Assembly (NCBI GenBank): GCA_002189035.1
Contig: CM007989.1
Span: 3,844,001-3,908,000, forward strand
DNA: 64,000 nt
Direction of reading: 5' to 3'
Source: Utricularia gibba
Lineage: Eukaryota; Plantae; Magnoliophyta
Shown: positions 1 through 64,000 of the stretch, one piece after another
How the letters are laid out: the number at the start of each line of letters is the position of its first letter
Position numbering within the stretch: position 1 is the first letter of the stretch
The notes under the pieces: model-generated
What the model was told of the DNA's origin: nothing
What the model saw: the letters and a program-made list of their open reading frames with translations, nothing else
Database searches by the model: none
Program-made: the position numbers and the translations under genes

Positions 1-2417
1 GATATCTACTACGCAAATCAATCTTAGAGAAAATGCATGATCCATGTAATTCATCTAACATATCATCAAGCCTAGGTATAGGATGACTGTACTTAACCGT
101 TATTTGGTTGATGGCTCGACAATCAGTGCACATTCTCCATGTTCCATCATGTTTTGGCACCAATAATACTGGAACTGAGCATGGACTCACACTTTCCCTC
201 ACCAACCCCTTAGTCATGAGAACTTCCACTTGGCATTGGATCTCTTTTGTTTCTTCGGGGATTAGCCCTATAAGCAGCTCGGTTTGGGATCTGAGCACCA
301 GGAACAAAGTCAATTTGATGTTCTATTCCTCGGTATGGTGGTAATCCATACAATTCTTCAGGAAAAACATCATTGAATTCCTGCAAAACAAGTTTAATGC
401 AAGTAGGAAGATTCTCTTGTGGGTTAAAGTTGTGTGACAAAGGCTCTTTAAACAAGAGCAAAAGAAAGTGATTTCTGCCATGTAACACTCTTTTCACATA
501 ACTCATTCTTGCAACAAGGCACTCCATTTCTTTTTTTCTCACAACTCCTTCACTCACGTCTTTCTTTTTACTCTCTTTTTTAGATGTTCTTTTCCTTTCT
601 CGTGATATCTCTTTTTTCTCTCCCAAGCTCTCATCCCTCAACTCACCAAAGGATTTAATAGCAGCAGCAATCTTAAGTTGATCCTCGTATGCCTCTTTTG
701 GAGATAAAAGCACCAATGTGATAGGTTTTCCTTTCATAGAAAAGGAATACTTGTTAGTATAGTCATCATTGATCACCTTCCTATCGTATTGGCATGGCCT
801 TCCCAAGAGTATGTGTCCAGCACGCATGGGTACTACATCACAAAGAACCTCATCCTGGTACTTTCCAATTTGGAAAGCAACAAGAACTTGTTTATTGACC
901 TTTACTTCACTCCCTTCGTTCAACCATTGAAGTCTGTAGGGATTTGGATGTTTGAGAGTAGGAAGTTGGAGTTTATCCACCATGAAGGTACTAGCAACAT
1001 TTGTGCAACTACCTCCATCAATTATTAGGCTGCATACCTTCCCATGCACAAAGCAACGTGTATGGAATAAGTTTTCGCGTTGCTCCTCCATTGGCTTAGC
1101 ATGCATGGCTAAAGTCCTTCTTGTTACTAAACTTTCACCAATGACAGGTTGTTGTTCCCCATCATCTAATTCCTGTACTTCACTTTCACTTTCACACTCA
1201 ACTTCATATTAAACATCTCCAGAATCCCTTAGAATCATGGTTCTCTTGTTTGGGCATTCTGAAGCAATATGACCATGGTCAAGACATTTGAAACACTTGA
1301 TATTTCGTGTTTGTCCAGAAGACTTAAATCCTCTTTCCTGGTTTTGAGTCTCTGAAGTGCCCTCTTTCATCGGTCCAAACTTGGTTGATTTCCCAAATGA
1401 AGGATAATTTGGTTTCTTCTCCTTACTTCCAGCAACATTCCACGCAGTAGAAGATTTTGGATAGTCTCTTTTTTATCCCTTAGACTTTAGTTGCTTCTCA
1501 ATCTTGATGGCAACGTGCAACATGTCTTCAATCTCTACATAGTGTTGCAGCTCGACCACTTAAGAGATTTCCTTGTTTAAACCATAGATGAATCTCTACA
1601 TGGTTGATTTCCTCTGTTATATTGGCTCGAATCATTAACACTTCCATTTTTTGCCAATATTCTTCCACGGTTTTGCTCCTCTGGGTGAGCTTCTGCAAGT
1701 TTTGGTGTTGATCTCTTTGGTAGTGGTTGGGAATGAACCTTTTTCTCATGATCCTCTTCATTTCAGCCCAAGTGCGAATTGGTTCTTCATCATTTCGTCT
1801 TCTGTTGAGTACTACTTTATCCCACCAAATTATAGCATAATCGGTAAACTCAACAACAGCAAGCTTGATCTTCTTAGCTTCAGAATAGTTGTGGCAATCA
1901 AACACGTGCTCCACACGAGTCTCTCAATCCAAGTAGGCATTTGGATCGTTTTTCCCTTGAAAAGAAGAGATTTTCATCTTCATGTTATCAAATTCCTTGT
2001 ATTCACGTATGTGTCTACCCCTTGGTCTTTCATCATATCTTACATCACGATTTCGTCTCCAATTTCTTTGAGATCTTCGTTCTATATCATCACCACCAGA
2101 TGAATCATACTCATCAGGGATATTGTAATTGTTTCTCCTTTGTTCACCATGCCTTGCCTCTTCAGCCTCAGATTCTTAATCTTTTTCTAGTTGAGAATTC
2201 CTTCTACTATGGTGTGTTGGAACTCTTGTTCTTCCACGAGAGACACTGTCCTCTTCTGCTTTTTGATGTTCTTGAGAGATTCATCATGGTCCTCTAGTTT
2301 GATGTGGATTTGTTCTATGCATCTTTGCAATCTCCTGAACTCACATTGCATTGCATTAAGTACAAAACGAACATCCATAGCATTTGATTCTTCTACAGGG
2401 TTATTAGAGCTCGACAT
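1..2417 (-). pseudogene. Disrupted gag-pol polyprotein
   Basis: Domains are split over several frames (ORFs 2187-2537, 1528-1914, 210-1106), with an in-frame TAA at 1209-1211 and a frameshift near 250. Confidence 0.85.
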
Positions 2418-3100
2418 CCTACTACAAGAGAAAAGTGTAGACAAAAAGAAGGAAAGAGTACAACGATAGAAAGATAGAAGTAAAAGAAGAAAGATAGAAT
2501 TTCCAAACCTCAAGTCCTCTTGAACTTTAAGACTCAATAAGCCTTAAATGATCAATCTAAGTGTGGTTTAAAGAGATAAGGGTTGCTAGAGTAATGAAAC
2601 AGATAAAGCAAACGAGCAATATAAGACTTGGTGATGGTAATAGTAATAATGGTTAAGTAAGAGTAGGAATGGAAAGATAGAGTGTAACTTGTTGTGATTA
2701 GCACCAAAAGATGTAGGTAGACAATTGAAAATAATTAAAATGGAATATAAGTGGGACAATAGACAAGTTAATATTGACTATTCTTTTGTTTGGTAAGTAG
2801 AAGATTCAATGGATTCAATTGACTAACTTCTTTTTTTTACTTTTCTTGTATGTGAAAAGTTGAAAATTCAGCTGCTAACCTTCTTTCTCCCTTCAACACG
2901 TTTTTTTTTCTTTTTGCATCAATCCAGAAGAAAAGGATGGAAGAAACAAAGATAAGAAACCCCCTTGGTTTTTCTTTTCAGAAGAAGAGATGAGCAAAAG
3001 ACAAGATAACCAAATCAAGATAAATCTAGACTAGTTTATGTTTTTTTTTTCTTAGAACGAAACCACAACAAGATAGATAAGATATGAAGAAGAGAAAGAT

Positions 3101-3114
3101 TGGCTCTGATACCA
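3101..3114 (-). other. Primer-binding site (initiator tRNA-Met)
   Basis: Minus strand reads TGGTATCAGAGCCA, 2 nt inside the LTR end. Confidence 0.9.
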
Positions 3115-3116
3115 CC

Positions 3117-3482
3117 TGATACGACCCTCCAATCAACAAGTGATTGGCAAACCAAATCTTGGTTGAAAAGAAGCAATCCCTCAAGAAAAAGAAGTTGTTC
3201 CTTAAGGATTGAAAGATCATTGCAAACCAAACTATGAAATGGTACCACATTCACAGAATCAAGAAAGGAATTGGGAGTGATAAACCACACACTAGATACT
3301 ACAAGTAAGGCTTGATAAGTGTAAGTTCTACAAGAACTTATGAAAGTAGAATTGATCTCAAAAGTGATTACAGTCAAAGTTGTCCAAAACAAAAGTAAGT
3401 CCCAATTGAAATCAATGGAGGATTAGTAATCTTGTATCTTTTATCTTCATTGGGATAATCTGTAGCATCCATGATCTCATCA
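3117..3482 (-). repeat. 5' LTR (about 366 bp)
   Basis: Minus-strand termini TGATG...ATCA directly precede the PBS. The partner LTR is outside the window, so the outer boundary is inferred. Confidence 0.75.
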
Positions 3483-3985
3483 TTAAGCATATCCTTCGAA
3501 TTTAGTTCAATAATGTTTATAATGAATTAAAGATTGTAAAAATAGTTTAACCTAAAACTATGAATAAACTGAATAATAAATGGAATTTGATTTTTAATAG
3601 GACAGAACGGAAATGGATTTAGATGCATTCATTTTCGTAAATAAAATTAAAAAATCGATTTTGTAATCCTAAATTAATTTAAATATATTGGGAAAAATAA
3701 GTAAGTTTTGTCAATTGTAAATGAAAAAAGGACAGAACGGGAAACGCAAAACTCGGAAGGGTACGTTCGGTATTCGGAAAAGTAGACTCATGATCCCGAT
3801 TCGGTACAAATTCGCTCTCCTGAATTTGTGTCTTGCCTGGATAAATACTCGCTTTGCAAAAGCCGTCCTACTGTCTTTTGTCTTTTCCTATTTCTCGTCA
3901 CCTTCGTGGGAAGACGGCGATGGTGCCTAGAACTTGCCGGAAAATCTAGAAGCGTTGTTACTTAAATCAGTATTTGCTCTCAGCT

Positions 3986-6022
3986 ATGGGGAATCACGGT
4001 AACGCCGCATCGGATATCTCATTCGCCGGAACTTTTGCCTGTAGCGCTTTCGCTGCTTGCTTCGCCGAAGTATGTATACTCGTTATCGTCATCTCTCCCT
4101 CTTTATTGCTCTTTTTTGTAAATCGAGTGCACAAATTCCTGATATCGGGAATCCTTTCTTTGTGTGATCGTGGTTGTGCTTTAACTGCTGCTGGTTTTTG
4201 TGCTGACATTTTACCTGCTGAGGAGATCTATCGATCGATTTCGTGTCGTTTGATGAGAAATTTTGATTTACTGATTGATCGCGATATTTTTTCTTTTTTT
4301 TTTGTGAATTTTCACTGTGGTGCTAGATCGTTATGGAATTGTTCCCACGCTATTCCTATTTGATTTCCAAGTTTGCCTCCTAGCTGTAGTTTTCTGATTC
4401 TATTGTTGTTATTTGAAATTTAACGTATATTTTTCGATTAATAGATCAGATCTATGTGTAATAGGTGTGCACAATTCCACTTGATACGGCCAAGGTCCGA
4501 TTACAACTACAGAAAACTGTAGCTGGAAATGTACTGGTCGTACCAAAATATAAAGGTTTGTTAGGAACAGTTGGAACTGTTGCTAGAGAAGAAGGGCTAT
4601 CAGCCTTATGGAAAGGCATCGTCCCAGGATTGCATCGTCAATGTTTGTTTGGAGGATTGAGGATTGGGTTATATGAACCTGTATGTTCATTCTTGGTTTC
4701 CCGTAGAATAATTGTCTTTATTCGGTTTTGGATAAATATTTTGGTGTTTTGTAACTGACAGGTTAAGAACTTCTATGTGGGCAAAGATCATGTTGGGGAT
4801 GTTCCATTATCGAAGAAAATCCTTGCTGGTTTGACAACTGGTGAGAACACTGATTATTTATCTTAGATACCTTGGGTTGGAAGTTCGAAAATTCGAACAA
4901 ATAACTCTGGGATGTTGGCTCCTTGTGGTGGCTTGACCTGCGTCGTCTTATGCTGGACTTGGTATTCTGCTTTCATTCTTCTTCCATGGTGTTAAAGGAA
5001 ACGCTTGAAACAATCACCAGGTGCTTTGGCCATCACTGTTGCCAACCCAACAGATCTAGTCAAGGTACGACTTCAAGCTGAGGGCAAACTTCCACCTGGT
5101 GTGCCCAGGCGTTATTCCGGAGCCCTGAATGCTTATTCCACAATTGTTAAACAGGTCACATTCCTGAATTTTGTTTCTCATCTTCCTTTCTACTTACAGG
5201 ATGAGTCGAGGTCTAAATATTCTTCTTGTTTCTTAACTTTGATATTGTATTTAAAGGAAGGAGTCGCTGCGCTATGGACAGGCATTGGACCCAATATCGG
5301 GCGCAACGCCATCATAAATGCTGCTGAGCTTGCCAGCTACGATCAAGTAAAGCAGGTGATGACCATCATCGTTCATCAGCTTTCAGTTTCCTAGTTTTAT
5401 GCCCTGCAACTGCAGTTTTAATGACGCTCCACACTCGAATCATCCTGCAGACAATTCTTAAAATTCCAGGCTTCTCAGACGACGTTTTCACCCATCTTCT
5501 GGCTGGTCTAGGGGCTGGCTTCTTTGCCGTCTGCATCGGCTCCCCAGTTGATGTGGTAACTCTCACAAGAGCGATTCATTTCTTGTTATCGTTTTCTCAG
5601 AATCCGTTGCTGTCCCGTAGATGCCATCACTTGTGCGCGTTTCCTGACAGGTCAAGTCGAGAATGATGGGAGACTCTTCCTACAAAAGCACCCTCGACTG
5701 TTTCGTCAAGACTTTGAAGATCGACGTAAGCTTATCTATTGGTCAAATAAACACACACACCACAGTACATGAAATCCATCCTGATCTGGGGGAAACAACC
5801 ACCATCTGCAGGGCGTCACTGCATTTTACAAAGGCTTTATCCCCAACTTTGGACGGCTCGGATCCTGGAACGTGATCATGTTCCTGACCTTAGAGCAGGT
5901 ACGACATACAAAACCACCCGGAGGATGAATCCCATACGGCTGACACATGTTTCAATGGCTTTTAACCGACGTCGTTTCATTCACAGGCAAAAACCTTCGC
6001 AAGAAGTCTAAATCCATCTTAG
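3986..6022 (+). CDS. UCP1: Mitochondrial uncoupling protein (UCP1/UCP2 type, multi-exon)
   Basis: [28 protein letters not shown]|[14 protein letters not shown]; carrier signatures [10 protein letters not shown] and PVDVVKSRMM; ends FLTLEQ|[11 protein letters not shown]; GT-AG introns. UCP1 versus UCP2 not resolved. Confidence 0.95.
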
Positions 6023-6521
6023 TGCGATGGCCATGGCTACGATGGAGCATATACCTGCAAGTGTTTTGCAGCCGACGATTTCCAGGGGAAGGTAACTCAA
6101 ATCCCCCCGCATTTCAAATAAGAAGCTACAGAACTACGTAGCTATGATTCTTCAGGAGTTGGGCACTCCCAGCATGCACTCATCCACACTTGTGCAATAA
6201 TGAGAACTACTCCAGGTCCTAAATCCCATCTGTGTTTTTTAATCATTTTTTTAGTTTAAACTCAATTACCAGACCACTACGAGGTGTTTCTCCCCACACC
6301 TCTGTCCAAAAACCTATTGTTCATCAGCCATGGTCATGCAGTTGAGGTTGAGGACGGAAAACTGACCTCCACAACAAGAAGTTCCAAGGCAGGTACTAAA
6401 AATCTAGTTAAAAAAATGTTCATGTTAAAAATCTTGTTTGTTTCAATCTATCGATTGGAATTTCATGCAGTTTCTTAACAAAATGGATAGCTGTAAGTGA
6501 ACACACATTTTACACCGAACC

Positions 6522-7966
6522 TCAAGCAAGGTACCTCTCCAACTTGTCCACCTCCTCCACGCTCCCGATGAAGAGCGGGACTCGTTGATGAATCTGCATG
6601 TTCAACAGACACAATCAGTCCACTTCCACGCTGGCACAAAATGGATTTCGACTCCCAATTTCACTAACCTCAGTAGGTTGAATATCGAGGATTCTGTGAG
6701 AGCCGTCTGATCCCTTCCCCCCAGCTTGCTCCACAATGAAGCTCATAGGTGCACATTCGTACAGCAGCCTGAGCTTCCCATTCTTGCTCTTGCTGTCCCT
6801 GGGGTACCCATAGATCCCGCCGTACAGCAAGGTTCTGTGGAAGTCTCCCACCAAGCTCCCAATGTATCTGGCGGAGTAAGGCTTCCCGGTAGTGCCAGGG
6901 TCCTTGAGATCATCGATGTACTTCTTCAGCTTGCCATCCCACAGCTGGTAGTTCCCTTCGTTGAAGGCGTATATCTTGCCGGACTTGGGGATCTGGATCT
7001 TCTCTTGTGTGAGAACGAATTCCCCGAACAGAGGATCCAATGTGAACACATACACGCCTGTTCCCAGAGTGAGCACAAAGATCACTGAACTCGAGTACAT
7101 GCAGTACCCCGCCACCAGAAGGTTGCTCCCCGGCTGACAAACGTTGACGACGCATCGTTGTTGCTCGTCTCCGAGCTGCGAGAACGGTTGGTTGGGTTTG
7201 AAGAGAAAGGGGAAGGAGAAGCAGGTGCTTTAGAATGTATGTGAAAAATGTACCGTCTCGTCATCTCCAGCGTCTGCGAAGCACTCGTCGTTTGGGCTGT
7301 AGATCCCGAAGATGGAGCCGGTGGAAACTGCGGCGTCGATGTTGGATGATCCGTCCAGGGGGTCGAAAACTACGATGTAGTTACCGGAGTAGCTCTCCTC
7401 CACGGCGACTGGTACGTCCTCCTCCTCGGAGGCTATGATTCCCGTTCTCCCGCTTGATTTCAAGCAATTGGAGAATACCTAATTTACAGTTGATTCCGTA
7501 ATAAGGTTCTCGATAGAGTGCAGTAATTGGGGATTCGAAAGCGAAGCGAAACCTCATTGGAGACAACATCCAGCTTCTTCTGATCCTCTCCTTGGATGTT
7601 GACGGCGCCCTGGACTCCGGTCAGGTTAGAGATCCCAGCGCGCTGAACCAGAGAAGCGATCTGCTTACAAGCCATCGAAATGCTCGAGATCACAATCGTA
7701 AGCTCCGCGTCGATAACGCCTGATTTCTCCTGCGTCAATAGCCAGGTGGTGAGGGTTTGAATCTGGTAGCTACTCTTCGTCTTAGTCTCCGTCTCCGCCG
7801 CCACAGCCATACAACGCACACCCCCGCCCTTCATCCTCCGTCTGCTGCTACTGCCATCGGCTCCAGCGGGGCATCGCGAGAGCGTACGGAAATTAGAGAA
7901 TCGGGAGACTGAGCGAGAGCTGCAGAAAAGAAATCTGGCTGGTGCCGTAGCCGTTGCTGCAGCCAT
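6522..7966 (-). CDS. CFBP1: Chloroplast fructose-1,6-bisphosphatase, redox-regulated type (4 exons)
   Basis: Transit peptide, QKKLDVVSNE, DPLDGSSNID, redox loop (DECFADAGDDET...RCVVNVCQP), GKLRLLYECAPM; stop at 6522-6524. Confidence 0.96.
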
Positions 7967-9429
7967 GGCAGGATTTCCTCAGCAGCTTCTTCTTCGAAAA
8001 GCTCGTTTCAAGTTTGAGAGCTTTTTTTTTGAGGTGGTGATTTTGGAGGGATTTGTAAGGCTAGAAGGAACTTCAGCTGATTTGGGGCCCACTTATCAGG
8101 TTATCCTCCATAGACATCCCTTGGTTTTTTTAAAAAAAATTATTAGGCAATTGAGGTAATTGATTATTATATAATTGATTGTGGTTTTATATTTCGGGTT
8201 GGATAATGTTTGTGAATTTAATTTTAAAAATTCAAAGACTGGACTTATTTTTTTTTATTTTTTGACAGTAAAAATAGATTAAAATATCTAATTGTAGCTA
8301 CTAAATTTCAATGATATTTATATTATAAATAATATTTTAATACTAGTTTATATTATGGATGGAATTCTGTTATCACCTCATCCTTCTAAAACACGCTCGG
8401 TTAATAAATATGCTTGTTTAGTATATAACTGTGACTTCAAGTCGAATGTAGTAACATCTTGACTGAAACAAATATTAATCATTAGCTTAGAGAGTGGAAT
8501 GTGCTCTATAACCAGATGATTAGATCTCACAATGAATATTAAAAGGATGTTTGAAATTTAGATATAGAATATTTACATTCAAGTTTATACATATGTTATT
8601 ATTTAATTAATAGATGTTTAATAGTTGAGTATACAATATACATATACTCAAGTTTATACATATATATGTATATTATTTTTTTATATTTATATCATTTAAA
8701 TACTTATTTTTGAACGTACGATTGATATACATAAATAGAAGAGAACCTAATTATATTTTCAATATGAATACTTAAACTTTTATTTTAGAATATAAAACGT
8801 TATATATAATGTAATATATATACTCAATTACATTATATTTAAATATATCTAAATTTCACAATAAACTTCAGTTGACAATTAGATTTTTCTTTTACACTCC
8901 AATAAATCATTGTATTTTTTATGCTTTATATTCATACTGTTCTAAAATCTCAAATTGCTCCAAATCAACACACTTAATATTGAAATTTTTGGGAGCATCA
9001 CTATCTATCAAATTTATTTTTAATTCTAATAACATAACATGTATTTATCAAAATAGTTTTTTTAATGTCAATAAAGAAATTTTATGGATAAAGTTTTAAT
9101 TAATAGTAATTACCCTATTAATTGCCGGTGGCGGCCTAACAGGGGCTTTGTCCAATGATTACTTCATTTGAATTAGCTGTTTTTTATGGCTAAGGAGAAG
9201 CTTCTGTTTGCGTGTGTTCTTGAATGTTCACTAAAGAGGAGCTCCTCATCTCATTTTATTTGAGTGACTCCTTTTGTGGGAGTCTCGTCTCGGGCCTCGT
9301 GCATTCTCGCTTCCTGAACGGCGTTGATCTCAATTTTGCAGCCGGAGAATCTGTTTCCCTGTAAATGGGCTTCGGATCTTGAGCTCCGCTGCCTCTTCTT
9401 CGGCCTCGATTTTGAGTCTGGCTTCAAAA

Positions 9430-10340
9430 ATGGCCTCCGTAGACATGGAGCGCGGCGCGGGGGCGGAGGATGAGGAGGAGGAGGAGGCGAGCGTCTGTTT
9501 CTCCGACGCGGATGATGTTTCCTGCAACTCCCATTTCTTCTCCACCGCGGACGGTGATGTCTCTCACGAAGACGTAGCCTTCATCTCCGAGATTCTTGAG
9601 GACGAAGCCCCCCAATCCAGAAGGCCTTCCGATTGCTCCGTCAGTATCGAGAATGCAGCCGCCGACGGGGGCGGCGGGGGAGAGGAGGAGTTTGATGTCT
9701 CCGTCACGATTATCGAGAGGGATTGCCGTATTTGCCACTTGAGTTTAGCGAGCAGCAGCCCTTCCTCCGGGACCGCCATCGATTTGGGTTGCCGCTGCAA
9801 GGACGATTTGGCGGCCGCCCACAAAGCCTGCGCAGAAAACTGGTTCAAAATCAAGGGAAACAAGTCCGTCAAGCTCAATTCCATTCTCTGCTTTAATTCA
9901 ATTCACTGTTTCTTCATCGGATTATCTGCTGTTTCTTTACTTTTTTTCACCCCCTTCTTTACCCATGAATTTCCGGTGAAGTAGCTGCTAAGATTCCTGC
10001 TTTTCAAAGTGGAAACATGACTCACTCAGATCCATCTTTATGTCTATGGCTGCTTTTTTCCCTGAATCATCATCTCATCTCAGATGCATGATGTAACAGG
10101 ACATGTGAAATATGCAACTCTATTGCTATAAACGTCGTCGGCCCCACCGATATCGAGGCAGGGCGACTCCCCGGCGACCCAGACGGCGGCGCAGCAGCAG
10201 CAGCGGCAGCATCGACTACAACTACAGCTCAAGCAGCACGAAGGTGGCTGAATGGGCATCGCTTCTTGAACTTTCTGCTTACTTGTATGGTCATCGCCTT
10301 CGGCGTTTCCTGGTTCTTCCACTTCAACATCCCTTCCTGA
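9430..10340 (+). CDS. RING-CH (RINGv/MARCH-like) E3 ubiquitin ligase with C-terminal hydrophobic segment (2 exons)
   Basis: CRICHL...LGCRCKDDLAAAHKACAENWFKIKGNK|TCEIC; intron 9864-10099; ends WLNGHRFLNFLLTCMVIAFGVSWFFHFNIPS*. Confidence 0.9.
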
Positions 10341-10484
10341 GAAAAGGGCCTTTGCTTCTCCAAACCGGAGACTTTCTTCAGATCATAAACTTTATGCAGG
10401 GTTTTGGAATCTCCATTTTTAGTACTTAAACTACCAGAGCTTTGAAAAAAAGACATGATCCCATGTAAGAAGAACACCCACTCA

Positions 10485-12611
10485 TCACTCATCTGTTTCA
10501 TCACGATTCGGACCGCCGTTCCCTTGGTCTGATATACTACCATTCGCCTGAGCTCTGCTCCTCTGGAGAAGAGCAAGAACATGGAATCAATCCTCCTACA
10601 TCACGAAGAGAAATGGGGTGTTTTATTCGTACCCGATCGAGCAAGTCCAGGTTCCCATTCACCAGTAGCTTCTGGTTCACATCCCTTCCCTTCAAAGGTA
10701 ACATACCAGCGCCGCCGTTGGATCGATCAGGGAGTTCTTCAAGAACACACAGAAACTAGTTAGCCAGTGGTGTCTGAAGGGGAGTTGAGGTTTCAAGAAT
10801 GGTGAACCTGGTAATTTGCTGTCGACGAAGAACACCACCAGGGTAACTGTGTACCTGTAACAGGATGGAACCAAAACTCAGAGCTACTGAGACTGCCGAG
10901 AACCTGTTTAATGGTGGGTTTACCAGGCCACGGTGACATCAACGGTGTAATGCTTACGGGAGGCGATGATGAGCAAGCTCTGGATCACAACCAGTAGCCA
11001 CGCCAGGAGCTTCATTATCCTACAGCGGTTGCATTCATCACGCAGACAGACTGAGGCTTTTGCAACACAGAAAAAGGCAAGACAGGAGGAGGGGTAGTAG
11101 TGTTACCTATGCAGACCATACTTGTAGTAGGTGAGCACGAAGACGAGTGAGAATATCATGTGTGATGAGAATATCAAGTCCCCACACCCGTACAGGACTC
11201 CTCGAGGAACTGCTCAATGGCAGATGATCACAACAGTGAAATGAAGGTATGACCATGAAACATAAGCTGTCAGTCACCTACAATTTATCAGAAGAACTTG
11301 TGCAAGGTTATCAGGGGGAGGAAGTCTGGCAAGCTCTGATCCCTGTTCAACGGCATAGGATGAGCATATTCTGCAAAGGGAGGAAGGAAACAATGCTAAA
11401 TACAAAAGTAATCTCATACCTCCCGGCAATGGTAGTTTGGACCAGGAAGAACGGTTGAATAGAAAGTTAGAATCCGAAGAATCTGACAAGCCTGAAGGAA
11501 TGAAACAATGGGAGACTCCAACATTGAGACAAAAGGAGTACAGGGAATAATGGGAAAATCTGCTCCATTATAGGAAAATGGACACACCACTAAGAATGCA
11601 AATACTCTGCACCATATTAGGACGGTGAAGAACTTCTTTCTCTTCAGAACGAAGGGATGGAACGTCCACTGCATAGCAGGCAGGGCGTCAAAACATTAGG
11701 CAGAGCTCAACTTTCTTTTCAAATAGAGACGAATAATATCAACTTCTGCAAGCTCACCAGCACAAACGACAGAAATATGAATGTAAACACAGCTTCGCTA
11801 ATATGTGCATTGTTCTGCCCAAGCTCCTGCAAGCACATCATGCTCATGGAAAATGATAAAAGTAGAGATATAAGTGGTGATGTTGAGAAAAGTTGCTCCA
11901 CTTTTTACCGGAAGTAACAGAAATCCAAGATCCTGAAGTATTGGCCCAGGCTGATGCAAATAATGAACTCCACGAGCAGCCACACCATGAATATACTGCG
12001 AAACAGTAATCTCATGAAAATGAAAAACGGAGATGGGTTGATCCAAGCATCACAGATGTATATATGTATCACGTAACATAAAGGAAAGGCTTCAGTGTCC
12101 TAAGCACCATTACCAGATTCCAGGCATGGGTATGCAAGAAATAGACATTAGTTTTCATAATGATAAAGACAAGCCTCGCGAGATGAGATACTAATTAGTG
12201 CATCCAAGGCCCGTGAACCTTGGTATTTTGCAAAAGCAAAACAGCAACTAGTCATCGTTCTATTTAAATAATGAAAGTAAAGCATTTTGGGACAACGACC
12301 CCCCTTCTCAAGCATCGTTCAATCCATGGATTAATCATTGGATGATTCTCAAACATAAATAAACAGATTGCCAAAAGGTAAGATCACAAACCTGAAAACA
12401 CAGACCCCCCAGTATATACTTCCAATTATTCGCGAGAAGTTTGATTTCTATTACGGTTTCTGCAGAAATTCTCCTCCACAACTTACAGAGGGTAAAACAG
12501 TAGCATCAATACATGGGGGCCCTCAACCTCAAGTCAAAATGCAAAATTAAAACAAAAAAAGAAGGCAAGATGGCGAACCTTCGAAGCGCGGCGACCGACG
12601 TACAGCGACAT
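10485..12611 (-). CDS. IPCS: Phosphatidylinositol:ceramide inositolphosphotransferase (IPC synthase, ERH1/IPCS family), multi-exon
   Basis: [11 protein letters not shown]|[30 protein letters not shown]|[29 protein letters not shown]; [11 protein letters not shown] catalytic motif; ends RDETDE*. Confidence 0.92.
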
Positions 12612-14078
12612 CTTGTTTACGAAGGCAGTGAATAACAACAACAACAAGAGCCATGTTAAACTACGAGAGAGCGACCCATTTGAAGAAAAATCAGTATTCT
12701 TCTTCACAAAGAAAGAAGAAAATCACCCTTTTATTCAACACATGAAACCGCCCAGAGACAGCCAACCGCAAGAGAGAAAGAAAAACCCAGTTTCAAGACA
12801 ACTTTTCAAGTGCTGGTTCCAAGGAATTCCGCATATAAACTCCTCCCAAACGTTCCCTTCTCGTTATGTCACTTGAGACGAAAACGCGATCACTTTTCCC
12901 CCTCCCACTATCGTCGTTTCTAGTCGATTACACCCACACCCCCACACCACGACGAGGAACACTCGAGAAGCTCCACAACGAAGGCGGCGATTCTACTTTT
13001 TTCAGCTATTTCACCCCCCACAAAAAAATGCTTAATAACCGTTGAACATGCATCTGGAAACCAAGTCAACTAACCACACATTTAGACGACAATTAGCAGT
13101 GTGCGCTCAGGCCGGCACCACCGCCCTGAGGTGTGCTCCCACGCGACTTCCCGATCCGCAAATTCCGAAATTACCCTACGGATAGACAAAGAATCACGTT
13201 GCTGCGCGGGGACCCCCAGGGAAACCAGACTAGGCGGGCTACCGGTACCGGCTAGAGGAGGTTAGGCACCCGCATTAACTCCCAATTACAATCCAATTTT
13301 GAATTTTGAAATTAACAATCATACACATCTAAAATAATTCATCCTATTTTATAAAATATTCAAATATACTTTTTCTTATATTTTACATTATTTAAAATAT
13401 CATTATTCGGAATAGCATCAAGAACTATGCTGTCTAGAAATATAGAGTCCAAAATAATGAAGCAATGATGTAATAAAAAGATGTTTATGTAATAATATAT
13501 GTCACCCCTTACACTATTTGTATATGATATTATTTGTTTTATATACTTAATTTTTTATAATTTTTAAATAAATAAAATATGTTTTATTTTACTAAACTAA
13601 AATAGACAATTTCTTAATTTTGAATTTTTTATCAATTAAAATAGGGATTAACTTGATACTGATTCTATAAATATATAAAAACCGTTTAAATAACAAAAAT
13701 GTTATCTTTGAAAAAAATTGATTATTTTGAATTTTTCAAAATGTCAAATTAATACAAAAAATGTAAAATTTATAGAGAATGATGAGAAAAAAACATAAAA
13801 TAAATAAATAACTTCAAAAAAATTTAAATAGGTTATCAAATACGACTTTAGTAAATAATGTTACATCGTGAACCACTCGGTGGAGACTTGAGACGCTTCT
13901 CGAAGAATGCCGAGGAAGGGTAGTAGTGGAAATAGGCGCTTGAGGGCGAATTTTGTAAATTCATACTTAACACACGCAATCCATGAATCTTATTGAGAAA
14001 AAAGTTTACATTGTTAAATGGAACACTCAGTTTCAAAAGTCAGTCTCCTCCTCATAAGGTGACGTCGGAGGGTGAGGA

Positions 14079-16331
14079 TCAACACCGAGGAAGATCGGAC
14101 GGCGGAGGGAGGATCTTCTGGTCAGGGCGGTCCCCGTCGAGCACAAGCCAGGCCATCTTCAAGCCCCAGCTCGTGTGAACCTCCAAATGGCAGTGCATGA
14201 ACCACACACCTGCAATGGGTTGCCAACCCCTCTCTCCGTTAGTTCAATTTTTAAGGAGTTCGATCGAATTTACCGAACAGTAGAGGCATGGACCTGGATT
14301 GTCGGTAAGGAAGCGTATCGCCACCCAACCGCCGACAGAAACTCCGACGGTGTTCCTCTCGACGGGGTCAACCAGGTTGAACTTTGCAGGACCCTTACTG
14401 GGATCGAAGTTGCCAAAGCCTTGACCCACGACGAAGAAATTGAATCCATGGAGATGCAGAGGATGGCTCTCCGCTCCGAGAATGCTGGTTCCCTGCAACA
14501 CCAGTTCCACGCTGGTGTTGAAGGCAAGGACCACGAGCTTTGTCCCGTTCGCGACTAAAGTGTTGTTAGGAGGACTCCCCGTGTAGTTGAACGAGTGCAA
14601 GGGGTCGTCGGGAAATCGGAGGTGTAAACGCCGTTCGACTTGCCGGAATAGTGGGCCTGAAGTAACGCTGTCGTCGGTTGAACGAACGATATGTTGTTCA
14701 CGGAGGCCGAAAACTTCGTCCCGTTTGGGCCTCCACAGGCCGTACTCTGGTCGCATGGATTTGTTCCTAATCCTACTGTAAACAGAAATTGCTTGTCTAC
14801 CTGCATCACAGTTTCGTACTCTTTTCAAATTCGGAACTTAACTTTTATCAGAGTACCAGTGGCATACCGTTTGCGGGACGTTGGCCGGAAACCTAGGGGA
14901 CGCTAAAGACCGTAGCTTTCTCGCAAACGTATCCGCGAATCGGGTGTCATTCAAAGAAGGGAGAAAGGGTCTGTACGAAGGGAGCCCCTGTACAGAACGT
15001 TTACGCCGCGACTGGTATTCCAGAACTCCGGCGACGGTCGAGTTATCGAAGGTTCCTAATCCGGTGGCGTACGGTCGCGCCAGCATAAAGAACGCGGCTT
15101 CAGGGGGCCGAGCTTTCGTCTGTAGTAGAACGTTCATGGTCTGCCCGGGAGTTATCAGAACCACATCACTCGTGAAGGGCTTAACGTACACGGCGTCCAC
15201 GTCCACCACCGTGAGGCTGTGGTTCGCGATGCTGAAGAAGAGCTCGTCGTTCAGCGCGGCGTTGATTAACCGCAGCAGATACGTCTTTCCCGGTCTGACT
15301 CGCAGCTTGAACGTTTCTGATAATCAAGCGCAGCGAGAATCAGCTTTGCTTTTCAAAGCACACAACAGCAGCAGAAGAAGAAGAGGAAGGAGACTGTTGT
15401 ACTTAACCATTGGCGGAGCAGTTGTAGAGTGGACCGGGTAGACCGTTGATGGTGTACGCATCCGAGACATTCGGACCGGCTCCGGTCTGCAGCGATTGTT
15501 GTACAATTGCTTCCGTGTCAGCATTGAACCATTCCCTGCAGCGTCTTACCACCATAAGCTTGTAAAATATAATAAAACAATATGAAATATTAAAATACTG
15601 GTATTTTTTCAAAAATTAAAATTATTATTTAATAAATTTTTCCGATGCACAAATTTAAATATTTATTTATTTATTTTTATAGGTGCTGTGGAGGGGTTAC
15701 CAAATATGATTGGGAGCTGCTTGTAGGGCAGAGCGTACGGATAAGAAGTGTTTTTGGGAGGGAGAATGATGAGAGGGCCGTAGACGGTGGATCGATGCCA
15801 GGAGATGTGTGCATGCCACCAGAGGGTTCCTCTTTGTCCGACGATCGTGAAGTTGTACTTGTAGCTGGCTCCCTGTTGTATGGGGCACTGCGTTATGTAC
15901 GCCGGCCCGTCGGCCCATCCGTTCCGCAGCTGCCGGACGCCGTGCCTGCGAGAAGGGAGAATGAAAAGCAGAGTGTTTTGTTTGTATTGGGTAGGATAGG
16001 ATACCAGTGGATGGTCATGTTGTCTTGGACGTGATTGGTGACCTCGACGACGAGCCGATCTCCTTCCCGGACGACGATCCGGGGGCCGGGGAACATGCCG
16101 TTCACGGTGACGATTTCCCTGGTGCTGCAGAGCCTCGTCACGTTTTGCTTCACAATCTGCAGCAGGAGATAGCATAGCAGTGAGGGATACCAGTAAACAG
16201 AGCTCACTCAAGAAACTGCCAAGTGCCGTTACATTGAAGTGGTAGTGCCGAGTGGCGGCTCGTGCATGGTGGGAAAGAGTGAAGACAAGCAGGGAAAAAG
16301 CGAAGCAGGAGTGGAAGCTGGAGAAATCCAT
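14079..16331 (-). CDS. Laccase (LAC17/LAC2-like), 7 exons, with an apparent 1-nt frameshift near 14601-14604 (possible pseudogene)
   Basis: Signal peptide and all four Cu motifs (HW|HG, WHAH, HPLHLHG, HCHLEVH); ends [11 protein letters not shown]. The frame changes between ORFs 14555-14809 and 14244-14828 with no intron. Confidence 0.9.
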
Positions 16332-18351
16332 GACGAAACGGGGATGAAGGAAAGAACGCTTTATTACCTCCGGGTGGGGAGTTTGGTCGAGTAGGTGGTG
16401 TGCAATCGACATGGAGTAGTGTGAAAGGCAACTTTTGGTGTGTCTGGTCTGGCTCTGTTTGGTAGTTGCCATTGGGGTGTCGCTGTTCCGGGTTGGTGCT
16501 GACCCAGTCCCCTGGTCGCGGTGGATGCATCGTGTTCGACGTTCGACGGCGTCGCTCTGCGAAACTCGCTGAACAAGACGACCGCACCACCGGCGGGCAA
16601 GTGTCACATTGAAGCAGAATCTCTGCCGCCGTCGCAGGCTGTAAACATTCACTGACTCGAGTTGGATTCTTGTCCAATCGCAGACAATCATCCCTCATTA
16701 TTATTATGATTTTGTAATATTTCAAAATTGATTTTTATTTATTTTTGAAATTAAATAGCAATAAATTAGATACCAACTTCCCTCCAAACTAAACCCCCTT
16801 TTATTGTAAATATTTTTTTATCAATACATATATATTTTTCCCTTTTTATAATAAAAAATTTAGAAATACGTAACTTCAATTGTAGAATTTAAATGACATT
16901 ATCTCATATAATTATTCAAAATATAATCATATTAATCAAACTCTAAACCCTAAACTTTATATTCATATTAATTTAAATAATAAATTAATAACTAATATAA
17001 ATAATCATGAATAATTTAGAAATTACATTTTTTTTTTCAAAACATAACGAATAAATTATTTATTCAATTTAAAAAATAAAATTCAAAGTTGATTTAAATT
17101 TTTCTACTTATAGAAAAGGTTTTTATTAAGAATATTATTAAACACGGACAAATTCTAATTTAAATAAGTTTCTTATTTTTTGAAAAGTTTCATAAGAAAT
17201 ATATATATAATTTTTTGGGGGGGGTTGTTTGGGAAGAGGAGGGAATAATGCCCACGGTTTAGTGAATATTTAGCATTTGGTTATTAATGGAAAAAAAAAA
17301 AGGGGGGGGGGCCGCATGGAGCGAGATTAATGATGCGTACACTGAAAAGGCTATCAGGCTATGTCATCTCCAGCTCTGGTTGTACTCTCAGCAGTACTCG
17401 GCCAGAGCCATCATCTACCAAATCTCCGACTGTCATTCAACCATCATGGATGACACATTAGCCGCCACAGCTCCATTTTCTGAGATAAAATAGATATAGA
17501 AGTTGCAAAACAAGCTCAAAACAAGAACAAGAGCAAGCCACAGGAAGCTCATACATGAAACAACAGATCCTGATTTTGTCTACTCTTCTAGTCCTACATG
17601 TTCTGCTTTAGCTGATGGAAGAGAGTAGTACACATTGACAAATGCTATTGAAGTATCTATCTCACGAGAAGCATGGATTATGCATAAGGACACAAGCAAC
17701 TGATTCGATTCGACTGTTTTGATGTAGGTCTGTGTGTATGAGTTGTATTATTGTGTTTTCCCAGCCTACAGAATCTCGTATTTCAATAGATATGCCATTT
17801 CATGAAGTGGGACACTTTTCAAATAAGACTGTCCTTGCAGCCAAAATTGGGAAAGAGCCTTTTTCCTTGCGCTAAGAGAAGCCTGGTTTCCCAGTGCTGC
17901 TTTCTGTCAGTTTCATGGTTATTTCAAAGATTAAAACAGTGGCCAGGAATCCCTTTAATCTCCTAGTATTAACTATTTGTGACCCGGAAAGATGACACCT
18001 ATTTCTCAAAAGAAGTATACAAACAGACAAAAGGATAAGGGTCAATCAATTCTGACCTCTTTACTGCAAAATCCTGCTGTCAAAATCTTCAGGAACTCGA
18101 GTTGAGCTGCAGAATCTGCATCAAAAAAACAAAGGTCATTGTGTGATAAAAGATCCCCCCTGAAACGGCGCTGTCAACAAGGGAGCTCTCTGAGCTCACG
18201 CAAAGCTTCAAGATGATGATGATGGTTCACACTTACTCATACTCCCCAGGCCCTTATCTTCTAGCTAAGCAATTCTCACAGTGTCGTATCATATAAATGT
18301 AGACCACAAATGGCTGCTATGGTAATCATTCCATCCATCCTTGTTTCCCTC

Positions 18352-18358
18352 TATAAAA
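18352..18358 (+). promoter_or_regulatory. TATA box of the CLE gene
   Basis: TATAAAA about 110 bp upstream of ATG 18464. Confidence 0.5.
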
Positions 18359-18463
18359 GCTCACACATTTCTACTCAGATTCTCATCGCTTCTTCAATTG
18401 TTCTCCTTGCACTAAGCACAAGTTTTGAAAAAGGATAGGCTTTGATTTGTTTTGATTTTTTCA

Positions 18464-18891
18464 ATGGCAAGGATTGCGAGCTCTAGGCTTGTATGTTTTC
18501 TTCTTGTTATCACCCTCCTTATCAGTGATTTCTCTGGTAAGAACAAGATGATTCTGTGAAGTATAAAGTTGAAAATAAATGATTCTGAGTACTGAAATTG
18601 GTTCTTCTGATGTTGTGGCAGAGTGCAGCACACAGGGGAACAAGTTAGAAGTACTGCAGAGAGAGGTACGATATTTCTAGCATGATCTCCAATATGCATT
18701 TACGTAGAAATATGACTAAGATATATCATACCTTCCTGAAGCTACTCTTGGAATCGAGGAAGATGGCCATGAAGAAGGATTCCGGCGGGTATGAGAATGG
18801 AGTGATCCCGGAGAAATGGAGGAGGATTCCTGGAGGCCCAGACCCATTGCACCATAATGCGAATGATCCACAGAAGCCCCAAGCCCCATGA
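18464..18891 (+). CDS. CLV3: CLAVATA3-like CLE peptide precursor, 88 aa, exons 18464-18536, 18622-18665, 18742-18891
   Basis: Signal peptide MARIASSRLVCFLLVITLLISDFS; phase-consistent GT-AG introns (73+44 nt = 39 codons); CLE box RRIPGGPDPLHH followed by a CLV3-like tail NANDPQKPQAP*. CLE family is certain; CLV3 orthology is inferred. Confidence 0.85.
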
Positions 18892-19317
18892 GATCTACTT
18901 GTTCTGCATCTATCTCCTTGCTTACCTTCTTTTTGGAGGCAAAATGTTCAGTTAACGCCGGAAACAGAAGCTCCATATATGTATTTTCCATGTGTTTTGA
19001 GGAGAAAAGGGCTCTGCTAGATCTTGTTATGCCACTGGCAGTAGGAATGCATGTAGTAGTTCTTGAGTAAGGTGATGAACATAGTAAGATTTTTTTTGAG
19101 GCATTTCAACAAACAGTTTGCGTGCTTTATCCTGGAAAGCAGTGGCTCTCCTTTAGGAGAGTTTGATCTTCCGTCGATCCAGCTTCATAGTTACTTTCCA
19201 AATACACTCGGTAAAGAAAAATTTTGAATCGAAAGGACCTGCAGATTTAAGAAACCTGATCGGAGATTCACAAAAAGGCTTCCGGCAGCTCCTCCCATAA
19301 CCTTGTGATCACCTAAC

Positions 19318-19485
19318 TGGGCCGGCCCGTGTAAAGCCCAAAATGCAACTCGAAGTCTAAGATACAAACGTGAGTCTGTCCCTAAACTACACTACACAAG
19401 GCCCGTCATAACTGTGCCATGGGCCTCGGGTTCCAAAGGTGGGCATAGCCGGAATCTCAGCGCCGTACTTTTTAGTGCTTGGGCT
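19318..19485. promoter_or_regulatory. Cluster of site II (TGGGCY/RGCCCA) motifs in both orientations
   Basis: TGGGCC 19318, AGCCCA 19335, AGGCCC 19399, TGGGCC 19420, TGGGCT 19480; upstream of the small-protein gene. Confidence 0.5.
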
Positions 19486-19929
19486 AGCCGGCGCCCACCC
19501 ATAAGACCAAAAAACTACATCGGGGATCGGATAAGCAACCATCCAGAAACATTGAGCATCAGGTTTTGTACTTCCGACGCCATTAGCCGGTACGTATGCC
19601 TATCGTCGATCCCTTTTCGCATTCAATCATGGTTTGAGTGATTCGTTTGTCACTGTTTTCAATGTATCCATTATTGTTGAGGTTTAAGTTTCTGTTACGG
19701 ACTACGGAGTAGTCCTCTTTTTCGGGTATTCGCTTTGGAGGTGTTGTTATGGCTAAATGTTTTTGCTTTTAGATGTTTCCAATTGAACTTCGACCTGGGC
19801 CTCTGGGTTTTTATTCTGATTTGAGGTTCTGAGAGCATGCTGTCTATGGTTGCGATTTTATCTACTGTTTTCAGTGTGCCTTATTTCCTGGTTGCTTGAA
19901 TGTCTCCCATGAAGGGAGCTAGTTCTTTG

Positions 19930-20045
19930 TTGCATTTTGTTTTTCTTCCATCGAATGCAAACTAATTCTTTGCCTGCATTTTGTTTTTCTTCCATTGAAT
20001 GCAATCTAATCCTTGGTTGCATTTTGTTTTTCTTCCATTGAGTGT
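19930..20045 (+). repeat. About 2.6 copies of a 43-44 bp tandem repeat
   Basis: TGCATTTTGTTTTTCTTCCAT recurs at 19931, 19975 and 20018. Confidence 0.85.
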
Positions 20046-20078
20046 AAATTCTGTGAATCCATTTGTTGCAGAGCTTGA

Positions 20079-20315
20079 ATGGGGAACAAGCCTGGAAAGC
20101 AAGAGAAAGATGAACCCAGGATGCCAAAGATTGTGCCTCCTCTAGACCGTGCATATACACGTTGGCTAGCACGCGATCTAGACAACATCTACGGCATCCA
20201 ACCCAAAAATCCAAGAGCTGTAACACCTCCTGATCACTATATTGAATACATGCATCTGAATGGATGGCTGGACTTGGACCTTGATGATCCGGATCTCAAG
20301 CGGTTATTCAAATAA
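20079..20315 (+). CDS. Small plant protein of unknown function, 78 aa
   Basis: MGNKPGK...KIVPPLDRAYTRWLARDL...PPDHYIEYMHLNGWLDLDLDDPDLKRLFK*; ATG 7 nt after a TTGTTGCAG acceptor; resembles a small conserved plant family I recall but cannot name. Confidence 0.75.
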   Translation: MGNKPGKQEKDEPRMPKIVPPLDRAYTRWLARDLDNIYGIQPKNPRAVTPPDHYIEYMHLNGWLDLDLDDPDLKRLFK

Positions 20316-20581
20316 ACTTGGAAAGATTGAGCCAGATTTGTGTATGATGTAGAAATGGAACAACTTCTTGTTTGTAAATGCCTATTGGCAGATAAAGGAA
20401 ATGAATTCTCTTTGCCATTGTCATTGGTTTGTTCATGTTCTTAGAATTGCATCTGCTTCCCTGAATGAACACTACTAGCTTTGTTGCTGTTCCCTCCATC
20501 AAAGAGGCTCCTTTTCAACAGGCAATGATCAAGCATGTTATTACAGAGAGAGAAGAACAAAACATGTTCATCAGCTGATGA

Positions 20582-21315
20582 TCATTTCTTCTCCTGATCA
20601 ACCTTCTTCCCTATCCAACTAGCAACTACAGGTGTAAGAGCAACCGTAGGTGGAAATCGAATCGGAGAAGCAGCCTTGTGCGCGGCGTAGGCGAGTGCAA
20701 ATGTTCCCACCTTTTCCCCGGTTTCATTACTCGAAATACCAACCTGAAAAAGAAGAAAACCAATTCAATTCCTTCCATTCAACATACACTATGATCGTGT
20801 GCGTTTCAACTCTCCATCTGTTTCAATTACCTTCTGCAGCAATGCTGGGACGTCGACGCCGGCGCTGATGAGACCGTAGCATAGTCCAAAGGATATCAAT
20901 GACAAGGTGATTGAAGTTGCGAGATAAGCTCCTCCATATTTCGCCAGCAGCTCTTTGGCTTGATCTCCCTTAGACTTTTTCTCTCTGTCTCCTGAAAATA
21001 TCTGCATTTACGGAGTCAAGTAATGGGTGACCCTGAAATCACCGTAACAGAACACAAAAACACTCAAAAGGTTGAGCAAAGATCGATCACCTTCCAAAGC
21101 CCAGCTTCAAGGCCATACTTCTCAGTGATTTGTTCCGCAGATTCCGGGCTCTTGATTTCCTCTGTTTTCTCCCGAACCGCTCTAATCTTAAACCCAGTGC
21201 TCCTGAATCCGGACCCAATTAGTCTTCTTCCTATTCCATCGCTTTGTATTTGGGAGAACTTAGGATTTGGACAGATGAAGAAGCATTGGGGCGAGAATTG
21301 CAGAAGAGCAGCCAT
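20582..21315 (-). CDS. DUF1279/FAM210-like plastid protein (3 exons)
   Basis: Transit peptide; ITEKYGLEAGLWK|IFS; AKELLAKYGGAYLATSITLSLISF; FALAYAAHKAASPIRFPPTVALTP; ends KKVDQEKK*. Confidence 0.9.
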
Positions 21316-22119
21316 TTCTTTATCCAAAACCTTATTGTGTTTTGTGAGCATATAAAGATGAACTCATAAATCGTGATCCTGGATGAGACATGTAACACGA
21401 TTTCCAGCCACTGGGGTTGAAGCCCGGATCAAAATCTTCCCCACAAATAATTACAATACAGTCGTGCATTTTTTCTAACTTAATTTAATTAATATGTATT
21501 TTAATTCTTTATTATTTAGATAAATATATTATATTTAACAGACAAATGTAAATGTTATTACATTTGATAATATATTTAGAATAAATAAAAAAATCAAAAC
21601 TGAATTGAATTTTTGATAGAAAACTTATTTTTAATATACGTAAGAGTTTTTATGAAAAATCAAATATTAATTAACGTGAAAATTCAATATGAGCTTGCCA
21701 TTCTATTTAAGTTGAAAAATGATCTCGAGTTAACTCGCCACCGAGCTCGTGGAACAAACATTTTACTAGAATTGTAGGGTCCTCGGAGATCCAAGAACCC
21801 TCCAAAAATAGGAGTATGCCGCGTAGTGAGGCAAGCACACGGTATTCTTTAGTAAAAGGCGAAAGAATAGTTCGCTCTGTGCTTACCTCGCGGCTGCTTG
21901 AGGATGGAAGACAATGTTTGGTGTATTTATAATGATAGACATCTCATAAATCTTTTTATTTTCCGATGTGGGTTACGAGTTCTATTTATTTTTTCATTTT
22001 TGAAAATGGAAAATACAAACCGGCGTAAAAATGAAACGGGAACCCGTCTTTGGAAGTGGGATTGAATTCGGATGATTACTTCGGCAGTCAGGAGTGGAGC
22101 TGTCGGGAGTAGCAGGGAA

Positions 22120-23922
22120 ATGGCCTTGATTCCGAGCCCGTCGGTGGATAGTGAACCCTTGTTTGCGGAGGTCAGCATGCGGGGCAAAGCGTCTACGGTC
22201 ACCGTCCGAGCGACCGTGGTCCAGGCAGCCACCGTCTTCTATGACACCCCTGCTACTCTGGGTAAGTTCAGTTTATTATGTTCTTTCGGATTCGAAGGCG
22301 GACGAGACGAGGGGTTAATTTTTTGTTGGAGGTTGGTGAGTTTGCATTCCTAAACTGACTTCTGCTGGAAATCTTTCATAAACCTACTCGTTGAACATTG
22401 GTATGTGATCGGGTTGGGGCTTGTGATGATTCTGATTTGCATTCATCAGTACACTACCAGCATGAGCAATTTGGAAACAGTGTGGTCATTGGTGCGTTTT
22501 GTGCCAACAAAATTCTAACTTTTGCTGTCAATTGTTTTAGGTTTCCCATTAGGTTCAGGCACTCTTCATTTTACCAGGAATATGAACTTTTGTAAATAAT
22601 CCTGCTCTTCCTTGATTATGATATCAGATAAAGCGGAGAGGCTTTTGGCTGAAGCAGCGTCATATGGTACTCAGTTAGCTGTTTTCCCTGAAGCATTTAT
22701 AGGAGGCTATCCTCGTGGATCTACCTTTGGTGCCAGCATTGGAAATCGTACAGCCAAGGGAAGAGATGAGTTCCGGAAGTATCATGCTTCTGCTATTGAG
22801 GTTCCAGGTGTGGTTGCCGTAGAATGCCTTTCCTTGAGAAAATTGCGACGTGCTTCCTAATCGTGTTGAGCTGAATGCTTTTGGAAATCACCAAATGATA
22901 GCTGAAAATTATCCGTTTGCTTATTGCTTTCATTCTTTTCCTGCATAACTTCATTATATAGTTTGATGTTGTGATTTTCAGGACCTGAAGTTGATCGTTT
23001 GGCAGCTATGGCTGGAAAGTATAAGGTGTATCTTGTGATGGGTGTGATAGAGCGAGATGGGTATACTTTATATTGCACTGTTCTGTTTTTTGATTCTCAA
23101 GGCCAATACATTGGAAAGCATCGCAAAGTCATGCCAACAGCCTTAGAACGCGTTATTTGGGGATTCGGAGATGGTTCAACAATACCTGTTTTCGAGACAC
23201 CAATCGGAAAAATTGGTGCTGCAATTTGTTGGGAAAACAGAATGCCACTTCTAAGAACTGCATTGTATGCTAAAGGTGAGATGCATTTGTATTCGCCAAG
23301 TCACATGCTTTTTGATTATGGATATTTGTGATTTCTCATGAGCACTAAATTTAATCCATCTTTGTTCATGAAATCATTATTTTTTAGGAGTCGAGATATA
23401 CTGTGCACCAACTGCTGATTCTCGAGATGTATGGCAAGCATCAATGACACACATTGCTCTCGAGGGTGGTTGTTTTGTGCTTTCAGCCAACCAGTTTTGT
23501 CGAAGGAAAGACTACCCACCTTCTCCTGAGTATGTTTTCTCAGGCATTGAAGATGATCTCTTGCCAGAGACTGTTGTTTGTTCAGGTGGTAGTGTAATCA
23601 TCTCTCCTTCTGGAACCGTGCTTGCCGGCCCAAATTATGATGGAGAAGCACTGATATCTGCTGACATAGGTCAAGATTACTTCTTTCCCATATTCAACTT
23701 GCACTTATTACTTTCCCTTGCATTGTTTCCTGAGTTATTGGCAGTTATTTGATGTATCTGCTAGATCTTGGAGAGGTGGCTCGAGCAAAGTTCGACTTTG
23801 ATGTTGTTGGCCACTATTCGCGACCAGAGATCCTGAGGCTCATTGTTCAGGACAACCCAATGAGTCCTGTTTGCTTCACTTCACCCTCTACTTCCATGAA
23901 AGCAGAAGGCTCCAAGCGATGA
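22120..23922 (+). CDS. NIT4: Nitrilase 4 (beta-cyanoalanine nitrilase/hydratase), 5 exons
   Basis: [19 protein letters not shown]; catalytic triad motifs [25 protein letters not shown]; [10 protein letters not shown]. Confidence 0.95.
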
Positions 23923-25259
23923 AGTCTTTCTGCAACGGCTATGGCGATCTCATCTATCCACTTATCCAGCATCGGAAGTAGTAGATAGTATGCCAAGAAA
24001 CAAGATGCCTGAGAATCATTGAGCAACAACACGGACCCTGCAGAATTAATGCAAGTTGTTCGCATGGGCTCTTATTGTCTTTGTGGCAAGAAACAAGATG
24101 CCTGAAAGTTCACTTCAAGAAAAAAACTGCTGCTGCAAATATTTTGTATTATTGCTGTTGTATGGCTAGATGAGGGGGAGCATAAGATTCCTCTGCCATT
24201 GTCTCAATTGCATAAGCCCCAATATGCAGCTGATCTTTTTTTTTTTTTTTTTTTTTACTGTCAAAACATGCGCCTGCAACGATCCGATCCCTTAAATCTT
24301 TGATACCTGGTATCTTTCCAATCTCCTATGTGCCTTCTCCCCATATCGATAGCAATCTACATCGCCATGTGTTCTCTCCCATGAATACCCATTCTGTGCA
24401 TCTTATCTCTGGTTTTGTACTAGGATTTTCAGCTGGTTCATACCTGGTAACGCTGATCCAAAAAAAGCCCTTGTTCAGATCTTCAACGTCCAGGGCAATG
24501 GAAGAAATTCAGTATGTTCTTCATTTGCTTTCACAGTTACAATTGTTGGATTGTGATTCAAAATCAAAAGAGATACTTTCACAAGAAACTAAGTTTTAAA
24601 ACTAAAAGAGAAACATTGCGAAAAGCAACCTTCCATGCAAACAAATATATCCGTTTCCTGGCATCACAGCAGACATTTAGACAAATCCCAAATCAGATGT
24701 GACAAGGAACAACCCATGTTCTCTGTTTTACCGTTGTAAACACTAAGCTTTGCCATTTGTCAACATAAAAAAACAATGAACAACTATAAATTAGTGGGAG
24801 CAGTAAGCGGTTAGTTATAACTCCAGATCATAATCATCCTCTGCTAGAGGTGCAGAAACAGACCTTCTTTTCTTTCCCCCTCTTCAATGTTCTGCTAGAC
24901 CCCATCCCCTGCGGAATACTAGGAATGATAGAGGAAAGCCCCTGTGCTTCATGCAAATTTCTGAGATTTGTCTTGATCCCACCCGAGAAACTGATCCATG
25001 TGATGATGGAACCAGGGCCCCATCAATCTCCCACAAATTTGCAGCAAGTTTAACCCAGTTTAGAAACATACCTAGGAAGTCTTTTTTGATTACAGATGAA
25101 TCGGGGCCATCTCAAGAGATCTTCTTTTATTACCCGGGAAGTGTCCATATTTTACCATTAATCCATTACTGTGAGAATGTCATATTTACCCGTAAAGTAT
25201 GCGCTTTCCAGTCAGAAACATGTATGTTCATACAGGGGGATGAAATGGATACAAAGGCT

Positions 25260-25959
25260 TTAAAAGTACTCCTCAGTCCTTCCCTTGAATCCAATCTGGC
25301 CGAAGGTAAGGGTGAGGAACAGCCCCAGATGCCACAGGGTCAACCACAGCCTGCAAGGCAACGACGCGAAAGGTATTCATAATTTTGTTGGATAAGGTAG
25401 AATATCTGAATGATAGAGTAGTGGAATCAAACTACAAACATTGAGCGGATGTTTTGTTACCAGAACTGGGAAGTGAGCGCTGGCGGAGTGGGGAAGTGAG
25501 CGAGTTCAGTGCCAATGCTGGAGACGAAAAGGCCGGTCAGGCTATCGCCGTTGATCGCCGGAACACTGGACGGAGCCAGCCAACCGATCAGGCCGAACCC
25601 GATCACGCTCAGATCCGTACGAAGCCAATCCCTCTCGAAGCTGCTTCCTCATAACAACGCTTTCTCACAAGTCAACTCATTTAACAAGAAACAGTAGATC
25701 GGCGAAGGGAGATCGTTATATTACCACGTGAACTTCCCACCGGAGGCCCTTGCCGTTTGCAGCGGGTTCCGGGCCGACACCCGAGGTTTCAAAAACCCTA
25801 CAATTCGGGGAAGGAACTGAACGATGGGAAATGCGGTAGCATATGCTGATATGCATGCAACTGAGTGCGTTCATTACCTGAGGAGAGCGAGGGTCTGGTC
25901 GCGGAAGAAGCCACAAATCTAGATGCGGCAGCGGCGACGGTTATTGAAGAAGAAGCCAT
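25260..25959 (-). CDS. PSAO: Photosystem I subunit O (4 exons); not in the ORF track
   Basis: GFLKPRVSARNPL...GGKFTC|FERDWLRTDLSVIGFGLIGWLAPSSVPAING...PPALTSQFW|LWLTLWHLGLFLTLTFGQIGFKGRTEEYF*. Confidence 0.95.
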
Positions 25960-26082
25960 TGTAGCAGGGGATTCCTTCTCGCTACTGCTGCTGCTGTGAT
26001 CTCTCTGAAATTGATTCCAGCTCCTGTGGGGAAGGCGGTTATTTGTGGCGATCTTGTGAGTCTTGGGAACGAATCACAGTTC

Positions 26083-26091
26083 GCCACGTGG
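26083..26091. promoter_or_regulatory. G-box in the PsaO/nicalin divergent spacer
   Basis: GCCACGTGG about 125 bp upstream of the PsaO ATG; common in light-regulated promoters. Confidence 0.5.
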
Positions 26092-26336
26092 ATAGATCGG
26101 ATAGCAAGTCAGGGTTCGGATATCGTCTGCGCCGAGTCGGCTTAAAGCATATATATTGATTATATTTATTTTCAGTTAATTAAATTGCTCATTTCGACTT
26201 TTTTTTTTCAATCTTAAAAAAAAACATCATACATCTTAATTACGAAAATGCCAGTATAGTGTGTGGAGTTCGGTTTGGTACTGCACTTGGTCCCTCGGAT
26301 CAAAACCCTCCTGCTCCTCTGGTCTCCGGCGGCTCA

Positions 26337-29300
26337 ATGGCGAGGTGTAAACCAGAGTTAGTGGACCCACTGTACTCCGCCATGGCGTTGCTTGTATTCC
26401 TAGCGGCGTACGTGGAACTCTGCGACGCCGTCGCTGTCCTTGATGTTTACCGACTAGTGCAATACGATCTCTCCGGCGTGCCCTTTGGATCCCGACTCGC
26501 CGCCCTCAACCACCACGCTGGCTCGTCAACACTCGCTTCCTCAGCTGCAGGGGCTGATCTCTCCCGCACTGTACTCATCCTCCCAGTGCGCGACTTGAAT
26601 CTCACCTTCATTGCTGGTTTGTAATTCCTTTCTTTTGTTGCTCAGACAATCATTTTGATTTTCCCCCCTGAAAGTGGGATGCAAGTAGTGTTCCTGGAAT
26701 CACTGTGGAATCTGTAACGGTTTCGCATTTTCTAGCTGTGGAGTTAGGAAGTAGAAAAAGGAATCTTCATTGGCCTAGTTACGTTATGAGTCGCATTTTG
26801 ATGGGGCAAGCTTGTTGTGTATATCCTTATCCTGAGTTGCCGATATTGTAGTGTGAATTTTCTTGTTCTATTGACAGAATACATTGAACAGAAGAAGCCA
26901 CTTGGGGGTCTTTTGCTTTTACTTCCACAAGTATTTAATCCGCAATTCATGGACGCCCAGGGTGGAGTTGATGGTGGTGCAGAAGATGCTACCAAGGACG
27001 TGCTAATTCGTCTAGAACAGTTGTTAATACATTCTACCGTTGCTGTGAGCAATAAAGATTACATTTCGCTTGTTCATGTGGAAATTATTCTATTTTGGAA
27101 TTTTTTTTCGTTGTATGTTACAAATTACTCTTGTTATTGTCCAGTATCCCGTGTACTTTGGATTCGAGGATCAGCACATTAATACGGCGTTGTCTGAGAT
27201 TATGAAAGCTGACGCTAGTGGTCAGCTGGCGACTGCCATGACGGGAGGGTTAGTTATTTTTCTGCTGCTGCTATCTCGGATCCGCTTTTTAAGAAATTTC
27301 TGATGCCTTCTGCTAATATTTCAGTTATAAGCTTGTTGCTGCCGTTCCAGAAGCAAAGAAAATTGTTTCCCCTGCTCTCATTAACATTCAGGTTCCATTT
27401 TTGCCAAATTTAATATGGGATATTATTTGATCATATGGATGACTAAGGCCCTTCATATTTAATGAAGTTTGATTGCTGTATGTTGGCTTTTGAGCCATGA
27501 AAAAGGAATTCATTGGCCTCTCTCGCTGTTCTCTGTACCAAGTGTTATGCTGATTAAATGTGGCATTTCAGGGTTGGCTTCCAGGAACGAAGTCTGATGG
27601 AGATTCAAATCAGCTTCCTACTATTGCCGTAGTTGCATCATATGACACGTTTGGTGCAGCACCAGTAAGCATCTCATCTTAAATTTAATGAGTCAAACCA
27701 AGATTCTGATATAATTTCAACGCTAGTAGACATTATCTGTTGGAAGTGATAGCAATGGGAGTGGTGTCGTGGCGCTTCTGGAAATAGCTAGATTGTTTTC
27801 AATTTTGTATTCAAGTCCAAAGACAAGAGGAAGATATAACTTACTCTTTGTCCTGACTTCTGGTGGGCCATATAACTACAACGGGACTCATAAGGTTCGT
27901 CTTTCCTTGAATCATGTATCATAACTCCTAGTATGCCTGCTTGTTCTTGACTTTAGTGATTACAATGCTCTTACAGTGGCTCCATAGTTTGGATCAACGG
28001 TTGCGAGAGAGTATTGATCATGTTCTCTGCTTAAATAGCATTGGTGTGCTTGAAAGAAAGTTGTGGATGCATGTATCAAAGCCACCAGAGAATGCCTACA
28101 TCAAGAGGATATTTGAGGTAAACATAATTGCGACTATAGCATCTTAAAATCTTTTGTAATATTTGCTGTTTATTAATTTTTAAGTCAAATCTTGCAGGGA
28201 CTAGCTAACATCTCAGAAGAATTAGGGATTGAAGTTGAAGTGAAGCAGAAGAAGATTAATATTTCTAATCCTCGGGTAGCAAATCATATCTTAGATTTTG
28301 GTCTCAATCGTTTATTTTCTGTTTTATTTTTCTTGAAGTTTCAAGGCTTGTCATTGCATGGTTGTTGAAGCCAAGAATGTAATGCTTGCTGTTCTTTAAA
28401 TATTTGTTTTTGTTTTCCTGTTCATGTTTGCTCACATAAATCAGACCTTTTTAAGTTTCCATAGAGCGAGCTTAAGAATCTTCATAGATGCATAATCCCT
28501 TGGTTTGCCTGATCGTTGGCACGTTGTTGCTCAGTAGTGGAAACTGAATTGGTCCGAGTGTGGATTAGTCAACTTGCCGAGATGAATTCATAAGGCTGTT
28601 GCGCTTTCTAGGTGGCGTGGGAGCATGAGCAATTTTCCAGGCTGAGAATTACAGCAGCAACTCTGTCCGGGCTATCTGAAGCACCTGACTTTCTTCACAG
28701 AACTGGAGGTCTGTCTGATGCCAGGTTGTGTGTTATAAAAAAGCACCCTTCCCTTCTTTGAAAACTCTCATTTTTTGAGTTGTCCCATTCTGATCAGTGA
28801 TATACACTGCAGATATTTTGTTGATGAAAACTCATTAAGTCGAGTGGTCAAGTTAGTAGCCGAGAGTCTGGCTGTAAGATTTTCTAGGCTTCATTGTTCT
28901 GTGTGAAACACCCATTCCAACCGATCATATCTTTTACATGTCATTTTTGTTATAAACAGAGATATGTTTATGATCTGGAGGGAAAACAGGTTGATATATT
29001 TGCGGAGGGTACTGGTTTATCAGTAAATCCCTTCTATATACATTCCTGGTTGCAATTTCTATCAGCAACACCTCGTGTGGCGCCATTTATTTCAAAGAAT
29101 GATCATCTTATTTTGGCTCTGAAAAAGGTATATTTTTTTAATCTGTAGTTGTTTTTAGCCTTTTTTATTGTAACATTGTGGTTTCAACCATTTTCTGGTG
29201 AAGGCTTTCTTCTGTTGTTTCGTTTGGTGTTCCTTAGAACTGCACTTAATGATTATGCATGCTATTAGGAATTGGAGGATCATACTTCAGAGGTAAATGT

Positions 29301-29834
29301 GCAACTGGAAGTACTAGATGGGTTGTTCACTTTCTATGGTTCAATCAGCAGCAAATTACATCTATATCAGGTTGTCTATTGTACTCAAACCTGCTGATTT
29401 TTCTACACTATCTTGAATTTAGATTTCACTTCATCATGTGTGCATATTTTGTCATTTCCCAAAGTAGTACGAAGAAACACAAAAAAATTGTACACGAAAA
29501 ATCAAGCTCTCTGTTTCATACGAGAGAAAAAAAAAAGTGTATTCGTTTGTCTAAATGTGTGCTTCTGACATCAGGTCGCAAGTGTGACATTTGACTTGCT
29601 TCTGCTGCTGGTTCTTGGATCATACCTAATAACTCTTTTCACTTTTCTGGTCATCACAACGAGGGTATGATTGTTGAAATCATAAGTGACTTATTTCTGA
29701 CTCGTGTTTAGATTGTTACCAATTATCTCCCACCATGACATAATGTATTAAATTATGGACATTTTCCACAGGGAGTTGATGATCTTATCAGCCTCTTCCG
29801 ACGTCCTGCATCTCACAAAGCGAAAATGACATAA
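26337..29834 (+). CDS. Nicalin (inactive M28 peptidase-like ER membrane protein), multi-exon
   Basis: VYRLVQYDLSGVPFGSR; LPTIAVVASYDTFGAAP|TLSVGSDSNGSGVVALLEIAR; VAWEHEQFSRLRITAATLS; ends DLISLFRRPASHKAKMT*. Confidence 0.92.
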
Positions 29835-32385
29835 TGATAAGGCACGCTTTCTTCCATATGTATACCCCAGGTGTGCTGTTCTTGTGTAGCTGGCTGCCGA
29901 GGTAGGATCTCGGTTACCCACATTGAGTTTGAGTAGTTTTGAAGATGAGTATGCATCCAAGACCCACACATCTTTTTCAAGCCAATTTTAGTCACTTGAG
30001 AATTGAATTTGGAAGATAAGTGATGGTTTGTTGGATATTTCCCACACACACAAAGCCATGATATTGATTTGGTCTAAATCTTTTCATCGTAGTGTTTGCT
30101 TGTTCATGTGCATTCGCCATGTTTCTAAAAATCGATTCAGACAGGGTTCAATCTCCCATTAAGACCAAAACTTGGTATTCATGGTTTGAGGTTCATTGAA
30201 TTTTCACATTACGAAATATTTTAGGTTTGATATCCATCAGATTTGCCTAAAAAGTGATAGAACACTTCACAGCAGGATGCTTGGTTTCCCTCAGATGCCC
30301 GGCATTTGCTCATGTATCTTCAGTAGTTTTGACTGTTTTCGCGTGACCTATTGAAAAGCAGGTCAAAAAAGCATACAACGCACTGATGGTAAGTACATGA
30401 CTTCAGGTATTCCAATGATTGGAAGAACAGGGGCATATAAGCTGGTATGAGGGAATCCCTCCATTCTCTTGGAAGAGGCAGGTCAATAGTTTTTTAGTCG
30501 CCGTACCCAATGTGTTCTCCACATTTCGCTTTCAAGGGGCAACTTCTGTAGAAGCTCAGTGGCCTGTTTCCTCATTCATCCGGAGCTATGGAGTTCCTTG
30601 CTGAAATGTACAGCTGATATGGTCCTCTACTGATCTTAGCCATGCAATTGGATGGTTTTCCAGATTCTGGTGATTCGCAGGGGAAGCACAATTTTGAAGT
30701 AGCCTCCATTACTGTGCAAGTCATTGCCAACTTCTTGATATGGTCACATTTCACCAGTATCCGACTCCCTAAAATGAGCACAACTAAGCAGTAGTTAATG
30801 TATCAGTAAAATGTGAGTCTCATGCGTACATGTCTGCAAGCTATGTACCACAGAGATCTGAACCGGAAGGGCAGGCGAGTCCAACAGAAAGGAGTGATGT
30901 TCAAATGAAGCAGAATGCAAACAAGATACCATATAAAGGGCGAACCACAGCAGGAAAGCAGTAAGTGACAAGGAGCTCAAAATGTATCAGGTGCTGGTTG
31001 GAGCTCCAAGCGACGGTTCACTCTTTCAGGAGGATTTAGAGGTAAGTTTAGTGATATGGATATGTTTGGTTTGCAACCGGGCAAAAATGTATCTGTTTGG
31101 TTTAATTAAGCCATAGATCTACAGCAGCCAAGATGCGTTTATCCCATAAAGAAAGTACCTTTTTACTACGCCCTATCGCATCACAATTAAAAGATCTACA
31201 AACCAGTTGAAGCAGCCTCAGATGGGTTAACAGTTGAACCATTCTGTTTGACTTCATATCCATCATGGAACAAGGACTCCTATGCTAAGATTCAATGTTG
31301 TGATCACAGAAGGCAGTTAAAGGTGTAGCAGCACTTTTTTACGCATTCCCAGCTTTCTGGATTCCCAAGCCACTCCAAAAACTACAAGCTATAAGCAGAA
31401 AATTAGCCTGCAGGAAACATGCTGAAGTTCACACTTCGAATGCTGAACATCTAAAAAGGAAGCAATCAATGCGAAGGTTCCGTATATGAAACCAACTCAG
31501 CTAGACCAACCAACAAGTAGGCAACTCTGTAAGTCCGGTGAGTAAATGGCTGTGTACTTTGTACTTCCCACAACAGATAATTTCAGTGGGAATCCAAAGC
31601 TCTTCTTGGTATGCGAACTCAATTCTGAAAAGGAAATGAAACTGGGAATGACAAGAGGAGCAGTCCCAGGAACACAAGAACAGTGGTTCATATTCCCACA
31701 ACACAGAACAATCTGTGGTGTTGATGAATGAAAACTGAAAAGTAAAAAGCAGGTACACGGGACGTCAATAGTAAAAACAGTAGGCACATAATGACATGGC
31801 CATGTGTAAAACAGGTATTTTTCACCGGGGGTCACACAGCAGAAATGCAGACAGTGAACTAGTTCATGAGAGCATGCTAATACCACACCATGGGATCCAG
31901 CATAACTTGGAGTGTAATGCTGAACTTCTCCAATGAGTACTCTTCAAACCAAAATGATGTAAACTATCATGTGAACAACTAGATGAAGTTGCAGAGCATT
32001 GATCACAGAAGGCAGAAAATGTTCAGCAAGGGTACCAATATGATGTAGCAGGAATATCACATCTATGGATATCAATCATCCAAAATGGAAGAACAGGTTG
32101 TAAATTTGGCACCGGCAGAGGCAAAAGTCCCGAACTTTCTTCAATCTGTGCAAGCAGGCTGGTTTTCAAACATTCCATGATGAAATCAGTGTAAATATGT
32201 GAACAGATGCACCATGTAGCTTGATATTACTTAACCAGGATTTCCATCATGAAGACTCAGAACACAAACTAAAAGATGTACAGGTGAGCATTTTTTTGGT
32301 GAATTGGCTGAAAGAAAGCTATACATAATTTATCAGCAAGAGCCTTTTCTAGGCTAAGGCCAGGTTTCTGGACTTGAACCGAAGA

Positions 32386-33096
32386 TCAATCCAGAAAACC
32401 AGTCTTCCTCCAAACGGCGTTGCGCACCTGCCGTAGATCCCTACCCTTCAGTGTCCGGCCTGCCCCCTCCATAACCGAGGATGACAGAATCGGAGTATTC
32501 CTCGCGGCAACAACCTCGTGGGGTGGCAGGGTCACCCCAATATCCTCCTCATCCTCTCCATCGGAGGCAGCGTCGTCCATCTCTCTTGCTCTCCTCTGGA
32601 GCTCCGTGGGCATCATCGGCACATTCACCGGAGCCGACTGCTGAACCAATCGCCGATTGCCCATCCGCGAAGAGGGAGGCCGCGGAATCTTTATCCTTGA
32701 TGTGGGTGAAACTGAAGAGGAAGCGGACGCCGCAGCGGATACTGATATTCTGCGATTCACAACGGCCGGAACAGTCTCCCCAGACCCACTATCCATACCA
32801 TCACTCAGCACGGCCAAGATCCCGAAATTAGCACGCCTCTCCGCCGAAGTCGACGGGGCTCCCTGTTCTCGATCCTGCGACTGCTCAACTGCGGACGGCG
32901 GAAAATCGTCCGAACTGACGCTGAAAATATCGTCTTCCGAGAGCTCAAAATTCTGCCCGGCCGATGCGGAGAATGACGCCGGCTGGAAGATGCTCAGGTA
33001 TCGATCGAGGGCCGGAATCCTACCCTCGTTCTCCGATCTGCCGAGAGCTGTACCCCCGCCACCAGCGCCGCCGCTGCCGCCATGTCCTCTCTCCAT
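32386..33096 (-). CDS. Senescence regulator S40 (DUF584), intronless
   Basis: ELSEDDIF near the N-terminus; QQSAPVNVP; LPPHEVVAAR...SVMEGAGRTLKGRDLRQVRNAVWRKTGFLD*. Confidence 0.93.
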   Translation of the reverse strand: MERGHGGSGGAGGGGTALGRSENEGRIPALDRYLSIFQPASFSASAGQNFELSEDDIFSVSSDDFPPSAVEQSQDREQGAPSTSAERRANFGILAVLSDGMDSGSGETVPAVVNRRISVSAAASASSSVSPTSRIKIPRPPSSRMGNRRLVQQSAPVNVPMMPTELQRRAREMDDAASDGEDEEDIGVTLPPHEVVAARNTPILSSSVMEGAGRTLKGRDLRQVRNAVWRKTGFLD

Positions 33097-33726
33097 TTTA
33101 GCAGCTGTGTGGAGGGCAGCGTTCAGCACAGATTAACTGATTCTCCAGAGAGGGAGGAATCTGCTGCAGCGCAGATCCCTTGTGCGGCATGATATTTTAA
33201 ACAACATTTTCATTACCTTAATTATCCCTATTTAATACCTACCTCAATTTTAAATATTTTTATGTTTTTTTTAAAAAAATGCATGGATAAGTTTCAAACT
33301 CAATTATAAAATTAATCACTATCAAAATCTAATATTATGGAAGTGACCACAATCCACGTTATATAACAAAAAATGTTAATGCTGAAGAAGATAATAATAA
33401 TCATAAAGTTGTTAATTTTTATTTATTCATAAGATGACAAATTTTATCATATAACATACACAATCACTATTGTAATGTCACATTCTAATAATGGCTAATC
33501 TTATAAATGATCCACCATTTACAAGATTAAGTATGTCAAAGACATAACCTTATTTGTGATAGAATATTCTGTTCATTTATAATAGTGAAAAATTTTATGT
33601 AATAAAAATAGTCATCTTCAATATTATAAATTTTGTTTTCATATATATGAAATAAAAATAGTCATATTCAATATTATTATTTTTTATGTAAGATGAGTAT
33701 TGAAATATGTTGAAATTAAAAATGAT

Positions 33727-34914
33727 TGATGGTAATTATTCAAGTGCACATAAACCGTCGAAATAATAAAATAAGATCGTATACATAAGGAATTTTTATT
33801 GGAATATTTTTTTCAAACAAAGATTCAAAAAAACCGAAAACAAAAGAAAGATTTGGTTTGGAAGACAATAAGAAAAGTGGATTTGGATCTAAGATTCACC
33901 TTACTTGAAACTCGTCCTTGCGTGTGTGCAAACCTTGAGAACTGACCTACTTGCGTAAGTTTTGGAGATGTTATTCTAAAGTAGTACTACTCGATGACCG
34001 TTATAGCATCGTCCCCTGTTTTGTTTGATTATGGAATCAACCACGCCACCAGAGCCATTTCATCTCTTGTGATAACTCACGTTTTCCTTACACCCAAATC
34101 TAATCACTACACCTCGCACCTCGTAGACAGATTAGACATAATGCCTTACCAACGATGTCCGATTGAGCCCTTCTCTTTAGGTGCTTGAAGCCAAACTTTG
34201 ATTCTCCCACACTCCCTTAGGGTCATATGGTACTAAAAATCACGTTGGTAAAGAAAACGTTGCGAAAAACAGAATCATACCTCAAATTAAATGTTGAAAA
34301 ACATGGTAAGACAGTCACACGTGTAGAACTTGCGCAAGCAAGGCGTCACATCAAATACTCAGCTGCAAACGCTCGCACGTGCATGCTTGACTCTAAACAA
34401 CAAAAGTTGATGAAAAACGAAAGATAAGACATCCAAAACATGCTAGACTCAACTCTAAATCCTAATTTGACTCTCTGGTCGTCTACCACTTGACTCCCTC
34501 TTAGGTATTCGCGTTTGGATCTTTATATAATGGTGAGAATTTGTCGGGCTTTCTTGATGGGCTCACATCAAATCTTCTATGCGAATCTTCTAAGATTTGA
34601 TACAAATCTTCTAAGATGAGATCCAAGTTTTCCAAGATAAGATGCGAATCTTATCTTATCTAAGAATCTTTGATCGAGTCTTCATACGGATAGACTAAAT
34701 CTTAGCCTTCATCAAAGTAGCTCGAAAATACTCCAAATTATTCCAAATTAATCCTGAAAAATCACAAAACACACTTTCCTTCCAAAAAGATTAAGGTGGT
34801 ATGAAAGATATATAATTCTTCTAAAAACATAGGAAAATGAGATAAAAAGAATGCAAAACTCATCTAAATGAGTCATAAAAAACACAAATATAAATGACAC
34901 AAAATCAATTTTCA
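33727..34914 (-). mobile_element. Solo LTR (Athila/Tat-like by appearance), about 1.19 kb
   Basis: TG...CA termini flanked by an identical 5-bp ATGAT at 33722-33726 and 34915-34919; no internal coding domains; T-rich start on the minus strand resembles Athila-type LTRs. Confidence 0.65.
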
Positions 34915-35782
34915 ATGATTGAACAATCAAATGTGTAAAACATAATTATATAAAAAATATGAATTATATTCGAAAAAATTGAGATTAATAAATTATATTA
35001 ATTTAATTTTTCGATTTAATATTATTTAATTTAATATTTGATTTAATGTTTGATCTCAAGTCGAATTATTATTTTTTTATCTGATTAAAACTTATTTTGT
35101 TATTTACACGCTAAAGTCATATATCAATTTAATTTTATTTTGATATTATATTAAAATTAACTATTTGACGAGTCTGACAAATAAGTATGAATCTGAATAT
35201 GCAATAAACATAAATCATATTCTAAAAAATTAAATTAAATCAATTAATATTAATACATAATTTTTTTACATATTTGAATATATTAGTTTAATTTTTTTTT
35301 ACATCGAATTGTCTGGTATATAGAATATCCCATGAGCTTGGAATCTTGAATGGAATCTTCAAAGATAACTTTTTATCATCAACACAAGTGATGATAATGA
35401 CTCACAAAAGGTGGATTCGCAGACAAGGAGGAAACTTGGTCTGCGAATGGGCATCAAGATAAGAAGATGAGCCAATCAAACAGATATATTCTTAGCTCAT
35501 CTAGATGCTGTCATGAGTTGGAGCCTGGAGGGTTGTCCTTCATTTTTCACTTACACTGTATGAGGTTGCATGCGTTTCTGTCGGAAACGATGAGTAAATA
35601 GAATGTATGAAGAGATGGGAACTCTGTGGGTGGAATAATGGCTCTGGTGTTCAACAGGTAAAAAGTGAAATCGCAGTTACAGAGAGCATGAACAACAACT
35701 GTTGCATTGTGGGGGTAAAAGGGGAGTGAATTTGTGTTTTGATGGTGTTGTGGCGCAGCGGCATTGCCGGGATGACAGTGGC

Positions 35783-36418
35783 TCAGAGATGAGTGTCGTC
35801 TCCATGAACTTCTTCTTGCTCCGTCTCAGCTTCTTCATCGTCGGAGTGAACCAACTGCAGAGTCAGCCGCCCGTTTTCTCTGAATGCGTGCAGGAATTCA
35901 CGAGTTGGGATTCTTGTTTCCTTCAAAATGAACCTTCCGTTTTCTCTGTAGCCACTGAAGCGAATCCATGGCTTCCCATTTCTGCCGATGGAGGAAATGG
36001 GCGGTGGGAGTTCTTCTCTTTTCCATTCTGTTGCTCTCTCTGGCTTCAAAACCAACGCTTTTTCACCTGATGTTCTTGCAAAAGCACCGCTTTCTGCTTC
36101 TTCTTCTCGTTTACTCCAGTCTTTATTACAACCGCCGTGTTTTAGTGCATCTTCCACATCGTCGAAGCTCTCAAGTCCCAGACCTTCGGTACAAAGAGAG
36201 AGACTATCGAACATGGTCGTCGGAATCCGAAAACTCACATCGTCCTGGGATTTCTCTTTGAAATGAAGCTCACCAAAGATTTCAGTGAAGGATGAATCAC
36301 CTACAGGCGTTTCTGGCTTGATCTGCTTCCATGGAGACAGTGAGTCTAGAAGTGATTGATTATTTTCCTGCAACGGCTGCTCGAAGACGTGTTCCAGGCC
36401 GCCGCAGGCGGCGGCCAT
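35783..36418 (-). CDS. FANTASTIC FOUR-like protein (DUF3049), intronless
   Basis: SFTEIFGELHF, SLSLCTEGLGLES, LPPPISSIGRNGKPW...RENGRFILKE...FLHAFRENGRLTLQLV. Confidence 0.9.
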   Translation of the reverse strand: MAAACGGLEHVFEQPLQENNQSLLDSLSPWKQIKPETPVGDSSFTEIFGELHFKEKSQDDVSFRIPTTMFDSLSLCTEGLGLESFDDVEDALKHGGCNKDWSKREEEAESGAFARTSGEKALVLKPERATEWKREELPPPISSIGRNGKPWIRFSGYRENGRFILKETRIPTREFLHAFRENGRLTLQLVHSDDEEAETEQEEVHGDDTHL

Positions 36419-37121
36419 AGCTGATAAAAACTCCGAAAATCAAGAGCTCAAATGCTTGATCCCTATAAATGAAATACTTGTGCTTTGGCCCCTGCCACTG
36501 AACCCTTTTGAGCTAGAAATGCACGTGCAAGGCATGACGTGGTAATGTAGTCTACAACTGATGAAACTATTTATTAGGAGCAAAAGAAAGGATTGGGTGG
36601 TTGTGCTGCATCCACCAGGAGGATATGTCTGTCCATAACTTTCTTTATACTCAAGTGGGAAGAACACATTCATAACACATAAAGAGGGATTCCTTATTCT
36701 GAGTTAGCTAGCGCTGAACTTTCTGTGAACTCCTAATCACATTCAGACAGCCATCAAACAGGAAACTGATGTCATCTGTGTGTGAATATAGTTTCAGACC
36801 AACCACATCGAAAGGAGGAAGTTTTAGGATGTTTCCATGCTTGGGATTTTCTTGCTTGGAGGGCCAATTAAACCGCAGCTGCACATTCTGTAATTTCATT
36901 AGGATGTTAAGATCTGGTTCAATGCCTTGTTATGTAACTTGCATCTTCTTTTCTGCAAGCTGGATGTATCATAAAAGCGATTGCATATTCTTGGTGGATC
37001 CTTGTTTGGGTGTGGTTCCTAAAGAAATTGTACTGTTCAGACAAGCATGGTGTTCTTGTAATGATCCTTTGGAATTGATATGGAAAAACAATCCAAGTGT
37101 GGTGTACAAAGCCACAGCATC

Positions 37122-38451
37122 TCAGCAATTTGCTTGCAGCTTACAAACTGCTAAAAGGAACATGAACCAGAAGAATGAATGACAAGTCATGCATCTTCTT
37201 ACATTTGCTGACGAAGCTGAGTAATAATCCATGTTGGGAAGATTGGCTTGTAGCCCAAAGTTGTACACAGGTGAACCATTGGGATAAAACAATCCATAGT
37301 TCCTTTCAGACAGTGGACCTGGCTTTAGATCCTCATTGAACAGGGCAAAAACATATATATCCAATGGCTGTGATGGCGTAGCTGGTGTTCGTTGATCCTG
37401 TTCAATTCTCTTGATCAGATTCCCATTGTAAAGCTGAGCATTTTCAAGTGTAGCTCCGGCTTCATTTGCATCTCCTTTCGATGGCCATCCTGTCTCTGAA
37501 ACCTTAACCTGTATGTCTGTGTGTCCTAGTGCTTTCATTGCTGAGTAAACTGCATCAATCTGCGCATACAACATGTTGTCATAGTGTAGATTTGTTCCAG
37601 GATCGATCGTGCCGTTGTTCGGCTGGAAGAGTGCGTAGTTCAGAGATATCCCTTCCGGGTTGTCCTTGTATGCAAAAAAAGGATATGCGTTGATGAGGAA
37701 GGGAGACCCTGACTGAACATGGAAATCCAGAATGCTCCTGACATAGTCCATGAGATCTTCCCTGAATGCACCAGCAGAAGGTGGGAAAGAGTTTTCCAGG
37801 ATTCCAAAGGAATGAGCTGTGGTGACATAGATCTCCTGGCTCAGGCTGAGCTTTTCAAGAACCCCATGTATTGTCTGCATAGCAGGTAGCAGCAGTGGCA
37901 GGAGGTTTGTATCATGTCCAGTCAATACCTCGTTCCCCACAGTGATGCACTTGATCTTTGTTTCAGGAATGTATGGTTTCACCCTCTGTTGAATCCAAGC
38001 TTCAGCTTGAACGGGATCGGTCATCCTCCAGAGATACTCATTTCCCAGGCCAATCACGAATTCAACATTCGTGTTCGAGAATGCTGCTAAAACGTTTGGA
38101 TCTGCATCATAGAGCTTCACTCTGGTTATGTTGAGTGATCCCAAGAGAAGTGTAACTCTCGATGGAGCTGGAAGGTCATTTGCAATTTGGCCATAGTTGA
38201 TTCCTAGACCAGCCCCCAGAAGGCCCCCAGAAACTCTGCCAACCAAAATAAACAGAACTTGAACATTAGCCTCGCAAAGTTAGCAGAGATCTTCAGAACC
38301 ATCCCGATCGAGCTCCCTTTTTGTGATTTAGAACAACAGCGCAGAAGTTCACGCACATAGGAGCATATTACCTTGGAAATGAAACAGCAAAAGAAGAAGA
38401 GGAACAACCTGGAAGAATCAGGAGCAGGAGGGGCCGGAAGCAGGTGACCAT
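37122..38451 (-). CDS. GH17 beta-1,3-glucanase lacking an X8 domain; 3' end uncertain
   Basis: Signal exon from ATG 38451 joins in phase 2 to GLGINYGQIANDLP; ITVGNEV, VSETGWPS, YVFALFNEDLKPGPLSERNYGLF. Confidence 0.9.
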
Positions 38452-39009
38452 AACAGTGTTTCTGCTGAATACTTCACTGCACCATAAGCTTTTCAGCGCA
38501 CGTCTGTAAGATGCTTTGTGCTGTCTCTAAATCCTGCGATGCTAAATCTGAACTGACATGAAAATAGTACTACACATTAAATGTCCCAACTTTCCATCTG
38601 TGCCTCTGCATAAATACTCCCAAGGTATAAAGCCAGAGTCCAAACTCCTGTTTTCAGGTTTTGTGATCAGATGGGAAGATAAAAAGCAGGAAAATCTTTA
38701 CAAAATAGCTACGACTTTGTGGTCAGCAGGAATCCTGTAGAAGCCTTTATTCTTATTCCTCTACAAAAGATGAAGTAGAAATGCTCATTGTTCTCAGAAA
38801 AGGACTTCCTACAAGCTTTTTGAGGTGGAATTCTGAACGTACATTCAATCTCATCATGTCGCATATGATGCTATGCAACTGCCAATGTTGCACCGGTAAC
38901 TGCCGGACCAACTAAGAGCCTCAAGTCCCATACACGTGCAGATGTTCAGAAAGGAGCTGCAATTTTAAGCAGAGCAAATTGATGTTAAGGACTAAATGGT
39001 TCAAGAAGC

Positions 39010-39200
39010 TTAGTAGAGATACTCTCCTGGTGGGTGTGGATCACACAATATGAAGTCGGGTAGAAGACGCAAGTCAGGAGATGCCCTTCCTCCATCTGGG
39101 CTTCATCTAGAAATGAATCTCCGGATGCCGTCTTCACAGTACAAGTGGAGCAAGCACCAAGAAAAGCTACTGTTCTGATGCAATTTCAATTCCCTTTATA
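39010..39200 (-). pseudogene. Root-type (Fd III/FD3-like) ferredoxin remnant, C-terminal half only
   Basis: [46 protein letters not shown], then a 1-nt loss before (D)LY*; no recognisable intact N-terminal half. Confidence 0.85.
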
Positions 39201-39721
39201 CCATCAACCTTCTCAAAGGCTAAAACTCGAGGCGTGCTTTTCTCAAAGAAACAAAAAATCCAAGAGGCATTTGTTTTTTTTAATACACTGTTCCAGACAA
39301 AAATCCTGCAGAAAAAGCTCCTCAAACTTCATGAAAATAGAAAATAATGTCAATATCTGAGAGCAACCAGCCTTCTGTTCTGCCAAACGCTCAAGACTCG
39401 GTTTTCAAATATTCCAAGAGCTGGTCCTCTCACGAGTTGCTTTCTTTTTATTCAAAAATATCTTGTATTTAGAATCTTCTGTTCTCGTGATTGACCTAAC
39501 TCTGATACGTGCATGCATTTTGATAGCATTTATAGATTGAGTATTGAAACTCCACCTATTAAACAACAATGGCGATCTAGTTTCAAGGAAAAGGACCAAA
39601 CCGAAATAACAGGCATTCAAATAATCGAGCTCTCTTCATAAACGAAAGCAAAATCGCGTCTGAAATTCAGGATAATCAAAGATGCATAGAGCTTGTCCAT
39701 AACACAAATCAAAGAAACTAT

Positions 39722-41181
39722 TCAAAAGATGCGTTCGGGTTTTCCCATGGTGCTCTTCAAGTACAAGCATCTTACCTGTTGAAAACAACGCATTGTTAGC
39801 AGCTGAAGAGCTGGATGGGGTAACAGTTATTTTAGCAAGTAATTTAATTCATTGTGAAAGGTATAGAAGCCTTACGTTCTGCCAATTCTTCTTCAGAAGG
39901 GAGACGAGGAAATTAACGCTCATTTGCACGTTCTGGAAGATCTGCTTCTCCTCCATATCCAGGTTCCCAACAGCAACACCCATACAAAGAACCTTCTTCA
40001 GTTGGAATTTCACTGTAGCCTTGGTCTCATTCACCTTGGATTCCAGTGATTCCTGGTGTGTCACCAGAGTAGGGAATTTACCTGTATTCACATCGAGAGA
40101 GAAAACTTCATTGCCATAACGAACGAGAAATGAATTGGAAATCAGCGTGTAGGTAGAAAAAAATAGGCCACAGTGTGAAAAATGGAGCATCAGCATGCAA
40201 GGTGTGTAGGGAGACTGTTATAAGGTATAGGACCTTGAGTGTATAATTACAAAGATGTTTAAGTGCAACACTGTACTCAATAGGGAGCTGATGTGGAATA
40301 CATACTTACCAGCCTTATTAAGACCAGGACCAAGGAGACGTGGGATCTGCTTGATAACAGCTTCAGATGCCAGAAAAGCATGATATTTCTTAGCGAGCTT
40401 CTTCACCAGCTTCTTGTTCTTGTTCAACTTCTTCAAAGCCTCAACATCCATAGACTCCAGGCCGATTTTTTCAGCCTATAGATGCTCACAAATTACATAA
40501 ACCAAACATAGAAGCATAGCTAATTTAAAACACTTCAGAAGTCATAAAACTCTTCATCGGTGAAAGTCGTTCATAGGAAATGCAAGGATATCTGGGAAAT
40601 AACAAGTTGCATGCAACCTTAACACAGCAAAATGGAATAAAAACCCGTAAAATGAATATTCCATAAAACAATATCCATACACCAACATTGATTGGTTCTG
40701 CACGATTAACTTTACACTCAAATCTGTCTAGAGGTAAAAATAACACCGTACCTCTTCAACGTGCTGCGCATCACCAAGCATGCAGACCTTCATTTTAGGT
40801 CTTGGGATGTGTGGTAATTTGACGGAACCACTGAAGCGCTTGTCCTTTTGCGGGTCATAGTTCTTCAGTCCAATCTGCAGTTCAATTGTCTCCGTGAATT
40901 TGCGCTTCTTCTCCTTACATTGCGCCGTTATAACAGATATGGCTTCCCTCAACGCATCGCTTTGAAGTTTACTGAAAATAACAACAAAAATCAAATTTCC
41001 ATGATCAAGCTATAGAAGCAAGAACACTTAAATGTGCAACGTAAATTATACTCATCCCTCCACACAAACAATCGGTACCAGAAAAGGACGACAAAAAAAA
41101 AACAGGGAACTGCCAACAAGTTAGCCACATCAAGAACAGAACAAAAAAAAAAAAAAACAGGAGAGCCTGATCGCACCTCAT
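39722..41181 (-). CDS. RPL10A: 60S ribosomal protein L10a (uL1); probable extra 5' UTR intron near 41219-41348
   Basis: ATGAG|intron|TAAACTT gives [13 protein letters not shown]; [31 protein letters not shown]; LLKKNWQN|[17 protein letters not shown]. Confidence 0.96.
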
Positions 41182-41419
41182 GGTTCACGCCTATTTTTAC
41201 GCCTCCGAACTAGCTTCTGCAGCAATCGAAAATCAACATGAAAGCGTCATCTTAATGGACAGAAAATGAACAGAAACAAAATGCACCGAGACAAACCCAT
41301 ACAACATCGAGAAAAAGGAAAATCACAAAGTGCACGAACGAACACCTACCCGCGATTCACTTCAGGAGCAGGATCAATACACAGCTTCAGAACGAAGAAT
41401 AAATACTGCGCCGCACCAG

Positions 41420-41427
41420 AAACCCTA
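41420..41427. promoter_or_regulatory. Telo-box near the RPL10a transcription start; site II (GGCCCA) near 41495
   Basis: AAACCCTA plus site II is the established pairing in plant ribosomal-protein promoters. Confidence 0.5.
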
Positions 41428-41535
41428 CGGGGCAAGATCCGAACGACGTCCCTTTCGTGTTGGACTGGACCCATTTACTTGTTGGATCATTGCAGGCCCA
41501 TATTACACATAATATAACTAATTTTGAATTTTTAA

Positions 41536-42200
41536 GATAAAATTTGTGAAATACATTATTTTCTATTTTCTATTTGAAAAATACATATTTTTGAACTGAA
41601 TTGATGAAATACATCAATTTACATTTTTGATTTACAAAATACATCTTTAATATATTATTTTTGTCTATGAAATAAATTAATGACTCAATTAACTACATGT
41701 ACTATTTGTATGGTAGATGATTAAATATCAAATTATGTTTTCATTTCACTTTATTAAATAGTCTTGAAATTCTCCATTTACTGACATCTAATCTTTATCT
41801 TGAGTTCAGTTTCATTGAAAGAAGTTTTAGCACATAATCATTATGTCGAAAGTTTTCATCGTGTATTCTCTTATGGATATATCCTAAGACATCAATATTC
41901 TTATTTTGTGATGTATGATCGTGAGGCCGTAAATGTGCTTTTGGTTAAACCTACAATTTCATTGGAACAATTTATCAATATTTTATAGTGTGAGGGAAAT
42001 ATAGTAGTAGATTTTCGAACTATTCGCATAAAGCCAAATATTATGATGTTAACATTCACAACTTCAACTTATTCCTAATTTCGGATGAATCCGAGCTGTG
42101 GTAAGCCATGAATCTATTCAACTTACAATACAATGTGAACTCGTATATCTTAAACGATATCGTGGGTCAAAGTACTTCTATTAGTTATACCGATGAGTAC
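41536..42200 (+). mobile_element. Probable Mutator-like (MULE) terminal fragment
   Basis: AAATACAT recurs at 41549, 41579, 41607 and 41637 (28-30 bp period), like MULE TIR sub-repeats, followed by decayed coding-like sequence. No partner TIR found. Confidence 0.4.
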
Positions 42201-42745
42201 AATATTTTTAAATTATGATTTTATATTGATTTTCATATATTAAAATTAAAAATTTTGCATAATTTTAATATAAATATTATTTTTAATATATAATGATTTG
42301 CATATTTATCATATGATTATGTAATATTTTATTAATACACATATGCCTCGTTTGGTAGCATGTTATAGTTTACACGGTATTAAATATAATAGGATTATTT
42401 TATATTAAAATAAGTGACTCAAAAACATCAATCTAGTTTGGTAGAAAATTTTAAATAACATAAGATTATTTAACATGTATTTGATTGGAAGTTTTAAAGT
42501 TTGGATTATATATGATTTTACTAAAATGCCTATATTTTAATATATATATTTAATATAAAAGAGTGTGACCTTCAACTCACGCGAGAAATAGAAAGAGGGA
42601 GCGATAAATTAGGGCAAAGAGTGTTTACAAATTTTCTACCATTTTGAGGATTTTGATAGATATGCTCAGATTAAGTTAATGTATGTTGATGATTCTATTT
42701 CATATTTCGACCATGTTGTGTAGTAATTTTTTTTTTATAATTAGG

Positions 42746-44100
42746 ATGATATCAAAATCAGATCTTGCAGTGTTGTTGGTTTTGCACAAAATTTATCTTA
42801 CCTAGTTGTTGTTATTTGCGGCTATAATTGAATTGTATTTTTGGAAAAGACCTAAAAAACGAAAATATTCAATGATTGGAAGAGTTTGTGAACAAATTAT
42901 GCATCTTTGAGAAATGATTTGCATCAGTGATCTTGCTTGTTTGGACAATTTAAGAATGACAAGAAATGCTTTTGGAAGATTATGCACACTTTCGCATGAT
43001 GTTGGTGGATTGAGTAATTCTAAGCATGTTAGTTTATCTGAAAAAGTTGCAATTTTTTTGAGAGTTTTAGCTCACCATAAAAAAAAGTGCGTATACAATC
43101 TCATGATTTTAAGAGCTCTAAATGGACCATTCATTATTATTTTCATGAGGTGCTTCAAATGATTATTAAATTGCATACGCTACTTATTGCAAAGCCTCAA
43201 CCAATCAATGAAAATACTACTGATGGACCATGGAAAATTTTTTTAAGGTATGGTAGTTGTTGAAAATTCGTAATATAACAACTATATTTTATTATTTCTT
43301 CATGTTTTTGAATTTGCACAGGGTTGTTTGGGAGCTTTGGATGGAACTTATATTCAAGCCAAAGTCAATGCAAGTGAATAGGCCCCATGCTGTTGTCGTA
43401 AAGATTTTGTGTGTGTTAATGTTTTAGGCATCTGCGATATAAATATGAATTTTATATATATCTTATCGGGATGGAAAGGATTCGCAGCTGATGGAAGAGT
43501 ATTGCGTGATACTCTCACAAGAGAACATGGTTTTTAAGTTACTAAAGGTATTTATATTAATATGAAAGAATCATATTGATTATTGATATTTAAAATAATA
43601 CACTATTATACATAATTAATCATTTGTTTCATGATATTGTAGGTTATTATTATTTATGTGTCAATGGTTACATGAATTGTGAAGGATTTCTTCCACCGTT
43701 TCGCTCTATTCGAAACCGTTTAAAAGAATGGGGAGTTGGTTTTGCATCACCACAAAATTATAAGGAATATTATAATATGAGACATGCAAAAGGAAGAAAT
43801 GTCATAGAGCGAGCTTAGGGATTGATGAAGATGTGATGGTCAATTATTCGATATGCTTGTTTCTATTCAGTAAAAAAGCTAAATCTTATAATCATGGCTT
43901 GTGCTCTCATTCACAATTTCATTAGTACTGTGGACATGAATGATCCTTATGAGAGTCTGTTGGATGATGAAGCTAGTAATTTTGTGGATGGTGATGATTT
44001 TATTGAGACTCTTGATCCATCAATCACTTGGGCAGCTTCACGTGATCAATTAGCAATAATGGTCAGCAAGGGGATAAAGCTTTATCATTGTCTTATCATC
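42746..44100 (+). pseudogene. Harbinger DDE transposase, disrupted
   Basis: LRMTRNAFGRLC, EKVAIFL, GCLGALDGTYI, YILSGWKGFAADGRVL, YNMRHAKGRNVIERA, CALIHNFI; several stops and frameshifts. Confidence 0.85.
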
Positions 44101-44695
44101 TTTTGAAACTTGTTTTGACAAATCAATAGGTCATTTTGATATGTAAGAATGATGAATTCAAGTGGTTTATGTAAACTTAATTTATATATTGACAATGATG
44201 ACTTGTTTCAATATTTTTCTTTGTTATAATGGAATATTGTAATTTTTTACACTTCATTATTATTTATTTAAAGTTGTTTTAAAATGGATGTCATTCTAAT
44301 ACCAATAAATTATGGCTACGAGTGGTGATAATGGTGTGTAGACCTCACTGCTTTTATGTATTACATTTATATCCACTACTTCAATTGCTTAAAGTCATCA
44401 AAACAAATGATTAATATGAGAGATGACGATGGTGGTTAGACTTCACATCAATATCTCAATCATTAAGGGCAATTAAGATGATCATGTTCAATGTATAAAC
44501 GCATTTAAATATAATTAATCATTTAAAACAAAACACATGCTACATGATACGTGCTCACTATTAAGAGATACAAAATAAACATAAATATTGTTTTATATTT
44601 AACACTAAAAAATGGGCAAAATCATATTTTTCTAATATTCTGAAAGAAGCATCAATATGAAAATTCAACCATCAAAATAACATGAAAACTACACA

Positions 44696-45659
44696 TTAAT
44701 CTTCTTCAACATTCCCTTCATCATCTCTTCTTTATCATTATTCTTGAGGCCTAAAAATATATGAAGAGTTTGTTGATCTATCAAAATATGTTTCGCCACC
44801 TCAACATATTACGTCCATATGAATAGACATATGTTCTAAAATCGTAACTACTTGCATCTGCTTTGCACCAAAATCATGCTCATATCCTATTCTCGCAGAA
44901 AGTTTTTCAATTTGGGCTACTTGACTCTTGACACCATTTGCAATAATAGTTATTAAATCTTTTGCTGGATTAATACGACATCTTTTATTCTTATCTCCTA
45001 CATGTGATTCATGACTTCAAATCATGCATGTTTTCAAATGACCTTGTATTTTCTTTATTCACTTCAGCATCCATATTTTCAAATTGATCAAAGTTATCAT
45101 CGAGGTGCAAATCTTGAGAGATATTAGTTGATGCAGAATACAAGTCAGTAACCATATATCCTGTAGCCCGATCCTTGTAGAATATCTCAACTCAATCAAT
45201 ATAATAAAGAAATGATTTTTCTCTTACTTTCTCTGCATTAAATATGACCTTCAACTCAATGAAAATTAGTTTAGATAATAGAAAGTTTTAAATAAGTAAA
45301 TAAAAAAATTACTAACCTTAATCATTTCCTCTCATAATTTATTTGATGCTTCTATGGTCTTTGATGAGTCATTCCAACAAATTCTTGACTTGACCAACAC
45401 ACAAGTCAAAGCCATATAGCTTGATTTACTGCCATGAATCTTTGACTGAATATGGGGTATTGTATGCAAGTTAGAATTTGGCATATGCCTAAGAATTATT
45501 ATCTCTTGCAAATAACCTGATTTGAACCCATTTTCAGATTTCCATCCGGCAGAAATAATCTTCTTCATAGCTTGAATTAATAATTTTTCTTTAGAAAATG
45601 ACCATGAACGTCATTTTCCCTTGCTGATCTCGATGTTTCTTTCCTTTTGCTGCCTTCAT
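44696..45659 (-). pseudogene. Harbinger Myb/SANT-like ORF, disrupted
   Basis: RSWSFSKEKLLIQAMKKIISAGWKSENGFKSGYLQE...PHIQSKIH. Confidence 0.8.
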
Positions 45660-46435
45660 TCTGTGTCATCAAATTTCGAACTGCTTAGCTACACACGAAA
45701 ATATGTGAGGCCAATAAAAAGAACTAACCCTAATTTATTGACAAAAAGGGAGGGAACAAATATGATTATTGGAGGGAAATTTTTTTTTGTAAAATAAAAG
45801 GATGTTTTTGTCTTTTATTATCATGAGATTAATAAACTCATGTGGTAGATGAGTTTGTGTTTTACTATAAATAGCGTGTTAAATAAGAAATTTTTTGGAA
45901 TATATAATCTACAATGTTATATAACATTATATACCAAACTAATGATTATAATGTGTTATTTAATATAATACCATCTTACACCTTCTATCAAACGAGCTCA
46001 TAATTTATTAGATTCATAATTAAGTTATCATTATATTAGCATGCATCATGTTAATATTGATGATAATATTTATTTTTTGATAATGAATAACTTAAAATAT
46101 TTAGATAATTAATTTTAAAAACTAATTTATTATTAATATCAATTATAAAATTAATATGCATAATTAAAGAATAATTATGATGAAAATAATAATTATAAAA
46201 AAATTATAAAATGATTTAAGAATTTTCGTAATAAAATATTGATATAAAAGTATAAAAGATTTTAAATAATAAAAAGTAAAATTAAAAACTATGTGTTATA
46301 AAAGTCAAATAAATGTGAATATTAATTTGAATGAAAAGAGTTGGGATCAAAATAAAAAAAAAATATTAATTCATTATAGTAAGGGAGGTAATTTCCATAA
46401 TTTTACCTAGTTATTCATTTTCCTAATAACTTTTC

Positions 46436-47270
46436 ATGAATAACATCACCAATGACATTGCAATTGATTCCAGAACAATAGTATTTCGATTCGGAATACC
46501 ATCAAAATTGGTACAAATCACTTTCATCGTCCTACACAATAAGATTTTGACTCGTTCAAATTTCTACATCCTCAAGCCACTAGAGTGTATAACACATATT
46601 CTTAACACCTGCATGCTTTTGTGATTATCATGTGCATGCATGACCATCCGAGCCTCATTATGTAAACGTAGCTCTCTCAACGACCACATGGAGGAAGATG
46701 AAGAATTTTCAGAATACGGCAGCGATGACAATTTGGATTACATTACAGATACTATCGAGAGTGACTCTGATGATAACTTCAACCCAACACAAGTGGAGGT
46801 GGCTATGGAAATGACCATATTGCATGACTTAAACATAGGTGTTGTGCTTCCTATTGGAGCAGATGATAATGATGAAAACCTTGATGACTTGGAATAAGGT
46901 TCTTCCACAGATTATTTCAATCAAATCCCATAGAAGGATACACAATAGACGGAGGAGATATATCTATGTGAAGGTATGCATTTTAATGATAAGTAAAGTC
47001 TCATAGATGCAATAGTGAGATATCATATCTTGATGGCACAATGAGAGTCAAGATGTATAAGATCGACAAAAAGAATTATTTCATCTTCTATTAATAAACA
47101 GAAACAGTAATTGTTCATTTGAGCAGCACATGAAACCCAACCAAAAGACGAGCACCTTGAGGATTACAGTAGTCGTGAAACCACATATCTATGATGTGAT
47201 TGATTCAATGGGAGTTGATCATCATGCCAACCTATCAATTAGATTCATGGACTGTAATTGAAATCCACAC
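46436..47270 (+). mobile_element. MuDR-type transposase fragment, decayed
   Basis: Acidic linker (EEDEEFSEYGSDD...) followed by EGMHFNDK*SLIDAIVRYHI and a VKPHI...DHHANLS segment resembling the MuDR domain. Confidence 0.6.
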
Positions 47271-48295
47271 ACTAATCATTCGTACACCTATGGTCTAGGT
47301 TGGGCTGTATGTGCCGTCTTGGCTGGGCCACGTCTACTATCTTGGGTAGACGACGTCTACCATCTGCGGTGGGCCATGGTGATCGTTTCGAAATGGGTTG
47401 ATAAAGCCTTCCACTATCACAATTCTTCCAAATATTTTGTGGGTATGGCATTTCGATTTGTTTGGTGCTCCATTCAATTGAAAAGAGACGAATAAGAGAG
47501 AAGAAGGTGATCACAAGTAGAATGAAGATTTTGAATCAGAATTTGCGGTTGTGTAAACGACCTGAGAGCATCTTTCAGTTGAGCAAATGTGAGATACTTG
47601 AGGCCAATGGCCTCCCATGTTTGTTTGTCTAAACAAACTTGACATTTTCATGAGCTTTCTAGCAGCCTAGGCATTCTGTTCTATGGGCCCCTCTGCGTAG
47701 AAATCCCATCTGTTCACGAACTCTGGAGGCATCTTCATCTGATCAGCATGTGAAGGTGCACACAGTGAGACTAGCTGCAATTTTAACACCAAAGATCCCC
47801 TACGAGCTGAGGAAATAGCACATATGGGAATTGCAATTTTGGGTGCTCGAACCCCATATCAATTGCCAGCAATCTGTTTTTTTCTACCAGTACCGGACAA
47901 CATGGCAGATAAAACAGATGAATTCAGAAAGCCATATTCTGTTTCTTGTCTGATTCCTAGCTGCGGGACTGTTGTGTGAGAGAGCTATCATCTGTTCTGA
48001 TACAGATATGGCTTCCCAGACGTTGATAGGCCAGAAGGGCTCTTACAGTTGGCAGCTGCATCATTAGGCAGAAATGTTACAGAGCTCAGAAGTCCTCCAG
48101 AGGCACAGGGAGCGGCACCCTCTGATTCAACAGAAGCTCTATAATGAACCTCAAAATCCACAAGTCCTCCAGAGACACATCTCTAATCTCAACTTAGAAA
48201 AAGAAATGTCCAATTCATTTCTCTCTCAGAATACATCTTTTTTTTTACAAGGTACAATCAAACAATGTTGCTTAAGCTAGTGGTGTATGTGTGAC

Positions 48296-49453
48296 TCAGC
48301 GATGGATGGTGACTGAAGGAAGCTTGAACCTGTCTGAAATGAAAGGTATTGCCTGCGGGTTCTCCATTAAATCCTCATATAAATCATACTCTGCTTCATA
48401 ATCATGCAACGAAAGCTCAGCTTTTTGATTGGTATGATAATGGTGTCTAGCAGAGACTGACTTCCCATATCCAAAAATGCTCACCTTCTCGCACATCCCT
48501 ACAGCCAGCATCACCGCCTGCATCCCCGACGAGTAATGGAAGTTAACGTCGTGCAGGGTGGCCCATTCGCCGGGATCTTTCCCGGAAACTGCCATGAACC
48601 TTTTCACTGAGTAGTACTTGACAATTCTTGCGCAAAGAACATCAAAACGGGGGTCTGTGATAATCAGTGGAGCTTTGTGGGAAGAATTACAGATGATGAA
48701 ATCGAAGAAGTGTGCAGGCTGGCAGATGTACATGACCATGGAGACATTTTCACCGTATGGATGGCAGGAACAGTCGGCTCTGCGAGCACACAGATGAAGA
48801 ATGTTGCTGTTGACGAAAGAGATGCTGGTTTTAGCTCCGACATTGCGTTCAAAGCCTCTCGTTCTTGCATTGTTCAGGCGAATTACAAATTCGTGGCTAT
48901 CAATCATCTTGCCATAGTCGTCGTTCAAGAGAATCCCACTGTTTCCGACAACAGCGCAGCTTTTGTATTTTCCTGTAACGTTTACCCCGGCATGGTTAAC
49001 GATCAAAACCTTGATTTCTCTCACCAAATCCGACAAAACATCTGATCGGAACCTCCTATTCCTCCACCAATCACCTAAATGCCTCCGAAAATTCAACCAG
49101 AGGCGGTAAAATTCCGGCGACCTGAGCTGCATAGGAACCCCTCTGATTCCTCTCACTTTCAATCTCAAATCTGTTCTTCCAGAAGCTAAAAACGATCTAT
49201 GCCGCCCACGGGAAAAGTAATTCCACTCCATCAAATCCTCGATCTCTTGCTTCAATCTGGGCTCACCCGCTTCAATGGCGGCGAAATCCAAAAGGGTCTT
49301 GTTAAACACATGTTTCAAACGGGCTTGCGCACTCGGGACCCGGGATTCCAACTGAGAGCATCTAGATCGATCGAAGAGGAGTCCGAAGCCTAAGGTTGCT
49401 GCAAGTAGAAAAAACAGCAGAAAGCCATAACGGGGGCGGAGAGCGTGCTTCAT
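48296..49453 (-). CDS. GALT29A: GT29 sialyltransferase-like protein (GALT29A-like beta-1,6-galactosyltransferase), intronless
   Basis: Type II membrane anchor; sialylmotif L (SCAVVGNSGILL...IDSHEFVIRLNNA), S (SSGMQAVMLAVGMCEKVSIFGYG) and VS (HDYEAEY). Confidence 0.9.
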   Translation of the reverse strand: MKHALRPRYGFLLFFLLAATLGFGLLFDRSRCSQLESRVPSAQARLKHVFNKTLLDFAAIEAGEPRLKQEIEDLMEWNYFSRGRHRSFLASGRTDLRLKVRGIRGVPMQLRSPEFYRLWLNFRRHLGDWWRNRRFRSDVLSDLVREIKVLIVNHAGVNVTGKYKSCAVVGNSGILLNDDYGKMIDSHEFVIRLNNARTRGFERNVGAKTSISFVNSNILHLCARRADCSCHPYGENVSMVMYICQPAHFFDFIICNSSHKAPLIITDPRFDVLCARIVKYYSVKRFMAVSGKDPGEWATLHDVNFHYSSGMQAVMLAVGMCEKVSIFGYGKSVSARHHYHTNQKAELSLHDYEAEYDLYEDLMENPQAIPFISDRFKLPSVTIHR

Positions 49454-51980
49454 GGCGACGGAATATCACATCGCGAATTCCAATTTCTGGGGAAACATCC
49501 ACAGATTGCGCAAGAACAAAGAGCAGCTCAATCGCGAAAAGGAACAATACCCATATGCGTACACCATGTGCCGCTTCTGGGTTACTCCAGATCTACCCAA
49601 ACGTCTTCAAGAAACTCGTTAAACACAAGCCGTTGGGCAAAAGACGGGATCTTTCAAAAGGGAATCGCCTCATCTGACGAGGTGCTTCAGATAGCGCAGT
49701 GTGGTGTGAAGTGAAATGAGTGTACTTTTTCATATACATTAGATTTGAATATCTTGGTGGGTAGTTGAGCATTCAAATCCCCATGAAGACTCCTTCATTG
49801 ACCTAAACTCCTTATATGCCGTCAACTAAGCTGCAGTTCTCTCTCTATTTTTAGAATTTGAATTATAGTATGGAGTTGGATGCTCATTCCAACTTACAAT
49901 CAATATAAATAAATTAATGATCAAGTTTTAAAATTGTGTCATAAGTTTTTCAACTTGTGTTTTTTTGAATAATTTATTATTAAATTTATAAAATTATCAA
50001 AACTGTTATAATGATGCATCATATAAAAGTAAAATGTAAATGCGATATAACTATTATCACTTTGAATCATATAAAATTCAAATATGATATAATCTTAACA
50101 AATGTATTATTCGATTAATCGAACTAATACAAAAAATTCTAATATGAAATTTTATTAAGTTTGAAACCAAAACAGTTCACAATATTGCAAATCAATTCAT
50201 TTTTTAAAAATTTTGAAAATTATTTTAATCTTATTTCCATGATATTTCCTCATAATTTTTTCTTTAATTATATTATGTAAGTTATCTAAATATAAATAAT
50301 TTTAATCCATTTGGATGGTTGGATTTGACAGGACCATGGTTCCATGATGGACAGGGCGCACATGCTGCCCAATGGGATCCTCGGAATGTTGGTCACCAGT
50401 AGCCTCCTCCACAAGAACAAACGAGTATGTTTTCCTGGATTGAATTTCAACCATCAGTTTTCTTGCTCTTTCCTTCCCGGCTGCAGCCTGACGGCATATG
50501 GAGCAGATCCCAATCAGCTTCTCAGCGGCAGTTTTTGATTCCGATGGGCTTGGCAAGCAGCCAAGAGCAGCAGGCCTCAACACAGACAAGAGCAGTAGCA
50601 GCATTGGGCTCTGCTGCACAGATCAACCGCACACGAGTGCAGTATCTCCATTGTGGGAAGAATTTGAAGCTCGCTCGCAGCCATGTCGAAGTAAATTCGG
50701 GGCTTCCTTGGCAAGCTCTGTTGCATGTGCACGGGCAGAGATGACAGGAACAGAGGTAATTGCATTCATTTCAACGTTTCTTTGCATAGCCTGTGAGTAG
50801 TGAAGTTCAAGTTAGCACGTTGGCTGAGAGCTTTTCCCCATCATACAAATACCCATTATTCATGCACATTTACAGAGGTACTAAGAGATATCCACCAGAA
50901 ACACATTGTTGATGCTCTTGAAGTGTATTTGTTTACCAAAACATGGTTGGGCATGCTAGCAGAAGCTTTAAATACAGAAGAAGGCTACATTGGTGAACTA
51001 TAGGACCAGCATGAATGATATTATATCAACATACAGTTTCAACGCCTGTTCATGAGTAAGAAATGGTGCTGTTGTAGTAACCAATATCCTAATGAGGAAA
51101 TTCATCGAACAACCTGTGGGCATTGCCAACAGTGACAACTGCCTACCAAGGCTTTCAGCGTCCTGTAGCTGCACACAACATTCATAGCAATCTTTGACAG
51201 GATCTTGTTCGAGAAACACCTTGAATAAACTTCTCATTCTTTCACATGCTCGCATATAAAAATCATATACTTTGTTTCACCCATCCGCCAATGTCTAAGT
51301 AACGGGTTTTTTTACTGGGCATCAGGGCTTTCTCTTCCTTTTCTTTATTGATCGTCCAATCAGCCCGCTTCTAGGCGCGACTCTGGTTACCCTACTTACC
51401 GTTTTCAGGGCCACTTTTTTTTTTTTTCAGTCACCGCGAACTCGTCGGTTGAATCTTCTTTGATTAACCCATCGCGCTTTCGCATCCTGAAATCGGGTCC
51501 CTGGTCTTTCACCCTTCTTCTTTTAAGCTTCTCCACTATATTTCAGGTTTTGGGTGTCTGTTCTGTGCAAAAAATGGCGGTTTTTGGGCCAAGATAGATA
51601 CTTCATATCCTGCCTTTGGGAAAAAGAGTCCTTTTTTACATCATGCATTCTGTCCCAAACTAATGTGAAGCTTTTTCAAGCTGTGGAAGATGATAGTAGA
51701 AAAACCTAGTTAGATTAGGCATGGAGGCACCCAGATTTTCTCCATTGATATTCAAAGAGGAGGACTCAGGTTCGCCACTGGAGGTGGTGATCATAAGGTA
51801 CGCTTCCGTTTGCTGAATAAATAAATTTGGAGGAATCTGAATTGGATAGTGAATCCCAGAAGTGAACCTAGATGTCGATGTAGTTACGCCCCTGTAACAC
51901 TCCACGTGAAGTCAAACTATCTTTATGTTTTGTCTGCGTTAGCCCATTTTTTCATGTTTGTGCTTATGAAGTTAAACGTC

Positions 51981-54070
51981 CAGCTGGATTTTTCAAAATT
52001 GATTTTGAGAGGGCATACGTTCGGTCCAATGAGAATTCTTATTTAGAACTATGAAATTGATGGGATTTAGTGAAAGATGGATCAATTGGATTAAGGGGTT
52101 ACTCCAAAACGAGGTTGCTGAGATAGTAGGAAACGGGGCCCCCTCTGGTTTTTTTGCAGTTCAAAAGGGGTTGAGACAAGGAGACCCATGTGCTCCTTTC
52201 TTATTTTTATCGTGGTAGAAGTAATTCACTACTTAATCCAACGAGCTATAAAGTGTGACTTATTGAGGTGAATCAAGCTTGGTCTTACTGGTCCTAATCT
52301 TTTTCATCTCCAATACGCCGATGATATTATACTTTGTGGCAAATGGAATACAGAGAATATCTCTATGATGCAGCAGGTTATACGTCTGTTTGAAGAAGCT
52401 TATGACCTCAAGGTAAATATGCAGAAATCTGGACTATATGGCATCAACGTTGATCAAAATAATATTACACAAATTGCAAGACAAATAGGGTGTTCAGTTG
52501 GTAAATTCCCAATGAAGTATTTGGGTTTCAAGATTGGTATGCAAACGAGGCGAGTTTCTTTTTGGGATCACATTGTAAATAAATTCAAAGGTAAATTATC
52601 AAGTTGGAAAAGTAGACTGATTTCCCAAGCAAGTAGGCTTACTCTACTAAAGTCATGCTTTAGTTGTCTTCCTCTATTTTATATGTCTCTCTATGAATTC
52701 CCAAATGAGGTATTAAAAACTCTTGAAGGCATACGTCGGAGATTCTTTTGGGGACATGAGAGTGAAGAAAGAAAAATCTATTGGATAAAGTGGAAGAAAC
52801 TGTCCCAAGCCCCACAAGAAGGTGGGTTAGGAATTTCAAGTTTGAAAGCTAAAAACATTGATCTCCTTTCTAAATGGTGGTGAAGATTTAACATTGAAGA
52901 TAAGGCGTTGTGGAGGAGAATTATAGTCGGTATATATGGTCCAATGGGTGGTTTGTCAGCTTTGGATGTACATGATAGTTACAAATCTACATGGGAAAAA
53001 ATAATTCACATTGGAAAATATTGGGAAGCTGCTGGAAAACCACTGTAAGCACAATTCAAGTGGTCTATCTATCAAGGGAATCGTATTAAGTTTTGGCATG
53101 ATGTTTGGATAGGAGATATATCTTTTAATATTAAGTTTCAAAGACTATTTGGTTTAGCTACGAATAGGGAGGCACTAGTTGCAGAGATGGGTTCGTTGGC
53201 TGGTGAGGAGTGGTATTGGATAATGGAGTGGTGATGCCGACCGAGATATCAAGCACTACACGAGCTTCAAAATATGGAAAACATTATGTACGAAGTAAAT
53301 TTCTTGGGAGGAAGGGACAGTGTGACATTTATTGAGAGCATTGATGGAGTTTTTAATGTCAAGAAAGCCATTTTAATTATTGAGAAGTTTTTTTCAGAAG
53401 AAAGATCGACCCAACCGTTAAAGATGAAGAGATTAATTCTATCTAAAGTGAACTTGTGTGTATGGAGGCTGTTGAATTCCGATCTGGCAACTGCAATGAA
53501 CCTAAGGCTAAGAGGAATAATGAACATACCATCAGATTGTATGATGTGCAACTTTGAAACTGAAGATGCCCAACATGCCATTTTCAAATGTCGTGCAAGT
53601 CAGGCCATCTGGAGCCAAATACAAATCTGGACAGAATACGTGGTGAGGGTTCATTCAGACAACATTGACTTACCTATTAGCATTGTGTATGCTGGCAGGT
53701 ATGCTGAACAAGTAGGATCTGTTCTATGATCCTTGATCTATGTAACAATATGGCTGATATGGAAGCGACGAAACACTAAAGTTTTCTGCCACCGAGAAGA
53801 TCCGGCTTCACTAACTTTCAGCAACATTCAATTCCTTATCTTTTTCTGGATTAACAAGAGAAGCAAATTTGACTCCAGTAGACTGATATGGCAAGAGTGG
53901 ATTACGTGTCCTGTGGGTGCAATATGCAATTCCACAATCAGATCGCACCGCCTGGGACGGTAGATACAGGGGCTTTAGAGCCCTGGTGTATAGCAAATAA
54001 TAGAGACTACTCTATGTAGTAGTGTAATGAGATGTATGATTTCTAGTAATAAGATAACCGATAAAAAAAA
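51981..54070 (+). mobile_element. 5'-truncated L1-type LINE in HIRA intron 1
   Basis: RT motifs KIDFERAY, KGLRQGDP, YADD; zf-RVT CMMC...HAIFKC; poly(A) 54063-54071; 15-bp TSD ATGAAGTTAA(A/G)CGTC at 51966-51980 and 54071-54085. Confidence 0.93.
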
Positions 54071-55644
54071 ATGAAGTTAAGCGTCGTGTATTGACCATTC
54101 AGGTCCGCATATGGAACATGAAATCTGTTGGCCGTGAACTGTAATTGATGATTCAGTATCAAAGCTACTGGCAACACTGCGCGATCATTTTGGCTCTGTT
54201 AACTGTGTGAGATGGGCTAAACATGGGCAGTATATTGCCTCTGGATCTGATGGCCAAGTTATTCTCATCCATGAGAGAAAGCCCGGATCAGGAACAACGG
54301 AGTTTGGTAGTGGAGAGCCACCTGATGCTGAGAACTGGAAGTTTCCATGACTCTGAGAGGGCACACTGCTGATGTGGTAATCAAAATACATGCTACAAAC
54401 AACATGAAATTACATCATGCTTGATTTTTTTCATGGTGAAAGTAGGTGGATCTTAATTGGTCGCCAGATCATTCAGCATTGGTGAGCGGAAGTCTGGATT
54501 ACACCATTCATGTCTGGGACATGAGTAACGGCAGTTGCATGGCTGATCTCCGAAGTCACTCAAGTCTGGTTAAAGGTGTGGTTTGGGACCCAATAGGCTC
54601 ATTCCTGGCTAGCCAATCAGATGACAAAACTGTCATTATTTGGGGAACAAGTGACTGGAGCATTGCACATAGAACCGAGGGTCATTGAGCAAAATCTGTA
54701 AGTTGGTAAATTGGCCAATGATTTGCATCATCAAGTATCAGATTCTAGTTTTAAGTAATTCAGCTGACCAGTAGCTGCCATTAGTTCTTGTTTTGTTATG
54801 TAGCTTTTCTTCAGTTTTTTTGGCACCTTACGCTTTTTGAAACATGGCCTTTGCAGCTTGGATCCACTTTCTTTAGGCGCCTAGATTGGTCTCCTTGTGG
54901 ACATTTTATAACAACACATGGTTTTCAGAAACCGCGACATTCAACACCTGTTCTTGAGAGAGGGGAATAGTCTGCAACTTTTGACTTCTTAGGACATAAT
55001 GCTCCAATCATTGTTACTAAGTTCAATCATTCAATGTTTAGAAGAATATTATCCAATGTTCAGAACTGCAGCTGTTGGGTGGAGCAATGGCACCAATGGC
55101 TCTTCAAGGAGTGAAGCCAAAGATTCACAGCCATATAATGTGATTGCAATAGGAAGTCAGGATCGTACCACAACGGTGTGGACTATTGCAAGCCCCCACC
55201 CCTTATTTGTGGCTAAGCATTTCTTTTCTCAAAGTGTCGTAGACCTATCTTAGTAATATGTTCTTTTATTTTTTATGCACTTGGGTAGCTGGGAACTGCA
55301 ATATTTGTGTTTTAACTGAATATTTTACAAACTGCTCCTTTTTTGCAGGAGCCCTGATGGATACTCGCTGTTTGCTTGTTCTCTGGATGGGACAGTTGCA
55401 GCATTCCATTTTGATGCTTATGAAATTGGACATAAATTGACTGATGCTGAATTAGATGATCTAAAACGAAGTCGGTATGGTGATATGCGAGGCCGACAGG
55501 GTATCCTAGCTGAATCTGCATCTCAGTTGTTGCTTGAAGCAACTTTTGCAAAACAGAATCAGAAGAAAAGGCCAAAGACTACTGTCCAGGACAGCCATAC
55601 ATTAGGAAAACCTTCTGCTGGCCTGGTTCTTCCTCCACGCACCA

Positions 55645-55951
55645 TGTTGTGGATCTTACTCCCTGGACAGAACCTCTCACCTACCACAAGAGGAGCAAGC
55701 CCAACTCAAATATCAACCCTTAAGCATGAACGGCTTGATGAGAGGAGAGACCACCTTTTATTTTAGTGCAGAACGCAGAACTGAGCCTGGAGGCAGGGGG
55801 AGCTGTGCCTGGAGGCCGTTTCATGTTTCATCCCTTGGTTCTTTCGTTTTCTGTGTTTGTTGAGATTGTGTCAAAACTTGTTCTTAATTAGTATTCTTTG
55901 TTCTTATTGAAACTGGGGCCTATTAATCGCTCGAAATCCAAGAACACAACA
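55645..55951. mobile_element. 307-bp solo LTR inserted in a HIRA exon
   Basis: Perfect 7-bp terminal inverted repeat TGTTGTG...CACAACA; 5-bp flanks CACCA/AACCA (4/5 TSD match); HIRA-like coding sequence on both sides. Confidence 0.8.
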
Positions 55952-56858
55952 AACCAATACTGCCCTTAGTGATGGAAAGGGTACCAAAAACCCCCCCAAG
56001 CAATGAACCTAAAAAACTCAGTTCATCTAAGGCCGCAAGTCCTGTGAAGCAAAAAGAATATAGACGTCCGGATGGTCATAAGAGGATAATTTCAGAGGCT
56101 GTTGGAGTAGCTGTAGAGTCCAAATCTCTTGAGTTTCCTGCCAACTCGCCAGTTCAAAGTAGGGATGAAAATGTTGCAGTTCATAATAATGCTGGCGCTG
56201 TATCTGGTTCACTTAGGACAGCTACCAGTGTAATTTCTGACCCAAAAGATCGTTGTGGCATGACAGCTAGAGCATTTATCAGTGAGAGTCTGGTCATTGA
56301 GAAGGTTCCAGTGGATGGAAATAAAGAAACTAGTAATCTGGTTGAGCAGATTGGTATTTCAAATTCTGGCAGCATTCTCTCAATACGAGTGTTGGGCAAA
56401 AAACAAGGGGGAGGTGCAGTACCGGTTTGCTTGCAAGCTCGATTGAAAGTGCATCAGAAACACATCTACCATTACAGAAACAGTGCTATCGTGTTCATCA
56501 GGGCCTCAAACTCTTTGGTCTGACAGGCTATCTGGAAAGGTCGCAGTCATGGCCGGGAACTCTAATTTTTGGGCTGTTGGCTGTCAAGATGGATCACTGC
56601 AGGCCAGTATAGGTAAATTAAGGATAAAATAATTATATTAATAAAAAATAGAAGAAATCAGTAGTGTACAGATCAGGTAATTGGATTTTGGGCTCTATGA
56701 GAACAGAGGTGGTTCACCCAAAAGGCCATAAAGCCCAGGGTTTTCGTCAATAATATGAATCACAGAAGCCCTAAGATCGAAAAAGGCCGGTGGTCAGAGG
56801 TGTGTCTCAGGAGATCCTTCAGCGGAGGCGAACTCTTGAGATTGTTGTTCGTTTCGAA

Positions 56859-57716
56859 ATGAAGGTGGTAGCAGCTTACTTGTTGGCAGTTTTGGGTGGC
56901 AATGCCTGTCCGTCGGCGGAGGAGTTGAAGGGTATCTTGGGCTCAGGTACGAACGATTACATGTTTTTTTTTCTGTTCAGTTGGAATCTTGTTGATTGAA
57001 TTTGTTGTCTTTCGTGGTGATCTTGCTAGAAATATGCAATCTACATATGAATGGCTTGACCGGAGTTAAAGATGGCATTTTTTTTCTGTAGTAGTGCTCT
57101 GTACAGGGTCATTTTTGTTTGTTTTATTGCGCCATACCTTTTTTTTTTTTTTTTTTTTTGTAATTCTATGTGAATTTTGGTGGAATTGATTTCTTTCTGT
57201 ATGCGTTTGTTTCGATATTAAGCTAGTTATGATTAAGCGTCGTCGTGTGCATTACTTTTTATTTGTTGATTTTCTTTTCTGATTTCCGTGTTGTGTTCCA
57301 ATACTTAACTGATGCATGGTGTACCGCTTCGTTCGCAGTTGGGGCTGAGGCAGACGACGAGAAAATTGAGTTACTGTTGTCCCAAGTTCAAGGCAAGGAT
57401 ATAACTGAATTGATCGCTGCTGGGAGAGAAAAATTGGCTTCTGTTCCTGCCGGAGGTGGTGGCGGTGCTGCATTTTCTGTGGCTGTGCCTGCTGGTGATG
57501 CTGCCGCCCCTGCAGCAGCTGCTGCCGAGTCAAAGAAAGAGGAGAAACTAGAAGAGAAAGAGGAGTCCGACGATGTATGTTCTATGACTGTTGATTATAT
57601 TTCTCTTACAGATCAAATTTGCAATACCCTTTTCTTCTATTTGATGCTTGAGCATAGCGTAATCTTCATCTATCCTACCTACCTTGCAGGACATGGGATT
57701 CAGTCTCTTTGACTAA
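56859..57716 (+). CDS. RPP2: 60S acidic ribosomal protein P2 (exons 56859-56946, 57339-57574, 57690-57716)
   Basis: [15 protein letters not shown]; [19 protein letters not shown]; ends EEKEESDD|DMGFSLFD*. Confidence 0.96.
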
Positions 57717-57974
57717 GAAATGAAGTCGATGGTGTGTCATAAAAGAGTATTTCCAGTTTTCCAATCCACTTGGTTTGAATTCGTATCATATCAAAGTAGA
57801 GGTGTTTGTTTTGTGTTTATTGACTCTTCTGTGATCTCAAGATACTTCTACTTGTAATTTGTTCATGATGCAGTAGTGTGTTGAGCATTATTTTGCTGCA
57901 ACTCTTGCCATTGCACGAAAAGCATCCAGTTTCTAGCATTATATGAGGTATGTGTACAAAGCGTTCAATGCTGA

Positions 57975-60026
57975 TTAGTAGTACTCTACCGGTGTATCAG
58001 GACAACTCTCTTCGGAGAAATACTCTCCCCTGTCCATCTTTGAAGGGACGAAAGGTGGAGTATTGCATCGGAGAAGCGCCCAGTTCAGCCCTTTGAAGAA
58101 GGGGTGATGCTTGATGGCTGAGGCGCCCATAGTGGATCCCAGTCTCGTGCCTGGATCCTTCACCAGCAGTTGTGAGATCAGATCCTTTGCTTGTCCCGGC
58201 ACAGCTGGTTCTCTCGGAAACTCCAGGGCTCTGGCCACAATGTTGGCGAAAGTTACCTCGTGGTCCACTCCACGAAACGGCGTCACGCCGTAGAAAAGCT
58301 CGAAAATGAAGATCCCCAAAGTCCACCAGTCTACAGCATTGCCATGTCCTTCTCCAGAAACTATCTCCGGGGCCAGGTACTCATGCGTCCCCACAAAGGA
58401 CATCGACCGGAGATCAACCGGCTCCGTCACAACCTCCGGTCCAGACCGACGACTGGCTTTCTTCTTCCGCTTCCACTTGTGGTGAAAACAGGACACCGCC
58501 GGGACAATGCAGCTGGGAAGCATGCAGGAAGCTGCTGTCATCCCTTTTGGCTCAGGGGCGTAACTGCTCTCCGGAGGGATGCTCCAGCACTCCTGCGAGG
58601 GAATCACCTGCGCCGGAGTGGAAGTCCAGTCATCGCACCGGAGCGAGAGGTCGAAGTCAGTGAGCATTACATGGCCATCTGATCGGATCAAGACGTTCTC
58701 AGGCTTCAGGTCACGGTACACAACTCCCATCATGTGCAGGTACTCCAGCGCCGCCACAACTTCGGATGCATAGAATCTGTTCATTGCATGGGAACCACCA
58801 TGAACACAAACAGCCGGAACCAGACAACTACACAAGAAGATGACAGTAACTGCAGGTTTCACTCTTAATTTCCTCTACTGACTGACACCCTGTGCTTTAG
58901 GGCTGGTGTGACAATCAATGAAGAACAAAAAAAAGGCACAATGACAAGTCCCAACATCTCATCATACCTCAAGAAGGGCAAAAAGTTGGACCCAAGTGTC
59001 ACATCAAAAGGCAAGGATTACTGTGGGTATTATTAGTTCTTTTTTTACCACAGTAAATATCATGTGTATGACAATTAACCACGGTAAAATTCTGAACAGG
59101 GGTTACTTTTATGACAAAAAAAGGTAAACTCTCTCACTGGTTGGTTGGGCTTCCTGAATAAACACATTCATTAGGGACCAGGATGCAAAAAATGATGGGC
59201 ACTGAAAATAGGATAATATTTTGAAATTAGTTAATAGGGAAAAAATTAAGGTTTGTGATTAGATGATGAATAGAGCATGAGTATCGCTGTCGGCCAATAG
59301 GATGGCGACGTGTGTAATCAGCGCCGCACAATGCAATGTTGCGCCACATGCTGTGTCTGAGTGGAGAGTGATTTATTGATTTAATTAAAAAAGATTTATT
59401 TTTTATTAACAAAATAATATTTTTCTGAATTATTTGCTTAATTGAAATATTTTGTAAAAATAATAATTTTACTGGGGAAGAGTAATGATTAGTAAGCTTG
59501 GAGAAAAATGGACGCACCGGACGGCGGAGTCGGGGAACCTTTTAAACGGCTGACGCTGCCGGAGGAGGTGGAGGTCTCCGCCGGGGCAGAACTCAGTGAG
59601 TAAGCAGAAGGAGCTCGGCGACTCCACGGCGGCGTAGAGCCTGGGAAGAAATGGGTGGTCCAGCATTTGCAGAATCTCCTTCTCCCTTCTCGCTCTGTCC
59701 TCCTTGTTCCGGCTGGCGAGCTCTTTCTTGTCCATCACCTTCGCCGCCAGGAGCTCCGGTGACGGCGCTTTTTTCAGCTCCACGAGGTATACGGAACCGA
59801 TGTCACCGCTCCCGATGCGGCGGAGGAAGTGGAGGTCGGCGAAAGAGAGAAGCGTACAGGAGGAGTCGTCCGCGAGGAGGAGTTTGGAGGCCGCGGCGGC
59901 TGAGGAGGAGGATGAGGAGTTGGAGTTGGAGTCGGAGACGGAGCTGGTGGAGAGGTTGATTTCAGTGACGGTGGTGGCGGTGGAGTTGAAGCTCAGGCTA
60001 CAGAGATCGTCAACGACGTCCTCCAT
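57975..60026 (-). CDS. AGC1 (AGCVIII) Ser/Thr kinase (exons 59518-60026 and 57975-58776)
   Basis: [30 protein letters not shown] with T-loop insertion, [22 protein letters not shown]; splice gives AVR|FYASE. Confidence 0.95.
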
Positions 60027-60116
60027 TAGACCGAGAGGATGGAGTGTCGCACCGTACCACCGAAATGAAGGAGCGTTGGCCCACGGAAAAACCCTTACGT
60101 TATATATCTGATACAT

Positions 60117-60139
60117 TACGTGGGGCCCACTCACGTGCT
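60117..60139. promoter_or_regulatory. ACGTGG / GGCCCAC (TCP-type) / CACGTG cluster upstream of the kinase
   Basis: TACGTGGGGCCCACTCACGTG about 90-110 bp upstream of the ATG; motif match only. Confidence 0.4.
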
Positions 60140-61074
60140 TTCTATTTATCATACACAGGCGTTTATTTTATTTTATATTGAATTTGTAAATATTTAATTA
60201 AATTTACGATTAAATTAGAAAATTAATTCAGTCTTTATTTAAATAGCATTTATGTTTTGAAATTAAAAAATATAATTAAAATTTATTGAAATCGATTCAA
60301 TTTATTATAAAAAAGTTTATCCTAAATTGAATTTTATCGTTATTAATTTTCAACATCTATGAAAATTATAAAATTGGTTTTTATTATTTTAGTGTTATCC
60401 CATTATTAAAAAAATTGGATTTAATTAACTGTATTGTTTCAAAACAGTGATAAAATTGATTATTGTCGTTTAGAAAAGTAATTGTGAATAATTTAATATC
60501 CACTATTTACATTGTGATAAATAATTCTTATTATTTGAAATAATTAGTATTAATAGTTTACAGTTAGGCGTTTTATCGGTAAGGGTAAAACTTAAAATCA
60601 TAAAATTTAAATACTAGAAATAGATAATATCGTGAAAGCAGAATATTGATAATTATATTTGATATCAAAATCAAACTTACATATGTAATCAATGGTGAAA
60701 CAAAATTCAATGAATCTGCAATCCAAGGACAAATATAAAGAACTTAATCAAATGTCACATCAATTATAAATGAGATAGATGAAGAGAGTATTTAAAAATT
60801 TGACAAAATTAGTATGCAACTAATTATGTCGAGTTTTGAATAGTATAAATTAATTATGATGTTGTTAAAATAATGGAAGACTAAAAATATTTAAAATATG
60901 AAATTTTGAGACTAATCATAAGTCATATTTGAGGACTAATTACATTTGATACATAAAATTGATTTTACGAATAAGGATGAAATATGTAATTTAAGTAAAC
61001 TGAAATATGGATTCAACCTGTTTTTAAAACATTTTTTGTTCGTAAAAACACATGAAATATTTATTTATTTATTA

Positions 61075-61101
61075 TATTATTATTATTATTATTATTATTA
61101 T
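61075..61101. repeat. (TAT)9 microsatellite
   Basis: Direct reading. Confidence 0.9.
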
Positions 61102-61813
61102 CATACAAGTAAACATACTTTTTTTTTTATAATAGTCAGGCTTTGAGTATTCAAGAATGGGCCTTTGGGGCTCTGTATGTTGGCCCAATTTCCCTTCTTT
61201 TTTACTTTTATTGTGTGTGAGAAATCACGGCGTGCTGCTGTGTGCAGGCCGGAAAACCTGAATTGTGAGGAGGAAGACTGGATTCATACGGTGATTTGGA
61301 GGATTTGGAGAAAATGTGCTGTTTTAAAAGGGATAAAGGAGGTCAATTCGCTGTGGCCGCAAACAGAATGCATTCCGATGACCATAGGAAGGAGGTTCGC
61401 AGAGATTCTACCTGCCGGTGCCACCCGATGTATAAGTTAGTGCTCCCAGTGCTATTTTTACAATAGTTTCAGGTCAAGAAGTATCTGAATTTGTTTCCGC
61501 GGTTTGGTCTTGTTCCAAGTGAGCTTTTCCAGGGGAACATGAGGCAGGTTTGTTGACTTGACCAGTTCTTTTGTTATCCAGTGACTGAATTTAAGTGTTA
61601 CCTGCGTTGGTCTTGTATGTGAATCAAAAAGGGTACCTCATGGTTTCTTCTGGTCTGCTTAGTTTGGGATTTGCATGTTTGACGCTGATTACGCGTTCGA
61701 GGATGTTATGAGGCGCAGGTATTCTTCTCTTTGTTTTGAGATGTCAAGTGAGGAGGTCCTTAAAATCTTGAAGGGACCTCTATTGAGAGGTCTGCAAATG
61801 TACTGACTTATAG

Positions 61814-62259
61814 AATGCATTGAGGAATTAAAGCTGAACTGCTTAAAGGAGGCTTGTCCGCCGCCAGGTGATACCCATCCCTTGGAACTGCTAGGATAAT
61901 TAAGCTTCAGCCTCCTGTTCAACTGGAGCATACATTTCATCATTGTTACAAGCTGTCTAACTTGTATACCCGTCGTCCATTCTTTGCAACCTGTCTAACT
62001 TGTAGATGCTTCTGAACCGATATGGACAATGAAACCTGCTGTCGATATCATGAAAAACCAGAGAATCCCCATGGACCCTTTACATTTGTCAGGTTTACCA
62101 GCAGGCCTTCAAATTGCAAGTTCCACGTCACTCATACGGTTCCCCACCTCGGGTGTATGCCCAAGAGCTTGTTACCATTTCCATACAGGTGTGTGGCAAC
62201 AAAGAATTCAGAGGAGATCATGGATGGGAGCAACCCTCAGAAACAAGTTTATAGCCTAG
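61814..62259 (+). other. Putative orphan spliced ORF fragment (exons 61814-61867, 62006-62092, 62189-62259)
   Basis: Canonical splice sites; both internal exons are multiples of 3 and open only in phase 1; no recognised family. Confidence 0.35.
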
Positions 62260-63231
62260 GAAATCTGGGCATGGTTCCACATATCCAGTTAACAGATAAG
62301 CTTTCTGGAAACTGCAACATGTGCCAGATATAGACATTTTCATACCGAATTGAAGTTTCTTTTTTCCAAAAACAAACAAACAGGTGGTCTTGTTTGAGAC
62401 AGCAACTTCTGGGTAAGATCAATGCTCAGATTCTAGATAGCATATGGTTTTCGATAACGTTAAAAAAGAGCCTTGTAATTCTGTTTTACCCATAAGAAGC
62501 ATGTTGGTTGGTGTACGGGGGCATCTTGTTTTCCATAGAAGAATCATTGAAAAGCATGCCATTCAACTAGTCATATATCTGTAAGGCTGGAAGACAGGGT
62601 ATTTATTATATTTTATCTTATATAGTCTTGTCCTTCTGCTTGCCAGGGGAAAAAATAAAAGATGAATTTGAAATTGATAGCCATGGAATGATTTGAACTT
62701 GAATTCAAAGGGAGATGTGGTCCAAGCATAGATTGCAGATGGTGAGGAATAAATCAATGAATCTGATCTCGCCTACCCACTTTTGCTTCCCTCATTATTT
62801 CTAGCATTTCAACTTATTGTTGAAACACCAGGGCTGGAGCCCATCCTTTCAATGCTGCTGCTCTCTCTTTTATGGCTCCCCTGATTGCACCTTTTCACTC
62901 ATGAAATCCTGAACAAGAAACTTTCTTGGACTCTGTGCAGGAAATAACACCAGACCCTCGCAGAATAATGCCCTAAAGGATGGATACCTTGTGTTTGGAT
63001 TCCCTGTTGCTGTTGAGTATTCAGGGCACTTGGCATCCAGTCCACAAAGGTCTCTTTGCTTTTCCCTGATGCCTCATGTTGCTTCTCAAAATTGGATCCT
63101 TGAAAGTGCCTGAGAGACACCTAGGGTTTCAACAACCAAATCATCAGCATCAATCAAGTAATAATCCATGTCCAATTTACAATTGGATTTATGAATTTGG
63201 GGATTTTTTTTTTCAGAAAATGATAAAATTT

Positions 63232-64000
63232 CTACAGGTTATTACAGGCGTGGGCGTAGATCATCAACGAGAACTCCAGTTTGTCTTCATCCTCGTGGAG
63301 CTTGTCCTCCAACCAGAGCCGGCTATCGAGCCCGGTCCTGGTCCTGAACAAGAACCGGCCGCAACCCGGACCGGAGATGTGGAACCAATCATGAACGTCC
63401 CACAGCAAATCCACGAGCAGCCCATCCAAAAAAATGGTTTGATTCCCTCGGAAGTTCCACTGCAGGCGCTTCACCCGAATCACGGTCTTCTTATCGATGC
63501 TGACGGACAGAACGGGACTCTTCGCCGTGTCGCCGTCGACGCCGCATCGGATCAGGATGTTGTGAGGGCTTCCCGCATCGGAGAATCTTGCCCTGGTTGA
63601 GTACAGGGCGTGCCCTGAGAAATGCTCCTGCCGTGAAATTAAGGAGAATTTCCCCGCGGCGGAGGACGGCTTCGTCTTCTTGTCTCCGAGGAGGAGGATG
63701 GGCGCCGAGTCGACGGTCATCAGGATGAAGAACCCGTCAATGGGTTCGGGGCAGGATCCGTACCGGGCGGTGGTGAGATCCCAAACGAGCTCAACGCTGA
63801 CGCCATGGAAATCCACAGTCTTCGCGCCTTTCGCCTTCCGGAAGAATCTAGAACCGGTGGTGAGCTTCACCGCCGCCGCCGCATCGTCGTTTAGCGCGAT
63901 GCTGAGGCCCTGGAATTGGGAGGAGGAGGAGGAGCTTCTGCACCAGGTCAGGGTCACGAAAATCCTCCTCTGGGAACCGGGCAATACCGTTCTGTAGAGA
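63232..64000 (-). CDS. DUF868 family protein; start lies beyond the right edge
   Basis: LYRTVL...VTLTWCR, FFRKAKGAK, VWDLTTARYGSCPEPIDGFF, VKRLQWNFRGNQTIFLDGLLVDLLWDVHDWF. Confidence 0.93.
   Translation of the reverse strand, partial: LYRTVLPGSQRRIFVTLTWCRSSSSSSQFQGLSIALNDDAAAAVKLTTGSRFFRKAKGAKTVDFHGVSVELVWDLTTARYGSCPEPIDGFFILMTVDSAPILLLGDKKTKPSSAAGKFSLISRQEHFSGHALYSTRARFSDAGSPHNILIRCGVDGDTAKSPVLSVSIDKKTVIRVKRLQWNFRGNQTIFLDGLLVDLLWDVHDWFHISGPGCGRFLFRTRTGLDSRLWLEDKLHEDEDKLEFSLMIYAHACNNL

Follow-up and report, generated by a model that had tools for sequence, protein, structure and literature searches.

A transcribed three-exon gene, probably the CLAVATA3 orthologue of a Lamiales plant, with a mildly variant peptide and a Glu-Leu deletion before the predicted cleavage site

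CLAVATA3 (CLV3) is the central brake on shoot stem cells. When it is changed, whether by nature or by engineering, crops differ in organ number and inflorescence form and so, according to a recent preprint, does the whole sunflower family. The question raised by the locus at 18464-18891 is whether a small gene with a CLE box is the CLV3 gene of its lineage, as the original prediction held, and whether its ligand is as divergent as that reading supposed. Our analysis of the window (the whole 64-kb stretch of DNA) suggests that this is the CLV3 orthologue of a plant in the Lamiales, with the bladderwort family (Lentibulariaceae) as its likeliest source, a reading to which we assign a probability of roughly 0.82. 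To judge from the sequence, what is new against the Lamiales norm is V3I, A5G and a lost Glu-Leu, and the gene is otherwise a CLV3 gene of known type.

The gene lies on the plus strand in three exons (18464-18536, 18622-18665 and 18742-18891; 267 nt in total) and encodes a precursor of 88 aa. Its coordinates and sequence agree with the claim that it can be recovered by splicing, and the ORF track is indeed misleading at the N-terminus, its ORF at 18682-18891 (69 aa) beginning inside intron 2. The gene is made up as follows.

18434 to 18463, plus strand: 5′ UTR as reached by the transcript contig of run X1; the limit is the contig end, not a mapped transcription start
18464 to 18536, plus strand: coding part of exon 1, 73 nt, phase 1, with the ATG at 18464; translates as MARIASSRLVCFLLVITLLISDFS plus base 1 of a Glu codon, with a signal-peptide-like hydrophobic core
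18537 to 18621, plus strand: intron 1, 85 nt, GT..AG, phase 1
18622 to 18665, plus strand: exon 2, 44 nt, encoding (E)CSTQGNKLEVLQRE, from the translation
18666 to 18741, plus strand: intron 2, 76 nt, GT..AG, phase 0
18742 to 18891, plus strand: coding part of exon 3, 150 nt including the stop TGA at 18889-18891
18820 to 18855, plus strand: CLE box RRIPGGPDPLHH, the presumed mature dodecapeptide, from the translation
18856 to 18888, plus strand: C-terminal extension NANDPQKPQAP, of the CLV3-type pattern N-[GA]-x-x-P-x-K-P-x-x-P

The gene is real, spliced and transcribed. A 224-nt transcript contig from a public run (X1) matches 18434-18535, 18621-18663 and 18740-18818 with 0 mismatches, and its joints at 18535/18621 (cut +1) and 18663/18740 (cut +2) are those of the predicted GT..AG introns; the contig crosses both exon junctions and the predicted splices are therefore used. 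Expression evidence for the CLE gene comes from this one transcript assembly, at a depth of 3.15. The CLE box at 18820-18855 is the sole CLE-like motif in six frames of the 64-kb window, which is also the span that our count of CLV3 copies covers.

A run from a second study (X2) contains a sequence about 94% identical to the locus, from a diverged allele or a relative. Against the locus it shows four differences over the 150 coding nt of exon 3 and ten over the 86 nt of 3′ UTR that it covers. One difference falls in the CLE box, a synonymous T>C at 18847 that leaves the peptide unchanged, and the contig has no insertion at the junction of Trp with Arg1, so that the Glu-Leu gap described below is retained. 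The same run, and only that run, also contains the following feature.

18732 to 18977, minus strand: first exon seen in a candidate spliced antisense transcript, lying over CLE exon 3 and the 3′ UTR

This exon is joined to 18057-18115 and 17361-17479, and the joints, 18115/18732 and 17479/18057, have CT..AC ends. The reading as a spliced antisense transcript is provisional, since at one joint one side measures just 28 nt.

Sequence searches were run with single exons or the genomic ORF as query. With exon 3, phmmer returned nine matches among 1.84 billion proteins; the seven with a single motif are all of the CLV3 type, the top ones being Lamiales proteins and a Morus ‘protein CLAVATA 3’. A profile search gave 341 matches, and among the best 120 listed dozens are named CLAVATA 3 or CLV3/ESR-related. 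A word-index search with the exon-3 portion of the 69-aa ORF had come up empty, as three shared words were reached by no candidate, which in view of the 341 profile matches reflects the method. No CLE40 sequence was among the search returns, and Arabidopsis thaliana CLV3 (AtCLV3) was not among the matches listed. In a tree of 65 columns, built without a CLE40 outgroup, exon 3 falls within a 16-row, all-Lamiales CLV3 clade with support of 99/91, which supports the predicted orthology. The terminal branch of exon 3 is long (0.70 vs a median of 0.16), and the GH17 gene of the same lineage is also fast-evolving. Identity of exon 3 to the Lamiales CLV3 orthologues reaches 60%, and in alignments exons 1 and 2 are collinear with the same proteins. 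The database lists CLV3 relatives under family PF27922; the Pfam set that we used, which does not contain PF27922, gave no domain in exon 3 or in five CLV3 relatives. Metagenome scans for the CLE box gave 0 matches, one GC-rich bacterial chance match having been discarded, and the gene appears to be absent from public protein sets.

The exon structure agrees with this placement. Exon lengths are 73/44/150 nt here; four Lamiales CLV3 genes have 76/44/165, 76/44/156, 73/44/156 and 79/44/156, and Morus has 76/62/159. The intron phases of all five relatives are those of the present gene, and exon 2 is exactly 44 nt also in Buddleja, Erythranthe, Handroanthus and Sesamum. In Erythranthe, Handroanthus and Sesamum exon 3 measures 156 nt, six more than here. 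From end to end the 88-aa pre-propeptide aligns collinearly with Lamiales CLV3 precursors: the N-terminus is hydrophobic and signal-like, the middle varies, and a single CLE box precedes a CLV3-type tail. The N-terminus, MARIASSR-LVCFLLVITLLI-SDFS, aligns with Lamiales CLV3 N-termini and is probably a signal sequence that is cleaved off. The tail pattern, which NANDPQKPQAP also fits, is found in 111 of the 118 CLV3-type relatives.

Upstream of the gene, three elements are shared with other Lamiales CLV3 promoters.

18277 to 18294, plus strand: conserved promoter box 1, CACAGTGTCGTATCATAT, 187 nt upstream of the ATG
18311 to 18330, plus strand: conserved promoter box 2, TGGCTGC-N6-AATCATT, from the alignment with four Lamiales promoters
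18352 to 18358, plus strand: TATA-like element TATAAAA, within the conserved block TTTC-CTCTATAAA

Box 1 has an aligned counterpart upstream of CLV3 in Handroanthus, Erythranthe, Buddleja and Sesamum, and the consensus of these four has one match in the 64-kb window vs 0.07 expected by chance. In these four promoters box 2 keeps its order and spacing, and it too has one match in the window vs 0.05 expected. Across five Lamiales, the present plant included, both boxes and the TATA block follow one another in the same order, and the TATA-like element is presumably functional. The 18-nt and 20-nt boxes common to Lamiales are candidate CLV3 regulatory elements; a 27-bp CLV3 element is common to Arabidopsis and tomato (PMC10911594).

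The original prediction also drew on synteny, which stands at the regional scale and fails close to the gene. The order in the window is the CLE gene (plus strand) at 18.5 kb, GH17 (minus) at 37-38 kb and RPL10a (minus) at 40 kb. The same order and orientation are seen on one chromosome of Buddleja, with CLV3 (plus) at 2.855 Mb and GH17 and RPL10a (both minus) at 3.46-3.485 Mb, although the distance from CLV3 to the GH17/RPL10a block is 19 kb here and about 617 kb in Buddleja. CLV3 and a GH17 orthologue lie on one contig, or have close locus tags, in Orobanche, Canavalia, Carya, Nyssa, Pterospermum, Ilex and others, and the Arabidopsis loci are AT2G27250 for CLV3, AT2G27510 for FD3 and At2g27530 for RPL10aB (PMC6812778, PMC3585428). 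The window shows this regional linkage to the GH17-14/ferredoxin/RPL10a block. The usual neighbours of CLV3 in Buddleja, Erythranthe, Handroanthus, Sesamum and, in part, Morus are LEA_2, Pyr_redox_2, PPR-E and ALMT genes; Pyr_redox_2 (thioredoxin-reductase-like), PPR-E, LRR-RLK, ALMT and LEA_2 neighbours are missing from the 64-kb window, and tblastn of CLV3-neighbour genes against it found no remnant at E<=1e-4, the CLE gene alone giving a match. Because the immediate neighbours are missing, positional orthology rests on the regional collinearity and the promoter motifs.

Two candidate neighbours were dropped. A possible PPR remnant downstream, with a 39-nt match to a Sesamum PPR gene at 19093-19131 (E 4e-6) and weak tblastn matches, was rejected since the matches are not collinear and fall on a generic PPR motif; a CN-hydrolase gene considered as NLP1 (At2g27450) reads as nitrilase-4 type. 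A relic resembling a ferredoxin C-terminus, at 38985-39137 on the minus strand, was noticed by eye; Pfam is blank there and we give it little weight.

An assignment elsewhere in the CLE family, as CLE40 or as a CLE1-7-like gene, has to be weighed against the CLV3 reading and seems to us highly improbable. Introns are present in CLE40 genes too (PMC4526924), the PGGPDP core is typical of CLE1/2/4/5 (PMC4895270) and our tree had no CLE40 outgroup. However, the gene is nested at 99/91 among Lamiales proteins, several of them named ‘protein CLAVATA 3’ by NCBI; it has the CLV3-type tail, the 44-nt exon 2 and the promoter boxes in common with Lamiales CLV3, and it is linked to the GH17/RPL10a block, which in Arabidopsis and many eudicots is situated close to CLV3. 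These features, together with the intron phases, are what back the original claim of orthology, and the names of the nearest relatives and the linkage to the block near AtCLV3 point to CLV3, not CLE40. To our knowledge the CLE1-7 genes are intronless. With their box pattern, R-x-S-P-G-G-P-D-P-[QR]-H-H, and their lack of introns, the gene, which has two introns, Ile3 and Leu10, shares Gly5 alone, and all of the box residues of the CLV3 orthogroup (CLE 1D1 type), R1, P4, G6, P7, D8, P9, H11 and H12, are present. Most CLE genes beyond CLV3 and CLE40 have no predicted introns (PMC4526924), and the CLE1/2/4/5 peptides of radish have Ser3 and either Gln or Arg at position 10 (PMC4895270).

We give equally little credence to the idea that the locus is a decaying or redundant duplicate left by a whole-genome duplication, which would be transcribed but no longer a functional CLV3. 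The long terminal branch, the lost immediate neighbours, the removal of near-invariant residues by a two-codon deletion, the low transcript depth and the nearby pseudogenes noted in the first reading would all suit such a duplicate, yet the frame is intact, both introns are precisely removed, the critical residues are all kept and the promoter boxes are conserved. Between the two diverged sequences the coding part is better conserved than the 3′ UTR and the CLE-box changes are synonymous, and a low depth would be expected of a gene expressed in a few stem cells.

If the locus is indeed CLV3, the next question is how unusual its ligand is. The Lamiales norm is RRVPAGPDPLHH, from which RRIPGGPDPLHH departs at V3I and A5G only. 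In describing the dodecapeptide as atypical the original prediction overstated the case, as R2 is common (30 of 118 CLV3-type relatives; position 2 is variable) and both I3 and G5 occur in other CLV3 orthologues (in three and one of the 118, the latter a protein labelled Physalis CLV3). What survives of that description is that the exact 12-mer was found nowhere else: none of the 118 relatives has it, we found no mention in the literature of RRIPGGPDPLHH, IPGGPDPLHH or PGGPDPLHH, and the papers found that name both Utricularia and CLV3 describe no such gene. All residues reported as critical for CLV3 are retained. Single Ala substitutions at positions 2, 3 and 5 have a negligible effect (PMC12236821), Gly5 is standard in CLE1/2/4/5 and CLE19 has Ile3 (PMC4895270), and CLE1 under CLV3 regulatory elements complements clv3 (PMC3878228). 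V3I and A5G fall at positions known as tolerant or tuning, and the peptide, judged by its residues, is a mild variant only.

The oddest feature of the gene is the loss of a near-invariant Glu-Leu at the point where the peptide is predicted to be cut out.

18817 to 18822, plus strand: junction of Trp and Arg1, where relatives have two extra codons (Glu-Leu), seen as a gap in the alignment

Residue -1 is Leu in 116 of the 118 relatives and residue -2 is Glu in 104; Trp-Glu-Leu before Arg1 is in this sense a conserved trait of the group and not a formal criterion of CLV3. Here Glu-Leu is deleted and the Trp is kept, which places Trp at the cleavage site, a residue unique at -1 among the 118 relatives. 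The deletion had been overlooked in the original prediction. In Arabidopsis CLV3 the L69A substitution impairs cleavage, and Leu69 and the 5-aa flank matter (PMC3878228). L69K is still cleaved and CLE1 is cut after Met, and the authors of that study considered flank length more important than identity (PMC3878228). Trp at -1 might lower maturation.

By analogy with known CLV3, the precursor would enter the secretory pathway, Pro4 and Pro7 would be hydroxylated and Hyp7 arabinosylated, and a secreted protease would cut before Arg1, the tail then being trimmed. The product would be a glycopeptide of 12-13 aa, RRIPGGPDPLHH(N), which would bind LRR receptor kinases of the CLV1/BAM type and restrain WUSCHEL and the stem-cell pool. 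We expect a working ligand, perhaps with somewhat changed processing or potency. A stronger version of this, in which Ile3, Gly5 and the lost Glu-Leu lower maturation or receptor affinity and leave a re-tuned or weakened ligand, is in our view unlikely, as is its corollary that a weaker stem-cell brake forms part of the unusual indeterminate shoots of bladderworts, comparable to the RAAPL case of Asteraceae. The changes fall at positions 3 and 5, beside the variable position 2, and it is these three positions that together weaken Asteraceae CLV3p; a conserved glycine of the receptor lies opposite position 3, and position 5 has a modulating effect on the binding of BAM1 (PMC12236821). Trp at -1 has no counterpart among the 118 relatives, Leu69 and the 5-aa flank are important for cleavage (PMC3878228), the exact 12-mer is in 0 of 118 relatives and was not found in the literature, and the changes are retained in the second, diverged sequence (X2). 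On the other hand, V-to-I and A-to-G are conservative changes, active CLE peptides carry Ile3 and Gly5, and CLE1, with Gly5, rescues clv3; flank length is judged to outweigh identity by the authors of PMC3878228, in which L69K is cleaved and CLE1 is cut after Met, and the lineage evolves fast in general. It is likewise improbable that a CLV3 re-tuned by Ile3, Gly5 and the Trp/Arg junction, and less efficiently matured or bound, contributes to the indeterminate, organ-blurring bladderwort shoot, with the CLV1/BAM pocket around the LRR6 glycine, the equivalent of AtCLV1 G201, perhaps changed to match. If true, the bladderworts would join Asteraceae as a second natural example of body-plan change brought about through the CLV3 peptide.

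If instead the peptide equals those of its relatives in activity, the result amounts to no more than a correct annotation. In either case the locus supplies an exact, transcript-backed gene model for a compact-genome lineage with a highly unorthodox body plan, and offers two concrete differences, the peptide RRIPGGPDPLHH and Trp instead of Glu-Leu ahead of the cleavage site. In the precursor with Trp for Glu-Leu, nature provides an experiment on the requirements of the CLE-maturing protease.

Among known systems the gene is most like Lamiales CLV3, represented by the ‘protein CLAVATA 3’ entries of Sesamum indicum and Salvia miltiorrhiza and by hypothetical proteins of Handroanthus, Erythranthe and Buddleja, with which it shares Arg-Arg at positions 1-2, the GPDPLHH core and the tail N-x-x-x-P-x-K-P-x-x-P; the box itself is RRIPGGPDPLHH here and RRVP[A/T]GPDPLHH there. 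Compared with AtCLV3 (AT2G27250, peptide RTVPSGPDPLHH), residues R1, P4, G6, P7, D8, P9, L10, H11 and H12 are identical, a list that adds D8 and L10 to the kept residues correctly named at the outset (R1, P4, G6, P7, P9, H11 and H12). Both are intron-bearing genes whose secreted-type pre-propeptide has a single C-terminal CLE box and then a Pro-rich extension, and both are linked to RPL10a, AtCLV3 to FD3 and RPL10aB. The two differ at positions 2, 3 and 5, which are R, I and G here and T, V and S in Arabidopsis, and in the residue before R1, which is Trp here and Leu69 there.

The Asteraceae RAAPL CLV3p (PMC12236821) resembles the peptide described here in that each is specific to its lineage, departing from other CLV3 orthologues at positions 2, 3 and 5 but not in the core or at the C-terminus. 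The Asteraceae residues are Ala2, Ala3 and Leu5, with attenuated activity and BAM1 binding (PMC12236821), whereas the residues here are Arg2, which is common, Ile3 and Gly5; the flank deletion is a further difference, none being reported in PMC12236821. CLE1-CLE7 (SPGGPDP[QR]HH; PMC4895270) have Gly5 and hence the same PGGPDP core, and they are set apart from the present gene by its two introns, Ile3, Leu10, CLV3 tail and CLV3 promoter boxes.

Splicing is needed to recover the 88-residue precursor from the plus-strand CLE gene at 18464-18891, and the sequence agrees with the three-exon structure described in the original prediction:

Exon 1, coding part (+): from the ATG at 18464, 73 nt; encodes MARIASSRLVCFLLVITLLISDFS plus one base
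Intron 1 (+): 85 nt, GT..AG
Exon 2 (+): 44 nt; encodes (E)CSTQGNKLEVLQRE
Intron 2 (+): 76 nt, GT..AG
Exon 3 (+): 150 nt, stop codon at 18889-18891; encodes LLLESRKMAMKKDSGGYENGVIPEKWRRIPGGPDPLHHNANDPQKPQAP

The three joined exons give the 88 residues. The mechanical ORF list holds only a 69-residue ORF starting at 18682, with intron sequence supplying its first 20 residues, so the false N-terminus pointed out earlier in the ORF track is genuine. Translation likewise bears out the CLE box at 18820-18855, the sole CLE-like motif in all six frames of the 64-kb window.

Transcript contigs of four public sequencing runs, out of seven, were aligned to 15500-21000 of the window. A 224-nt contig of run X1 covers 18434-18535, 18621-18663 and 18740-18818 with no mismatches and ends two bases before the CLE box. 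Both of its GT..AG joints coincide exactly with the predicted introns, and the predicted splices are thus in use; X1 is RNA-derived, because its contigs show splicing of neighbouring genes too. In run X2, from a separate study with the same species label, a contig matches 18732-18977 of the window at about 94% identity. Its coding part has no insertions or deletions and four differences (among them a codon changed from Ser to Phe and two synonymous changes, the latter including one inside the CLE box), and the covered 3′ UTR has ten differences in 86 nt. A second, diverged genotype therefore retains both the peptide and the short flank that precedes it, and four differences against ten mark the coding part as the more conserved.

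Three X2 contigs also chain minus-strand blocks at 17361-17479, 18057-18115 and 18732-18977 through joints with CT..AC ends, which suggests a spliced minus-strand transcript over CLE exon 3 and the 3′ UTR that skips exons 1 and 2. Such a transcript could be antisense RNA, or could serve the multicopper-oxidase gene (14.2-16.7 kb) as a long upstream leader; one joint has just 28 nt on its short side, and the chain was not seen in X1 or in runs X3 and X4. Upstream of the CLE promoter, 17197-17320 consists of long A/T runs followed by G runs (tttttt-gggggggg, aaaaaaaaaaa-gggggggggg) and may be an assembly-prone spot; 17197-17235 was skipped as a repeat in the read alignment.

Homology searches used single exons as queries. 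Exon 3, run by phmmer against 1.84 billion representatives, found nine proteins. Of these, seven are CLV3-type proteins with one motif, from Buddleja, Perilla, Sesamum (two), Morus (named 'protein CLAVATA 3'), Parasponia and Melastoma. A profile made from these seven matched 341 proteins; among the 120 listed, dozens bear the name CLAVATA 3 or CLV3/ESR-related, the remainder being mostly unnamed eudicot hypothetical proteins. The N-termini of these relatives align collinearly with exons 1 and 2. A 57-sequence tree nests exon 3 in an all-Lamiales clade of 16 rows (ultrafast bootstrap 99, SH-aLRT 91), on an end branch of 0.70 against a median of 0.16. The GH17 protein of the window has at most 78% identity to any annotated protein, and in its tree a Genlisea aurea protein is its sister (SH-aLRT 99), the two having a long stem in common, which makes Lentibulariaceae the most likely family of the plant. 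As the GH17 branch is fast too, the length of the CLV3 branch is in large part a lineage-wide effect.

The promoter carries two boxes common to the CLV3 promoters of Handroanthus, Erythranthe, Buddleja and Sesamum:

18277-18294 (+): box 1, CACAGTGTCGTATCATAT
18311-18330 (+): box 2, TGGCTGC-N6-AATCATT

A TATA block lies downstream of both, and the order of the three and their distance from the ATG are alike in the four species. Consensus patterns from these species match the 64-kb window once each, at the two boxes, where 0.07 (box 1) and 0.05 (box 2) matches are expected by chance. The boxes support common descent of the locus and suggest that its regulation is conserved. Lamiales CLV3 promoters have in common CAYAGTGTCWTATCATRT and ATGGCTGCAT-N3-CAATCATT, about 150-210 nt upstream of the start codons; the second has a homeodomain-type look (CAATCATT; TAATCATT in the window). 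Both are candidate CLV3 regulatory elements, and we found no description of either in the literature.

The synteny put forward in the original prediction stands at regional scale but not for the immediate neighbours. In Erythranthe, Handroanthus and Sesamum, CLV3 has a Pyr_redox_2 gene on one side and a PPR-E gene on the other. Further out are ALMT genes, joined in Erythranthe by an LRR kinase, and Erythranthe also has a LEA_2 gene upstream. The PPR-E neighbour is kept in Buddleja and Morus, and the LRR kinase in Buddleja. None of these neighbours is in the window, where tblastn with all ORF pieces of five relatives' CLV3 loci matched only the CLE gene. A GH17 gene does lie at 37.1-38.2 kb on the minus strand, with Lamiales 'glucan endo-1,3-beta-glucosidase 14' proteins as best hits. 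Its Buddleja orthologue and the adjoining RPL10a are at 3.46-3.485 Mb, on the same chromosome as CLV3 at 2.855 Mb, and CLV3(+), GH17(-) and RPL10a(-) have the same order and orientation in both. CLV3 and the GH17 orthologue are on one contig, or carry locus tags close to each other, in Orobanche, Perilla, Salvia hispanica, Canavalia, Carya, Nyssa, Pterospermum, Abrus and Ilex. The Arabidopsis locus numbers are AT2G27250 for CLV3, AT2G27510 for ferredoxin 3 and At2g27530 for RPL10aB, and presumably At2g27500 for GH17. Since the regional linkage is kept, the window looks like a compacted form of the ancestral region; the distance from CLV3 to GH17/RPL10a is 19 kb, against about 617 kb in Buddleja. 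The gene density of the window, about 15 genes in its 64 kb, tentatively suggests Utricularia.

Several smaller features lie in the same region:

19093-19131: 39 nt, 85% identical to part of the Sesamum PPR gene just downstream of CLV3 (E 4e-6); minus-strand translation DKARKLFVEMPQK, a generic PPR motif
19544-19588 and 20071-20398 (approximate), +: exons of an AtTam9-family gene downstream of the CLE gene (ORF 20079-20315)
20457-20741 and 20829-21007 (approximate), -: exons of a FAM210/DUF1279-like gene
22600-24000, +: multi-exon CN-hydrolase gene
38985-39137, -: short ORF between GH17 and RPL10a, resembling a plant ferredoxin C-terminus

The 39-nt match may be the last relic of the lost PPR neighbour, but it lacks collinearity with the other weak hits. 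The AtTam9-family and FAM210/DUF1279-like genes (19544-21350) are small, well expressed and tail to tail, and are merged in assembled contigs. The CN-hydrolase exon translations read like nitrilase 4 (beta-cyanoalanine nitrilase), not like N-carbamoylputrescine amidase. Together with a FAF-domain gene (35.8-36.4 kb) and RPL10a, this gene recalls the Arabidopsis At5g22300-At5g22440 block, which is sister to the At2g27xxx block. The position of the ferredoxin-like ORF agrees with that of FD3 in Arabidopsis; a Pfam search with its 49 residues gave no hit.

The dodecapeptide, originally described as atypical, proves to be a mild variant.

Dodecapeptide counts in the 118 single-motif relatives
RKVPSGPDPLHH: 41
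RRVPAGPDPLHH: 13 (Lamiales in every case checked)
RRVPSGPDPLHH: 11
Arg at position 2, total: 30
Ile at position 3: 3 (RKIPSGPDPLHH twice, RGIPAGPDPLHH once)
Gly at position 5: 1 (RGVPGGPDPLHH, labelled Physalis CLV3)
RRIPGGPDPLHH, the exact window peptide: 0

Relative to the usual Lamiales peptide only V3I and A5G are new, and the exact peptide was not found in the literature searched. Outside Asteraceae, position 2 varies, whereas Val is preferred at position 3 and Ser at position 5; replacing positions 2, 3 and 5 one at a time by Ala has negligible effect, but activity is strongly attenuated by the combination found in Asteraceae, Ala2-Ala3-Leu5 (PMC12236821). In the model of that study a conserved receptor glycine lies opposite position 3, and position 5 modulates BAM1 binding (PMC12236821). 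Other CLE classes normally have these residues, Ile3 in RIIPTGPNPLHN and Gly5 in RLSPGGPDP[QR]HH (PMC4895270), and CLE1 under CLV3 control complements clv3 (PMC3878228). Given these mild changes, their occurrence elsewhere in CLEs and the CLE1 complementation, we would expect an active ligand, possibly with a shift in potency.

The original prediction overlooked the loss of Glu-Leu before Arg1, the first residue of the CLE box. All seven aligned relatives have W-[EQ]-L or a variant there; in the window Trp directly precedes Arg1, and the 6 nt missing from exon 3 (150 against 156) are this deletion. Of the 118 relatives, 116 have Leu at residue -1 (Phe and Met once each), 104 have Glu at residue -2 and 79 have W-E-L. 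On this comparison the predicted Trp|Arg1 site is a unique natural variant among the 118 relatives, and the putative maturation-site change is novel. In Arabidopsis CLV3, correct cleavage depends on the five residues before Arg70. Replacing Leu69 by Ala impairs both cleavage and activity, replacing it by Lys is tolerated, and in CLE1 the cut falls after Met; flank length was judged weightier than identity (PMC3878228). Five residues (IPEKW) still precede Arg1 in the window, and cleavage may therefore well proceed.

Gene structure, transcription, splicing, homology and conservation are established for the window gene. What would follow is drawn from knowledge of CLV3: the precursor would be secreted, Pro4 and Pro7 hydroxylated and Hyp7 arabinosylated, a secreted subtilase-type protease would cut before Arg1, and the C-terminus would be trimmed. 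The mature peptide would then bind CLV1/BAM-type receptors, and WUSCHEL would be repressed.

The CLE gene is a real gene and the CLV3 orthologue, as originally proposed and as now supported by the Lamiales clade, exon structure, tail, regional synteny and promoter boxes together. It is a further member of a known family, one that public protein collections seem to lack. Most CLE genes are without introns, which are present in all members of the CLV3/CLE40 group, and CLV3 orthologues carry a C-terminal extension (PMC4526924); the window extension, NANDPQKPQAP, matches a pattern found in 111 of the 118 relatives.

Exon lengths (nt) of CLV3 genes
Buddleja: 76/44/165
Erythranthe: 76/44/156
Handroanthus: 73/44/156
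Sesamum: 79/44/156
Morus: 76/62/159
Window CLE gene: 73/44/150

The window gene has the intron phases of all five of these relatives and the 44-nt middle exon length of the Lamiales ones.
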